From Vezdaea acicularis (Eukaryota), in the NCBI GenBank assembly GCA_026025075.1, contig JAPEUI010000016.1:124001-188000 (forward strand): 64,000 bases of DNA, written 5' to 3'. This document shows positions 1-64,000 of the stretch, in pieces; the first letter of the stretch is position 1, and the number at the start of each line of letters is the position of its first letter. The position numbers and the translations under genes were made by a program. The notes beneath the pieces were generated by a model. It did not search any database. It was not told the origin of the DNA and saw nothing but the letters and a program-made list of their open reading frames with translations.

Positions 1-2
1 CG

Positions 3-215
3 CTTGGTCGTGTGCAGGATCGCGATGGGCGGTTGAGCTATTTGGGGTTCTTTACCGGGACGTATGTGCAGCGGTGTTTGCTTGTCTTGCTGGCTGCGGC
101 TGAGGCTGAGGCACAGGGGAATACGCAACAGCAGCAGCAGCAGCCGGCGCGGTTGGCGGAGGGGGTACAGCGCTTGTTGATGGCGAGGGAGAAGGTTGGT
201 GGGGTCTTAGTGTGA
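3..215 (+). CDS. Probable 3' end of a gene entering from outside the window (unknown product, poly-Q stretch)
   Basis: Frame is open from the window edge (LGRVQDRDGRLSYLGFFTGTYVQRCLL...EKVGGVLV*) with coding-like codons, followed by a microsatellite. No family recognised. Confidence 0.4.
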   Translation, partial: LGRVQDRDGRLSYLGFFTGTYVQRCLLVLLAAAEAEAQGNTQQQQQQPARLAEGVQRLLMAREKVGGVLV

Positions 216-241
216 GTGAGTGAGTGAGTGAGTGAGTGAGG
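212..241. repeat. (GTGA)n microsatellite
   Basis: Seen directly: about 7 perfect tetranucleotide units. Confidence 0.95.
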
Positions 242-463
242 AGTAGTGCAACTCCTCCTCCCGCCGCTGCAAACTCTCGACCCTGCTACTCCCGCCGGTG
301 TACCACCAACAAAGCATTCACGGAGCGGCAGGAGCGAGAAGAGGGTTTGTTCCACCAGTCTACGACTACGGCCAGCGCGCTTGGCCTGCAGTTCCCTGGT
401 TCTTCCCCTCCCGAGGCGGCCTTCAGATTGACGAAACGAGTTATGGAAAAGTGACGTGTGCTC

Positions 464-568
464 GATAAAAGAGAGACGCATGATGGATAAAGATAGACGC
501 CCGATCGATAAAAGAGAGACGCCTGATGGATAAGGAGACGCATGATGGAACAGAAAAGGCGCATGATG
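464..568. repeat. Degenerate ~21-bp minisatellite, 5 units (GATAAAAGAGAGACGCATGATG-like)
   Basis: Units start at 464, 486, 507, 529 and 548; aligned by eye. Confidence 0.8.
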
Positions 569-1240
569 AGCTTTCTGTGCCGTTTTGGGGGATGTACGAA
601 GGATATGGGATATGTGATGTGGTATTGGATACTGAATATCGGCGTACGGATCACGTCGTCCGAAGAGCTAACGAGTTCTCCTGGAAATACGACGAGCTTC
701 ACGAAGCCTCAAGACGCAAGACGCAAAAACGCAAGACACGACGCCCTTCTCAAAACCTGACGAGCCACCTGCACAAAGAAGCGAAATGAAATCCACGCCC
801 GCCGTCACCGGGACGAGCGGGTGCGGGAAGAGCGGAGTAATGGGACGGATGACTGATCGACGATGTATGTTACTACCCTAGCGAAAACGAGCTGGGTTGG
901 TGAGACGCGTGATGCGCTAGGTTGGTTTTGCTTATGGTCGTATGGTATGTGGGGGGGAGGTGTATTATTATCTGACTTCTGAGTCATCTTGTTGTTGTTG
1001 TTTTGCCTATTCTTTTTATGCATTTTTCCGTCGCAATCTTTCCGCCTGCATCTTCCTTTCCTGTTTCGCGCTTTCGCGCTTTCTCGCCTGTGCGAATTTT
1101 CTCTGATTCCTTTTCTCCTGTTTTTCTTGTCTCTACTTACCCCCCCCTTTTTTGGGGGGGGGGAGGGAGAGTTGTTGTATGTGGTTGGTTTCGCTCTTGT
1201 TGGGGTCGTTGGTTTCGTGGTGTTGAGTTGTTATTGTCAT

Positions 1241-1287
1241 CTTCTGCTTCGTCAGCTTCTGCTTCTGCTTCTTCTGCTTCTGCTTCT
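1241..1287. repeat. (GCTTCT)n imperfect hexanucleotide repeat
   Basis: Seen directly. Confidence 0.85.
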
Positions 1288-1823
1288 TTGATATGTCGAG
1301 TTTTGTCATAATAATGTGGTACTCATGTGGTACTCATGGGAGAGGAGAGTGGATGGAGCTCATCGTCGTGGGGGGTTGGGCGGGGCTCATTTGTACTAGT
1401 ACTAGTCATATTCTTAATAATTCCCACACCATCCATACTACTTGCATTCGATCTACTTGAGTCTACCTCCTACCACGTCCTAGGCTTTAGATGAGTGTGT
1501 GCGTGTCATTCTTCCGTTTGTGTGTTCATCTCTACGCAGCACGCAGCCCGCAGCACGTATATCTCGCAAGAACCCCCCGTTTGTACATATGCATACATAC
1601 GCATATATCTTCCCTTCTCACCCTTTCCCCCTTCCCTCGCCCTTATTCCGCCTTTCCCTTTCCTTTCCCCTCCCCCTCACTCCCTTTCTCCCGCCCTTCT
1701 CCTTCTCCTCCTCCGATATATCCACACTCACTCCCCCTTCTCCCCCCTCTCACCCCCTTCTCCTCCCTCTTCCCCTCCCACTCTTACCCCCCCCCCCCGT
1801 CGATCCAATTCACGAATCAAGAA

Positions 1824-2435
1824 TCATACCCCTCCCCCACCAGACAGCCGTCCCAACCCCTTCCCAGGCGGCAATGGCTGCGGTTGGATCGGCTCTGGGA
1901 TAGGCTCCGGCGCTGCTTCTCTCCTCTCAACGTCTGAGACAGAAGGGGCGTGGCGCCCAGGCGGAAGTGGTTGTGGGTTCAATGGTTCCGCTTCTGCAGC
2001 ACGACCTGAAAGTCGATCCCCACCTCCTCTCCCGGGGGGCAACGGCTGTGGCTGAATCGGCGCTGCTGCCCTCCTCTCAACCCCCTCCGCTTCCCTTCTT
2101 TCAACGTCCGAGCCAGAGGGAGCATGGCGCCCGGGGGGGAGGGGTTGTGGGTTCAGTGGTTCCGCTTCTGCAGCACGGCCGGAGAGCCTGTCTCCTCCAC
2201 CGCGGCCGGGAGGGAGGGGTTGTGGTTGGATAGGCTCAGGAACAGGCAAGGGAAGAGCGGCACGACTGCCGATCACGATATCTTTTCCTTTTCCTTTTGG
2301 GAGAGCACTGTCCAGGAGGAACGGGGATTAGGATGATGTTGGGGATGGATATGGTGGGGAAAGGAAGGGGGAGGGGCCGGCTTACATGGTGAGACCCGTG
2401 AGGGCGAGGAGGAGGATGAGGGGGGAGGGACGCAT
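1824..2435 (-). CDS. Secreted Kex2/Ste13-processed repeat peptide precursor (KEP-like), five (IQ/LN)PQPLPPG cores; exons 2435-2386 and 2307-1824
   Basis: Exon 1 encodes a signal peptide, MRPSPLILLLALTGLTI. The intron GTAAGC...CCTAAT...CAG joins it in frame to the repeat ORF (ALPKGKGKDIVIGSRAALPLPVPEPIQPQPLPPGR...). Basic sites RR/LxxR are followed by X-A/X-P dipeptides. Confidence 0.85.
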
Positions 2436-3097
2436 GGTGGTGTTGGGTGGGCGTTTATTCAGTGGATGGGATGGGGATGGAGATATGCTTCAACGAGCAG
2501 AAGTCCTGGGCAAACGGGCGGGGACGGAGGGGGGAGAGAGGGGCTTATATGGTAGACGTTGACAGGGAAAAGCCAGGGGGTCAGCCTAACCACATGAGCA
2601 CTCAACTGAAGGGATCCCGGTCACAGGAGAACACCGCGCCTTGCACAAAGTTTGCATGAGAAGGAGAGCAAGTATCCCAATAAAGGTGCCAATAGCCTTT
2701 GATTCCTTCGAAGCTCTAAAGCTTAGTTCAGCCCTCTTCCTCGAGCTGAACGAATGAAAAGGGGGGGGGAGAGGCTTAGCTGCGCCCCGCGTTTTGGATC
2801 TCGCGGGCTGTCGCGGAATTTGCCGAAGGCGCTGGACCGCAGCAGATAGAGGAGAGTTACAGCGAGCGCGTAAGGGCTTGAGAGGCTGCGCATGGCATCT
2901 AGGATTCCGCCAAGCCCCAGATTCATACTCGGCATTTCGTGCGTTGCGTTGCGTTGCGTGCGTAGCGTTCAGAGAGAAACAACGACAAGGGCTCGCTGGG
3001 AAGCAAGACGACTCCTGGTGGCGGGCGCCGTTCTGGAACCGGAATATTCCCCCCCCTCCCATCCAACGATGGAAAGTTCCGATGAGGGACATGGAAG

Positions 3098-4016
3098 TCA
3101 TCCATCGCGTGGTTTTCGGGCTTCGTACAGTTTATTGATGTCGGCGATGAGATCCTTGGGTGCGCTGCCGCCGGGGCAGTCGTACCATTCGCCGTCGTCG
3201 CGGATGCAGCGGATCTTGTTGTCGAGACGGATCTATTGCGGACAATCGTGTGAGCAGGACTTTGACAATTCTACACGACGACTGAGGGACATACCGTGCA
3301 ACTCTTGGTGACGCCGGCTGCAGCGCTCCTCTTCACGCTGTCCCGGAGCATCCCTATCGCGCGGCCGTCGCTGTCGCTCATACAGCCGTTGAGCCGGTCG
3401 AAGCTCAGCGCGTGCTCGAGCGCGCAGTCCTCGATCAGATCTTTGTCGGGGATCTTCTTGTATTCATCTGTCAGGCACATCGTGAAGCCCAGGTAGATCT
3501 TGGGGTCGGGGTATTCGGCGGCCGCGCACAGCTCGATCATGTTGCCCAGGCACTCCGTCGGGCCGTGCTTGCAGCTGACGCCGTCGTCGTTGTCCGTAGG
3601 TCTAGATCAGAAGACATATCAGCACATGCGTACGGTATATAGACTACAAAAAGCGGAAGGTGGTTGTGAACGTACGTTCCAATGTATGAGAGCGTGAAAT
3701 CGACTTTGTCAGAGACCTGCTGCATCGCCGGCAACACCAGGTCACGCAGACAGTCTTTGGCATCGGGGCACTTGCTCATGATGTGTGCTTCCAGCGGGAT
3801 CTTGTCGCCCTTGCTAAGAACATCTTGAAGCTTGTCGGACCGCTCGAGGGGGACTGGCATCCCATTGACCTGTGTGACGGAGAACAGGTAGTAGATGACC
3901 GCGGCCAACGAGATCACCACCACGAGGAGAGACGTCAAAAGGGTCCGCTGGTAGCTTCGACTGCCTTCGTCGTAGGAAAAAGCCTTCTCAATCTCGTATC
4001 GCGTCTTTCTAGGCAT
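3098..4016 (-). CDS. Gamma-interferon-inducible lysosomal thiol reductase (GILT) family protein; exons 4016-3676, 3601-3295, 3232-3098
   Basis: N-terminal TM anchor; LEAHIMSKCPDA active-site motif; CKHGPTECLGN signature; KSCT|IRLDNKIRCIRD C-terminus. Confidence 0.9.
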
Positions 4017-4495
4017 CTTGGAGGATATGCAGAGTCCAGCTATTCGAGGTTGAAAACGTTGGTACTTGGGGAAATTCGAGAATCCAGGGCTGGTCACGGC
4101 TAAAGCTTCCGTTCTTTCGCCCGCTCCCCGCTTGTTTTATCCGAGCTTCCGCGATCTGCGGCGCGGGAATGGCATTCGAGAAAGGCGATAGAAAAGCGTG
4201 CTCCTCTCGATAGTGTGTCCTTAATCGTAGAAACTCCTTACGGCAACTCCCAAGGCCAGCAATTCGGACTCGGGCTCAGCGCTGGTGCTACGCGAGAGAT
4301 ACAATGAACTTCGTAGTCCGCCTCGCCGTCGAAGCCACATTCAGTAGCAGGCACGACCTGCCGAGTATGCCTGATATGTTTACTGCCGCAGAGAGTCCAC
4401 AGCCGGCGGCAAACACCTCTCGATGCCGATAAGATGTCGGAATACCTCAAGATCAACAACACTCAAAAGAGCTGGTACAACGGGCCTCCTAAATC

Positions 4496-6134
4496 ATGGA
4501 GAGCACCGACCCTCCCATCCCTCTTTCCGTCGGCGTCAAGAAAAGATTAAGCACCTTCAACATCACAGGCGATACCATGCACGATCTTGCAACCGAGTTC
4601 TCAAAGACATACAAACTTCTATCACGGACATCCGAGACACAATTCCTCCCGACCCCGATACCCTCGTCTGCTCCGTCTGGAAAGGAGCAGGGTTGGTACC
4701 TTGCCATAGACATTGGCGGTACGAATTTTCGAGTGGCCTTTGTGAAGCTCTCAGGCCATAGCAAATGCGACACCTGGGGAGAGAGGATATGGCCCATAAA
4801 GGAGGCTCTGAAGCTTGACAATGAGGAGTCACTGTTTGCCTGGATCGGCCAATGCATAGCAGGCGTGGTGGACTCATTCATCCTCCACCGGAAAGCTTCC
4901 TCCAAGGCCGTCCCTGACGAGATACCAATGGGAGTGACATTCAGTTTTCCAATGAAGTGAGTCCTCGCTCCAGCTATGATTCTGCAAGTTGCTGACGCAA
5001 ACGTGCATCAGTCAGAAATCCCTCTCTGAAGCTACGTTGATGCCCATGGGGAAGGGGTTTGCATTCTCCTCGAAAAGCGACCTCGGGACACTACTCCTCA
5101 GGGGTTACCAGTCCGCTAAGACGAGTTCCGACAAGGAATTGCCGAGCTTGAAAATAATGGCTATTGCAAATGATGCCGTTGCAACATTAGTGGCATTGAG
5201 CTACCGCGTCAGAGCCGAGCCATCAGGCCGGGTGGTCCTTGCAGTCATCTTAGCGACGGGGAGCAATGCCGCCATCTCGTCAAATAGGGTGAAATGGAAC
5301 AAGTCAGCTCCCATTCCGCCTAATGATCATGAAGACGCGCCCCTCGACGACTACAATCACATCATCAACACAGAGTGGGGCCTTTCTGGGGCCGCTGGTC
5401 CCCTCAAACAGCTGGGACTAGTCAACCCATACGATGAGATCCTCGACGGCATGAACGAGACTCCCGGCTTCCAGCCCTTCGAGTACATGACCTCTGGCCG
5501 GTACCTTGGAGAATTGACCCGCCTTGCGGCTTTGGACATCTTCTCAGAAGAGCTCGAGTTCGAGACATGGGAGCTCCCCATGATCATGACATGTAAAAAC
5601 GGCCTGACTTCAAAGTTTCTTGGTATGAAAGTTACGGAGGAGCAAGATGTCAGGAAGCTGTGCTCAGTTCTCACCGAGCATCTCCCGCCAAGGAGTCTTC
5701 CTGGGCTGCCTACGACGTTTTCTTGGACGCCCCCGATCGCACAGATATTTCAACTGATATCCCGTCGTGTGAAGCAGAGATCGGCTATTCTCATTGCTGC
5801 CGCCATCGTTGGTCTTCTCGACGCTTTCGGAGAAATCAATCTCAAACCACGCATCAATGATCTTGGGGAACCCAAGCTGGAGAATGGTGACTTGCATACT
5901 TGCTCCGATGCTCAAGCTGAAGATATCGTGGTGGCCTGTGCCGGAGGCGTCATCTCGAACTTCCCAGGCTACCGCGAGACATGCCAGACATACATTGATA
6001 AACTTATGCATCAACAGGATCCGGGTCAACCTTTCAGGCGTATAGTACTTCGGGACACGGTAGACGGTGGCATTATCGGTGCTGGCGTTCTTGCCGGCAC
6101 GGCATCTAATCTGGAGCAGGCAAGGCGAATTTAG
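4496..6134 (+). CDS. Atypical hexokinase-family protein (HxkC/XprF/Nag5-like); intron 4957-5011
   Basis: YLAIDIGGTNFRV, MGVTFSFPM|QKSLSEATLMPMGKGF, NDAVATL, ILATGSNAA, INTEWG, FEYMTSGRYLGE and DGGIIGAGVLA motifs. Confidence 0.9.
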
Positions 6135-6434
6135 GAAAGGTTATAAATTATGCATCGCAGCATTAGACGCTTTAGATTGGATGGTATGGCGCTAACGATT
6201 TCTCTCATACATTGCGATCTGTCTCACCGGCGTCTTACTTCATTTACTAGAAAGGGAAAGAAAACGTTTGTTAATGCATTTCATGGTTGATTCGTCTTGT
6301 GCAACCTGCTAGCCACAAGTCATTTCGTACCTCTCAGCCCCGCAGTCCCTCATCACCCCCGTCCTTGAAGACAATATCAGGGACGAGGCCACACTCTTAC
6401 CACTTCCAGCCCCGGGTGCTTGCTCTCGGTGTAA

Positions 6435-7116
6435 TTACCTCAGCTTCGGCGGAGCAACCGTCTGCACAGGAGTTCCGTAGACACTTGGACTCTTGCCGCT
6501 CACGCTCCGATTCGAACAAGGCCCCGAGGTCGTCATATAGAACGTAAGACAGGCAGTCCGACATCCACAAGCAGAGTAACTCGTGACCGTCCGCGTCGTC
6601 GAACAAGCGTCTTCCGCACATGGCGCCGTGATCGTAGAAAGGAGGGCGCATTCAGGCTCCTCACAGCCAGTGGAATTGGTCTTCAGTGGACACGGCGGCT
6701 GAACATGGACAGTCTCTGTATAGCAGGACTTGCAGGGAGTTGGAGAGACGGTTTGGGTGTTGATGCCACAGCCTCTGTCGCAGGTTGTGGGGCAGGGCAG
6801 GGTCTTCGTTTTTGTGCCTGTGGTGGGACAGGCGGAGTCGATGCAGGGCGGGGTGGTGAATGATTGGATGATGCATTCGGGATGAGGGCAGATTGGAGTT
6901 GGGTGGTGGCAGTGGCGGGGGGTCGTGTAGGTGGTATAGTGGTAGCAAGACCGGGGCTGGTGGGTGGTGATGGTATTGTTCTTCCCATTGTCTGCCTCGA
7001 CGAGCAAGGTTGTTCTGTTTATTAAGTCAGAAGTGAGGTGCGACAAGATTACATTTGGGGGTAGCGGACGTTAGGAGTACCGCCATGATGAGGCTGATTT
7101 GCAGAGTTGAATGCAT
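6435..7116 (-). CDS. Small secreted Cys/Thr-rich protein with two tandem 10-Cys repeats (exon 1 about 7116-7053, exon 2 about 6991-6435; acceptor uncertain)
   Basis: Signal-like MHSTLQISLIMAVLLTSATPK, GTAATC donor, and a downstream ORF with 20 Cys in two aligned units. Confidence 0.65.
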
Positions 7117-7917
7117 TTTGTTGTGGCAATGGATGTCTAGGATTTGTTACTTCTTTGGGACGTATCTATGTGTGCTTGGAAAATGTATACTGGATGGTGT
7201 TATTGTTAGTGTGGGTTGAGGAGCAAGTCGAGCGAATGAGTTTTCTAGGGTTCCTAGGGTTTCACAAGAGGAACAGTTGAGCCGTGGACTGTCCATGCAT
7301 ACGAAGCCGATCATAGCAATCCCACCGAAACACCATTGGCGTTCCTGATTAGCCTGCATACACATGTATGAAAATGCTAGGGCCAGTCTTCCTTCGGACA
7401 AACAAGCTTTCAGACCGCCTTTTTGTGCCCGCGTTACTTGCATGAAGGTACCCGGATGGATCGTGCATGGCGGCTTCCTGCATTAGGCCTTGGGCTACGA
7501 AGCTTGTTCTCCTACCGAACTAGGTACGGGAGAAATTCAACAAACCTACACTACCCTACCAATAAATTAAGCGTTGGAAGCAAAACCATGCAGCGATGTT
7601 TCTGTAACTTTCCCCCCGAACAGAGATGAGCTCTAGGGGCGTTTCGCTGCTATCAGGACACCCTGCATGGCATTCTGGGAAGGAGGTTGGGAGCTCTGGT
7701 CATTCCGCATTAGCTTATTGAGAAACACAATGACAGTTGAATCAGCAATGTGTTTGAAAGATTGGATTCGTATGTTCGCTCAAGGTCAATGAGCCTTGGT
7801 GAAAGGAGCTAGACGGTTGCAACCCCCTAAGGTTGCTTGGCAATCTACCTCCACATTACACATAGAGTACGAAATCGCTCCGCCAAAGCTCGGAAGGGTC
7901 AGATTGAAGCCAAGCCA

Positions 7918-8368
7918 TTAAAGAAAAGAGCACCAGCCTCTATCCACATCTCCCCCATCGCTTCCGTTGCTGGTGTGGCTGGTGTGGATGTCTAGGAAGC
8001 TGAGACGATTAGCGAGTCGTCAGCTCTCCTATGATGATGACGCTATGCATACTGTGGGAAGGAGCGCGAGAGAGCTCGATAGATTCGCCCTTTGATTCAT
8101 GAGGAAATAGCTTGGCAAGTTGCTTCTCGCGGATCAGGAGCTGCCTGGTAGGAATCTTTGTCAGAGTGAAGGCTTTTCGGAGCATCATGCACGGTACATA
8201 CTCTTCGGAGGTGAGACCGGGGATGTCGGGGATTTCGACTTTGTGATAGTTGGTCGGCCCAGACTGCCATTCGTTAGCATGTGAGATTCGGTTAAGCAAA
8301 CAGATACTTACAATCTCGATAACCCTTTCCTTGGACTCGGAGGAGGCTTTTGAGTGAATGCAGCCCAT
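7918..8368 (-). CDS. Small (~95 aa) N-myristoylated protein with a CRIB-like ISGPTNYHK motif; 3 predicted introns
   Basis: MGCIHSK N-terminus; introns GTAAGT..GCTAAC..CAG (48 nt), GTATGT..CTGAC..CAG (57 nt) and GTATGC..GCTAAT..AG. The last exon depends on acceptor choice. Confidence 0.6.
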
Positions 8369-9111
8369 TTTTGCAGCGTTTTGAGTGTTTCTGGGAAGAT
8401 ATATGTTGAAATGGTGAATGTTGATCTGGTTGGAAGAAAGTTCGGGAAATTTGAGGACGGTCTTGCTTAGAAGCAATGCAAAACGCTCGCAACGCTACGC
8501 TAAAGGGGTGACAATACGATATAGAAACTGCATGCTATAGCTGCAAATACACAACAAAGGACTTTTAGGCGCTCAAAAAAACACTTTTATTGCGAGGTTT
8601 AAAGATTTCAACGCTTGGAAGCTATTGAAGCAGGTTGAAAGGACAGTGGCTGCGCCGGGCATTAAGAGGTTCTTCACTCGACGCGCGCTTACGGTCTAGG
8701 CAACTGGAAGCATTTGCACGAGCTTGGAAAGAATCCAGCCTAGGCTAAGGAGAGAATGGCACTGCAGGTATCCCTGCAGCGATAAATTGCATCCCTTGGG
8801 ATGGCAATGTGTGAATCGAGAATGGGAATGTCGCTAATGCTCTGACGGGCACCCCTTGCTTCCGCGCAATAGCCGATGATGTCCGAACTTCGAGAAAGGA
8901 CTTTCAACTAAAAGAAGATCGACAAGGAAAGAAAAAAGTCTCATAAGCCCGCAAGGGGGCCACGTGTGGTTCCTGGATCTGTTACGGAGCTTTCCGCGCC
9001 ATGAGGGACAATGGAAAGAATGTTCCGAGACTAGTATCTGCAAGGTATGAAGTCTGTACAAGCCTTCTAGAGAACTCTTCTAGAATGGGAAAGCTACTTT
9101 AATTTAAAAGC

Positions 9112-10620
9112 TCACTTGGGGTAATTTTTGATGTGGAAGCTTTTCAACTTCACGAACTGCTCGAAGCCAAATTTACTCAGTGTGACCCCTCTGCCAGAGT
9201 TCTTCCAACCAGTCCAAGCTAGGTCCTACGATGATGTTAGCATATACCCAGGTCATATGCCACCCAACTGCGAGTACATACTGGGCTTGGGTAGTCACAG
9301 CGGTTCACGAAGACAGTGCCAGCCTCAACCCCTTCTGCTAACTCCTCGCCTTTAGCAGTGTCTTTCGTCCATATGCTCGCCGTGAGACCGAATTCGCTGT
9401 CGTTCATCAATGAGATTGCCTCCGCGTCATCCTTGACCTTCATTACTGGTATCACGGGTCCAAACGTTTCCTCGGTCATGACTATCATGTCGTGGGTGAC
9501 ATCCGTAAGTAGGGTAGGCGGAAGAAAGTTGCCATCTAGCTCAGGCAATTCAAAATGCGGTGTCTTGTCTTGAGCACCTTTGGCCAAAGCGTCTTGGATG
9601 TGGGACTTGATCGTAGTGAGAGAACGCTTCGAAATTACCGGGCCGAGGTTCGTGCCTTTGTCGAACGGATCTCCTATCTTGTAGCCTTTGAGTACTTCTT
9701 GCACCGCATGCACAAACTCATCGTGTACATTTGCATCTACGTAGATTCGTTCCAGACTGCAGCAGCTCTGCCCCGAATTGAAGACTGCACCATCCACGAT
9801 TTCCTCTGCGGCCCATTTCAAATCTACATCGGCTCTAATGTATGCTGGATCTTTGCCACCGAGCTCAAGGCCAACCGGGACAAATCTATCTGAAGCAGCC
9901 TTTTGAACGGAAAGTCCCACGGCCACGGACCCTGTCAAGCAGATCAACTTGATCTCAGGCGCTCGAACGACCGACTCCAAAATCGACTGGGATCCGCAAT
10001 GGAAGTATTGAATGACGTTCTTGGGAAGCCCGGCCTCGATGAAGATCCCCTGTACTTGTTCTGCTATGGTTGGAGTTTGTGGTGAGGGTTTGATGATGAC
10101 CGAATTTCCAGCAAGCAAGGCCGGGATGAGAGAATTCACAAGGATGAGGTACGGGTACTGTGGTATCAGAGTCAGAGAACGTGAAAGGTTGCTCCGCTGA
10201 TAGAAAGCTACTCACATTCCATGCGAAAATAATCAGCACTGGCCCTATAGGCTCCTTCCGGATGAATCGTCTAAACCCTTTCTCGGGTTCTCCTTCTGTA
10301 TCCTTCAAGGAATCTCCGCCAATCTTGAGCAGATACTCGCCTCTCGCAACTGCTGTAGTGATTTCCTTTGCAGTATATGCAATGGGTCGTCCCATCTGCT
10401 CGGTGAGCTCTTTTGCCAATTCATCCTGCTTGTCGGTGAGGAGCTTCAGCGCCTTCTTAACGATGGCTTGTCGTTCTGAAATGGTCGTCTTCTTAAACGA
10501 CAAGAAGGCTTCAGTCGCTACCTTCGGCAGAGCTTCAATCTCGGCATTTGAGAGACCATTGCGGACGACCACTGGCTTGTTGGTTGTCGGAGATATAGTG
10601 GTAATTTTTTCGACGGACAT
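9112..10620 (-). CDS. NAD(P)-dependent aldehyde dehydrogenase, 2 introns
   Basis: IFAWN|YP, IKPSPQTP, LTGSVAVG, LELGGKDP, NSGQSCC, EETFGPV and WTGWKNSGRG motifs. Confidence 0.95.
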
Positions 10621-11715
10621 TTTCGTTTCAAGCAGTATTTACACGGGTGGTCTGTGTAAGCACGCGAATCCAGGTAATCGGACGGGTCAGCACTGTCACT
10701 GATTGAACATTACATCACCTTGCCGAGTTGGTATGGAAGGTTGCACGATAGTGATAGAATTCAAAAGACTTTTTGTAAGTTAAGCTTTTGAATTGTAGAG
10801 CATCAAATGAGCATTTTCTTAATCCTCATGTATTGATTTCCCATGACACCATTCTAAACCTTGTCCTGGATATAATTGCAATCTCCTAGTTTCCTAACAC
10901 CCTTTGAGGTCAGGCCTTATCGTTATAAGGCCCAACGAGCAGCTGTCTGGCACACTGAAGTGATATATCGCTGAGCCGTTGGGCGTGGGTGTGATGTTCC
11001 GGAAAGACGCTCGGCACTTCGTGGGTTTTGGATAGTGCTCCGGACATGTTTCAATAAAACATTCTTTCAAGAAGTATTGCTGTGATTATTTCCACATAAA
11101 CGAATGGTATGGAAAATTATGGCATGTATCTTCTAGTCCCGAGAATGCCGTAATATCAATTGTGAGCGAAGCTTCAGACACTGCTCGATCAAACGTTGAG
11201 ACCGTAGAATAGTCCAAACCCAGACCGTGGATGCGTTCACCTAAAATCCCCCTGTGAAAAGCCTTTCCCCCCATCGCCGTGCAGCCCTAGCACATACGTC
11301 ATACTCTGTTTAATCTTCGCAAGGAATACTCCTCTGCAGCGAGCAAGCAACCGCACAAAACCCCAAATCCAGGGTTTTCAACGCCAGCTCTCCGTGACGA
11401 GTGTGGCTGGCTTCTATCCCTCCCCTGTCCACCTTTCTCGCTTCCACTGGCGCATTCACATTTCCTGCACACCCGCGCCGCACAGGCTCGCCGTAGCCAT
11501 CAGCCTCGTAAGCGACCGTGACGAACCCAGCCACGCCAGCCTCCCTTCCGCGCGCTTCGGGTTTCGAGCAGCAGCAGCAGACATCACATTACATCCCATC
11601 CAGGCATATTGTTCTTCACGACAAATCTCCAGCAGCTGAATATATCCCGGGCACACGAGCGGTTGTATCTTGCGAAGCGCGCGTACGTATCTCGACTCGG
11701 TAGAGGAAGGGAAAG

Positions 11716-12515
11716 ATGGATTATTCGGATGTCTTGTGAGTTTGGCCGGTTTTTTCTTGCCCTTCCATCCCCTTTGGGCTTGGCTTAAGCTATGGCTTTG
11801 GCTTTGGCTTTTGGCTTTGGCGCGAGCTTGAAGGTCAGGTTTGCGCAGAGTTCGATGCTGATGGATTGATTACTCTTAGTCGTCTGGTGAACTTGGCGAT
11901 CGGGGTTATCATGGTGTTGGGCGGGATCAGCCAGTTCTTCGGGGGCATATCGATGTAGGTCGCTCCCGCCATGGGCCACGGTATTCGGTGAAGCGCAAAG
12001 GAAAAGGTCTGATGAAGAGTTGTAGCCAGAGTATCGTCGTCGGGGCGTATGTGATTGTCTTTGGTCTCAGTATGTCCTCCCCTCCTCGTATTCTGTCTGA
12101 TGTGTGAAGAGAAGCTAATAGATTCGTCTTTGAAGCAACGGCATTATTAGGTCCGCTTCCCTCGCCCGACCATACCTGTGTCCTTCCCTTCGACCAAGCT
12201 AACCTCCTCGCAGAGTTCCAGATCCCGCCATACGTCAGCCGATATGCGTCCTTCATGTTCTCCTTCATCGGGCGCGGCGCCTGTAAGCCCCCTAAACCCC
12301 CACCAACCCTCCCAACCCAACTAACTCCTTTCTTTCCCACAGTCTACGTCTTCACCGGCTCCGTCCTCCTCTCGAACCACTGGACCCGCTACGTCGCCGG
12401 CTCCATCATCGGCCTCGTCGGCCTCGCCTACATCGCCCTCGAATTCGTCCCCAGCATCGAACCCCCCCAGAACATGAAGGATGCGGATAATTCCTGGGGC
12501 GCCGAACAGGTCTGA
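11716..12515 (+). CDS. TVP15: Golgi membrane / COPI-associated protein Tvp15 (multi-exon, includes a 15-nt microexon)
   Basis: Spliced MDYSDVFRLVNLAIGVIMVLGGISQFF...EFQIPPYVSRYASFMFSFIGRG...LEFVPSIEPPQNMKDADNSWGAEQV*. Confidence 0.85.
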
Positions 12516-13276
12516 TCGTCCTCTTTCTGAACACTTTCTCCCCATGGCCATTACCGACATCGGCTGGGGACACGATGGGATTTGTTTCGAGATGGCTTCT
12601 GGATGGTGTAACGGGGAGGGGGAGGGGGATGGGTCAGGGCGGAGGGGGTTGGGGTTGAAGGTGGCGCGGTTTTCTTGTATTCTGCAAGGGGGGGGAGATG
12701 AAGGGAGCTTATGCGATGATGGCGGCGATGATGGCGATACTTCACTTTCCTACCACCTCTCCTTTTTCCTCCCCCCTCTTTCGACCTTTCCTGCAAACCC
12801 CCAATCTTGCTCTCATCCACCTCATCCCCCTCATCATTTTCATCATCCTCCTCGTCGTCATCATCGTCGTCATCAGCGGGCAGCTCACAAGCGTGAAGTG
12901 TAATATAGAAACGCGGGGGTCATAGCGGAAAAGCGGTGGGGATACTCGTACGTAGCAGCGGGACTTGCAATGGAAGGGGAGGGGGCAGATGTGACGGATG
13001 GATGTTTTTTGTATTTGATATGATGGATGTGATGATGCTTTTGTATCCCCCCCCTTGATAGAAATGATGTGTATGTATCCCCTGAGCGATGCGATGCCAC
13101 CCCAGCCAATTGGTTAAACGGGCCATTGGACAGAGACAGATATGGGGTCCCAGGACCGAAAACGCCAGCACGCCCATCCACGTAAAGAAAGAAGAAGGAC
13201 CAAAAGCCGCCCTTCCCACGCCCTTCCCCCCCCCCTTCCCTTCCCGGACTCGTCCACCACAGCTTGCCCTGCCAAG

Positions 13277-14080
13277 TTAATCCAATGTAGGCGCGAGAGC
13301 CAACACGCTAAACCTAACATCGCCCTCACCGCCACCAATCTCTCGTTCCAGGAACTTCCTTGCGCCGAGATCCAAGCCGCGCTCGGAGAGGACATCTTCG
13401 TCTTCAGCCAGCACGCCTCGATCGAGGGGCCCCTTCCTCGCCCCGTCGAGCTCCCACAGATGTCCATCGCTGCCCTTCGCGAAACAGACGTAATGGAGCT
13501 CCACCTCCTCTTCAGCCGGGGGCGCGCGACTATCCCCACGACTCGCGGCGTCGGCGTGCGCGCTTTCCAGGAGATCGCTGTTATACAGCAGATCGGCGCG
13601 GGCCTCGGGCGTGAGCGGAATGGCTTCGGCGAGGAGTTTCGCCATGGGGCTGTCCTGGGCGAGGAGGGCGCGGGTGGCGCCGTTGGAGATGGCGTGGAGG
13701 AGGCCGATCAGCCCGCAGGCGTTGCCGATGGTTTGTTTGTACCAGACCACGGGCTCGGAGGGGCCGTGGCCGGTGTATGGGGCGAGAGGAGCGTCTTCGG
13801 TGGTGCGGTGTAAGGTGTAGGAGGGGCCGGTGGGGAAGACCATCAGCAGGGCGTGGGCGGGGCGCGGGATGAAGGCGAGGAGGTCGGGGGAGTTTAGGTC
13901 CCAGACGTCGTGGAAGGAGAGGGTGGGGGTTAGGCCCAGGGTGTGGGTTAGGGTGGTCATTACTTCGGGGTTGTTCTCGAGGGGGACGAAGCGTTTGCGG
14001 GGGGTGGGGTTGGTGGGGTTGGGGTCTTCAGTGGTGGCGGTGGTAGTGATGGTTGGTGGGGTGGGGTTGGGTTCTGCCAT
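13277..14080 (-). CDS. YUH1: Ubiquitin C-terminal hydrolase (UCH-L3/Yuh1, peptidase C12)
   Basis: FVPLENNPEV, KQTIGNACG (catalytic Cys), LHYVCF, LWELDG and RFSVLAL motifs. Confidence 0.95.
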   Translation of the reverse strand: MAEPNPTPPTITTTATTEDPNPTNPTPRKRFVPLENNPEVMTTLTHTLGLTPTLSFHDVWDLNSPDLLAFIPRPAHALLMVFPTGPSYTLHRTTEDAPLAPYTGHGPSEPVVWYKQTIGNACGLIGLLHAISNGATRALLAQDSPMAKLLAEAIPLTPEARADLLYNSDLLESAHADAASRGDSRAPPAEEEVELHYVCFAKGSDGHLWELDGARKGPLDRGVLAEDEDVLSERGLDLGARKFLEREIGGGEGDVRFSVLALAPTLD

Positions 14081-17043
14081 CTTGGGTGGTTTGAGCTATG
14101 TCGGTGCAAAGAAGGGCAGGGTGTGCAGAAGTCTTGGATTTATAATATTTCGTGGGAGAGCTGGAGCTTTATGGTTTTTGTAGAGGCGGGTTGTATTGTG
14201 GGTGCTGCCTCGCGTGAGTTGAGGGGAGACGTGATTAGGCAAGCACCGTCCCTCGGCAAGTGACGCAACCTGTTTGCCTGGGCTTGACCATGTACTAAGG
14301 CGCGACATCTTCAAATTGAATTCTCAGAGCTTCATTTCGGCAAGCCAACGAACTTCATTGCTGAGAACTGTACGGAGAGAGCTCTCGGAAGGCTATTGAT
14401 ACATCTACCGATCTGTGCTCTTCCGCTTCGTCCTAGCTACATACACCGAGCCGTCTTAGTTGTTTCCCATAGTATGCTTAGTCAGGTTTAAAAAGAACAC
14501 TTCAAGGCATTTCGAGTAGTCAGATAGTTCTGCGAACCTTAAGCCTCCTCGAGCGCCCTCAACTCCAATTGCTGTACTTTTCCAAAGGTGGAGCTCCTGA
14601 TTGCCCCGGTGGGGGGGGGGGGTCCGAACACACGCGCATTAGATTGCTTTTCTCCAGCGCAACCCACTTTTCACTTCCCTTTCACCCGAGGAAACATGCC
14701 ATCCTCTCTATAGTTGCTGCTCCTATACCATCAGCAGACACCTGCCTCCCATCTACCATGCCCTCTTGTATGACTGCCACATTGCAGCCCCACGGAGACG
14801 GCGGCAACGGTAGAAAACGCTTGATCAAAGGGCGGATACGGGAGCGCGGTTGGCGCGCCATGCCACCCGGCTCTTTCCCTTCTTAGCACTCCGGAAAGGC
14901 GGGAACGCGGCGTCGGCAGCTTCGAGGCCGTTGGGCTTCCGGAGGAGCCTATTTTTATCGTGACGACAGCTCCAAGCTCCTCTCTCCCTCTCCTTCTGAC
15001 GCTTCCGACGGTGCCTTTTCCCCTTTGTTCCACTCCATCAGCTCTGATGCTCATCCCAACCCGCGTCCCACGGCATCCTCGCCGAGGCAGGACGTGCTGG
15101 CGGTACAGACCGAAAAGGGCGAACGTGGCGTCCATGGCGAGCTCAGTGGGCCGGCCGGGGGCGCGAGATTGGTGGACGCGGAGAACGAGCGTTCGAGCCG
15201 GCAAGCGGAACGTGACGGCGCGGCAGGGCATCTGCCATTTTGCAATTTTGCATTTTGCATTTTCCACTCTGGCCGGGGCCCATTGGCGCCCAGTCGGAGC
15301 CCTACCTCGAGCAGTCAATATTTGGCTGCGATGGGCCGCGACGCCGGGCTCGAGATTATTCGCGCTCTCCAGGAGGCCGGCCGCGCCTCCGATGGCATTT
15401 GCAGAATGGGAGAGGGGCTGTTGCGATGGCCGTTTCGGCGGGGCGACGGCCAGGGACCGGCGTTGAGAGCTTTTGTGCGGCGAAAATATCTCTCACGGCG
15501 TCGACAGGGAGGGCTGGGCGGCGATCATCGGGAATCCGTCCAGCGGGTGTGTCAGGCAGGGCCTTCCCCAACCGGCGCCCTGCCACTGCCTGCCTGTTCC
15601 ATCCGTCCACGCCCCCCAGTGGCCCCTTCCCTCACGCGGGCTCGCTTAGCCTAAGCGAATGCCGGGGGGCGATTAGGCGAGAGCGAGGGGGCCCCGGCGA
15701 GACCGCCCCCCGACCAGCATTTGCCCGGATTGCCCTGGAGCAGATCGGAGGGCGCGGAGGGGGCGGCCAGCTGGACACGAAGGGATGCTCTCCTTCAATT
15801 TGCCAATGAACAGTGCGAATGAGGCTTTGTCCGCCGTCTCCATCGAGCTTGTCACGACGCCGCCTTCTCGGTCGAGGCGCGCCGAGCGCTCGGCCTCTCT
15901 GTATGGTCCGCTTGTTGGCAGATGCAGCCGAAGCTTTTTCGACGTGTGGGGGGCACGGCGCCATGCTAACAAGTAACGAACTCATGGAGCGGCCGGAGTC
16001 GTCCGTGGCAGCTTATCCGTGCTCGTCGTGCTCGCCGTGCCCTTTGCATCTGGCGATGGAGAGCGCGGAGGGGCGTGCTTCACCGGTTTGTGGAAATGGG
16101 AAGATGGAAAGCCCTGTGGGATGATTGATCAGAAGGTGCGGAGGAGCCCAAAAAAGCATGGTGGTGAAAAAACGCGCGAGAAAAACGAAGGGGAGGGAAA
16201 CTGGGCGTGTCTGGGGCCCCCTCCCGAAGCTTGCGGGAGCCGCCAGAGACACCTCCGAGACGAGAAAGACGACGAATGGACGAATGGCCAGCGAGTCCGA
16301 CGGACAGACAACCGCACGATCGTCGTCATGCCACTCGATGACTACTGGCGCTGCGCTCACGGACAACCCCCTCCCAACGCTCACAGTCGCCCGTCCACCG
16401 CTTTTCGCTGTCGCGGTCGCTGTCGCTTTTTGTCTTTGCTGTCGCTCGCGCCCCTCGCCCTCGTTCTCGCCCTCCTGTTGCGGCGGTTCCCTAATCTTGC
16501 CCACTGCCTCTTCTCTTTTCCTCTCCTCCGTCACCATCCTCTCTCTCCTTCACTCTCCTCATTCTCCAACCTCTGACCAGCTCGGACCTGCTGGCGGCCG
16601 AAACCCAGCAGCAACGCCAGGCCTGGTTCATCTCTGAGCGTCTGTCGCAGACCCTGATATTCGCTCGGGCCAGTTCGCGGTCGGGTCCGTGGTAGCCGTA
16701 GTGGTCCCGCAATCACAACGGACTGCCGAGCTCGTCGATCGAGGTCGACGCCGAGAACCACAAAAGATCCGCATCAACCCTCACGCCCTTTTTTCCCTTC
16801 AACACGGCCCTCGTCCTGAACTCCGGTGAGCTTGAGCCAGCTCGACGAACTTAACATTCGAGGAGAGAACGCACGCTCGCTCGCACGAACGACCTTCGCC
16901 CGATATTTGCGTCGATGATTACGAAGAAACCGCAGACCGATTGCCCTTCCGATCCGACGAGTCAATGCGCTTCACCGATACAACACATATATCTTCAATC
17001 AGAAATATCAATTCACTAGCTTGATATCCGCTCAATTGGCGCA

Positions 17044-19227
17044 ATGCCGCCCGTCCTCCCCGATACGGGGTGGAATTCGGTGCTTCCGTTGGTCAAGCTT
17101 GTGCTGCCCCGCGGCCTCGATGCTTCTCAATCGATTGGTGTTCAGCCCATAGGGCACCAAGCATACATACTCAGTGTGCTGGCAGTGACATCGTCCGCCT
17201 TCAGTGTGGCATCAGCAATTGTTGCATTCTATTGGTTTGTCAAGATGCGGAGGAGCTTTCGACATCAGTACGTTCCTCGGGACTTGACCCCATCTGTCTC
17301 GGGCCCTTGCTTTGAATGCAGCTAACCGCTTGTACTGCACAGTCTGATCATGCTCTTGATTCAGAGCGACATGTTCAAAGCCCTGTGGTTTATGATACAT
17401 CCAGTCGTCGTCTTCACGCGAGGGCCTGTCCTCAGCAATTCCGCGTTCTGTCAAGCAAGCGGCTTTTTCATTTCTATCGGCATTGAGGCATCAGGTACGA
17501 GACCCTACGTGATGATTTGGCCCTCCTTCGGCGAAACGATGCTGACAGTCGTAGATTTTGCTATTCTCATGATTGCCGTTCATACCGCTTTATATATATT
17601 CAAGCCTTCGCAAGGTCTCGGCGAAGGCGGACTGTACCCTTATCGACACTTTGCCTACGTCTTATGGGTCATCTTTCCAGCCTTGATGTCCTCATTGGCA
17701 TTCCTCAATCCCGACAACGCCTACGTTACTCAGGAGACATATTGCTATCTCCCCATCCGCCCATTTTGGTACGGGCTAGCGCTAAGCTGGATCCCGCGTT
17801 ACATCATCTTCATCACCATCACAGTCGTTTACTTTTCCATCTACGGATATGTCAAATATAAATTCTCGGAGCTTGGATCTGATGTCGGCGACACATCACG
17901 GAAGAGGGCAAGTGCGATAGACGATCCGACCTTGCAGTCCGCGGACCTGACGGCTCCAAACCGGGTCCACCGCCCAGATCGACCAGAAGTCCCATCGATG
18001 CCGAAGCTGGCCCGGCACGGCTTGATCCCTCACTCCGATACTGCCTCAACGATAAGCCCGACAAGCCGCAAGCAATCCGTCATCTCGAACGGCAGTCCTC
18101 GCGCCCGTTCCAACAGCCACGGCTACAGCTGGGACACCTACACGCTCGCCAACTTAGACACCACGCTCTTCGACCCAGCGAAAGAGCCCCAGTCCCCTCT
18201 ACCCCCCGAGTTACACTACGATGCCTCACGCTCCAGCCCCTCCACGCTCGACACTGACCTTCTTCCCGACTCGACCACGAGCGTGACCAGTACCATGCAC
18301 ATCTTCCGGGGCTTCAAATTCCGGCGCCCCTCCTCAGCCGCTACCCCGCTCGAAGACCAGCCACACTTCGACCTTAGCCTCTCCCTGGTTGACTCCCGCG
18401 GGCGTAACATCGCCACCGAGGAGCTCCGCAAGACCCGCACCGCGATCCGGCGGCAGCTGCGTTTCCTCTTCATCTACCCGCTCGTGTACATGCTCATGTG
18501 GGTCATCCCCTTCATCAGCCATTGCATGCAGTACACGGACTACTACGTCTTGCACATGCCCTTTGTGCTCTCCTGCCTCGTCACCATCATCATCGCGCTG
18601 CAGTGCGCCGTCGACTGCTGGCTCTTCAGCACGCGCGAGAAGCCCTGGCGCTACATCCCCGGCAGCAAAGGCACCTTCGTCAACTCCTTCCTCTTCTGGC
18701 GCCACAACGCTCTCGACGAAGCTCGCGGCACCTCCAGCAGCGTCCCCGTCGCCCGCGCCGGCCCCGGCAAGAGCCGCGCCGAGATGGTCGCAGAGGCCCG
18801 CATCGCGTATAAGCGCCGCGCCGAGGAGCTCGCCCATAGCGCCACCCTCTTTGCCGAGCGCGAGGGCCGAGAACAGCTCGCTTTCGCGGCGGGCGCCGGC
18901 GGGAGGCGCGGCCGCGATAAGAGCTGGTGGGAAGAAGAAGGCCGGATGCGGCGTGATAGCGTCTTCTTGGAGCAACAGCAGCAGCAGCAGGGGGCGATCC
19001 CAACCCTCGGCGGCAGCGCTGGGGACGAGCAGGCCGGCATGAGCGTCGTGCATGAGGAAAAGCTGTCCGAAGCCGCGACGCAGCATGAACATGCACCTCC
19101 TCCTGCCACCGAGCGGGAAGAGGAAGAAGACGATGAGGTGTATGAGCCCGAAGTGTGGCGTCAGCCGGATATCACGAACGTCACCACCGAGCGGGAACGC
19201 GCGCGGAGGAAAGAGAGCGCCCCGTAG
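17044..19227 (+). CDS. GPR1: Git3/Gpr1-type carbon-sensing G-protein-coupled receptor; introns 17268-17342 and about 17495-17554
   Basis: MRRSFRH|LIMLLIQSDMFKALW, FCQASGF, GGLYPYR, CYLPIRPFWY.L.LSWIPRY, IRRQLRFLFIYPLVY and VDCWLFSTREKPWR motifs; 7 TM segments. Confidence 0.9.
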
Positions 19228-20015
19228 GGCTAGCTAGAAAGCGAAAAGGGGGGGGGGGGGTACCTATCTACATATATGGGCGACGAAGAAGCACGGGACG
19301 GCCATATCTCCGGCCAGCGAGGGAGCACTGAGCATATATCGCCCCCCCCCTCCTTATACACGTACGGACCGGGGCAGGCCATCTATGACTCCTTTTTCTA
19401 CTTGTCGTTATTTCATGCATTTTTTTTTCCACGCGGCTTAGCGAGCGGGAGGGTTGCATCGCGTGGCTTTTTTGGTTCCTTCTTTTGTGTTTCTTTCACG
19501 GGAGAATGGGAGGTGCGCGCGTCTTTGTTTTTGTTAGGGGCGCATCACCGTGCTGGGCTGCATCGGACTGGCGTTACTTTTTTCTGGGGAGAGGGGGGAG
19601 GTGGCTCCTGGTGTTGAGATGGGTTGTTGGAAATGCACTTCCTGGACTTGGGAGATTCTTGGAGAGGGGGGTGGGGGCTTTTTGTAGGGATGGGAATGCA
19701 TATCCTACCCTACGAGTCTGCGGGAGCGAAGAGGAGAACAATGGATGGACGGATGGACAGATGGACAGGTGCATATAGACACACAACTAGAAATACACGT
19801 GCTCGAGACGAGAATAGCCCCACATACATCTATCTATCTATTCACGCTCATGACTTCCGTTTTCTCTATTTCGCTCGTTCTGGTGGTGGGGGGTATGGTC
19901 CTGCGCAACCTCGTAGCTTCCCCCAGACTCATTATATCCCCAAACGTAGACGAGTGGGGGGAAGGGTTTGATAAGTGCGGGGAAGGGGTGTAGAGATGGA
20001 TGGATAGGTTTGTTT

Positions 20016-22562
20016 CTATGTTACGAGTCTTTGAGCTTCGGGCTCACGGCCAATGAGATCTTCGTCCTCTGACTCGTCGTCTTCTTCTTCCTCTTCCTCT
20101 TCAGTCATCTCCTCTTCACTCGCACTCTCCCCCTCCTCCTCCTCCTCTTCTTCTTGACCCGAACTCTCCGCCAACCAATCATCCAACGAGACATGCTTCG
20201 CCGTCCCACCAGCCCCATTTTCACTTTCCCTTCCCCCTCGCGCCGCCGCCGCCGTGGATCCAGGCCGTAAAGCTTCCCTAACCGTCATTCCCCCCTTCTC
20301 CAAATTCCCCAGTTCCTCCCTCCCCGCCGCACCTCCTCCTTCCTCCCTAAGCCCGGGGGGCGGTTCACGCCCCTTCTCCACCCACTCCGGCAGCGGGGTA
20401 TACCCGGGCAAACCCAACACGCCGGCATCAGTCCCAATGACCAAGCTAGCGGAGCCGAGAAGGAAGTTGCGGCGAGTTTCAGAGGGGCTGGGGATGTGCG
20501 GGGAGGGTTTGGGGGCGAGGAGGAGGAGGGAAGCGAGGTGGGTGGAGGAGGGGATGGAGAGGAGGGAGGCGTAGAGGCGGGCACGGTCGCGGAGGTCGTA
20601 GGAGGTGTCGTAGCGCGCGAGGAGGAGGATGTAGGTCCACAGGGCTGGGATGGGGTCGGGGGGCTTCTGCGCGTCGGAAGGAGTCACGGTTGGGGAGCTC
20701 GGTGGGTGGGCTTGGGTGTTAATGGGGCTTTCGAGGGCGGTGGGCGAGGATTTTGTCGCGTTCAGGCGGTTGAGGTGGTGGCAGTATACTTTTGCGGCTA
20801 GGAGGATGATCTGGAGTTTCGTGGGCTCGGACTCCTCTGCGAAGCCCTTGGCGAGGATGCGCAGGACGTCTGGGGCGATATTGTGCTCGCCGCCAGCGCC
20901 GGCGAACTCGGCGACGAGCCAGATGATGCTGGCGCGGGCCTGGGGGTTTGTCGCGGTATCGAGGTTCTTGGCTAGGCGGATGACGGTCTTGGTGTGTGCC
21001 GTGGGGTCTTGCTGGATCAGGTGCCGGATGACGGTCAGGGACTCGGCGACGAGGGTGCCGTCTTGGCTGGAGATCTGCTTGAGGAGGAGGCGGAGACAGC
21101 GTAGGGAGGTGCGGGGGTCGCTCTGGGAGCAACGGCCGATGGCGCGGACGCTCTCGCGGACGAGGGCGGGGTCGGAAGAGCGGGAGAAGTACTCAAGTTC
21201 GCAGAGGATGACTTCGCGGATGTGGGTGCTGCTGTGGGGGAAGATTAGTGTGAGGACTTCGAGTTTGAGGCGCCAGATCTGTGGGGTGTCGTTGGTGCGG
21301 ACGAGGAAGTGGGTCGCGTACTTTGTGAAGGGGAGAGGGTGGGCGAGGCATACGACGACGATGTTATAGAGGGCGATGTGTTGGATGTCCTGGGCGCTGC
21401 GGAGGAGGGAGATGAGCGGGCCGATGCTGAGTTCGATGTAGGTGGGCGTTCCGAGGTAGAGGTAGCATCGCGCGACTGAAACCACCACGGCGGAGTTCTT
21501 ACTCTGTAGGAGCGGCTTGCATGCGTCCAGGAGTAGCCTTAGGTCCGGATCGAGTACCACGATCTCCTCCCCGTCTCCTGTACTCTCTTCTGAAGCCCCG
21601 TCCTCATAAAACCCCTGTCTTGTGCTATTGTTCCCACGAGTTACCCGACGTGGAAAACACCTTCGTGCGTAGTCCACCATCAACCTTAGCACTGCGAGCT
21701 GGCCCCATTCATCCATATCAACAAGCTTCCGTATGAGCCCCCTATAATGCTTGTGCACTAGGTGCAATGCCTCTGGGCATACGTCCAGAAACGCCATGAC
21801 TGCTGCGCCCACAACAAAGTATTGGCGGTCCCCCAAAAGCGTCGCGATGTATTCTTCCAGCTGCGGCTTCGTAGCTGGATCTAACTTGTAGCACTTGGGT
21901 ATAGCTAAAGCGGCCGCTTTCCTAACGTATGCTGACATATCCCCCGCGCCCTTCTTGATGCCTAGAGATACGATCTGACTTATGACTGGTACGCGGATCC
22001 CGGACATTACACGTAATGCAAGTGCCCGTATATGGGGGTTGCTATCAGAGAGTGACTTCTGGATTGTGTTTATAGAAAGCAGCGCCAGGTCGGGTTGAGA
22101 TTCGCTGTGATGTAGTAGATAGATATAGACCAACTTCTTGATCGTGGGGTTAGGAGAGGCAATGTTCTTGATCACGGAGGAGAAAAGAGGGGAAGTCGGA
22201 GGAGAAGAAGGTCGGTAGAGCATCTACTCAGTCTTAGCATATGTAGCTTAGGGGCATGAGGCAAAGAAGGGAGGGGGAGGGACCCACCGCGATGACTTTG
22301 CGCAGTCCTTCCAGCACATCGCGTTCATGGCGACTATCAAGAAGCTTCTTCAGGGAGGAAAGAGGTAGAGCACTATTCACTGTATTGCTAGGGCGAAATC
22401 CTCGAGCATTACTAGCGTTCTGGGCAGCTTCAAGGGTGAGGTCTCGAGCTGTGAGAGGGCATTCCGTTAGTAAGGGCTATTAGGTTTACAAATAAGAATT
22501 GGCGGAAGACGTGGTGATATACCCGTTTCCAAGATACTGGATATCCGCGAGATAGACTCCAT
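20016..22562 (-). CDS. APL6: AP-3 adaptor complex beta subunit
   Basis: MESISRISSILET start; ALLSINTIQKSL.D.NP.IRALALRVMSGIRVP, YVRKAAALAIPKCY, DMDEWGQ and ARYDTSYDLRDRAR motifs; acidic tail. Confidence 0.95.
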
Positions 22563-22843
22563 TGCAACAATACTAGCTCCATCAAATGTCCAGAGCTCTC
22601 AAAGATGAGGTCTACGCCTTGCGCTTTGAAGACGCAATCATGGTGGGACATAGCTTGACGTGGGGGTTAGCGAGACAATCCATAAACTTTTTTTGGTGGC
22701 CTAAGCTTTCGGAGCTCAGTACCGTCCTTCCAGAAAAAGCCTATATAACATGGCCCGAATAGAACTACCTTTCAGGCATTAACGTAATGGCTTGGTTTTC
22801 TGATATTTCGCAAAGGCTCAGCCCGCATTGACCACCATCGTCG

Positions 22844-23509
22844 ATGCGGGTCATGACTTCTAACCCTACTATTGACCTAGTTCCGCTCATTGTCCCGCTT
22901 CCGCTCCCAGCGGACTTTCTCCGCTACGTTCTTTCAATACATCGCGCCCCCACAACCATTATAATTTGCTGTACACGCTCGGCTTTTCTCTCAAGCACTG
23001 CTGATTGTCCCAAATTTTCAGCGCTCACCTCTCCTAACTTACACCAGCTCTCCCTAACTAAGACCGTCCGTGTTGCCTTTTGCCCTACGGCTTCACATTT
23101 ACGTGCCTACCTCGCCGTTTATACGGCTGTGGAAACGGATTCAACCCTTAAAGAGGACAGGATTAGCCCTGACGTCCCCATCATGGGCTTATTGAACCCC
23201 ATCACTCTCCATAGACATACGCCGGCCATGTCGGCACAGGGAATTGCGCAAACAATCGCTGTGGCCGTTGAGGCCGCAAGAAGAAATGGGATGAAACTAA
23301 TCATATGTGAATGTCCGGAAGAAGATGATGGTGTAAGAAGAGTCTGGGAGGAGCAGGTGCCTTTGCTGGACGGGAGCATCCGCCTGGACGGTTTGGGGCC
23401 TGGAAGAACCATCAGCGTGGGCAAGGTTTTTGCAAGGTGGTGCGTGATTCAAGAACCAGCGGAAGGCGAGGCATCAGTGGATGAGGAGATGGAGGATCTG
23501 TGGGATTAA
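22844..23509 (+). CDS. Conserved-looking fungal hypothetical protein, possibly a RecA-fold SWSAP1/Shu-like paralogue
   Basis: Single-exon 221-aa ORF with an alternating alpha/beta pattern (VRVAFCPTASHLRAYL, SAQGIAQTIAVAVEAA, WEEQVPLL, VFARW). Function is inferred only. Confidence 0.75.
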   Translation: MRVMTSNPTIDLVPLIVPLPLPADFLRYVLSIHRAPTTIIICCTRSAFLSSTADCPKFSALTSPNLHQLSLTKTVRVAFCPTASHLRAYLAVYTAVETDSTLKEDRISPDVPIMGLLNPITLHRHTPAMSAQGIAQTIAVAVEAARRNGMKLIICECPEEDDGVRRVWEEQVPLLDGSIRLDGLGPGRTISVGKVFARWCVIQEPAEGEASVDEEMEDLWD

Positions 23510-23682
23510 AGGATCATAGAGTGCGCTTGCAACTGAATAAGCGTCACATGCATACGTCATTACTATGAGTGTGATAAGGGTTATCCATCTTATACAATGA
23601 GGTATCTCCTGAACTCCTGTCTTCCCTCCCATGACCCCGCTAACCAACCCAGATTTCATCAGCAACCCCAATACGCTATACC

Positions 23683-25182
23683 CTATATTGAAGACTCCAT
23701 CTCGGTGATATATAACTTGATGTGTGAGTCCATCTTCAAAAACTCCTCGCGAGCGCTATGAACCTCGTTCTCGATATTTTCTTTGAGATCGGCCATCTGG
23801 TTAAAATGTCAGCAAGGTTTTGTCATCTGATATCTTCAGACATATCTACCTTCTTCTCAGTCTGTTCAATCCGCACTCGTCTTCTCTCCATATCACGCCC
23901 TTTCTCGCCTCTCTCTTCCGATAGTTTCTTATGGACGGCCCTTAATTCATCCATACGATCCTTTGCTGCTTGGGCCTTCTCTTGACTGGTCTGCCTCAGC
24001 TTCTCGACCCGTTCATTCCATTTCGTTAACTGGCGCTGAAGTAGATGTTCTGTTCGTTCAACTTCTCGTACATTACCGCTACGCTCAGAAAGAGCGTCTC
24101 TATTTCGAGCAGCCTTAAGACTATCTTCCTCTTCCTTCTGGATCTCTATCGATATTTCCTCTAGCTGTTTAGTGCAAGCCAGAACATCCCCGGTGACGAC
24201 ACTGAAAGTATCAGTTGACGTTTGTAAGGCACGAGCCCGACGATCGAGCGTATCGATCTGAACTTTGTCCGCCGACAGGGAAGCCGACAAGTCTCCTAGT
24301 GATGCTTGGAGGACTGCGGACGATTGCAGAACATATGTTCGCAACTTCGCAGACTCTTGTTTTATGCTAACGCTCATCGCGGTCTTATCTTCGAGCGTAC
24401 TTGTCAAACGTGTCTTCTCCCCTCTTCCTTTTTCCAACTTCTCCGTGAGCTTCTCTTGTCGCTTGCGCAAGTCTAACAGTCGTGCTTTGAGCTCATCGTT
24501 CCGCTTGACTTTCTCTTTTACTTGTCCCTCAAGCAGTTTCCGAGACCTCTTCTTCTCTTCCAACGCCGTTTCCATCTCCTGGTTCTCCGCGAACAGGCTA
24601 TCGATGCGAGCTTTCGTGGTTTCGGCTTTATTGAAGTGGCCATCGATAACGCTCGTTTGGGATTCACGGAAGCGGATAAAATTGATGATATAGGAGAATA
24701 TCTTGACAAGACGGTCATGTGTTGGTTTGAGGAGGTCGTTAAAGGAGAAGTCGATTACTCCACATTCCACCAACAATTTGCGCAGGCTGGCATAGAAGCC
24801 CATAAGGTTTCGAGTCTCCGGTTGTACGATATCGCTATATTCTCCGCAAACGTCGTCTGCGGCCGCTCTCATCGCTGGCTCTATCGTCTCGCGAGTCGCA
24901 TTGAGTAAGAGTTCAGCGAACCATTCGAAGACCAGCTGGATTTGCTGCGGGTTTGGTTTGAGGAGATCTTGAGTTGTGAAGTTGACACCAATATCATTGA
25001 TACAGCCAGCGATCTCCGAATCAGTCTTCAAGAGAGTCAGTACAGATCACGGACGTTGTAGGCCTTGTGCAAACGTTGGAACCTACCAGGCGCATGAAGG
25101 CATCGGTCGGTTCCTCCTTCTTCTTGTTCCGGCCATTGTTCGTGGAACGAAACTGCTGACTCATTCTCGGATTGAAGTCCAT
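23683..25182 (-). CDS. NUF2: Kinetochore Ndc80-complex subunit Nuf2
   Basis: [47 protein letters not shown] (CH domain), long coiled coil, C-terminal [12 protein letters not shown]. Confidence 0.95.
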
Positions 25183-25309
25183 TGCACATGCGTCTCTATG
25201 AAATACCCGCTTTGCTCAGTGTTGAGGGCGATGTGGTTTGAGTTTTGATGACGAAAAAGATAAAGGACCGAGGTGGGATGGATTGCAGCGCATTGCGATA
25301 CTCGACTCG

Positions 25310-25318
25310 TTTGTTTAC
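25310..25318 (-). promoter_or_regulatory. Candidate forkhead (Fkh) site GTAAACAAA upstream of NUF2
   Basis: Matches the RTAAAYA consensus about 130 bp upstream of a mitotic gene. A short motif like this could occur by chance. Confidence 0.3.
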
Positions 25319-27773
25319 AAATAGACGAATTAGGGTTAGCGTAGCCGAATGCTGATCACGTGGTCCATGGCCATTCAGCAATCTTTCACCATTTGTTCTC
25401 CAATCGATCTCAATGGGATAATTGACATTTCAGCTGTTGTTTATAGATCGAATATTAACTTCAAGGCACTCCTGAGATCACGCATCTTCGCCCTCACCAT
25501 GCGATGGCACAGAAACTTTTGGAGACGATTCTGGCCGCCGGCATCAAGCTATCCATATGGCTTTCGCTTGCTGGATCGTTTTCGAAAAAGCACAAATGAC
25601 TTGGCGTCGATGAGCGATGGGGACTTCCAATCCAATCTCGTGGGAGCGGCATTCTAGCAAACCTATCAGTCGCCCCAAGATAATCTCACGACAGGCTTTC
25701 ATTCGCCGTCCACTAATTGATTAAACGAGCACTTCGCATCGGCTTCCCAATAGCCAGAGGTCTAAGCGGACCGATTGATCACGTTGCACCACCATTATGC
25801 CAAGTTCTAGACCGACACATTTGCTCAAGAAAGCGAAGTTGATAAACGGTCCGCAGTGGCCAGAACCCGAAGCGAAAATACATGCTAGGTCGATCATCTA
25901 CCATGTTAGTTGGTGGAAGATCTTCAGCTGCGGGGCTCAGCAGGTAAAAGAAGGGCATTGCCAACAATACCACCCTTGACATGAAACGCTGGTTTGGAAC
26001 GAGGAGAAGTGGCGGAGCAGGTAAGGCATCGAGGAACAATCTTCAAGATCCATTGAGGATATGGAAGATATGATTGGGAGGACGATGAGATGAAGCAATA
26101 CAGAGCAAGATTTGCTTCCGAATCATCAAGGATCAGGAGTGTGCGTCGCGCGTTTGCTTTTATGACGTGCCGCTGCCTCCCCTTCGCCCGTCGTCCTCCC
26201 TGGAACTCCGCCTGGCTCTTTCTCACAGCCTCGGAGAAGGACGCGCTCATCCGTCGTGGAACATTGTTCTTCTTTGTCCCTTCTTTCGGCTTACACCTTT
26301 TCGACATGCAGTCGGCTTCGGCCTGCCCTCGCAGGATGCGTCCCGCTACTGTAAGATACATTGGCTCAGGCGACTCTATGGGCGCGAAGAGCGAGATGGA
26401 GGCAGAAGATTGGGCGTTCGCTGTGAGGACGCTACTGTCCATCGGCCATATTTTGCGTTTTGAGCCCTGGTCGTGGCGCGACGCCGTCACCACCGAAGAT
26501 CCTTCCTGGGCCGGACGACAGTGCCTACGAACGCCTCGTCCGTCCCTGTTGCAACTCCCAGCGTCGGTGAACCCGTGGTGAAGAGCGGAGGAAATGGACT
26601 GCAGAGTGGATAGGAAGGGTCACGATGCGCATAGCTGAGCATTGACCGGACGATGAGGCGGCGGTCGTCAGTCAACATACTGCAGTGAAGAAAGCCATGG
26701 ACATGAATCTGCATTCCATTGGCAAGAGGAGCAAGCCATTGCAGCGATGCTTGCCAGAGCCCCGCGCGTCATACTTTGCCGTATGCATGCCTGCACCTTC
26801 GTTTTCCGTCGAGGATCAATGTGCCATTATTAGATGTTAGGATTCACGTTGTGAGCTTGCGCTGAACGGTGCTAATCATCGTGAAGGTCGGCGATGATCA
26901 AGCACCTGTCTGGCACGCTGCCTGGTTCCGTCACTGGCTGTAATCCGGCTCCGTCCCTTTCGTCTCCAGCGCGCACCCACCAGCCCACCCACACTCTCCC
27001 ACTTTTCTCGCCTCCCAAAGCCAGTGTCCCGGCATTCCTCTGTTCCCCATCCTATTCGCCCTCTCGTTCGGCCAATCCATTCGACGCCGGCAGGGAGAGC
27101 CACAAGTCAGCAGACGAGCGTCTCATTCAAGCATAACCACGAACAGCAGCATCCGTCAGCGCTGGCGTAGGACCTGCTGCGCCTGTGCAGACTTCTTCAA
27201 GGAACCCATCCACCAACCCACATCTTCATCGCCGTTTTCCCTCCCTCTCATCATTGCCCCCAATGCGCTCGTGCGGCTTGTTGAACGCAGTCGCCTTCGC
27301 ATAGAATCTGCCCGTCTTCCAGACGCTCGCAGAAAAGCTCGTACTCCATAATTAAACACCCAAGAACCCGGCGCAAAAAGCTCCGACCAGCAAATCTCGG
27401 CCACCGCGCGATTTTTTGGTTCTCGCCTATCCCAGAGTCCATAACTGACCTGATCGCACCAGCCAATTTCGACCGTGTTCAGGCCTGAAATCCTTTCAAC
27501 ACAGTCAACTCGACGGACGACAATCCCCTCGTTGCAGCGACCGTGGGTCTTTGTTGATCACTTTCTTTCGGGCCACCGAAACCGAGCGACCCATCGACGA
27601 ATACCTTTAGCGCTTCGACTCTCATCAATGCCCGCCTTGAAGGCAATTGCTAGTCCACCAACGCCACGGTGACGGGTCTTCTATGTTTACCACGCCGTCG
27701 GCGGCGTGCTGGTCGCGGAGGAGAAAAGCTGGACGACGGTGAAGAGACGCGCACCATCAAGGGCAACAGCAGA

Positions 27774-30308
27774 ATGGCACGATGGCCGTTTCGTCGGAAG
27801 TCCCAAACAGGCAAAGGACGGGAGAAGGAAATATCAACGGCACCGATAGATAAGAGGGCTACGGGACTAGAGACTACGGTTGAGAAGGCACCTGATACGC
27901 GAGGCAGATTGAGTGAATCGAGCATTCAGGAGAAGCCCCGGAAACTGAAGAAGAGACGATCGAGGACGCGGGAACGAGACACAGCCAGACCAAAGAGCGT
28001 CACACCCGTCAAGCCAGAAAGGAAAGCAGACGTGAGCCCCACGGAAGGCCACGATTCTGGTAAGGAGATATCGGAAGTCCTTGGGATCGTAGCAAAAGAC
28101 AGACGCCGGCGCACCCGAGCGCGGGAGGCTCATGGTGATGTACCTTCATATTACTTTCAGAATCCTACATCTCATGGCTCTCTTCCCCCCCAACATCCAG
28201 ATCCTTGGCAGTCGCCTCCAACGCTTCGGCCTACTCGGAGCTCAACTGGGCCCGGCCTAGGTCGTAAAAAGTCAGGCAAGAGGAAAATGGACGCCAATCG
28301 AGAGGAAGCTCTCAGAGCGTTGACTTCGGACGTTCCGCCAATTCCCACAACGCCAATCCGACGACCTGCTACGCACTCCGGAGGACCTCTGGGAAGAGAA
28401 TCGAAGATGCATTACGGTCTCAACAGACATTTTGACCGACCAACGTCAGATGTCTCACTACCGCTACCCGAATCTGTGAAGTCGTCCATAGATCTGACAG
28501 GCAGAGAGCCTTTCAGAATTAGAAGCCTAGACGTTTTCTCACCGAGACCTACGATAGTGTACCCCGACAACCCGAGAAGCTCCGCAGGTGCTGTCAACAC
28601 TTGGGGTCCTTCAAGGTCAGGTTCAAGGAAAGAGAAGCGGGATACCATACCAGAGGAAACGTTGAAGGAAAGTCGAACAATCGATGATTTGGCAAATGAC
28701 CTAGATGCTTCTAGCCTAAGAGAACTCATGGATCGAGATGCCCGGCGCCGGGAGAAGAAACGAATTTTGGATCGCCAGAAGGCGCAACGAAAGTTGGAGC
28801 GAAGAGCCGAGAAACAGAGAGCAGAGGAAGAGGCTGTTATTGGAGATACAACGATTGGAAACGGAGTTGTGAATTTGGAGAGAGGTCCTTTAGGCCGAGG
28901 CGATGCTGGCCTTGGCATCGGTGCGGCAGAATCCACAGCAGAAAGAAGATCTTCTGGTGAGTCTAGAAGGCGGAGTAGAAGAGCTTCACAAGAGCTCAAA
29001 GGAGACCCTCATCCTACGGACCCGTTTGCGGATCAAGAACAAGCACCCGAAATACCTAATGCTACTGTGGGGGACATCGCAGGGGACCCAGAGCCTACGC
29101 CTGCTTCAGAAAGGAGTGAAGCAGTCCTTGGCACCGCGACTGCCATTCGGATGTCTACTGCAAGCATGTCACCACCTCGCTCTCCTATTGATCATGCTCG
29201 TGGAGAGTCTGGCATATCAGAGCTGTCCGACCTCCCAACGAGATATGTCACCAATCTTGACAACCCGTCAGAAAGTTATACCAATCGCCGCGCCTCAGAC
29301 TCAAACAATCGTCGGAAAGACGTTCATAGCTGGACCTCTTTCTTCAAGCTTACTGCCTCAAAGTCAAAGAGAGATTCCCGCGATCCTAGACGATCAACAC
29401 CGTCGGAGTTCTCAAATTCACGTGACTCTCTCCCAAAACAAGCGCCGCCTGCCCCCGCGTATCGCACATCAAAACGAGCTTCATCGGGCATCCCCGAACG
29501 GACCAAGTCTAAGTTTAGGGAGGATCTACCAGAAACTCGTATGTCTCCACCAGAATCCAGATTTGTATCATTAGAAGGACGGGAGACGGCTCAGTCGAAC
29601 CGAACTGGCGTATCTCTCTTCGACAGAAGCGGTTCTGCAGCGACCTCTGGAGACCCTTTTGCCGATCGGTCTATCATTGCTCCTTCTCCTGATGGAGAGG
29701 CAGCGAGCAGAGTTGTTTCTCAGTCTTTAGCGTCAATTGACTCGGAAGGATCATGGCTTTCGGGGAAACCCTCAGCAAAGAGAGCGTCCCAGATACATGC
29801 ACACAACTACCCCTTAATGACTAGTACAAGCTCTCTTCAACATACTGAGGAGGAGCGAGAATCCTTCGAGCCATCCGGAAGCACCGGTCATGCCTCAGGC
29901 GGATACGACCGCTCCGCTGTACCCTCCGAGCGTACAATTGGTGTGCATGCAGATCCGACTGAAAGTGACGAGGAAGAACTACCCGAAAAGGAACCAGGAA
30001 CTTGGCATGATGCAGTTGCTCGACAACCTATTGTCATTCATGGTGATCCGCGACTCAAATCCCGTGAGGGTCTTCTCAATGAATACCTGCAGGGGGAAGA
30101 TGGGTCAGAGCCTCAGACCCCGTCTGCTGGCAGCCCAGAGGATGAGACTCCGCCGTCAGGCGAATACCATGGCAAAAGATCAAGCGTGCAACGCGCAACG
30201 AGTGTTGATCTTGGTTTGAAGGGTCATGTCCGTCATCTTAGCGCTGGGAGCGCCAGACTGCTTGAAATTTCGAAACGCTCCTCGATGGAGCCGAAATCCC
30301 CTGAGTAA
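27774..30308 (+). CDS. Large Ser/Arg-rich, mostly disordered hypothetical protein
   Basis: Long single ORF from ATG MARWPFRRK, with conserved-looking islands (DDLANDLDASSLRELMDRDARRREKK; SQSLASIDSEGSWLSG; HVRHLSAGSARLLEI). Confidence 0.85.
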   Translation: MARWPFRRKSQTGKGREKEISTAPIDKRATGLETTVEKAPDTRGRLSESSIQEKPRKLKKRRSRTRERDTARPKSVTPVKPERKADVSPTEGHDSGKEISEVLGIVAKDRRRRTRAREAHGDVPSYYFQNPTSHGSLPPQHPDPWQSPPTLRPTRSSTGPGLGRKKSGKRKMDANREEALRALTSDVPPIPTTPIRRPATHSGGPLGRESKMHYGLNRHFDRPTSDVSLPLPESVKSSIDLTGREPFRIRSLDVFSPRPTIVYPDNPRSSAGAVNTWGPSRSGSRKEKRDTIPEETLKESRTIDDLANDLDASSLRELMDRDARRREKKRILDRQKAQRKLERRAEKQRAEEEAVIGDTTIGNGVVNLERGPLGRGDAGLGIGAAESTAERRSSGESRRRSRRASQELKGDPHPTDPFADQEQAPEIPNATVGDIAGDPEPTPASERSEAVLGTATAIRMSTASMSPPRSPIDHARGESGISELSDLPTRYVTNLDNPSESYTNRRASDSNNRRKDVHSWTSFFKLTASKSKRDSRDPRRSTPSEFSNSRDSLPKQAPPAPAYRTSKRASSGIPERTKSKFREDLPETRMSPPESRFVSLEGRETAQSNRTGVSLFDRSGSAATSGDPFADRSIIAPSPDGEAASRVVSQSLASIDSEGSWLSGKPSAKRASQIHAHNYPLMTSTSSLQHTEEERESFEPSGSTGHASGGYDRSAVPSERTIGVHADPTESDEEELPEKEPGTWHDAVARQPIVIHGDPRLKSREGLLNEYLQGEDGSEPQTPSAGSPEDETPPSGEYHGKRSSVQRATSVDLGLKGHVRHLSAGSARLLEISKRSSMEPKSPE

Positions 30309-31665
30309 CTCGACAATGGAATCGAATTTAAGATTTGCGATCATGAAAGATGTGAGAAGATTTGCAGATATCGACGTTCATTTCAGTTTTCATTTGTTTC
30401 AGTCGCCCGCACGGCATTTCCTTCACGAGCTACCCACTCCGACTTCGAGAATCGCTCAATCTCATTTGTTGCAGCTCATCTCGCAAAATCTAATCACATC
30501 CACCTGACCAATCTTGAGGCCTCTACTGCACATAGAGTTACTCCTTAGTATCTGAAAAGCGTCTGTATAAGCGGAACAGATTTCTGTACTCATACAAAGT
30601 TCCTTCCTGATTTCTCCAATTGTCTGATCTAGACTACGATGGAATCGCGAGCGTGGGGATACCATTCATTTCTGATTGTTTTTTGTATGGGCACAATATT
30701 CCCTCTTCTTGCCCCAGTCTCTTGGAGGCAACTGTTCGTCCTGTTTATAGCTAGCGGGTTTTCGTTTGGTAGTCATCAACACAGATTGAGTCTGGGCACT
30801 AGATGTTCCTTGTTGATTTCTGGAAATCCTGGACAAAGAATGTCAATAACTGGTTTGCTCAAGACCAAACTACTGCTTTGGATGTATGTTTGCCATAATC
30901 ATAGCGAACTTCTCCAGTGTTGTTCTGCTATTGCCGTCACCACTTCCTGCCTCTGCCTAGATAGGGTAACTTGTAGAGGCATCCATCTTCCAGATTTCAT
31001 GGCAGTGTATTGAGAGTGAATGCCCGTGGACTCAACGGGATCCAGGGCCCTCGGCAAAATTGACGTGGTTTCTCCAGACCCTGCACGCCTGGACCGCATA
31101 TGCGTCATTCCACGTGCCAAGCGATTACAGATCTCGCTCGGGAAACCGAAACTTCTCCTCGGGCAGGTCCGCTCCGTTATTCAAATCAACTGAAAGTCAA
31201 TTCCTACATAGCGATCATAGAGCCGTGCACGATAACCCAAATCAAACAACTCTCGTATTTCCGCCCTAGAAACCCGAATTCCTCCGTCGCATGACCGCCG
31301 TACAGCCTTGCAGCCCCTCGAAGCTTCTGTTCACCCAAAAACACACCTGCACGGATCCCTACTGGATTAATCATCCACGGTCAGCAAGCACACCACACCC
31401 CAACCCCCTCCCTCCTCCGCCGGTCCGCAACAACCGAGCATAGAGTAGCATTTTAAATTTCTAAGTTCGGAACAATCTCGTCTATCCCGCATAAAAAGCC
31501 CCGCATACCCCTCCATCACCGAACCTTCTCCCCTCATCAAACATATACCCCGTAAACACCGTGGCTTCAGTCTTCTCGTCCACGATCAAAAGATCAAGTC
31601 CGCTGCTCAGGTCATCACTCGTGAAACCCTCGCAAACGCGTTACTTTCATTCAAGCATAGCAAAG

Positions 31666-32097
31666 ATGGGTGTCCATAACCTCTCTTCGTACGTCTCCCC
31701 TAACTCCACTCCATCAACTTCACTTTATACTCCTCTACCCCAAGATAATCTCATACTAACATCCTCTTTCCACAGCGTATCGGAATACCAATCGGACCTG
31801 CAAAGCTCCCCCATCGCCGTCCTCGACTGCTTCGCCACCTGGTGCGGGCCCTGCAAAGTGATTGCCCCGCACGTCGTCACGCTCTCCGAGAAGTACCCCG
31901 CGGCCACATTCTACAAGGTCGATGTAGACGAAGTGCCCGATCTAGCGCAGGAGCTGGGGATCCGGGCCATGCCCACCTTCCTTATCTTCAAGAAGGGCGA
32001 GAAGGTTGGAGAGGTCGTGGGGGCGAACCCAAAGGCGCTGGAGGCAGCCGTCGCGAAGGCGATCGAGTCGGCGGAGAAGGAGAAGCCTGCTGAGTAG
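31666..32097 (+). CDS. TRX1: Thioredoxin (intron 31689-31775); possible GUG-initiated mitochondrial extension from 31561
   Basis: DCFATWCGPCKVIAP active site, FYKVDVDE and IRAMPTF motifs. Confidence 0.95.
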   Translation: MGVHNLSSYVSPNSTPSTSLYTPLPQDNLILTSSFHSVSEYQSDLQSSPIAVLDCFATWCGPCKVIAPHVVTLSEKYPAATFYKVDVDEVPDLAQELGIRAMPTFLIFKKGEKVGEVVGANPKALEAAVAKAIESAEKEKPAE

Positions 32098-32642
32098 GCG
32101 TTTTTTGCGGCGCACGAATGGTGGTGTAGGATAGGCTTGCTTGATGGCTTCCTCATATTGGTTGTGTTTTCCCCCTATGGGATATAGTGGCTAAACGTGG
32201 AAAATCGGCTGTAAAGGGCTTGGCTGACTAATGTAGCTTAACCTCAATTGAACAGTCGCCTGCACTCGTAATCTGTACCACATTTATGCATGTTTGTGGA
32301 AGTTACGCGGTAGCCAGGGGCCGATACTTTCTATAGCATCAACCACGCTCGCTGTACCAAAGACTGGGACCCCCCCTATTCACTACGCCACTTCACGAAA
32401 GCGGCTAAACCCTCCCACACTTATGCCAAAGTCTATCTATGTACAACAGAGATACCAGACGCAAAGTCTTCCAAATGCCCAAGTGCTTCACTGCGTCCCG
32501 AGGCCCAATGCGCGCATGCTCGTAGAGTAGATGAAAGAAAAACCGGATGCTGCCCTGAATGCAAAAAAGACCTTTTCCCCGCCGGCCCAAATCTCGCACC
32601 AAAGAACAAAGGCTATGCTCATGAACCAACTCCCTTCGTCCA

Positions 32643-32673
32643 TTCGTTCGTTCGTTCGTTCGTTCGTTCGTTC
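32643..32673. repeat. (TTCG)n microsatellite
   Basis: Seen directly: about 7 units. Confidence 0.95.
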
Positions 32674-32828
32674 AATGTAGGCAGACAGCCCGAGCCCTTC
32701 GGAGCTGTTCGTTCGTTTCGTGAAACACCGTAAAAATGCAAATCGCTGGCCGATGCATGCAGTGGTGAGAAATTCAAGAGAAAGGGATATGTATGTGTTA
32801 GGTGATAGGTGGTAGATAGTGGGTGGGG

Positions 32829-34353
32829 TTAGATGAGAATCGTTTGGACACCTTGGGTAATTTGGGAGGGGTCCACAGTCGAGGTGGAGGCGGAGTGGAG
32901 GTTGGAGTGTTTTCCCGCTTGCATCCGTTCCACTCGTTGTCGTTTCGCTTTAGCTATCTTGCGTTCTTGCTTCTTATGAAGCCTGACGTGGTCATCGTGA
33001 AGCTTGTTGCTCTTGTGAAGAGGCTTGGGGTTACGGGGTGGTACCGAGGGCCGAGGAGAGGCTCGGGGATTAGACCCGTCAACATGTAAGGAGTTACCAA
33101 GTGGGAGAGGGTTGGCGGATGTCTGTGCCGATGTTTTGCTGATGTCAGAGTAGACGGAAGCATTGTCGTCAGATGGGACGGAGGACGAGGCCAGGAGGTC
33201 TTCACTTGATGCTGATGCCGAGGGAAGGGGGGCTTGAATGGCGGAGATAAGGAGGTTGTCATCTTCTTCTTTCATGAAACCGGGAAAGGTAGATATGCCA
33301 ATATATTGGTGCTGGTTATGTTCTTCATCCGTCTTCTTGAGTGCTCGTGTAGCTCGACTCATTCTTCGGTCTTGTTTCTTGGTATTGGGGCCCTCACTAT
33401 AAGGGTCATAGTCGCTATCAGCGTCACGATCCCTACTAGATGCTTGCGATCCTGACGAAGCGCTACCTCTGTCCTCATCTAAGAGCTTTGATACGGCATC
33501 ATCAACATCGCCATTGCACTCCTCTAAGGTCTGCCGAATCTTAGCAGGTTCGACAGGAAAGGGAAGTGACTTGCTAACGACGTCGATCTTCCATGGTTCG
33601 ATAGGTGATAGGACAAGCGGTGTGCTCTGCGGTTGTAACCTAGGTTGTATTGATATATGTGACGAATCTACTTCCGGTGGACCGGAATGTGGACCAGCAA
33701 TCCTCCGAACGGATGAGTAGTGCTGCCAATCCTAAGGGGTGGGTAAGTATACGTATACAGCATCATGAGAAAAGCTAGGTTTACTAACGTGATATGCGAT
33801 GTGGAGGGTGGCTCTTTGCAAACCATCGTCCCTCGCCAAAGATAAGTATGCTCGGTCTTTGATATAAATCTTGACATCCACCTCGAAAGCTTTTGTGAAG
33901 GCAGTAATTTCCATGTTGTCCCCCCACTCCCCAGTCTTAATCATTTGGGCCAGATGAGCCTCAAAAGCACGATCCAGGTCCGCCTCGCTCGGTGCACTAC
34001 TTAAGGCCTCTCGATAGCGAGCAGTCTCACGTCTAGGGTTACGCCGTGTGCCACCGCCTACTTCCACCGCGAGGAATGGCTTGAACTCGGCGGGGTGTTG
34101 CCGGATGTATTCAACGACTTGGAACCTAATTCGCAAGTGCTCCTTTGAATTGCCATAAAGCTGGTCAGAGAGAGCGTTGAATAAGCAATTGCCTGTGATT
34201 GGCAAATTTGTTAGCACAAAGAACTATTTGGTGGCGTGGAGGAGACGCTATGGTGCAAGGTGGGGGGGCCATACCGTTGCCTTCAGTGTGGGAAGCATAT
34301 AGGCCTTCATTGGCGAGCAACGGGAATTCATCGGCATAGCTCTTCTTCTTCAT
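32829..34353 (-). CDS. OTU-domain deubiquitinase with a CUE-like region and a low-complexity tail; 2 introns
   Basis: EGNG|NCLFNALSDQLYG (catalytic Cys), WGDNMEITAF and HIAYH|DWQHYSSVR (catalytic His). Confidence 0.85.
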
Positions 34354-34852
34354 GTTGCTAGATAATCTTAAGAGCAAAAGGGAAGGATTGTGAGAGGGAA
34401 GGAGCTGTATAAACAGCGTACCTTTCGCAGCAAACAGCTTCCAAAATACAGAGGACAAGGCTGCTGCGAAAGGAGGGAGGTTGGAGATCCGCAGAGGGCC
34501 AGCTCGAGCGAATTTGAGGTTCGGAGCAGCCACGCGAGTTCTGAATCCGACCAAGCGAAGCTCCCGAGATTCCAGAACGCGCCCGTTCGCGAATCTCGGT
34601 GGAGAGATCCTGCCGTACACAGATAGAGCCTCGAGAGGGGCCTCTAGAGAACGGCGATAAGCGTGCACGGCGCGAGGAAGAAAGTCTCGTTGTCTACCGT
34701 GGCTTTGATGCACCAGAGCACTACTTAATACCTGTAGGATAATAAAGCTACTCACATGAGTGAAATCATCCACTCTTGAACCCCGCCATTCATAGAGGAG
34801 AGAATCAGTGCACCCGTTCAATCGTCCACCAAACGGGCACGCACTGACAAGG

Positions 34853-36226
34853 ATGACCCAAAAGAACATTGTTGTTGTTGGGTACGACTAAGCTTCATTT
34901 CGGACAGAAGCTGCATGATTCACGACTTACATGTATTAGGGCGGGAGTCATAGGACTTACTACAGCTCTACTATTGTCACAAGATCATGAAAACAAGATC
35001 ACACTCATAGCAAAACACATGCCCGGTGACTATGATATCGAGTATACATCGCCATGGGCTGGAGCAAATTATCAGCCGTTAGTAGTCCATTCAGCGTAGT
35101 CCATTATGCAGTTCTATACCTGCTCTATTCTGTAAATAGATTGGAACAGAACTCTTGCTAACAGCATCGCAACTAGAATGGCCTTTGGAGGGACAAAAGA
35201 AGCGGAAATGGAGAAAGAGACATGGCCAGAGTTGAACCGCCTAGCCTCCTCTGTACCCGAAGCTGGGATCCATCATCAGAGTGAGCCTCCACCGTTTGAT
35301 GGAATGAACCTCATGCTGAGGCTCCCTTAAGCATGTATGGCCTACAGCAGAAAAAGTGGCCGCGTTGATCATATGAGAGGCCTTACGGCAAGGGAACCCT
35401 GGTACCAAAGTATCTTCCCAGATGTAGGAATGACTCGACTTGCCTGACACAGAATATCCCAGCCTAACAATCATTTAAGTTCAGGGCCCTTTCGAAAGAA
35501 GAGCTACCTCAGGGAATAGATGCAGGGCACACATTCAAGTCGGTCTGCATCAATACCGCCATATACCTTCCCTACTTGGTATCACAGTGTCTGAAAAATG
35601 GCGTCATCATGAAAAGAGGAGATCTTGAGCACATATCAGAAGCGGCGGGCGTGCACCACACTGGAAAGAAAGCCGATGTAATTGTGAACTGTACTGGCCT
35701 TGCCTCAAGGAAGCTAGGCGGCGTCATGGATACCACGATATTTCCTGTGAGAGGCCAGATTGTCGTCGTCAGAAATACTCCAGGTATGATGTGTTCCCTT
35801 TCAGGATGTGACGGTCTAGAAGGTGATGTGTGTTACGTCATGGAACGAGCTGTCGGTGGGTTTGCCAGATACCTTGCTCAAATTCCCATCGAAATTGCTA
35901 ATTTAAGCCTAGGAGGTGGCACTGTGCTTGGGGGAACCTATCAGGTAAACAATTGGGAGTCCCAGCCTGACCAGAATTGTGCGATCAGAATCATGAAAAG
36001 GTGTGTGGAGATATGCCCATCGTTAACGAATGGAAAAGGCATTGAAGCATTGAGCATCATAAGACATGGCGTCGGCTTGAGGCCAAAAAGAGAGGACGGT
36101 CCAAGGCTCGAGTCTGAAATAATTGATGGCTGCAAGGTAGTGCACAATTACGGCCATGCGGGATATGGTTATCAAACCTCCTATGGATATGCGCAAGAGG
36201 CGATGAAACTTGTAGCGGAGGATTGA
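34853..36226 (+). CDS. DAO1: D-amino-acid oxidase (multi-exon)
   Basis: IVVVG|AGVIGLTTA, EYTSPWAGAN, IVNCTGL, PVRGQ, VGLRP and HNYGHAGYGYQTSYG motifs. Confidence 0.92.
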
Positions 36227-36651
36227 AGCTGGATGGCTTGTTTTCTGCAGTTGACGCAAGATCAAACAAATCTTCGATGGCAAACTTTACTATAGTTTAG
36301 AGTTAGATTAGTGCTATAGCAAGACCACACCGATATTCTGAATTATTAGGAGCGATAGCAGTCATTGAGTCATCACGTGATAGTGAATTTTCAAAGTAAA
36401 TTTGGGCAAGAGCGTGAAGAGTTGAAAAGCAGTTCGGTGGCAAATGATAGCCATAAGAGCTCGACACTGTACTTGAAGCATAATCCTAAATCTACAGCAA
36501 GGTGTTATTTAGGGCGCGTGTACTGTCGACTATGATTTTTCACTCATCCTGTGTCGTGCAAGCAAGCCGTAGCGTAGCAGTCGGCAGTGAGTCTTTGCTG
36601 TCACGGTGAAATAGAGCGAGGTTCCTTTCAAAGCGGCGCTACTCCTCCGCC

Positions 36652-37787
36652 ATGCCTGGCCTTCCCGGTATGTGTCTACTGCACGTATACAAACTATGGC
36701 AAAGCTGACATGGCCAAATCCAAGCGTCTGTGGACTTAGACGAGTGCATCGAACGGCTATACAAAAAAGAACTTCTCGCGGACTCAGTCATTGAGGCGAT
36801 TTGCGCTAAGACAAAAGAGCTGCTCATGAAGGAGAGTAATGTCGTACAAATCGCTGCGCCGGTAACAGTTGTTGGAGACATCCATGGTCAATTCTTCGAC
36901 CTCATAGAGATCTTCAGGATTGGCGGACACTGTCCAGACACAAATTATCTCTTTCTTGGTATTTCTACGCCGACCTCTTCTATGCGTTGCATGCACCGAA
37001 GCTGACATAAGAAAGGCGATTATGTGGACCGAGGACTGTTCAGTGTTGAAACGATTTCCCTTCTTGTTTGTTTGAAGTTACGATACCCACACAGAGTCCA
37101 TCTAATAAGGGGCAACCACGAGTCGCGCGGAGTTACACAGTCATATGGCTTTTATACCGAGTGCTCAAGAAAGTACGGAAATGCAAATGTTTGGCATTAC
37201 TTTACGGATATGTTTGATTTCCTGACCTTGAGTGTTGTCATCAATAATCAAATATTCTGCGTTCATGGCGGTAGGTCCTTCGACGAACATGTGCTGCAAG
37301 TAGCGTCCACTAATCCTCTCTAGGTCTCTCTCCTTCTATACACTCGATAGATCAAATCAAAATCATCGACCGCTTTCGTGAGATACCTCACGAAGGCCCC
37401 ATGGCCGACCTAGTATGGTCAGACCCCGACCCTGAGCGTGACGAGTTCTCGCTATCGCCGAGGGGCGCCGGATACACTTTCGGCGCGCAAGTGGTGCGCA
37501 AGTTCCTTGAAGTCAATGGCATGTCGCACATTCTCCGTGCGCATCAATTATGCCAAGAGGGTTATCAGGTGCTCTATGAAGATCAGCTGAGCACGGTATG
37601 GAGCGCGCCAAATTACTGCTATCGATGTGGTAATATGGCAAGCGTGCTGGAGGTAAGCGATTCGGGAGAAAGGTTCTTCAACGTCTTTGAAGCGGCGCCC
37701 GAGAACGATATACATCGGGCGCAACAACAACAGCAGGAGAAGGAAGGAGGCCAGCAGCCGGGAGTTGTAGTCGAGTACTTTTTGTAG
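36652..37787 (+). CDS. PPG1: PP2A-like Ser/Thr protein phosphatase Ppg1
   Basis: [29 protein letters not shown] and C-terminal VVEYFL. The Ppg1-type assignment rests on [20 protein letters not shown]. Confidence 0.9.
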
Positions 37788-38145
37788 AAATGGTCTGAGA
37801 TACCCGGAGTTCGGAAGAGCGAACTAGGATCGGTTTAGCATTACACGGATTCAATTGCATTCGGGACTCGATTATGTGACGAAGATCTGTAGTTTCGTGA
37901 ACTAATTCTGCTCCTGTTACATAACAGTGTAACGTGTCATTTTCCTCACATGGCGCACTGAATTATAGCATAATTGAATATATAGTAGGAGATTTGGACA
38001 TAGGCATGGCATCGATCTTATTCAAATTGTCGTAGGCTTCGCATCGAAGCTGTAACTAGCCAAGGGGCCTTTCGAGTACTAGACCAATGCCAGGGACCAC
38101 CAATGAGGGGATTAATGGCCCTCATGTACTTGGATTGGTGCTTAG

Positions 38146-39410
38146 TCATTCATCGTCCCATTTCTTAACGATCTCGAATTTCCACTCGTACGCGAGATAT
38201 GTGATCTTATCGTCATCGGTGAATTTCGAAGCAGCGTCGTATAGGCCTCGCGCAAGCATCCCTGAAGGGGCTTCTTCTGGGGCCACTGTTGACGCTTGGT
38301 GTAAGCACTGGGGCTAGGATTCGGAAGATGAGGAAGACTTACATTTTGCCTCATGGTGGGGCCTGACCGTGCTGTTGGGGGGATATGAGCCCTTTCAAAT
38401 CTGTCAATTGACAAGGAAACAGTTAGGCAAAACAGGCACCCTTACGAGCATTTCCTGAGTTTTTGCTACTCTAATCCCCTTTCGTTTGACCACCTGAATA
38501 TACTTCATGCCACTCAACAGCTCTCGCTGGACACGGAATTTGACTTTCATGCGGAAGGTAACACCTTCTTTGATTTTAAAGGTGTTTTCTTTAAGGATCT
38601 TGGCGACATCGCCTTTGCTGACATCCACAACAATGTCGGGGCGCCCTTCTGTTTCGAGGGATAGGGAGAGGATGATAACGTTACGTGGATCGTTCGGGTC
38701 TGCGATTGATTCGCCACTATCGAGTCCAAGAGATTTTTTCCAACGGCGTAGTGCTTCATCGTCCTGATCTTGAATAGGGATGTCAGCAAGTATTGATCCA
38801 AACAGGAGATTGTGGAGAAGAGTCCTGATGGAGACTTGGGATCATTCGAGCCCTCGATTATTGGTAATCAGAACTACGTTCCCAATATCCTTGAGTTTGG
38901 TAAGAGAATGAGGCAAGCTCTTCCATGGATAACAATAAAGAGGGTACGAAAATAAGACGTAAGACGCTGATCACAAAGAAGCCTAAGAAGTAAATGAAAA
39001 CAATTATCTGCCAAAGAAGGATTCTTATTAGAGTCGGAAAACACAAAGCTGGATGAAGTTGCACAATTCGCTCCTAGCTACGTGAACTTTCGTTCATATA
39101 CCCATGGTCTAAACCTTTAAGGCTTGAACTTTGAATCCACAAGCCGTGCGGTTTTTTGGATGCAACGTTGATCAGACAAAACAAATGTGCACTTTTAAGA
39201 CAAAAGGAGAAATAGAGACGTGTGACACATTCTTGAGCGTGCAAGAAGCACCGAATGAACCTCGTACTCTGGGAAAGACAAGGAAAAAGCGATCCTGTCG
39301 CTGATGAACTACTTACCTAGTTGAGTGAGCTCAGCCATCGTCTTCTTCTCCCCCACCTTGAAACCCTCCGTTTGCTCCGGCGCCAACTCGTCCTCCACTT
39401 TGCTTGCCAT
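38146..39410 (-). CDS. RDI1: Rho GDP-dissociation inhibitor; unusually long intron 1 (39316-38769)
   Basis: [61 protein letters not shown] and WKFEIVKKW motifs. Confidence 0.93.
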
Positions 39411-40582
39411 GTTCAATATGTGAAGCTATTTGATTTCAAAGAAGACTGCTTATGGGCGTTTTTCTATTTGTACATCTTCTTAAGCATGCCCTTACCAACC
39501 GAGACGGACAATTATCAAACCCCACTTTCACGTGATAAACCCCGCGTTGTGAAAGTGAACTATTTTGACTGTTTCAATGCTGTTCGACTGTTTGATATTG
39601 ATTGGTTGGAGATACTTCAGACACCTCCGAGGTCCCATTGAAGCTGAAGGGAGCAAATAAAGGTGTTTTGGGGTCTCGGAGATGAGGGCATGAATTCTAC
39701 GTGTCATACGGGACTATGTAGCGCGTGAGCAGTTTCGGAATTATGAATATCTCCATTTAGACGCAAATTCGGACATGGAAAAAAAACTCCTAAATCAGCT
39801 AACGCATCTTCAGCTACGGATTGAATTTAGAGCTAAAATTTGGACGCAAGAGAGTGCTTGCTACGATCCAATACAGAGCTGTTTATTCAGACGCGCTTGC
39901 CAAGCGAGCAGTCGGTGCCCCTTCTACGGCCTCCTCTCGGCGCCCCAAGGTTGTCCGAATTTAGTTGCGTTATAGCACTGGGGCGTCATTGCCGTAGAAC
40001 CCATAGAACTGCTTGTGCAATTATCACTTTGCTATCCGCATCCACACCGAGATGGATCTCGTCCGTGAGGTGCAATAGCGGCCCGGTCTGGATAGGCCGG
40101 CTAGGGCACAGTAGCGCGATCGCTAAGTCGTAAACGATGCCGCGAGGCTGGGGGCACGAGGGCCGGCCAGAACGGGAGATGGAAATTTCCATGGGCGCAA
40201 GAGCGAGGGCCACCCCAGCCCTCCGACTTTTGCGCTAGACACAGAAGAGCAGCGCCAACGCCCCCGAATCGAATGACCCTGACAACTCACTTTGCTTCTC
40301 TGCCCTTTTCGCATTCCTATACAACGTGCACACGCCGCCATAAGCGTCAGGCCACTCTTGCATGAACGCAATCGCTTCTCACCTGCACCTCTAAGTCTTT
40401 ATCTTGCGACGACGCGACTACTAACTTCCTCTTTCTGACTCGATAAAGCTGTGGCGGCCTGTCTTCACTTTCTTCGCGCTCACCCGAGCTTTGCGCCCAA
40501 TCGAGTCGACATCCAGACAAAATCGGGACACCGTCACGCGCAAACCTAAACTCAACTCCGAAGCACCGAACACATCTCCACA

Positions 40583-41976
40583 ATGGTCCAAAAGCGCTCG
40601 TTGCCCAAGCGCTTCAACCCTTTGCTCTCTGATGCGCCACCCAGTAAGCTTTATCCTTTAGATAGAAGTCGATAGCTTTCGATTTCGTTGCCTAACGACA
40701 TTATGCAGTTGCGGAGCTTATCGACAGACGACGATTGGGACAAACCAATCTTGCTGTGAAGCCGGGACAGATAAACACATCTAATGCGACAAAGCCGGAG
40801 AACCTCGGAATTTTCGATTACGCGCATCTTAGAGCGCCGTTACCGAAAGATCTGACCGGGTCGGGAATATTCCATGGTCCTCTCCCTGCGCCGGAATCCT
40901 ACTTTCTGATGGTAACTGAGCTCTGGATACGAACCTCTGCTTATGAAGCTAACTATACTGCAGAGGAGGAGTAATGACGGGTTCATTAGCGCAACGGGAA
41001 TGTTCAAGGCGTCATTCCCTTGGGCGAGCGTTAAGGAAGAAGAAGCAGAGCGTAAATATATTAAAGGCCTCAGCACGACAAGTTTGGACGAAACGGCTGG
41101 AAATGTGTGGATTCCACCCATACACGGTATATTTATACGCAGCCCAATAAGTAGCCTTGACTAAATTTATCTTCAGCCCTTCAACTTGCAGACGAGTACA
41201 AGATAGGAATCTGGATACAAGCGCTCCTTTCCCCTAACCCAATTTCCAAGGGTACTGGAGATCCCAAAAAGTCGATTTCACCGCCCCCTAAGTTCAACCT
41301 GTCAGCGCATGCTGCACTTCTGTCACCCCCCGATGCAACGACAACTCCGAGCCGAGGTAAAGGCAGGGGCCGGTCTGCCTCTCCAAGTAAAACTGGCTCA
41401 CCAGCAAAGAAATTAGCAACGCCACGGAAGCCGCGCATCTCAAAGGCAGCAAATGTAGCAAATGCAAATGCTGCAAGCGCAACTCTCCAAGCCGCACTAG
41501 ATAGTGCCGCCTCCGTAGCCGACTCGGAGGCGTCAACAGACGTTGAGAAAGTGAAAGTTAACGTTCATTCACGAACGGAAGTCAACGGCGATATTGAGAC
41601 TAAGCATACTGATGTCCAAGTAGAGATGCCGGCCAGCGCACCTTCCTTTCCGAAGCCAGAAAGTGCCCAAGAGATGATTGCGCAGGCGAAACAAATGGTC
41701 GCTGAGGCTCACAAGCAGGACGGCAAAGGGTCAAGAAAATCAAAACGGAAAGCTGATGAAATAGAAGATGCTGAAGATAAGGAGGACAGTAAGCAGAAGG
41801 TCAAGAAAGCTAAGGTTCTTGAGCAGACACTGAAGAAGGAGCGTGTAAAGACAAGAGCTTTGATTGGCCTTAGCGCGTCTCTAGTCATTGGGTGAGTGCT
41901 TCCCCATCTCCTATGATACCTTGCCTGCATAGCATCATCTAACGAGCGTAGCGCCATCATCCCGTATGTGCTCTAG
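40583..41976 (+). CDS. BQT4: APSES/KilA-N domain tail-anchored inner nuclear membrane protein (Bqt4-like)
   Basis: [32 protein letters not shown] and [10 protein letters not shown]-terminal [22 protein letters not shown]. Confidence 0.85.
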
Positions 41977-42640
41977 ACGACGTGAATCTCTACTGAGAGT
42001 TTTCTGGTTATCACCGAGACGCAAGCCGTTCTTGCTGGGCGATTACTTCACAGCATGGAATTATCGACCTTTACGAGGGTGTTACCTCGTTTTTTTAGCT
42101 ACAGCGGATATTTCGGCGTCCGTTATAATTATCGTGTCGTTCGTTGTTTCACGAGGAGGGGCTTGGCTTAGTTCCTTGTGTGATTTCGCTTTGCTCATGA
42201 TTTGATGTTGGGGGTCTTTCGCTTTGATCGCGATCAGTTGTACACTGGATCCCTGGATATGGGAATCAGTCTGGCACGGTGTAGAAATCACCTTCTTGTA
42301 AAAAGAGTTACAGAACTCAGTGGTAGAATGGAGTCATGATGGTCAAAGTAAATCAATAAGGGCGTGCTTTCATCTGGGTCTTCCCAACCTTCAAGGGTAC
42401 AACATGCTCCTGTGTTATAGTGCTCAAATTGAACACGAGGTCCCCTACGTTGTGAGACTTTATGCTCTAAGGCGCTGAGCTTGCCCGGCGAAACCATTTT
42501 TATCTACTGAACTGAGCTATCGGAGCCTCGACCGTGGCTAGATGCGTTCATAAAGCTGCTGCTCTCTGTCCACTAGAGCACAATTTTTATGCACGAGGGG
42601 GCTGTTATGAAGCCCTCGCCTCAGACTTCTGAAACCTCCA

Positions 42641-44127
42641 ATGTCTATCCTTCCAGGACTTCAGCTGTCTGCACCAACCGAAGTCTCTAGGCCTACGGTC
42701 CATGATCTCCAGAAAGGGTCTGAGTGGCGCTTTGAGGTTGGCTTCAGCAACAATGTCAACGTAAAGGTGCAACGCAAATTCCCACTTTCGCGCCTCGCGT
42801 AGACTTCATGCTAATATCACGCAGGTACTCTCTGGTAATGCTGAGCTTTTCGGTACTGAGCTTGCTCCGAATCATACGTACACATTTACCGGAACGAAAG
42901 CCGCAATATATACTTGGCATGGCTGCCGAATCGAGGTTACTGGCGAGTGCCAGGTCGAGTATACGGCGGAAGAGACGCCAATGGTAAGCTATGCAAATGC
43001 GCATTTCGCTCTAGAGAACATGCGACAGCAGGCCGCGATGAACGATAAAGAAGGACCTAGGGTAATGGTTGTGGGTCCAGAGAACGCAGGAAAGACAAGC
43101 CTTGTCAAAGTGCTTACAGGCTACGCGACTAAATCTGGTAGGCAGCCGATCGTCGTTAACCTGGATCCTAGAGAGGGAATGCTTTCGATTCCTGGCAGTC
43201 TCTCTGCGAGCACGTTTTCGTCTATAATAGATGTCGAGGAGGGCTGGGGAAGTAGTCCAGTGTCAGGTCCCTCTCCAATACCGGTCAAGCTTCCACTAGT
43301 TTATTACTATGGACTTCCTTCGCCAGAAGACGACCCAGATCTGTACAAACCAATTGTTAGTCGTATGGCACTTGCAGTTGCGGGCAGGCTTGGAGAAGAC
43401 CAGGAAATCATGGAGTCTGGCTGCATCATTGATACGCCAGGAGTAATCAGCCAAGGAAAGCAATCCTATGATCTGATACAGCATATTGTTTCAGAATTCT
43501 CTGGTGTGTAGCTCTTGTCAAAGCTGGATGACTTCCAATTCATTCTGATTATTCTCAGTAAATGTAATCCTAGTTCTTGGATCGGAACGCCTTTACAGTG
43601 ATTTGAATCGGCGTTTCGACAAACAAAGAACAAGCGCGAACGACCTCATCTCCGTCGTCAAACTTGCGAAGTCAGGGGGCTGCGTGGACCGGGATGATAC
43701 TTTCATGGCGCAAGCTCGTCATGCTCAGATTCGGGAGTATTTCTTTGGAGATGTTCGACGAACCTTAAGCCCCCATACTCAACAAGTCGACTACCATCAT
43801 ATGTTCGTATTCAAAATATTCAGACCCGACGCTACGCTCAATTCCTTGCTCCCTGGCGGCTCCGATGATGAGCCCAAAGTCCATCAGATATTTGAGGAGA
43901 TGCAGGCGACACCTGATATGCAGCATGCTATTCTTGCGATCATGCATGCCGACATAAACGACTCACAGGAGAATATAAGGGACTCGACGGTCCTGGGCTT
44001 TGTGTATGTAGCAGATGTCGATGAGAACTGGAAGAAAGCACGGATACTGGCACCTGTAACAGGGAAATTGCCCGCGAATGCTTTGATTTGGGGAACCTGG
44101 CCGGAAGCAGTGCCAAGCTTAGTTTGA
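42641..44127 (+). CDS. CLP1: mRNA cleavage and polyadenylation factor / polynucleotide kinase Clp1
   Basis: EWRFEV, GNAELFGTELA, KAAIYTWHGC, P-loop GPENAGKTS, GCIIDTPG, LGSERLYS and KSGGCVDRD motifs. Confidence 0.95.
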
Positions 44128-44228
44128 TAGACTAAACGCTATTCGACCTCGCATATGAAACAGAATAATGTTACAAAATATAGGTACAGGCCTTGTCTGA
44201 CATCACCATATACAACCAAAGAGAGCTT

Positions 44229-45284
44229 TCAGCTACTGACTAGCTCTTCTAGTATCTTAACAATAGACCTGACGCCTTGCAGAGCATTCTCATCGCTTCC
44301 CTGCCCTGGAGTCCAGCTCGCATGAGCAAAGTCGATCAACTTCATGTCAAGTATTTTCAATCTCTCGGGCTCGTCCTCATCATCTTCATGGTCAAGATCT
44401 TCTGGTACAGCAGCTTCGAGCGTTTTCTCCTCCTCTAATGCTATGACCAGTGCGCTGCCATCGCCTTCATAAACCATAAGAATGCTTGCTCCATACATTC
44501 TGCTCTCTTCCCTTTCTAGTACGGCCTGGATATTCTTGACTTCCCTGAGAAATCTACGTGCAAGAATCATCCCCAGGTCTCGTGACACCCCGGCACGCTC
44601 TACGAAAAGGAATTCTTTAAATGCTGAACTGACATCTTGATCACTGAAATTTCTGCCATAGAACTTGCCAAATTTTTTGTAGCCATTAGTGTCTACAGTG
44701 CTATCCTCCAAACTGGCTTGTGGTCCTAACCAAAGTAACATGCCTGCGACTCGAAAGCCTAGACTTGAGCTTGTTGATTCTGCAGCGACTTTGTCCAAGC
44801 GAGCTCTCTTCTCTGGCGGAGCCTTGTCGTCCCAAAGCTGAGCCCCCAGCTTGAGATCAAGCACATTTGGCTTTTTGAACCCATCCACAATATTCTCCAG
44901 CACTAAACTCACATCGGTCTCCAGTTTCTTGCCATGAGCTGCAGGAACACTGTCCGGCGCTGGTGCAACAACTACTTCTGGCGTTGATGTAGCCGGAGCG
45001 CTGAGTTGCTGACCGGAGAGTGTAAGCGTGCCCATAAACTCTGGCATGATCGCTGCGAAATCTGGATGCTCAGTACGGGCAGATTCGTAGAACGAGATCT
45101 CTGCACTGGTGCATGGCTTGATGACCAGAGCCCCGCTAGCATCGGAAAGCACACCCTCACTATCAATGTGTCAACAGACACCGTTAAAATCGAAAAACAA
45201 GAGGCGGAACACTCACTGGCCTGCTACAGCATGCTTGAACGTAACAAGATCCATTTTGTTCGGAAGCGCAGGTGGTGTAGCCAT
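44229..45284 (-). CDS. IPK2: Inositol polyphosphate multikinase (Ipk2/Arg82), 1 intron
   Basis: HAVAGH|DGVL, KPNVLDLKLG, LGFRVAGM, SILMVYEGD and KLIDFAHA motifs. Confidence 0.92.
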
Positions 45285-45692
45285 CTTTCTTGACGAGAAC
45301 ACCTGTGAGGTGCTCACGTCAGAAAATGATGGTGCTCTATAGATGCCATGGTCAGCCTTCACTAACTTGCAGTAGCTGAGGTCGTTTGTGCCGTGATTTC
45401 CTTGGTATGCCGCTTGCCGCATATGATGGAGTGAAGCTCCTTTCGCCAACACTGGTCTTCATACATGTGTTTGGTAGAACTCTCAAACACATTTCTCAAT
45501 TGATTTCAATTACTTTTCTATTTTACTTTTGCACAACTTTGCAACACCAACGGCTTTCTATGCGAATACTAGAATCCAAAGATTCATCTCACAGAGTTCT
45601 CCTGCTTCCTCGAAGTGTTCCATTGGACAATATTATTGCCTACCCCTTCACTTCAATATATCACAAATAGTCTTCTCTCAGATCCGCAAACG

Positions 45693-47579
45693 ATGGAAGT
45701 CCAGCCCATCGAAGACATCGGAAGCCAGTCAACCTCAGATGGACCTATTGGCCTCAGCGCTGAGATACAATCGATGAGTGTTAATGAGGGCACGACCAAA
45801 CCGAAGGGAGCAAAGTATCATGATCCAGATCCGCACCCAGATGCGTACAACCCGTCCCTCGATGGGGAGTGTGGCATCAGTGATGATGAAGACAAAGTAC
45901 CACCCATCTCAGCCGGCCCGTCGAAGAAGAAGAAAAAGAAGCTGCCAAAAAGCCAAAGGGTAAAGTGAATTTCAAAGGGGGAATAAGTCTAGAAGATAAA
46001 CTCTGCTAACTTCAAATAGGGCATGGATAAGCCTACAGGTTTCGAAGGTTTGAGCCTATCAACGTTCTGTAGAACATAGAACATTACTTAGGTTGACTTA
46101 TTCCTCAAGAAAACTATGCCGATGTGCCGTTAACGCAGGCTGAACATCAGGAAGAAACAAAAGAACTCTATCATACGTAAGGATGTCCATCTGAGTTGAT
46201 AGAGTAGGACTAAAGTGCTACAGATCTCGTTCCTTCAGGGAGTATATACCCATTCTGAAAGACTATCTCGTAAATCGAAGAGAGCTAACCCCTTTGTAAG
46301 GCGTATTGAGATATGCATCCAACGGTACCGGGGAAGACGCAAGTTTCACTCGGAGAAAGCGGATATCTTCAATTCATACCTTACGCTTGGGGGCGTTGAG
46401 AATGGTCCGAGGATGTTCTCAGGCGGCCTAGACATGGGGTCGCTTTCCGAGCTGGACGCCGAACAGATCGCCGATATCACGGCTATTGACTCAACCGACA
46501 GAATTAAGAATGAGCCTGAAGCTTGGGTTGTTGACTGGGAGGGTGTCGTTTCAGGGTTCCTGTAAGTCGATTACTGCCGTGGGCCAGAACTGGAATTATC
46601 CCGGAGCTTCTCTGCCAATGGGCACTATCGCACTGATCATGAAGCAAAGATACTGATACTTCTACACTCCAGGTCAGAGACTGCATACGGCCGATGGGAT
46701 TTGTCCATACCAGGCAAATATCTCGAGATCACCTCCGTAGTCCGAAACTTCCTGAATTACGTTCTCTACCACGACGTCTGCCCCGAATACAAGACAGAAG
46801 TCGAAGCTGCACGTGCGATCTGTGACCTTGCTGAGACCGAACATGCGAAAATTAGTAAGGTGATTCGTCTTTCCCCTGGGAAGTTCAATCTTGCATGCTC
46901 GGCTCTATACGGCGGCCATTACGAGAACATTTTTGACTGGCATGGCACTTGGAAGTCTGACCACACCGGCGAAATCGGCATGGATCCTGACGTTGCCGAG
47001 AAGCACTTCAATGCCGGCGTGGCAGCTTACGGGACAGATGAGCAATTCGTCGCGACACAGGACAAGCGCATCAAATACACCGAAAGGCGTGAGATCTATT
47101 TCGAGGTCACAGAAATCATTCCCCCGTCCCAGGAGGCCCGCGACTTCTACAACCAGCTCACTGATGATTTTCAACCACTCGGGAAGATCGTAGGACGAGC
47201 CTGGAGGCCCCCCTACTTGCAGCCGGAAGATCTCACAGCCGAGGAGAAAGCGGATCTAGCAAAGAAGAAGGTGGAGCAATTCGAGTTCTATATGGAAGAG
47301 GACGTCCTCGATCATTGCTCGACCGGCATGAAAATCGGAGCCAGTATGGCCAGTCTCGATTGCGGTATCCATTGGATTGACTGTGTTAGCGCCTGCTATC
47401 CTAGCTTTTACACCTATCTCCCTAGCGAGCGGATGTCCGGTTGGCGCGAGCCGGCTCCTAAAGTTCGTGATGACAATAAAGGCCTTTCCGCTGAAATTGC
47501 CGCGAAGGACTGGAAGGATAGAGAGGAAGGGACAATGCACGATGATTTGGACTGTGAAGGCAAGGAATATGAGTTTTAG
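45693..47579 (+). CDS. ARB1: Argonaute siRNA chaperone complex subunit Arb1 (multi-exon)
   Basis: KPTGFEE..AD.PLT..E, RIEICIQRYRGRRKF, IFNSYL.LGGV..GPRMFSG, VDWEGVVSGFL, VRNFLNYVLYHDVCPEY and YPSFYTYLP motifs. Confidence 0.85.
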
Positions 47580-47743
47580 CCTTCAGGTCGTCCAAGTTGG
47601 CAAGCTAGATTGATCGAAGGTATTTAAAATCAGCAGATGGCGCCTCTCGATTGATCGGCTGTGGATGTTATGAGCATATAGAGACTTCAGCTGATTCAAG
47701 AGAGTCTTAAACCTCCCCGCCAGGACCCCCAAATCACCAGATG

Positions 47744-49039
47744 CTATTCGCACCTGAGTAATAACTTTCCCATAGTCTTCCTGCTTTCGAGATCCTGAGG
47801 GAAACATAAGCATTTTCGCCATTACCCTTCTACTTGGAGAACCTACTGTGTGCGCCTGCACGGCATCCTTTAGAGGATAGATCTTGTGAATTTTAACCTG
47901 TATGCCATCGTCCACTATGAACTTGAAAAGTTCTGTGCAGTAGTGCACGAACTCCTCTCTAGTACTGACGTAATTATTGACCACAGGGCGCGTAAGCTTG
48001 ATGTTTTTCTGCCCTAGCCTCCTATTGACCATTAGTAAAGGCTCACTTGCATCTAAACCCTCCAACCCCCGTCTTTAGATCACGGAGCCCACTCACAGCA
48101 AAGCTACCGGTTCTGCCACACCACTCGCGTTCCCAAAACTAACCATACTCCCTTTCCGCCTCAGACAACCCATGCTGATATCGAATGTACTCTTCCCCAC
48201 CCCATCAAACACCACATGCACCCCCTCATCCCCGGTAATGCTCTTCACTCTATCCCCTATATCCTCCTTAGGCCCCACAACCCACTCCGCCCCCGCGCTC
48301 CGCGCAATCTCCAATTTTTCGAGCGTACTTGCCGTCCCGATAACTCTCGCGCCAACAGCTCGGAGCAGCTGACACAGCCATAGCCCCACTCCCCCAGCTG
48401 CCGCGTGCACAAGCGCCCACTCGCCTTCCTTGACGGGGTGCGCCTCGCGGATGAGCGTCAACGCGGTAAGGCCTTGCAGGAGCGAGGCGGCCGCTGTACT
48501 ACTCTCGACGCCGTCGGAAATCTTAAAGACGCGCAAGGAGGGCGTAGCCGTGTACTCGGAATATGTTGCGTTAGAGTCATGCATGTAGACGACGCGGTCA
48601 CCGATGCGGAAGTTATATGGATTGGAGGAGCCAAGGGTCACTATTTTCCCCGCAGCTTCGCGACCAAGGATCGCAGGGAGTGAAGTTTTGTATGTGCCAT
48701 CACGGAAGTAGCTGGGATCTCCAGTTAGTGACGGGGCGATATAGGGGAGTATTTGAGGGAGGGAAGGTACGTGTCTATATAATTGACGCCAGCGAACTCA
48801 TTCTCTACGAGGATCTCATCGTCTTTGGGGACTGGGATAGGGAGATCGGTGCGGTATTCTAGGACTTCGGGACTACCAAGTTTGGATATGAGGATGCCAT
48901 GCATCAGCTTAGGAATTGGCGGCATTTTGAGAACCTTTGAGCTGGAGAAGCGGGGCAAGGAAAATAAGGGCGCGAAACTTGAAGATGGTACAGACCAGGC
49001 CAGCTGCTTTGCAGGTCGAGCAAGGGGAGCTATCCGCAT
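47744..49039 (-). CDS. ZTA1: NADPH:quinone oxidoreductase (zeta-crystallin/Zta1-like MDR) with a putative mitochondrial presequence; several introns
   Basis: AGVNYIDTY, AASLLQGLTALTL, LVHAAAGGVG, VFDGVGKSTF, VSFGNASG and DLESRKTMGKLLL motifs. Confidence 0.9.
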
Positions 49040-49610
49040 GCCATTGGGTCTCGGGAGATGATCCTAGGTACCTGATGCTGTTGATAGATTCTTTCAAAGA
49101 AATCCTAACGTCGATGTACCCCTCCATCGTAACTGCGTCACTGGGCATCGGAGGGGTGGCATGCTGTGTCGTGGCAACACCAAGTAATCCAATTCTTCCA
49201 AAATATTGTATCATTGCTTGGTTCAACCCATGGATTTAGAAAGCATGGCTTTTCTTGTATAATATTTCTGCACGATTAGGGGTACTTGGAGAAGCGGGAA
49301 CCCGCCCTGTAGCCTGCATGAGTCTGCCGCGCCTTGCCAAGGTAGCTCGAAACCAGCGGCCGGATACAGCTGATCATCTCAGTCAACCCTAAGCAAGGAT
49401 GCTCTACAGATACGTAAAAGCTGGGCTTTTATGTTTAGAAAGTGTAAAATTCATACACTTATGACCTACATGGATCAATGCCACAAGGTTTGCGTGGGAC
49501 AATCGAGCTACATGAACGACCTTCGACGTTTTGACGCACGCACAACCATGGTAAAGGCTAAAACCTACGCGCAGCCGTACTGACCGTCTCCTGTCAAATC
49601 GATCATAATA

Positions 49611-50903
49611 ATGAAGCTTCCCAGTATATTACCGAAGGTGCAATCATTGCGAGCAGCGCCTAAAAGCTACTCTCATCGCTCATTCACGACTTCAACGGAA
49701 AAACAAGCAACATGGGGCTTCATCGGCCTCGGTCGGATGGGTATGTTCCAATCTGGATCCCTTCTAGGAGACCACAGTCCTCAGACTGACGTGTGTGTAG
49801 GTTACCCGATGGCGCACAACTTACGGTCGAAGATTCCCTTTACAGACTCCCTACTTATTCATGACCTGAATGCCAATGCGACAACGAAGTTCGCCTCCGA
49901 GGAAAAGGGCGTAGAGGTTGCTCCCAACGTGAGAGATGTCGCGGAGAAGTCTGTAGGTAATTACATTCCCTTTCTAGTCCACTATTACTATGTATTCTTC
50001 TTCTGATGAGTATGTTCTATCCATGATCTAAGTTGGGAGTACTTGTGCTCTTGCCGTGATTCAACTAAAAACTACAAAGCCAATCCTCTGAAGATTACCT
50101 AAAGCTAAAGCTGCTTTCGTACTCTTTCGTATTGCTTGAAATGCTGCGTTATAAGTAGCTAACAAGACCCCTAGGAAGTCATTATAACGGTGTTGCCTGA
50201 ACCACAGCATGTTAAGAATGTTTTCCGGCAAGTCCTTAGTCCCCAGCTGCCAAAACTTGCCTCAGGCGAGCGCTTGTTTCTTGACTGTTCAACAATCGAC
50301 CCAACATCGTCTCGCGAGGTTGCTCGCGCCGTGCATGCAATGCATCAAGGCACTTTTATTGATGCCCCAATGTCTGGAGGTGTAGTGGGTGCCAGGGCTG
50401 GCACGTTGACGTTCCTGCTAGGCGCACCAGCTGAGCTTCTCGACCGAATAGATAGCATCCTTTCGATGATGGGAAAAAGAACAATACACTGTGGCGAGCA
50501 GGGTGCCGGATTGTCTGGAAAGCTTGCCAACAACTACCTCCTTGCTATTAGCAACATTGCAACCGCAGAAGCCATGAATCTTGGCATCAAATGGGGCCTC
50601 GATCCGAAGGTCCTTGGGGCCCTTATCAATTCAAGCTCTGGTCGATGTTGGTCGAGTGAAGTCAACAATCCAGTGCCTGAAGTGGTCGAGGGTTCTCCAG
50701 CTTCGAAAGGGTACGATGGCGGGTTTGGAGTGAGCTTGATGAAGAAAGATCTTCTCCTTGCTATTGCTGCAGCAACAGAAGTAGGCGCGAAGTTAGAACT
50801 TCACGAGAAGGCCAGAGAAGTCTATGAAACATTGGAACGCGATGATACCTTCAAAACGAAGGACTTCTCGGTTGTGTATAAATATCTGAGCGAGGCCACG
50901 TAG
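49611..50903 (+). CDS. Mitochondrial 3-hydroxyisobutyrate dehydrogenase; introns 49741-49800 and 49953-50174
   Basis: WGFIGLGRMG|YPMA, DCSTIDP, DAPMSGGVVGA.AGTLTF, KLANNYLL, SSGRCWSS..NNPVP, Y.GGF...LMKKDL and DFSVVY motifs. Confidence 0.93.
50000..50094 (+). ncRNA. Intronic box C/D snoRNA, probably a double guide for LSU rRNA
   Basis: Box C TGATGA 50004-50009, D' ATGA 50023-50026, C' TGATTC 50057-50062, box D CTGA 50088-50091. Guides TGTTCTATC and AGCCAATCCT complement the LSU segments GAUAGAACA and AGGAUUGGCU as I recall them. The host intron is enlarged (222 nt). Confidence 0.8.
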
Positions 50904-51229
50904 GAGCTGGGCAGGGTGTAGTTAGCATTGGAGCGGCCTTTCTAGAAGCTTTATGTCAGCAAGCAGACCCCTTTTTATATTAGTGTTGGTTTGTTAGAGC
51001 ACACAATCCAAAAAACCGTGTATACGAAAGTTTCGAGCTCATATAACTTACGCGATAATGGTGGGGTGTTCATTAAGTGAGGTCATGCCTGATTTTAAAC
51101 TATAACCGAGTCGCGGGGCGCGTCTCCCGAAATCTGGACAAAGAGTCTCGACTCTAGTAGTCACTACGACTGGAATGGTCTACGTACTTTGGGTTTCAGA
51201 AGCTTGTAGAAATCATCTAAATCCCAACC

Positions 51230-54200
51230 ATGGCCTTTATTGCACCTATACATAAGCCGAGCGGAGTCAAACATGCATTGAAATTGAAGTTCTTTGAGCC
51301 TGAGGAAGACTGCTTAATCTTAGCGTAAGTCTCCTTGCAATGGTTTCCCTTTTTCTTCTAGATGCTGACCAAAGTTTAGTAAATCTAATCGGATAGAATT
51401 TCATGAACTTACACGTACTGGGCTCGAGTTAAGGCAATCGACAGCATTGTATGGCAGGGTCACTGCTCTGGCGAAGCTTGAGGTTCAGAATGAGAGCACG
51501 GAGCAGCTCCTCGTGGCGACAAGCCAATTAACCTATTTCACTTTATCCTGGGACCCGAAGAGTAAAAAGGTCAAGTTGGCTCAAGGACCTGTCCATATTA
51601 AACATGCCGATCCGACCCCCTCAGGTCCAGCAGACATCTGCATACTGGATCCTAAAAGAGAAATCTTGGCGTTCACCTTTGTTCAGGGAATATTTACCCT
51701 CATACCGATCGTTAGTGCAAAGCAAAAGTTACGAAAGCTTAAGGGGACTCTCGAGGAACCTGTGTCATCTCGGGTCCCAGAGATACTTGTGAAGTCAACA
51801 GCATTTCTATATGGCATGCCAGACCCGACTATTGCCATAATTTGGGAAGATTCTGATGGGCGCTTGAACGTAAATGCAAAAGCGATTGTGAAAGGACAAG
51901 ACATAGGCTCACTGGACATGAAGAACACGGACATGACAATCACAGGCCTTGAGGTTGGATCTGCTTGTTTGATTCCGGTGCCTGAAACAGAAGGTACCAT
52001 CTGGGCTCATCCTGCTGCCTGACTCTTAACCTGACTTATTTAGGGGGTCTAATCGTACTATGCGAAACTAAGATATTGTATCAAGATATTCGCAATCGCC
52101 GTGTAGAGTTAGTACTTGAAGAATCAGCCGTGTTCTCAGCTTGGACAATGATCGACAAACCTCGATATCTGCTATCTGACGATCACGGAGGTTTATATAT
52201 TCTTCATATCAATTTTGAGGGAACAAGATCAAGGGTTTCTCACCTGGAGATAGTCACGCTTATTGTTTCGAAGCCAATCTTACCAAAAATTCCTTTCGCC
52301 TTGTCGCCAGCTTCTGTGCTTGTCTACTTGGACAATGGCTTTGTGTTTCTTGGCTCTGATCTAGGAGACTCATTGGTGGTAAGGCTGACAGACGATGGAC
52401 AGACCGTTGATGTCATTCAAGCATTCCCTAGCCTTGCACCAATTTTAGACTTCCAGATTATGGATTTGGGAAGGGGAACAGGCGAGCGAGTTAATGCATT
52501 CGATTCGGGACAAGCAAGACTCGTCACAGGCAGTGGTGCATTCGAGATGGGCACCCTCAGAAGCGTTCGGAGTGGGGTTGGCCTTGAGGACTTAGGAATA
52601 CTTGGTGAAATGACGGGAATACGGAGTATTTCTAGACTCGCCTTGAATCCCTCCTCAGACTTCGATGATGTCCTTCTCGTGTCTTTCGCGGAAGAAACAA
52701 GAATATTCTACTTTGGAGAAGAAGGGGAGGTGGAAGAAGTCGAGAAGTATAAAGGCTTAATACCAGACCAGGAAACTCTTCTTGCGGCCAGCTTCTCGAG
52801 CGAACAATTTGTCCAAGTAACCGATTCTGTGGTACAAGTCGTTGACAAGGAAAGCGGTACTGTCACTTCACAATGGTTATCCCCAGCCGGCGCGAAGAGT
52901 ATTACTGCTGCCGCGAGCAATACTGAGTTCCTAGCTCTATGTGTACATGGCACTCACCTGTATACCTTTAATCTAAGGAACGACCTCGAGGTCTTGTCTC
53001 CCAGGGTCTTCACTAAAGGACAGGAGATAACGTGCATACACATTCCTCCATTCAGGTCTCAAATATGCGCGGTCGGCTTCTGGGATGGCGGAGTCGCAAT
53101 TCTTCAGTTAGAAACGCTTGAGCTAGAATATACGGAGGTGATTGATCCGGAAAATGGGGCTTCCCCGCGTGCACTGTTGTTTGCGCAGCTTCTCGAGAAT
53201 GAATCCCCGACTCTACTCGTTTCAATGGCTGATGGCGTTGTGGTTACTTTCGCCTTCGACGTGGATACATCTACACTTTCTGATCGACGAACCACGATCC
53301 TAGGCACAGAACCCGCACGACTTCAGCTCCTGCCCTACAAAAGCGGTTTAGATCACGTGCTTGCGACCTGCGATCTTCCAAGTCTTATTTACGGCGAAGA
53401 GGGAAGGATTATTTACTCTGCTATCACAGCTGAGAGTGCGCTCTGTGTCTGCCCATTCAACGCGGAATCGTACCCTCAATCAGTGGTCATCGCAACGAAA
53501 GAAGATCTGAAAATCGCCCTTATAGACAGCAAACGAAAGACCCACGTACAAACTACGCCCTTCGGACAAATGGTTCGACGTATCGCGCACTCAAGCCAAG
53601 ATTCTAGTTTCGCGCTGGGAATAGTCAGCAGAATAGTCGAAAACAGCGAGGAATCTTATCCGAGCCAAGTTAAACTTGTTGATGGAGTCACATTTGAGAC
53701 TCTTGATGTATGCGACCTTGATGTAGAAGAGCTTATAGAATGTGTGGTCAATTGTTCAGTTGAGAAGGTCCTGCTCAACGGCAATACAGAGGTTATCGAA
53801 TGCGTCCTGGTAGGGATTGGTTCTGTGGATAAGGTGAAGAAAGGAGGCAGGATAATAGCCTTCAAGACGACACCAGATCGGAAGTTAGCAAGAATAGCTC
53901 AAGTTTCAGTCAAGGGAACATGCCGATGTCTCTGCACCTATAGGGGCAGAGTAGTGGCTGCACTGGACAGATCGGTGAGGCCTCCCCCATTTCACTTAGG
54001 TTTCTCATGCTGAAATCAGGATAGGTGGTTATATATCGCCTCCATGATGAGCACCCTGAGGGCACGCTAGAGAAACTCGCATCATATCGCACTTCGAATC
54101 TGCCCATAAGCCTGGTGGTCACACCATCACTCATAGGCGTCACAGACATAATGAAGAGCATGTCTCTTCTCTGCTACGAACCTGGGAAAGACGGCGAGCC

Positions 54201-54839
54201 TGATAAGCTTACTGAAGTTGCTCGTCATTTTGAAGCTCTTTGGTCTACTGCCGCTACCTACGTGGGGGACGACAGTTATTTAGAAAGTGATGACCAGGGA
54301 AACTTGGTAATCTTAAGACAGAACAAAGCTGGAGTCACCGCAGACGACAGAAGAAGACTCGAAGTTACTTCGGAGTTCAACCTGGGTGAGATGGTTAACA
54401 TCATGCGGTCGTTTGAAGTGAATGCTTCACCGGAAGACTCGAAAAGTCCAATCTCACCGCGCGCTTTCCTTGGTACAGTGAGTAATTCCTTCTGCTGCTT
54501 TCGCAAATCTATGGACATTAGGGAGTGACTTTGAACTAGGCTGAGGGCTCCATATATCTCTTTGGCTTCATTCAGCCCTCAATGACCAATTTCCTCATCA
54601 CGCTTCAGAGTCTGATGGCCGAAAAGGTCCAGACTCTTGGAGACCTAGAATTCAACAAATATCGAGCATTCAGGACCAAGGTCCGACAGGAAGAAGAACC
54701 CCGTCGATTCGTGGATGGCGAATTTCTTGAGACGTTCCTCAACTTGAGCCGGGCGCAACAGGAGGAGTTAGTCGAAGTACTAGACAAGGATTTGGATGCA
54801 GTCATTGCTATCATAGAGAGTTTACGGCGTTTGCATTGA
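51230..54839 (+). CDS. DDB1: DNA damage-binding protein 1 (CUL4 adaptor, triple beta-propeller), 4 introns
   Basis: MAFIAPIHKPSGV, LVYLDNGFVFLGS..GDS, LAPILDF, LVTGSGAF..GTLRSVRSGVG, IYSAI, FNAESYP, D.MKSMSLL, F.LGEMVN and RFVDGEFLETFL motifs. Confidence 0.93.
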
Positions 54840-55745
54840 ACGTCCCAGGGCTACGGATGCGTCACGAAATTCTTGCTCATGTAGGATAAGGCCTCGTAAA
54901 AAGCTCTTAAATGATAGACGCTACGCACTGGTCTCGTATGATAGTAACGGGCCAGTTCTCGGCTTATTTGACAGCCTAGACGGAGGCTGGGATCTTTATT
55001 GACAGGATAAACATGCACAATCATGGCCATGTGCACGACCTACGTCAATCAAGCGTGTTGCTCATATGGATATCGCATGCAGTCATTCCTGCCTATTGTA
55101 GTCTGACTTGCGCCTAGAATCGTCCGGGCTTGTGCTAAGCGACAATGCCTAAGCCCAGAATAGTTTAAGCGCGGAACCAGTGGCTTTCCGTTTCGTGGAA
55201 GGAAACAAAGGACTTCGAGCTTCGCGAGAGCCTCAAGTCATTGTTATTGCAAACGTCAGATAACCTCTTCTTTGATCACCGCACGTGTTCTGTAATCCAT
55301 CTCGTAGCCTGGACCTTGCAGACCCATGCCCTACAACAAACCCAGGACAGAGACAAAGAAATCTCCTCGCCTTATATGTCAGAGCCCATTTTTGCGCGCT
55401 CTCCCCCGAGCAGATCGTCAACCTCAATTTTGCGCGTTTCATCACCAAATCCTCAACACGATTATTTTGCATGGCGAAGGAAACACAATAGGTTACGGTG
55501 GCAGTAAATATTCTGCTACAATAGCTGCGCGCCTCAATAAGCATTGTGTTGAGGAACAATAGCCCAATTGGAGGGGGTAGAGAATTTTTGAATGAGTACG
55601 TCGTGGACAATAGGATAGAGCTTCAACACTCAACACGAGTTTGTGTTCGTGTAATCGAACACACCAGCCCTCGGAAGACTATAAATTCCCACCTCGCCTC
55701 CCTTCTCCTCTCCTTCTCTATTCAACCATTTCACTTACTTCTCGA

Positions 55746-55908
55746 GATCGATTGCCAATCTTCTTTCAAGCTCTTCAATCCTGACTGCTCTTGATTTTAC
55801 TCATCAGAGAATTATCTGACTGATCAATTGTCAATCTCCTTTCAAGCCCTCTGATTTTGACTGCTCTTGACCCTATTTGTCAGAGAATCATTTGACTGAT
55901 CGATCGCC
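55746..55908. repeat. 76-bp direct tandem repeat (55746-55821, 55822-55897, partial third copy) with RIP-like divergence
   Basis: Ungapped alignment by hand gives 17 mismatches, all C/T or G/A transitions. Confidence 0.85.
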
Positions 55909-56095
55909 TCAATCATAATTGTCTGTTCATCTTTCCAAGTATCTTAAAGCAGTCAGCAACAGCTTGCTAATTGTGCTCTGCGAATAGGCTCTGTCACCCG
56001 ACTTCTACTCATCCTCCCACGCTCTTGTTGGGAATCTCGACACACCTCTCTACCTACCACCTACCACCTAACTCAAACTTAAGACTTGTGAAAAG

Positions 56096-58219
56096 ATGCC
56101 TACCACACGCTCAGTGACCCGATCCCAACGTGGCGGCTCTCGAGACACGTCGCCAGCGCCAGCGCCGGCTCCTCGTCGTCCTAGGGCCACGAAGACACCG
56201 TCGCGTGCCTCGAGAGCTCCATCGCGGACATCAAGGGTCGCTGCACCGGAGACGATCCGTGAGGACGTCAACGGTGAAGGGAAGAAAGATGGGGACGCCC
56301 AGGGAGACGTTGGCCCTTTGGGGTCAATACAAGCGTATTCGTACGGATCTCCTTCGGCGTTCATGGCAAGGAATGTGTTCTCACATTCCGATGAGGAGGA
56401 AGCCGCTGGCGATATGCTGGCGAGATACATGGAGGAGGATGTGAACGACTTCCCTGCTCCAGCAGCAGGAGAAATTTTCGAGGAGGAGCGGCCGGTGACT
56501 CCAGAGGAGAGCCGACCACGCCTTCTTCCAGCGAGAGAACGTAAGCAGAATTCTTTCATCCTCATTTACATTCTCGCTGACCTGGATGAAGTAGCTGCAG
56601 CGATGAGTAATGCGCAACGATTACTCAAGTCAAGATCGTCGCAACCCGGAATCGCTGGAGAAGGCGATCAGAGCAACGGGGCCAGTGGTGCAAGACCACG
56701 GCCTCGCCTCCAACAACATATTGTTGGGTATTGGAATGTGCTCCTTTGGTTCTTTTTCGGACTGTTGTTCTTGTTCCTCGGCTTTTACGACAGAATGTCA
56801 TCTGGGTACCCGGCCGCGCCAAGTCTGCACCTTCCCATCCCACGCAACTCCACGTGGAATCTGTCTCCGAGGGGTTTGGCTCAAGACTTTGTCAGGGACA
56901 TTCACAATCGGGTCTCACGGATCGAGCATGAGCTCTTTTCGCTGCAGGCACAACAAGGTCTTGACCATGCGACGATCAAAATCCTTCAGTCAACCCTCCC
57001 CGAAAAGATCGCTGTCACCAAGGACAAAGATGGAAAGGTCAAACTGCCAGCTGACTTCTGGAATGCGCTCATGTCAAAGCTCGAGGCAGACGCATCAAAT
57101 GACGGATATCTCATCAAACGGGAAGATGTTCAATCGGTCGTTCGTGCTGAATGGGACAATTTCATAAAGGTCAACGACGCCAGGATCGAGGCACACATGA
57201 ACAAGTCAAATGTCGAAGGCCGGCAAGACGAATGGAAGAAGCTGATGCACAACAACCACATCCTGAGTTCGGAACAGGTCACCAGTCTTCTGTCCAAGCA
57301 ATACGATGCGCTCTCGCTCGAAATCGAGAAGATCAGCCGAGACATCGAAACCAAGCATCGTCTCCTAGCCCAGAACTTCGAACGCGATGCTTCTCGAGTG
57401 GCTAAGAAAGTCGTGCAGTCCGTCACTGGCGTCTACAAACACCAGCTGCCTAGAGCACAATTGGACGCATTCATGCAAGCTCAGGCAAGGCATGCTGCTT
57501 TTGACGCTTTCAAGCAGGTCAACTTCTTCTCTCCCCGTGGCGGTGCATACATCAACCCTCACCTTACGTCACCGATCGCTCTGAACCCCGGCTCAACATG
57601 GCTTCGTGAAGCCTTGCAGAAAGTCATCGGGGTCATTCAGCCTGTGCCGCTGCCTCCTCTCGCGGCTCTCTCTCCGTGGGCCGACGCTGGTGATTGCTGG
57701 TGCACTGAACCCAGGGACGGCACGGTCAAACAACTTGGCATCACCCTCGACTCTACCATCTTTCCGACCTCCATAACCATCGAACATATCCCTAAAGCTG
57801 CTACCCTCAATCCAGGCGCAACTCCGCGGGATATCGAATTATGGGCAAAGGTCGTGGATCCAGAGGCTCGTGAGCAAGTAAGACGTGCATCCGACCAGAT
57901 CTATGGCCCCGATACGGATGACACGCATTACAAAAACAGGCTCACATACGATTGGGTGCGTATTTCGAAATTCAGATACGACATCCATTCTCCCTACCAT
58001 GTGCAGACATTTGACATGGTCGGCGATCTCGCCCGGTTCAAGGCTGCCACGAATGAGTTTGCCATTCGCCCTGTGAGCAACTGGGGCAAGGATGTGGGCC
58101 ACACCTGTCTGTATCGTGCTAGGTTACAGGGCGATCTTGTTACGGAGGCTGACAGGCATGACTGGCCCTATCGCATCTTTGTTGAGGATGAGCTCGTTGA
58201 TGGAGATCCCTTGGCTTGA
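56096..58219 (+). CDS. SUN-domain (Sad1/UNC-84/Mps3-like) nuclear envelope protein; probable in-frame intron 56541-56594
   Basis: Basic disordered N-terminus, TM WNVLLWFFFGLLFLFLGFY, coiled coil, then VNFFS...GA, GDCWC, ITIEHIP, PRDIELW and SNWG...HTCLYR.RL.G. Confidence 0.9.
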   Translation: MPTTRSVTRSQRGGSRDTSPAPAPAPRRPRATKTPSRASRAPSRTSRVAAPETIREDVNGEGKKDGDAQGDVGPLGSIQAYSYGSPSAFMARNVFSHSDEEEAAGDMLARYMEEDVNDFPAPAAGEIFEEERPVTPEESRPRLLPARERKQNSFILIYILADLDEVAAAMSNAQRLLKSRSSQPGIAGEGDQSNGASGARPRPRLQQHIVGYWNVLLWFFFGLLFLFLGFYDRMSSGYPAAPSLHLPIPRNSTWNLSPRGLAQDFVRDIHNRVSRIEHELFSLQAQQGLDHATIKILQSTLPEKIAVTKDKDGKVKLPADFWNALMSKLEADASNDGYLIKREDVQSVVRAEWDNFIKVNDARIEAHMNKSNVEGRQDEWKKLMHNNHILSSEQVTSLLSKQYDALSLEIEKISRDIETKHRLLAQNFERDASRVAKKVVQSVTGVYKHQLPRAQLDAFMQAQARHAAFDAFKQVNFFSPRGGAYINPHLTSPIALNPGSTWLREALQKVIGVIQPVPLPPLAALSPWADAGDCWCTEPRDGTVKQLGITLDSTIFPTSITIEHIPKAATLNPGATPRDIELWAKVVDPEAREQVRRASDQIYGPDTDDTHYKNRLTYDWVRISKFRYDIHSPYHVQTFDMVGDLARFKAATNEFAIRPVSNWGKDVGHTCLYRARLQGDLVTEADRHDWPYRIFVEDELVDGDPLA

Positions 58220-59077
58220 ATATTCTCACATCAGCATTTGCATGAAGGTTACGAGCAACCGCAGGCGGGATAGTGATGATTAGGGGGATTTCTCTCAGTT
58301 GCGATCGTGTATTGGATCATTTGATTTCTTGAATGGCGTTTGGGCAGGAGGAGGTCTCCAGATACCCGGTATTGCATTTGACACCGGTGTGACGGCATTT
58401 GTCTTTAGAGACTTGCATGAAAGCTTTTCTTGTACAATTTTAATTTTTCTCCCTGCTCAAGTTGAGCAGATGCTTGAGATCTACTGTCTTGAAGAATATT
58501 TGCAATCGTGACTCGTTCGTTGTACAAGCAGCTCTGCCACTATCTAGAGCGGACTTCAAAAGCCAAGGGCCCCAATCTCTAGAGATAGTTCTCTAGGCTG
58601 CAAGGTCGTTGGTGCGAACGCCCGGGTACGGGCTCTAGTGATAGTTGACATGGACTTTAGGCATCGGCTAGGCGATCCGACGCCTGAAGCGACCAAGCAG
58701 GAGCCCTGGAGGCGCTTATAGGGGTCTCTCAAGCTAAGGAAAGGCGGGTTTGGTAAGGAGCATGTTCAAGACTTGTTGCGTCAGCCTCCATCAAAGCTAG
58801 TAAACATGACCCAAGACCGAATCACTCCTAATTTCTTCAATGTTGAATAGGCCTAATGGACATGTCATCTCAGTAACTGAATGAATTAAACTTTGTGGAT
58901 CTCATTGGGCAACTTCGGTTGGGCAGGAGTGAAATCCTGTGTTTTGGCAGTGACGTTACCCACTGGGCAGAAGCGACCCCGCCAAAACCACCTCAAAAGG
59001 TGGGATGCCCCAAACCCCCCTCTAAAAAGTAGACCCAACCTTGGTTGACTTCAACAGCTCTCGACTAGACTGGAAAT

Positions 59078-60411
<1,334 letters not shown>

Positions 60412-60719
60412 AGTGGCAAGCGAACGATTTCGTCTGGTGTTCCTAAAGTAGAAGAAGAGGAGTTTCGTTCCCGATTACTAGAAATCTTCGAGCATGGCAA
60501 ACTGTTTGGGGCATACATCTAGAGCATACGGAGTTGCTCTTCGCACCGCATTAAAAAGTTGCGCATAATAGATATGTCGATGGTGATGACGAAGCTTTGA
60601 AAACCAGGCTATTCATTCAAAAATTGAGACTACAGAGTTACGCCAATTATTCGTCCTAAACACCAAAGCCTACCAGTTTATCCCCCTTATCTCAACTTCG
60701 TTCTGGCTGCAAATCAGCC

Positions 60720-61294
60720 CTAATCATGCCTCTGCACCTTATTATCCCCTTTCACAGCATCCGCATAGCTAGGCGGCACACCGTCCCCGACACCCTCTCC
60801 CGAACTCGGTCCCGCGGCTGGCGCACTCGCAAGCCCCGACTCCAGATCTGCCGGTCTCCGCGTCGCCGGCGCCACCGTCCCATAATTCCGTTGTTCCTGC
60901 GGCGGCTGCTGGCTCTGGTTGGGCATGACTGGCCTGTTGCTCACGTAGTAGTACGTGATACCCCCGCGATTCTCGGGGTCGGGGTTGAGCTGCACGTAGT
61001 CGCTCTCTTCAGGGTAGCGCGCGATGATGTACCAGGCGTGCAGAAGGCCGGGGATGAAGCCGAGGCAGCAGAGTGCGATGTTGATCAGGGAGTCGACACT
61101 GCAGATGCCGCGTTTCACCCATACTGTGGGGTAGAGTGTGTTAGTATACAGCTTCGTGGGTATGGAGGAGGGGGGGGGATTGGAGGATGGTAAGGGGATG
61201 CCTTGGGGTGGAGATGGAGGACCGGTGGGGCCTTACCTGCGAGTGGCGGGAAGAGGATGGCTAAAAGGCCGAGGAAGATGTCTGAGGTGCACAT
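60720..61294 (-). CDS. Pmp3/Sna (RCI2) family proteolipid with a C-terminal PPSY motif, 1 intron
   Basis: MCTSDIFLGLLAILFPPLA|VWVKRGICSVDSLINIALCCLGFIPGLLHAWYII; PPSY is an Rsp5-type binding motif. Confidence 0.9.
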
Positions 61295-61670
61295 GGCGAG
61301 ATGGTGACTTTTATTTGTTCACGCAAGGGAAGGTTTGATGGTATATGTGACGAGGTGTTTGGAGAAAGTGTGAGAATTCTTGATGTTGGAAGAGAATGGC
61401 TCGTGAGTCTACCATCGGGCTATGGCGAGATACGTGAGTGGACTTGGTTGTCGGAGCTTGCCGGTGTCGTAAGCCCGGCGGAGCTAACGCTTTACAGCGG
61501 GATGCAGGTACGGGGGTTTATAGCCAATCAGTAAGAATAAACACGTTATCCCAAGGCCTCGAAACCATTGATATACCGTAATCTTGGGGCAATATAGGTT
61601 GTGCTTTTGCATATGTAATCTACCAAAGTCATTTGTCCCAGTAAGGATGAGCAAATGACGTCACCAGGTC

Positions 61671-62789
61671 TCAGTCTCTTTGCGCTGAGGATGCTTCCTT
61701 CAGCGGCAGAAACACATCCGTCCACAGCTCACTTGCTTCTCCAATGAAGTAGGTTAGACTGACGTCCGCCATTCCGCTCTCGTCCCTACCAGCCATTCTT
61801 TCAAGCTGTGAGATGATGTTATCTAGCCCTAAAGCTTTGCCAGTCGCTTGGGTGGCACCGGCTTCCAGAGCCACATGGACCACGTGAACATGGAAATGGT
61901 AGTAAGTTGGTTGGTCTCAAACAAAATATGTTAGCCGGAGGACTGCCAGAGGACAAGTGGAGAACTTTACAGTGAACATAGAGTTTCAACTGGTCTCTTT
62001 CTAATTCAGGGTACATTTTGATGGTGGCATCCATGATTTTGGTGTGCATGTGCTTCAACCAACCGATATGCTTCTTCTTCAGGTCCCTGACTGACCAGAT
62101 ATCTCTCCTTTCCATGAGACCAAGCAAGTGTAGGCTTGTCATGGTTTTACGATCCCAATTGCTATTTCAGACTGTCAGCAAGGCTTTAAACATGCAGTCA
62201 ACTTCAACCCACAGATCAGGCAGCACAAGGAACCCTTCTTCCCCTGTCTCCTTGTACAAGACATCTTCCTGTTCGGTCCTACCCTCAATGATGTTCCAAA
62301 CCCAGTTGAGTCTCCCTTCCTCTCTCTTTCGCTGCATGTAAGGCCGTATGTTGGAAGCATAGGTCTGAGGTGTCTCCGTAACCATACGGGTACCCTGTCT
62401 TGAGTACTTCTTAACATGCGCGTCCGTGCAAGGGAAGATAAGATTGAGTTTAATGTCAGGACATTGCGGAGCTGGCCGGGAAGATGCTAGATACCATCTA
62501 TATATATCATTGTCGCCTAGATTGCGGACATGCAGAAGAGATTCTGGGAGGGCAGCGAGATCTTCTCGGGATGTTGGAAACGCTGTTCGCTCCGCGATCA
62601 GAATAGCAGGCTTCTCGGATATCGATCCATATAAAACTATACGCAGATCGCCTCGATCTACTCCACTTATTAGTCATCGTTCTGGCGTTAGATGCCTGTT
62701 TGCAACTAGTTGTCACCTTGATTTAAAATTTTGTCAAGTTTGAACAGCGGTACCAGGCTGAGGCTCTCTGGTAGCTCTTTAGTATCCAT
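61671..62789 (-). CDS. DCS1: m7GpppX scavenger decapping enzyme (DcpS, HIT family), multi-exon
   Basis: NDIY.W, KLNLIFPCT..HVKKYS.Q, WV.NIIEG..E, GF..LPDL|WD, S.RDL...H and LYVH|YQPTYYHFHVHVV HIT motif. Confidence 0.93.
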
Positions 62790-63026
62790 TGAGATAGTCT
62801 GAATGGTAACTTTTTCCGGATCCAATAAGTGTTCGAGACGGACAGTACTAACACGAATGGTTCTGTAAGAATACAATGCAGCGCTAGATCTTCTTTTTTG
62901 AAAATGCTACGGTCACCTGTGCGCAGAATTGCGCAGCTGTCAAACGAATTTGAATGATCTATGACGATGCTTTATGCGCCCAGCCGATGCAGCAGATTAT
63001 GTTTACAGTGGGTCCAGACGCCTTGC

Positions 63027-64000
63027 TCAGTGATACCCATTGATCGATAGCCCGTCCAATTCTTCCTTTCGTGACCTATACAGTTGTTGTGCCTCCCTTT
63101 CTCTCCTCGCCACAAATTCGACCTCCGATCGGAGGACCCCGAGACGATTGGGAATTGCTGCCTCTTCAGCTACCTGGAGAGTGCGGAAAGTATTCAAAGA
63201 AGTTTTAGCTTGTTCAAGAGCATCAGCGGCTTCTCTGATCTTGTGCTTTAATACCTTTGAGCGTTGCTGATACCCGCCGAAATGAAGCGCTAGCTTCTTC
63301 TCGATTTTGGTTCCTCGCTCTGCATCATTCATCATTTTGTGCTGGACATCCTGAAGACTGTCAGTGTTGTCTTGAAAGGTAGTTTTCATGACTCACATCA
63401 AAAACTGCAGCCAGCATCTTTTGTTCATCGCTCTCATCTTCGTAGCTCCCTAGACCAGGTAGCTTGGACGAATCATGCAGTTCCATCCAGAGATTCTCTA
63501 AAGTGGCTTTAGCTGCTTCCACGGTACGCTCCGGGAGTTCTGATATGATTTCCATCCTAGCATTGTTGAGCGCGTCATCTTCAAACAGTTCAAGAGTCGT
63601 TGCACCTGCAACCCGGGTTATACCCTTGAGAGGATACTTTGACGCGTCATGACTGATCAGAAGGGCCATTTCTTGCATGATCGCACTTTCTACAGGGTCT
63701 GTCAATTTAGCAGCACTGCTTATGAGTGTTTCCAGGTTCACTGGAGATGGCCTTGGTAGATCCCTCTGTATGACCTGGGTCCTCCTTTTCAACTCAGTAC
63801 GCTCAGCTGCCTCGCTAATCTCTTGATTACGGCGATCGCGTATTGCAGCATCCTCTTCACTCAGTTCCCTGTCACCGTTGACTTCAGGCTGCTCAGATGG
63901 TAGCTCCTCGAGCTCCCATTCTACTTGTTGTGGTTTTGGTAGCGACGCAAGTCTATTTCTGGTCAGCGAAAAGGGGGCGAATTGCAGAATTTTGGAGCTG
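63027..64000 (-). CDS. CEF1: Pre-mRNA splicing factor Cef1/Cdc5L, 3' portion (partial)
   Basis: LPKPQQVEWELEELP, EEDAA.RD, KRRTQVIQRDLPRP, EMA.LI.HDA.KYP, KIEKKL.L..GGYQ.R and EEAAI..R...LR.EV motifs. Confidence 0.9.

What the first reader, a model, noticed from the sequence alone, without database searches (positions are those of the whole stretch)
1824..2435. Secreted multi-peptide precursor releasing (IQ/LN)PQPLPPG peptides: candidate undescribed fungal peptide system
Seen in sequence: splicing one canonical intron (2385-2308) gives MRPSPLILLLALTGLTIA|LPKGKGKDIVIGSR|AALPLPVPEP-IQPQPLPPGRGGGDRLSGR|AAEAEP-LNPQPLPPGRHAPSGSDVERR|EAEGVERR|AAAP-IQPQPLPPGRGGGDRLSGR|AAEAEP-LNPQPLPPGRHAPSVSDVERR|EAAPEPIPEP-IQPQPLPPGKGLGRLSGGGGV*. 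Every core is preceded by a basic site and an exact run of X-Ala/X-Pro dipeptides that stops at IQ or LN. Established: this is the signal peptidase, Kex2 (RR; LxxR in filamentous fungi), Kex1 and Ste13 dipeptidyl-aminopeptidase logic of the alpha-pheromone and KEP precursors. The cores do not resemble alpha-pheromones (no W or C). Inference: two alternating peptide types are made. They are either 9-mers IQPQPLPPG/LNPQPLPPG (if PGR is cut; G-R would be an amidation signal in animals) or 18-19-mers keeping the GGGDRLSG/HAPSxSDVE tails. From memory only, LNPQPLPP also recurs in uncharacterised bacterial proteins. No DUF3328 or other tailoring gene is visible nearby, so linear peptides are more likely than a dikaritin.
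Basis: partly seen in the sequence, partly recalled or inferred. Interest (0 to 1): 0.88.

Follow-up and report, generated by a model that had tools for sequence, protein, structure and literature searches.

The report
Fungal multi-peptide precursor, LNPQPLPPG family
This is a real small fungal gene for a secreted protein that looks built to be cut into five proline-rich peptides, and the nine-residue start of those peptides is shared letter for letter with many secreted bacterial proteins.

Summary
A two-exon gene on the minus strand (2435-1824, one 78-nt intron) encodes a 177-residue protein with a signal peptide and five [IL][QN]PQPLPPG cores. Two 48-codon repeat units differ at 30 codons, 29 of them silently, so this frame is under strong purifying selection.

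Each core follows an Arg site (RR, or [LI]xxR) and an even run of X-Ala/X-Pro dipeptides. This is the Kex2/Ste13 layout of alpha-factor and KEP precursors.

A metagenome scan found about 17 distinct eukaryote-type relatives. They share the signal-peptide exon, a phase-2 intron and the KR/RR + X-A/P layout. In them the nonapeptide is constant, but the residue after PPG and the tail vary. Core-plus-tail peptides of 18-21 residues are therefore more likely than bare 9-mers.

No tailoring enzyme lies within 24 kb.

LNPQPLPP also recurs in more than 130 bacterial secreted proteins, none with the strict Kex2-type context (0 of 443). A second short motif (IVIGSR-like) is shared across the two kingdoms.

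Processing, expression and function are untested. No paper searched holds the motif.

The parts
2544..2549 (-). TATAAG box, 114 nt upstream of the start codon
   Evidence: Sequence only; promoter function is inferred.
2386..2435 (-). Exon 1 (50 nt): start codon in a CACCATG context, plus most of the signal peptide MRPSPLILLLALTGLT(I)
   Evidence: The relative L024 has an exon 1 of the same length and phase.
2308..2385 (-). Phase-2 intron of 78 nt: GTAAGC donor, CTAAT branch site at 2327-2331, ACAG acceptor
   Evidence: Without splicing the frame stops after 17 codons. Eight metagenome loci are predicted to carry a phase-2 intron at the same place.
1824..2307 (-). Exon 2 including the stop codon: end of the signal peptide (..IA), pro-piece LPKGKGKDIVIGSR, five peptide units
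   Evidence: Selection test: 29 silent against 1 replacement codon change between the two units.
2262..2273 (-). IGSR, a predicted monobasic Kex2 site (aliphatic P4). It is part of the IVIGSR motif shared with bacterial LNPQPLPP proteins.
   Evidence: Kex2 preference is taken from PMC8528282 (passages).
2232..2261 (-). Spacer AALPLPVPEP: five X-Ala/X-Pro dipeptides (Ste13 signature)
2205..2231 (-). Core 1, IQPQPLPPG, followed by the tail RGGGDRLSG-R
2175..2186 (-). LSGR, a predicted Kex2 site of the LxxR type, followed by the spacer AAEAEP (2157-2174)
2130..2156 (-). Core 2, LNPQPLPPG, followed by the tail RHAPSGSDVE-RR
2070..2105 (-). Two VERR dibasic sites (2094-2105 and 2070-2081) flanking the small piece EAEGVE, followed by the spacer AAAP (2058-2069)
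2031..2057 (-). Core 3, IQPQPLPPG, with the tail RGGGDRLSG-R. The LSGR site is at 2001-2012 and the spacer AAEAEP at 1983-2000.
1956..1982 (-). Core 4, LNPQPLPPG, with the tail RHAPSVSDVE-RR. The VERR site is at 1920-1931 and the spacer EAAPEPIPEP at 1890-1919.
1863..1889 (-). Core 5, IQPQPLPPG, with the C-terminal tail KGLGRLSGGGGV and then the stop codon

Best explanation
The locus is a stand-alone fungal gene for a secreted, unstructured pre-pro-protein of the Kex2-processed repeat protein (KEP) kind.

Predicted route (inferred throughout):
1. Signal peptidase cuts after ..TIA.
2. In the Golgi, Kex2 cuts after Arg at IGSR, LSGR (twice) and VERR (three times).
3. A Kex1-type carboxypeptidase trims the C-terminal Arg residues.
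4. A Ste13-type dipeptidyl aminopeptidase removes the X-Ala/X-Pro pairs until it meets Ile-Gln or Leu-Asn.

The predicted products are linear, unmodified peptides whose free N-terminus is the invariant nonapeptide:
- two copies of IQPQPLPPGRGGGDRLSG
- LNPQPLPPGRHAPSGSDVE
- LNPQPLPPGRHAPSVSDVE
- IQPQPLPPGKGLGRLSGGGGV

The gene belongs to a family of such precursors in soil fungi. The family has not been described in any text I could search. Its defining nonapeptide, together with a companion IVIGSR-like motif, is shared with many secreted bacterial proteins.

Shown: the gene model, selection on this frame, the family, and its site layout. Inferred: secretion, cleavage, the peptide ends, and any signalling role. 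The target is unknown.
For: Gene and frame
- Splicing gives one open 177-codon frame.
- The two repeat units differ by 29 silent and 1 replacement codon change. The best other frame gives 23/7.
- Nine of the ten codons of the tail RGGGDRLSGR differ silently, so the tails are constrained as well as the cores.

Signal peptide
- One Arg, then a 13-residue hydrophobic run, then T-I-A (heuristic hydrophobicity score).

Fungal origin of the window
- Pfam Git3 and GPR_Gpa2_C, both named for the glucose receptor that regulates Gpa2 (I recall these as fungal families), plus adaptin and Nuf2, lie nearby.

Family
- A metagenome scan for P[ILMF][NKQH]PQPLPPG gave 102 loci.
- By my reading, 25 of them (about 17 distinct genes, G+C 0.45-0.52) encode a signal peptide followed by 1 to 9 units of LNPQPLPPG plus a variable tail of 5 to 16 residues that ends in KR/RR or [LIV]xxR, the last unit running to the C-terminus.
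- Eight loci have a predicted exon 1 of 41-50 nt (always phase 2) and a short intron just before A[LI]P-LNPQ: 50-58 nt in seven, 40 or 49 nt in L025.
- L024 has the same 50-nt exon 1 as the window and the same ALP...IVIGSR start of exon 2.
- Neighbouring genes in these loci carry CAP-Gly (L034) and G-patch and MMtag (L019), families I recall as eukaryotic.

Site layout
- 28 of 34 distinct internal cores in the window and these loci follow [KR](X[AP])n.
- Among proteins found by homology alone, the strict context ([KR]R or [LIV]xxR)(X[AP])n-core fits 19 of 25 contexts in the 9 fungal-type proteins, and 0 of 443 in the 137 others.
- All five distinct monobasic sites (IGSR, LSGR, VNER, IVNR, VAER) have an aliphatic P4 residue. 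This matches the published Kex2 preference: Arg at P1, variable P2, Leu or another aliphatic at P4, 'LxxR' (PMC8528282, passages).
- The X-Ala/X-Pro Ste13 signature and the KEP definition come from PMC6339444 (passages).

No fold, no tailoring
- AlphaFold2 on a single sequence gives pLDDT 63, pTM 0.14 and no secondary structure apart from one three-residue helical turn.
- Of 142 open frames of 75 aa or more in window 1-24 kb, none hits DUF3328, tyrosinase, methyltransferase, P450 or S9 peptidase.
Against: - No RNA, protein or peptide data exist for this gene, and no own genome was held.
- No SignalP or cleavage predictor was available.
- With dibasic sites alone, the protein yields only two large (58-residue) repeats plus a partial third. 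The five-peptide reading depends on monobasic [LI]xxR cleavage.
- In this gene every core is followed by Arg or Lys (PPGR four times, PPGK once). P4 Pro is tolerated by Kex2 according to PMC8528282, so 9-mers cannot be excluded.
- The scan pattern required a Pro before at least one core per locus. That biases the count.
- My sorting of the homology-found proteins into 'fungal-type' for one search was done by eye and used the cleavage layout itself. It is therefore partly circular. Independent eukaryotic signs (introns, neighbouring genes) exist for P0003/P0029, P0019 and P0042 only.
- The same nonapeptide works in bacteria that have no Kex2. There it sits inside larger proteins, so it need not be released to function.
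Confidence: 0.7

Rival explanations
1. The protein is secreted and acts intact, as a disordered proline-rich repeat protein. In this reading LNPQPLPPG is a short binding or structural motif, as it presumably is in bacteria, and the basic sites and X-A/P runs are not used for cleavage.
For: - LNPQPLPP occurs in bacterial proteins that cannot be Kex2 substrates. Examples are small secreted repeat proteins, RDD-family membrane proteins (C-terminal position), a glucose/sorbosone dehydrogenase (N-terminal position), and RTX and Peptidase_S74 proteins.
- The tails and spacers of the window gene are as conserved as the cores.
- The IVIGSR-like motif is shared with bacteria (9 of 146 proteins, against a shuffle mean of 0.036).
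Against: - The strict Kex2-type context is found in 19 of 25 fungal-type contexts and 0 of 443 bacterial ones.
- Spacers are always of even length, with Ala or Pro at every second place (5 of 5 in the window).
- Monobasic sites always have an aliphatic P4 residue.
- Single-unit relatives such as L011 consist of nothing but a signal peptide, Ala-Pro and one 17-residue peptide.
Confidence: 0.18
2. It is the precursor of a modified or cyclised peptide (a RiPP of the dikaritin or prolyl-oligopeptidase type). The tailoring genes would lie outside the window or be unlinked.
For: - KEP-shaped precursors are used by ustiloxin-type RiPPs (PMC7329392 abstract; PMC6339444 passages).
- The cores are bounded by Pro.
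- DNA beyond base 1, about 1.8 kb downstream of the gene's stop codon, is not visible.
Against: - No DUF3328, tyrosinase, methyltransferase, P450 or S9 peptidase hit among 142 open frames in window 1-24 kb.
- None was found in up to 2 kb of flank at 8 related loci, where 17 open frames were scanned.
- The mature region has no Tyr, Trp, Phe, Cys, Met or Thr. From recall, the known fungal cross-links need aromatic residues.
Confidence: 0.05
3. It is the alpha-type mating pheromone precursor of this fungus.
For: - It has the same signal peptide, Kex2 and Ste13 architecture.
- Predicted products of 18-21 residues fall inside the 9-24 residue range given for alpha-pheromones in PMC6339444 (passage).
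- The language-model search placed relative L047 at 0.81 to an MF_alpha cluster, which is a lead only.
Against: - No MF_alpha or MF_alpha_N match.
- No Trp or Cys, whereas Sordariomycete, Leotiomycete and many Dothideomycete alpha-pheromones keep two Cys and a PCW end (PMC6339444 passages).
- There are two alternating peptide types.
- The same nonapeptide is constant across many divergent loci and in bacteria, which is unlike species-specific pheromones.
Confidence: 0.04
4. It is not a gene: a chance open frame in proline- and glycine-rich repetitive DNA.
For: - The region is repetitive, and both strands carry long open frames.
- No database protein is identical to it.
Against: - 29 silent against 1 replacement codon change, in this frame only.
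- A canonical intron that restores the frame.
- Relatives with the same exon-intron structure.
Confidence: 0.02

Closest known systems
Kex2-processed repeat proteins (KEPs) as defined by Le Marquer et al. 2019 (PMC6339444) and Umemura 2020 (PMC7329392)
   Same: Signal peptide; clustered repeats separated by KR/RR sites; X-Ala/X-Pro Ste13 signature; predicted peptides in the 9-24 residue class; a stand-alone gene.
   Different: - The core motif is not among the conserved KEP motifs named in the text of PMC6339444 (DADAATXYV[A/V]D, YVW[G/A][G/S], SPPHKT, QKLKVD, XSDW).
- Half of the sites in this gene are monobasic [LI]xxR.
- Two peptide types alternate.
- The core is shared with bacteria.
Yeast prepro-alpha-factor (MFalpha1/2) and Pezizomycotina alpha-pheromone precursors
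   Same: The order of processing signals is the same: signal peptide, Kex2 site, (X-Ala/Pro)n, peptide. Kex1 trimming of the C-terminal basic residues is implied.
   Different: No MF_alpha_N pro-region and no MF_alpha match. There is no Trp or Cys in the peptides. The pro-piece is only 14 residues long.
Ustiloxin-type (dikaritin) RiPP precursors such as UstA
   Same: A KEP-shaped repeat precursor cut by Kex2.
   Different: No DUF3328/UstYa gene nearby. No aromatic residue in the core.
Kex2-processed pro-domain (K2PP) effectors, LxxR motif (PMC8528282)
   Same: They use Kex2 sites with a non-basic P2 and an aliphatic P4 residue.
   Different: Those proteins lose one N-terminal pro-domain and leave a folded effector. 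Here no folded domain is predicted, and the sites recur between repeats.
Uncharacterised bacterial LNPQPLPP proteins
   Same: An identical nonapeptide, often in 3-9 copies behind a signal peptide, often followed by Arg or Lys. Some also carry the companion [IV]3-4[GS]2[KR] motif 5-9 residues upstream of a core.
   Different: The bacterial context is [SD]-K-V-A-LNPQPLPP-G, with 0 of 443 strict Kex2-type contexts. There are no introns. The motif also sits inside or at the ends of larger proteins. No family model covers it.
Bacterial double-glycine-leader peptides / TIGR03896 cyc_nuc_ocin proteins
   Same: Four loci encode a leader ending ..VTGG, followed by a short core that ends in LNPQPLPPG and a stop. 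That is an exported short peptide carrying the same word.
   Different: A different export and cleavage route. The motif is at the C-terminus of the core rather than the N-terminus. The TIGR03896 match is below the curated cut-off (107.7 against 161 bits).

Membership tests
KEP (Kex2-processed repeat protein, PMC6339444 pipeline) | N-terminal signal peptide and no membrane anchor | tested here: met
   Heuristic only, since no SignalP was available. The sequence shows MR.., a 13-residue hydrophobic run, then T-I-A. After residue 18 there is no hydrophobic stretch (composition).
KEP (Kex2-processed repeat protein, PMC6339444 pipeline) | Cutting at every KR/RR gives at least four fragments | tested here: met
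   Three RR sites (residues 87-88, 95-96 and 145-146) give four fragments.
KEP (Kex2-processed repeat protein, PMC6339444 pipeline) | At least three similar motifs separated by Kex2 sites | tested here: inconclusive
   With dibasic sites only, there are two full 58-residue units and a partial third. If [LI]xxR sites are counted, there are five units.
KEP (Kex2-processed repeat protein, PMC6339444 pipeline) | Repeats occupy at least 15% of the protein | tested here: met
   The cores alone take 45 of 177 residues (25%).
KEP (Kex2-processed repeat protein, PMC6339444 pipeline) | Actual cleavage by Kex2 and release of peptides | not testable with these tools
   Needs peptidomics or expression in kex2/ste13 mutants.
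Alpha-type mating pheromone precursor | MF_alpha / MF_alpha_N domains, or a Trp/Cys-bearing mature peptide | tested here: not met
   Pfam at E up to 10 gave only a chance Enterochelin_N match. There is no W or C in the mature region.
Dikaritin-type RiPP precursor (ustiloxin class) | DUF3328 (UstYa-type) gene in the vicinity | tested here: not met
   None of 142 open frames of 75 aa or more in window 1-24 kb matches. DNA beyond base 1 is not visible.
K2PP effector | A single N-terminal pro-domain removed to leave a folded domain | tested here: not met
   No confident fold is predicted: pLDDT 63, pTM 0.14, no secondary structure apart from one three-residue helical turn. The sites recur between repeats.
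Bacterial LNPQPLPP repeat proteins (undescribed; defined here) | Repeated exact LNPQPLPP word in a secreted protein | tested here: met
   The window has two LNPQPLPPG and three IQPQPLPPG. All 146 proteins stored after the protein searches and look-ups hold at least one core of the looser pattern [ILMFV][NQD]PQP[LIVEDM]PP.
Bacterial LNPQPLPP repeat proteins (undescribed; defined here) | Bacterial flank consensus [SD]-K-V-A before the core | tested here: not met
   The fungal-type flank is R-x-A-E-P. The bacterial flank is S-K-V-A.

The most novel reading that the evidence does not exclude
LNPQPLPPG is a cross-kingdom extracellular peptide 'word'. Bacteria of several phyla display or export it: in repeat proteins, as an end-tag on membrane and periplasmic proteins, and as the core of a double-glycine-leader peptide. 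Soil fungi would have acquired the unit by horizontal transfer, together with its IVIGSR-like companion, and rewired it for Kex2/Ste13 release. Fungi and bacteria would then secrete peptides aimed at the same, still unknown, target. That would amount to inter-kingdom signalling or mimicry.
Probability: 0.25. Interest if true: 0.85.

Novelty: new member of a known kind. Interest (0 to 1): 0.62.

Why it matters
Thousands of fungal KEPs are predicted, and PMC9769878 states that their functions are largely unknown (abstract). This family has three features that make it easy to test:

- The N-terminal nonapeptide is invariant across divergent loci, which points to a specific receptor or target.
- The predicted products are linear, unmodified and simple to synthesise, and their masses are known.
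- The same word is used by many soil bacteria. That opens the question of a shared target or of gene transfer between kingdoms.

If the peptides are released and active, this would be a simple handle on peptide signalling in soil fungi outside mating. It might also bear on fungus-bacterium interactions.

Tried and rejected
- Expression: the look-up of sequencing runs listed no RNA holder, so read laying could not be used.
- The window's own genome is not held.
- Earlier findings of this scan: none for this place, this sequence or the motif words. I could not test this and did not use it.
- Family libraries give no model for the protein or the motif: Pfam and NCBIfam.
- The weak NCBIfam PtrA hit (E 0.038) falls on residues 36-48 of P0001, which by my count are GGGDRLSGRAAEA and not the motif. 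A genome search with that family found nothing above its cut-off. The PtrA papers added nothing (listing; a term search of one preprint found none of six terms). This lead was dropped.
- The genome-contig scan used patterns from the spacers, not the core. It returned one Terriglobia locus (L001). There the match lies within the span of a 797-aa open frame (5748-8141, + strand), and I did not pursue it as a relative. That scan is now spent.
- The LNPQPLPP DNA pattern matched in 4 of 201 Terriglobia genomes, with 0 matches for the reversed control. One of the five sites (L110) reads LNPQPFPP. The motif is sporadic there.
- Language-model atlas: no usable hit for P0001. For L047 the results are leads only: Ascomycota hypothetical proteins at 0.90, an MF_alpha cluster at 0.81.
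- Structure: P0001 gives no fold. The repeats of the bacterial P0022 are below pLDDT 50, and only a C-terminal helix (residues 209-252) is confident. The structural role of the motif stays unknown, and no fold search was run.
- Literature: no paper in the searched library holds LNPQPLPPG, NPQPLPP, IQPQPLPPG, NPQPLPPG, LNPQPLPP, LNPQPL, NPQPLP, QPQPLPP, NPQPEPP, NPQPIPP or NPQPDPP. The single PQPLPPG hit is a designed WW/PPxY polymer paper, seen in the listing only.
- Supplements of PMC6339444, PMC7329392 and PMC7099791 hold none of four sub-strings. This is weak evidence. Table S2 of PMC6339444, which lists the peptides, is an unreadable PDF. The part of Table S2 of PMC7329392 that I read (1 of 60) lists accession numbers, not sequences.
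- Ideas considered but not testable here: SH3 or GYF ligand, tannin binding, prolyl hydroxylation, amidation.
Full report
**What is there**

- The ATG at 2435 lies in a CACCATG context.
- Fifty bases of coding sequence follow, then a 78-nt intron (2385-2308: GTAAGC donor, CTAAT branch site 19 nt before an ACAG acceptor), then an exon that runs to a stop at 1824-1826.
- Splicing gives a 534-nt frame of 177 codons. Unspliced, the frame ends after 17 codons.
- A TATAAG box lies 114 nt upstream of the ATG.
- The protein reads MRPSPLILLLALTGLTIA, then LPKGKGKDIVIGSR, then five units whose cores are IQPQPLPPG (three times) and LNPQPLPPG (twice).
- A six-frame search of the 64-kb window for the core sub-patterns found these five cores and one unrelated QPQPL match at 9320-9334.

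**Is it more than chance?**

The two 48-codon units (P-IQPQPLPPG-RGGGDRLSGR-AAEAEP-LNPQPLPPG-RHAPSxSDVERR-E) are 77% identical as DNA and differ at one residue.
- 33 of 144 bases differ, 28 of them at third codon positions.
- 30 codons differ, 29 silently.
- Read in the other five frames, the same differences give 1/29, 2/28, 4/26, 23/7 and 0/30 silent/replacement.
- The duplication is therefore old, and this frame is under strong purifying selection.
- The tails are constrained too: nine of the ten codons of RGGGDRLSGR differ silently.
- Tandem Repeats Finder lists no row for this repeat, because the DNA copies have drifted.

**Surroundings**

The window is fungal. It carries Git3 and GPR_Gpa2_C, named for the glucose receptor that regulates Gpa2 (fungal families, from recall), as well as adaptin, Nuf2, hexokinase, aldehyde dehydrogenase, a UCH peptidase and a GILT-like gene directly upstream.

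I scanned all 142 open frames of 75 aa or more in 1-24 kb against Pfam. None matched DUF3328, tyrosinase, methyltransferase, P450 or S9 peptidase. The gene stands alone. DNA beyond base 1 cannot be seen.

**Processing signals in the gene**

Each core is preceded by an Arg and a spacer of even length with Ala or Pro at every second position. The spacers are AALPLPVPEP, AAEAEP (twice), AAAP and EAAPEPIPEP.

The Arg sites are VERR (three times), LSGR (twice) and IGSR.

The published picture of Kex2 is an invariant P1 Arg, a variable P2, and a P4 preference for Leu or another aliphatic residue ('LxxR') (PMC8528282, passages). The published Ste13 signature is a run of X-Ala/X-Pro (PMC6339444, passages). 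The gene fits both.

AlphaFold2 on a single sequence predicts no fold: pLDDT 63, pTM 0.14, no secondary structure apart from one three-residue helical turn. The mature region has no Trp, Tyr, Phe, Cys, Met or Thr.

**Relatives: a eukaryote-type family**

Protein searches found few close relatives.
- 8 proteins at E up to 0.01 among proteins of 88-280 aa.
- 24 at E up to 0.001 among 1.84 billion representatives.

Three of these (P0003, P0006, P0019) have the same layout as the window gene.

A metagenome scan for P[ILMF][NKQH]PQPLPPG returned 102 loci. Of the 137 matching sites, 98 (in 62 loci) read Leu-Asn at the two free positions, against 12.5% expected from codon share. LNPQPLPPG is therefore a selected word and not a composition effect.

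By my reading, 25 loci (about 17 distinct genes, G+C 0.45-0.52) are of the fungal type. Each has a signal peptide followed by one to nine units of LNPQPLPPG plus a tail of 5 to 16 residues that ends in KR/RR or [LIV]xxR. Each later core is preceded by pairs such as EP, AP, DP, EAEP, NAEP, DASP or NPLP.

Gene structure is shared.
- Eight loci have a predicted first exon of 41, 44, 47 or 50 nt, always phase 2. A short intron follows just before A[LI]P-LNPQ: 50-58 nt in seven loci, 40 or 49 nt in L025 (heuristic models).
- L024 is the closest relative. It has a 50-nt exon 1, a GTAAGT...CAG intron, and an exon 2 that begins ALPLAAKHDTGIVIGSR-SAEP-LNPQ. The window has ALPKGKGKDIVIGSR-AALPLPVPEP-IQPQ.
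- Neighbouring genes carry CAP-Gly (L034) and G-patch and MMtag (L019), which I recall as eukaryotic families. No neighbour is shared between loci, and none is a tailoring enzyme (17 open frames from 8 loci).

**How specific is the layout?**

In the window plus these loci, 28 of 34 distinct internal cores obey [KR](X[AP])n. That set is biased, because the scan required a Pro before at least one core per locus.

I therefore repeated the test on proteins found by homology alone. The strict context ([KR]R or [LIV]xxR)(X[AP])n-core fits 19 of 25 distinct contexts in the 9 fungal-type proteins and 0 of 443 in the other 137.

My sorting into 'fungal-type' was done by eye and used these very features, so it is partly circular. 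The solid statement is this: the strict context is absent from the large bacterial set and occurs only in the group that also shows introns, eukaryotic neighbours or low G+C.

All five distinct monobasic sites in the family (IGSR, LSGR, VNER, IVNR, VAER) have an aliphatic P4 residue.

**Which peptides?**

Across the fungal-type proteins the nonapeptide is nearly invariant. Position 10 varies (I 9, R 5, H 3, V 3, L 2, K 1 of 26), and so do the tails. A cut directly after PPG-R is thus not a family feature.

The conserved feature is a free N-terminal L/I-N/Q-P-Q-P-L-P-P-G carried on a variable tail that ends at the next Kex2 site. For this gene that predicts:
- IQPQPLPPGRGGGDRLSG, two copies (1800.96 Da)
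- LNPQPLPPGRHAPSGSDVE (1966.99 Da)
- LNPQPLPPGRHAPSVSDVE (2009.03 Da)
- IQPQPLPPGKGLGRLSGGGGV (1984.12 Da)

The silent-site evidence that the tails are constrained agrees with this. In this one gene all five cores are followed by Arg or Lys, so 9-mers are not excluded.

**The bacterial side**

- A search with the L031 protein gave 128 proteins of 51-163 aa at E up to 0.01, most of them bacterial. Source names include Candidatus Angelobacter sp. and Devosia geojensis.
- All 146 stored proteins hold at least one core of the looser pattern [ILMFV][NQD]PQP[LIVEDM]PP.

Contexts seen:
- small signal-peptide proteins with 3-5 copies in Lys/Ser/Thr-rich linkers, with flank consensus [SD]-K-V-A-LNPQPLPP-G
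- RDD-family membrane proteins ending ..VPLNPQPLPPGP (11 loci; Pfam RDD for L014)
- a glucose/sorbosone dehydrogenase with the word just after its signal peptide
- RTX and Peptidase_S74 proteins
- four loci with a leader ending ..VTGG followed by RLGPGPMPLNPQPLPPG or a close variant and a stop

In one of those four loci (L039) the leader is preceded by a cyclic-nucleotide-binding domain that matches TIGR03896, 'bacteriocin-type transport-associated protein' (E 7e-31, 107.7 bits, below the 161-bit cut-off). That the leader looks like a double-glycine leader is my recollection of the consensus, not a tool result.

In a sample of 201 Terriglobia genomes the DNA pattern matched in 4, and the reversed control in none.

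No Pfam or NCBIfam model covers the motif. The repeats of the bacterial P0022 are predicted to be disordered.

**A second shared motif**

[IV]3-4[GS]2[KR] occurs as IVIGSR in the window, P0003 and P0029, and as IIVVGGK, IIIVSGK, IIVIGGK or IIIVGGK in P0022, P0027, P0099, P0103, P0120 and P0145. That is 9 of 146 motif proteins, against a mean of 0.036 (maximum 1) in 500 shuffles.

In four of the six bacterial proteins and in all three fungal ones it lies 4-10 residues upstream of a core.

Two independent short motifs in the same order in both kingdoms argue for common descent (gene transfer) rather than convergence. With units this short I could not test the direction, or even the fact, by phylogeny.

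**Comparison with what is known**

The gene works like an alpha-factor or KEP precursor.
- It meets the KEP pipeline criteria that can be checked: signal peptide by heuristic, four fragments at RR sites, repeats covering 25% of the protein, and the Ste13 signature.
- The 'three repeats between Kex2 sites' criterion is met only if monobasic sites count.
- It is not an alpha-pheromone precursor: no MF_alpha match and no Trp or Cys.
- It is not a dikaritin precursor: no DUF3328 gene and no aromatic residue.
- It is not a K2PP effector: no folded domain.
- The conserved KEP motifs named in PMC6339444 do not include it.
- No paper in the searchable library holds the motif strings.

The published KEP peptide table is a PDF I could not read. 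The Umemura table, in the part I read, lists accessions only. Paper reading closed before I could check PMC9769878. Prior listing in a catalogue therefore cannot be excluded.

**Verdict**

The gene is a new member of a known kind: a KEP family defined by LNPQPLPPG. It comes with one unexpected twist, the cross-kingdom identity of the peptide word.

Expression, secretion, cleavage and function are all still to be shown.

Noticed in passing
L002, L004, L039, L101 (metagenome loci): Bacterial open frames with a leader ending ..(E)ALxxVTGG, followed by RLGPGPMPLNPQPLPPG or a close variant and a stop codon. In L039 the leader follows a cyclic-nucleotide-binding domain that matches TIGR03896 cyc_nuc_ocin (E 7e-31, below the curated cut-off). 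This looks like an exported 17-residue peptide carrying the same word at its C-terminus.
   Followed up: partly
L008, L014, L018, L032, L038, L042, L044, L051, L066, L072, L094: High-G+C RDD-family membrane proteins. Each has a proline/glycine-rich N-terminus and a C-terminal tail ..TTVC[VL]PLNPQPLPPGP (Pfam RDD for L014).
   Followed up: partly
Proteins P0004-P0134: Other short motifs travel with LNPQPLPP in bacteria: [RK]KAGG[DET][PQ] in 20 of 146 proteins, G.G.GK[IV] in 6, and [EQ]PPDPC in 4. The proteins look like strings of short conserved words in low-complexity linkers.
   Followed up: partly
L109 and L111 (one Terriglobia genome, handle G182): Two paralogous proteins of about 205 aa carry a single LNPQPLPPG between hydrophobic segments that look like strands, plus two PPDPC motifs. 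Pfam gives no match. Here the word appears to lie inside a larger, possibly folded protein.
   Followed up: no
P0013: A 516-aa protein with six FDPQPVPPG repeats spaced by about 34 residues, followed by a Peptidase_S74 (endosialidase chaperone) domain.
   Followed up: no
window 1620-1800: A long low-complexity tract begins right after the stop codon. It is purine-rich on the gene's strand (GGGGA/GGGAA-type) and several Tandem Repeats Finder rows cover it. It is presumably the 3' UTR.
   Followed up: no
window about 3098-4016, minus strand: A GILT-like thiol reductase gene lies directly upstream of the precursor gene on the same strand. By my reading it is interrupted by two short introns (Pfam GILT on two open frames).
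   Followed up: no
window 17020-19224, plus strand: A Git3-type glucose-sensing GPCR gene (Pfam Git3 and GPR_Gpa2_C) lies about 15 kb from the precursor. Nothing links the two.
   Followed up: no
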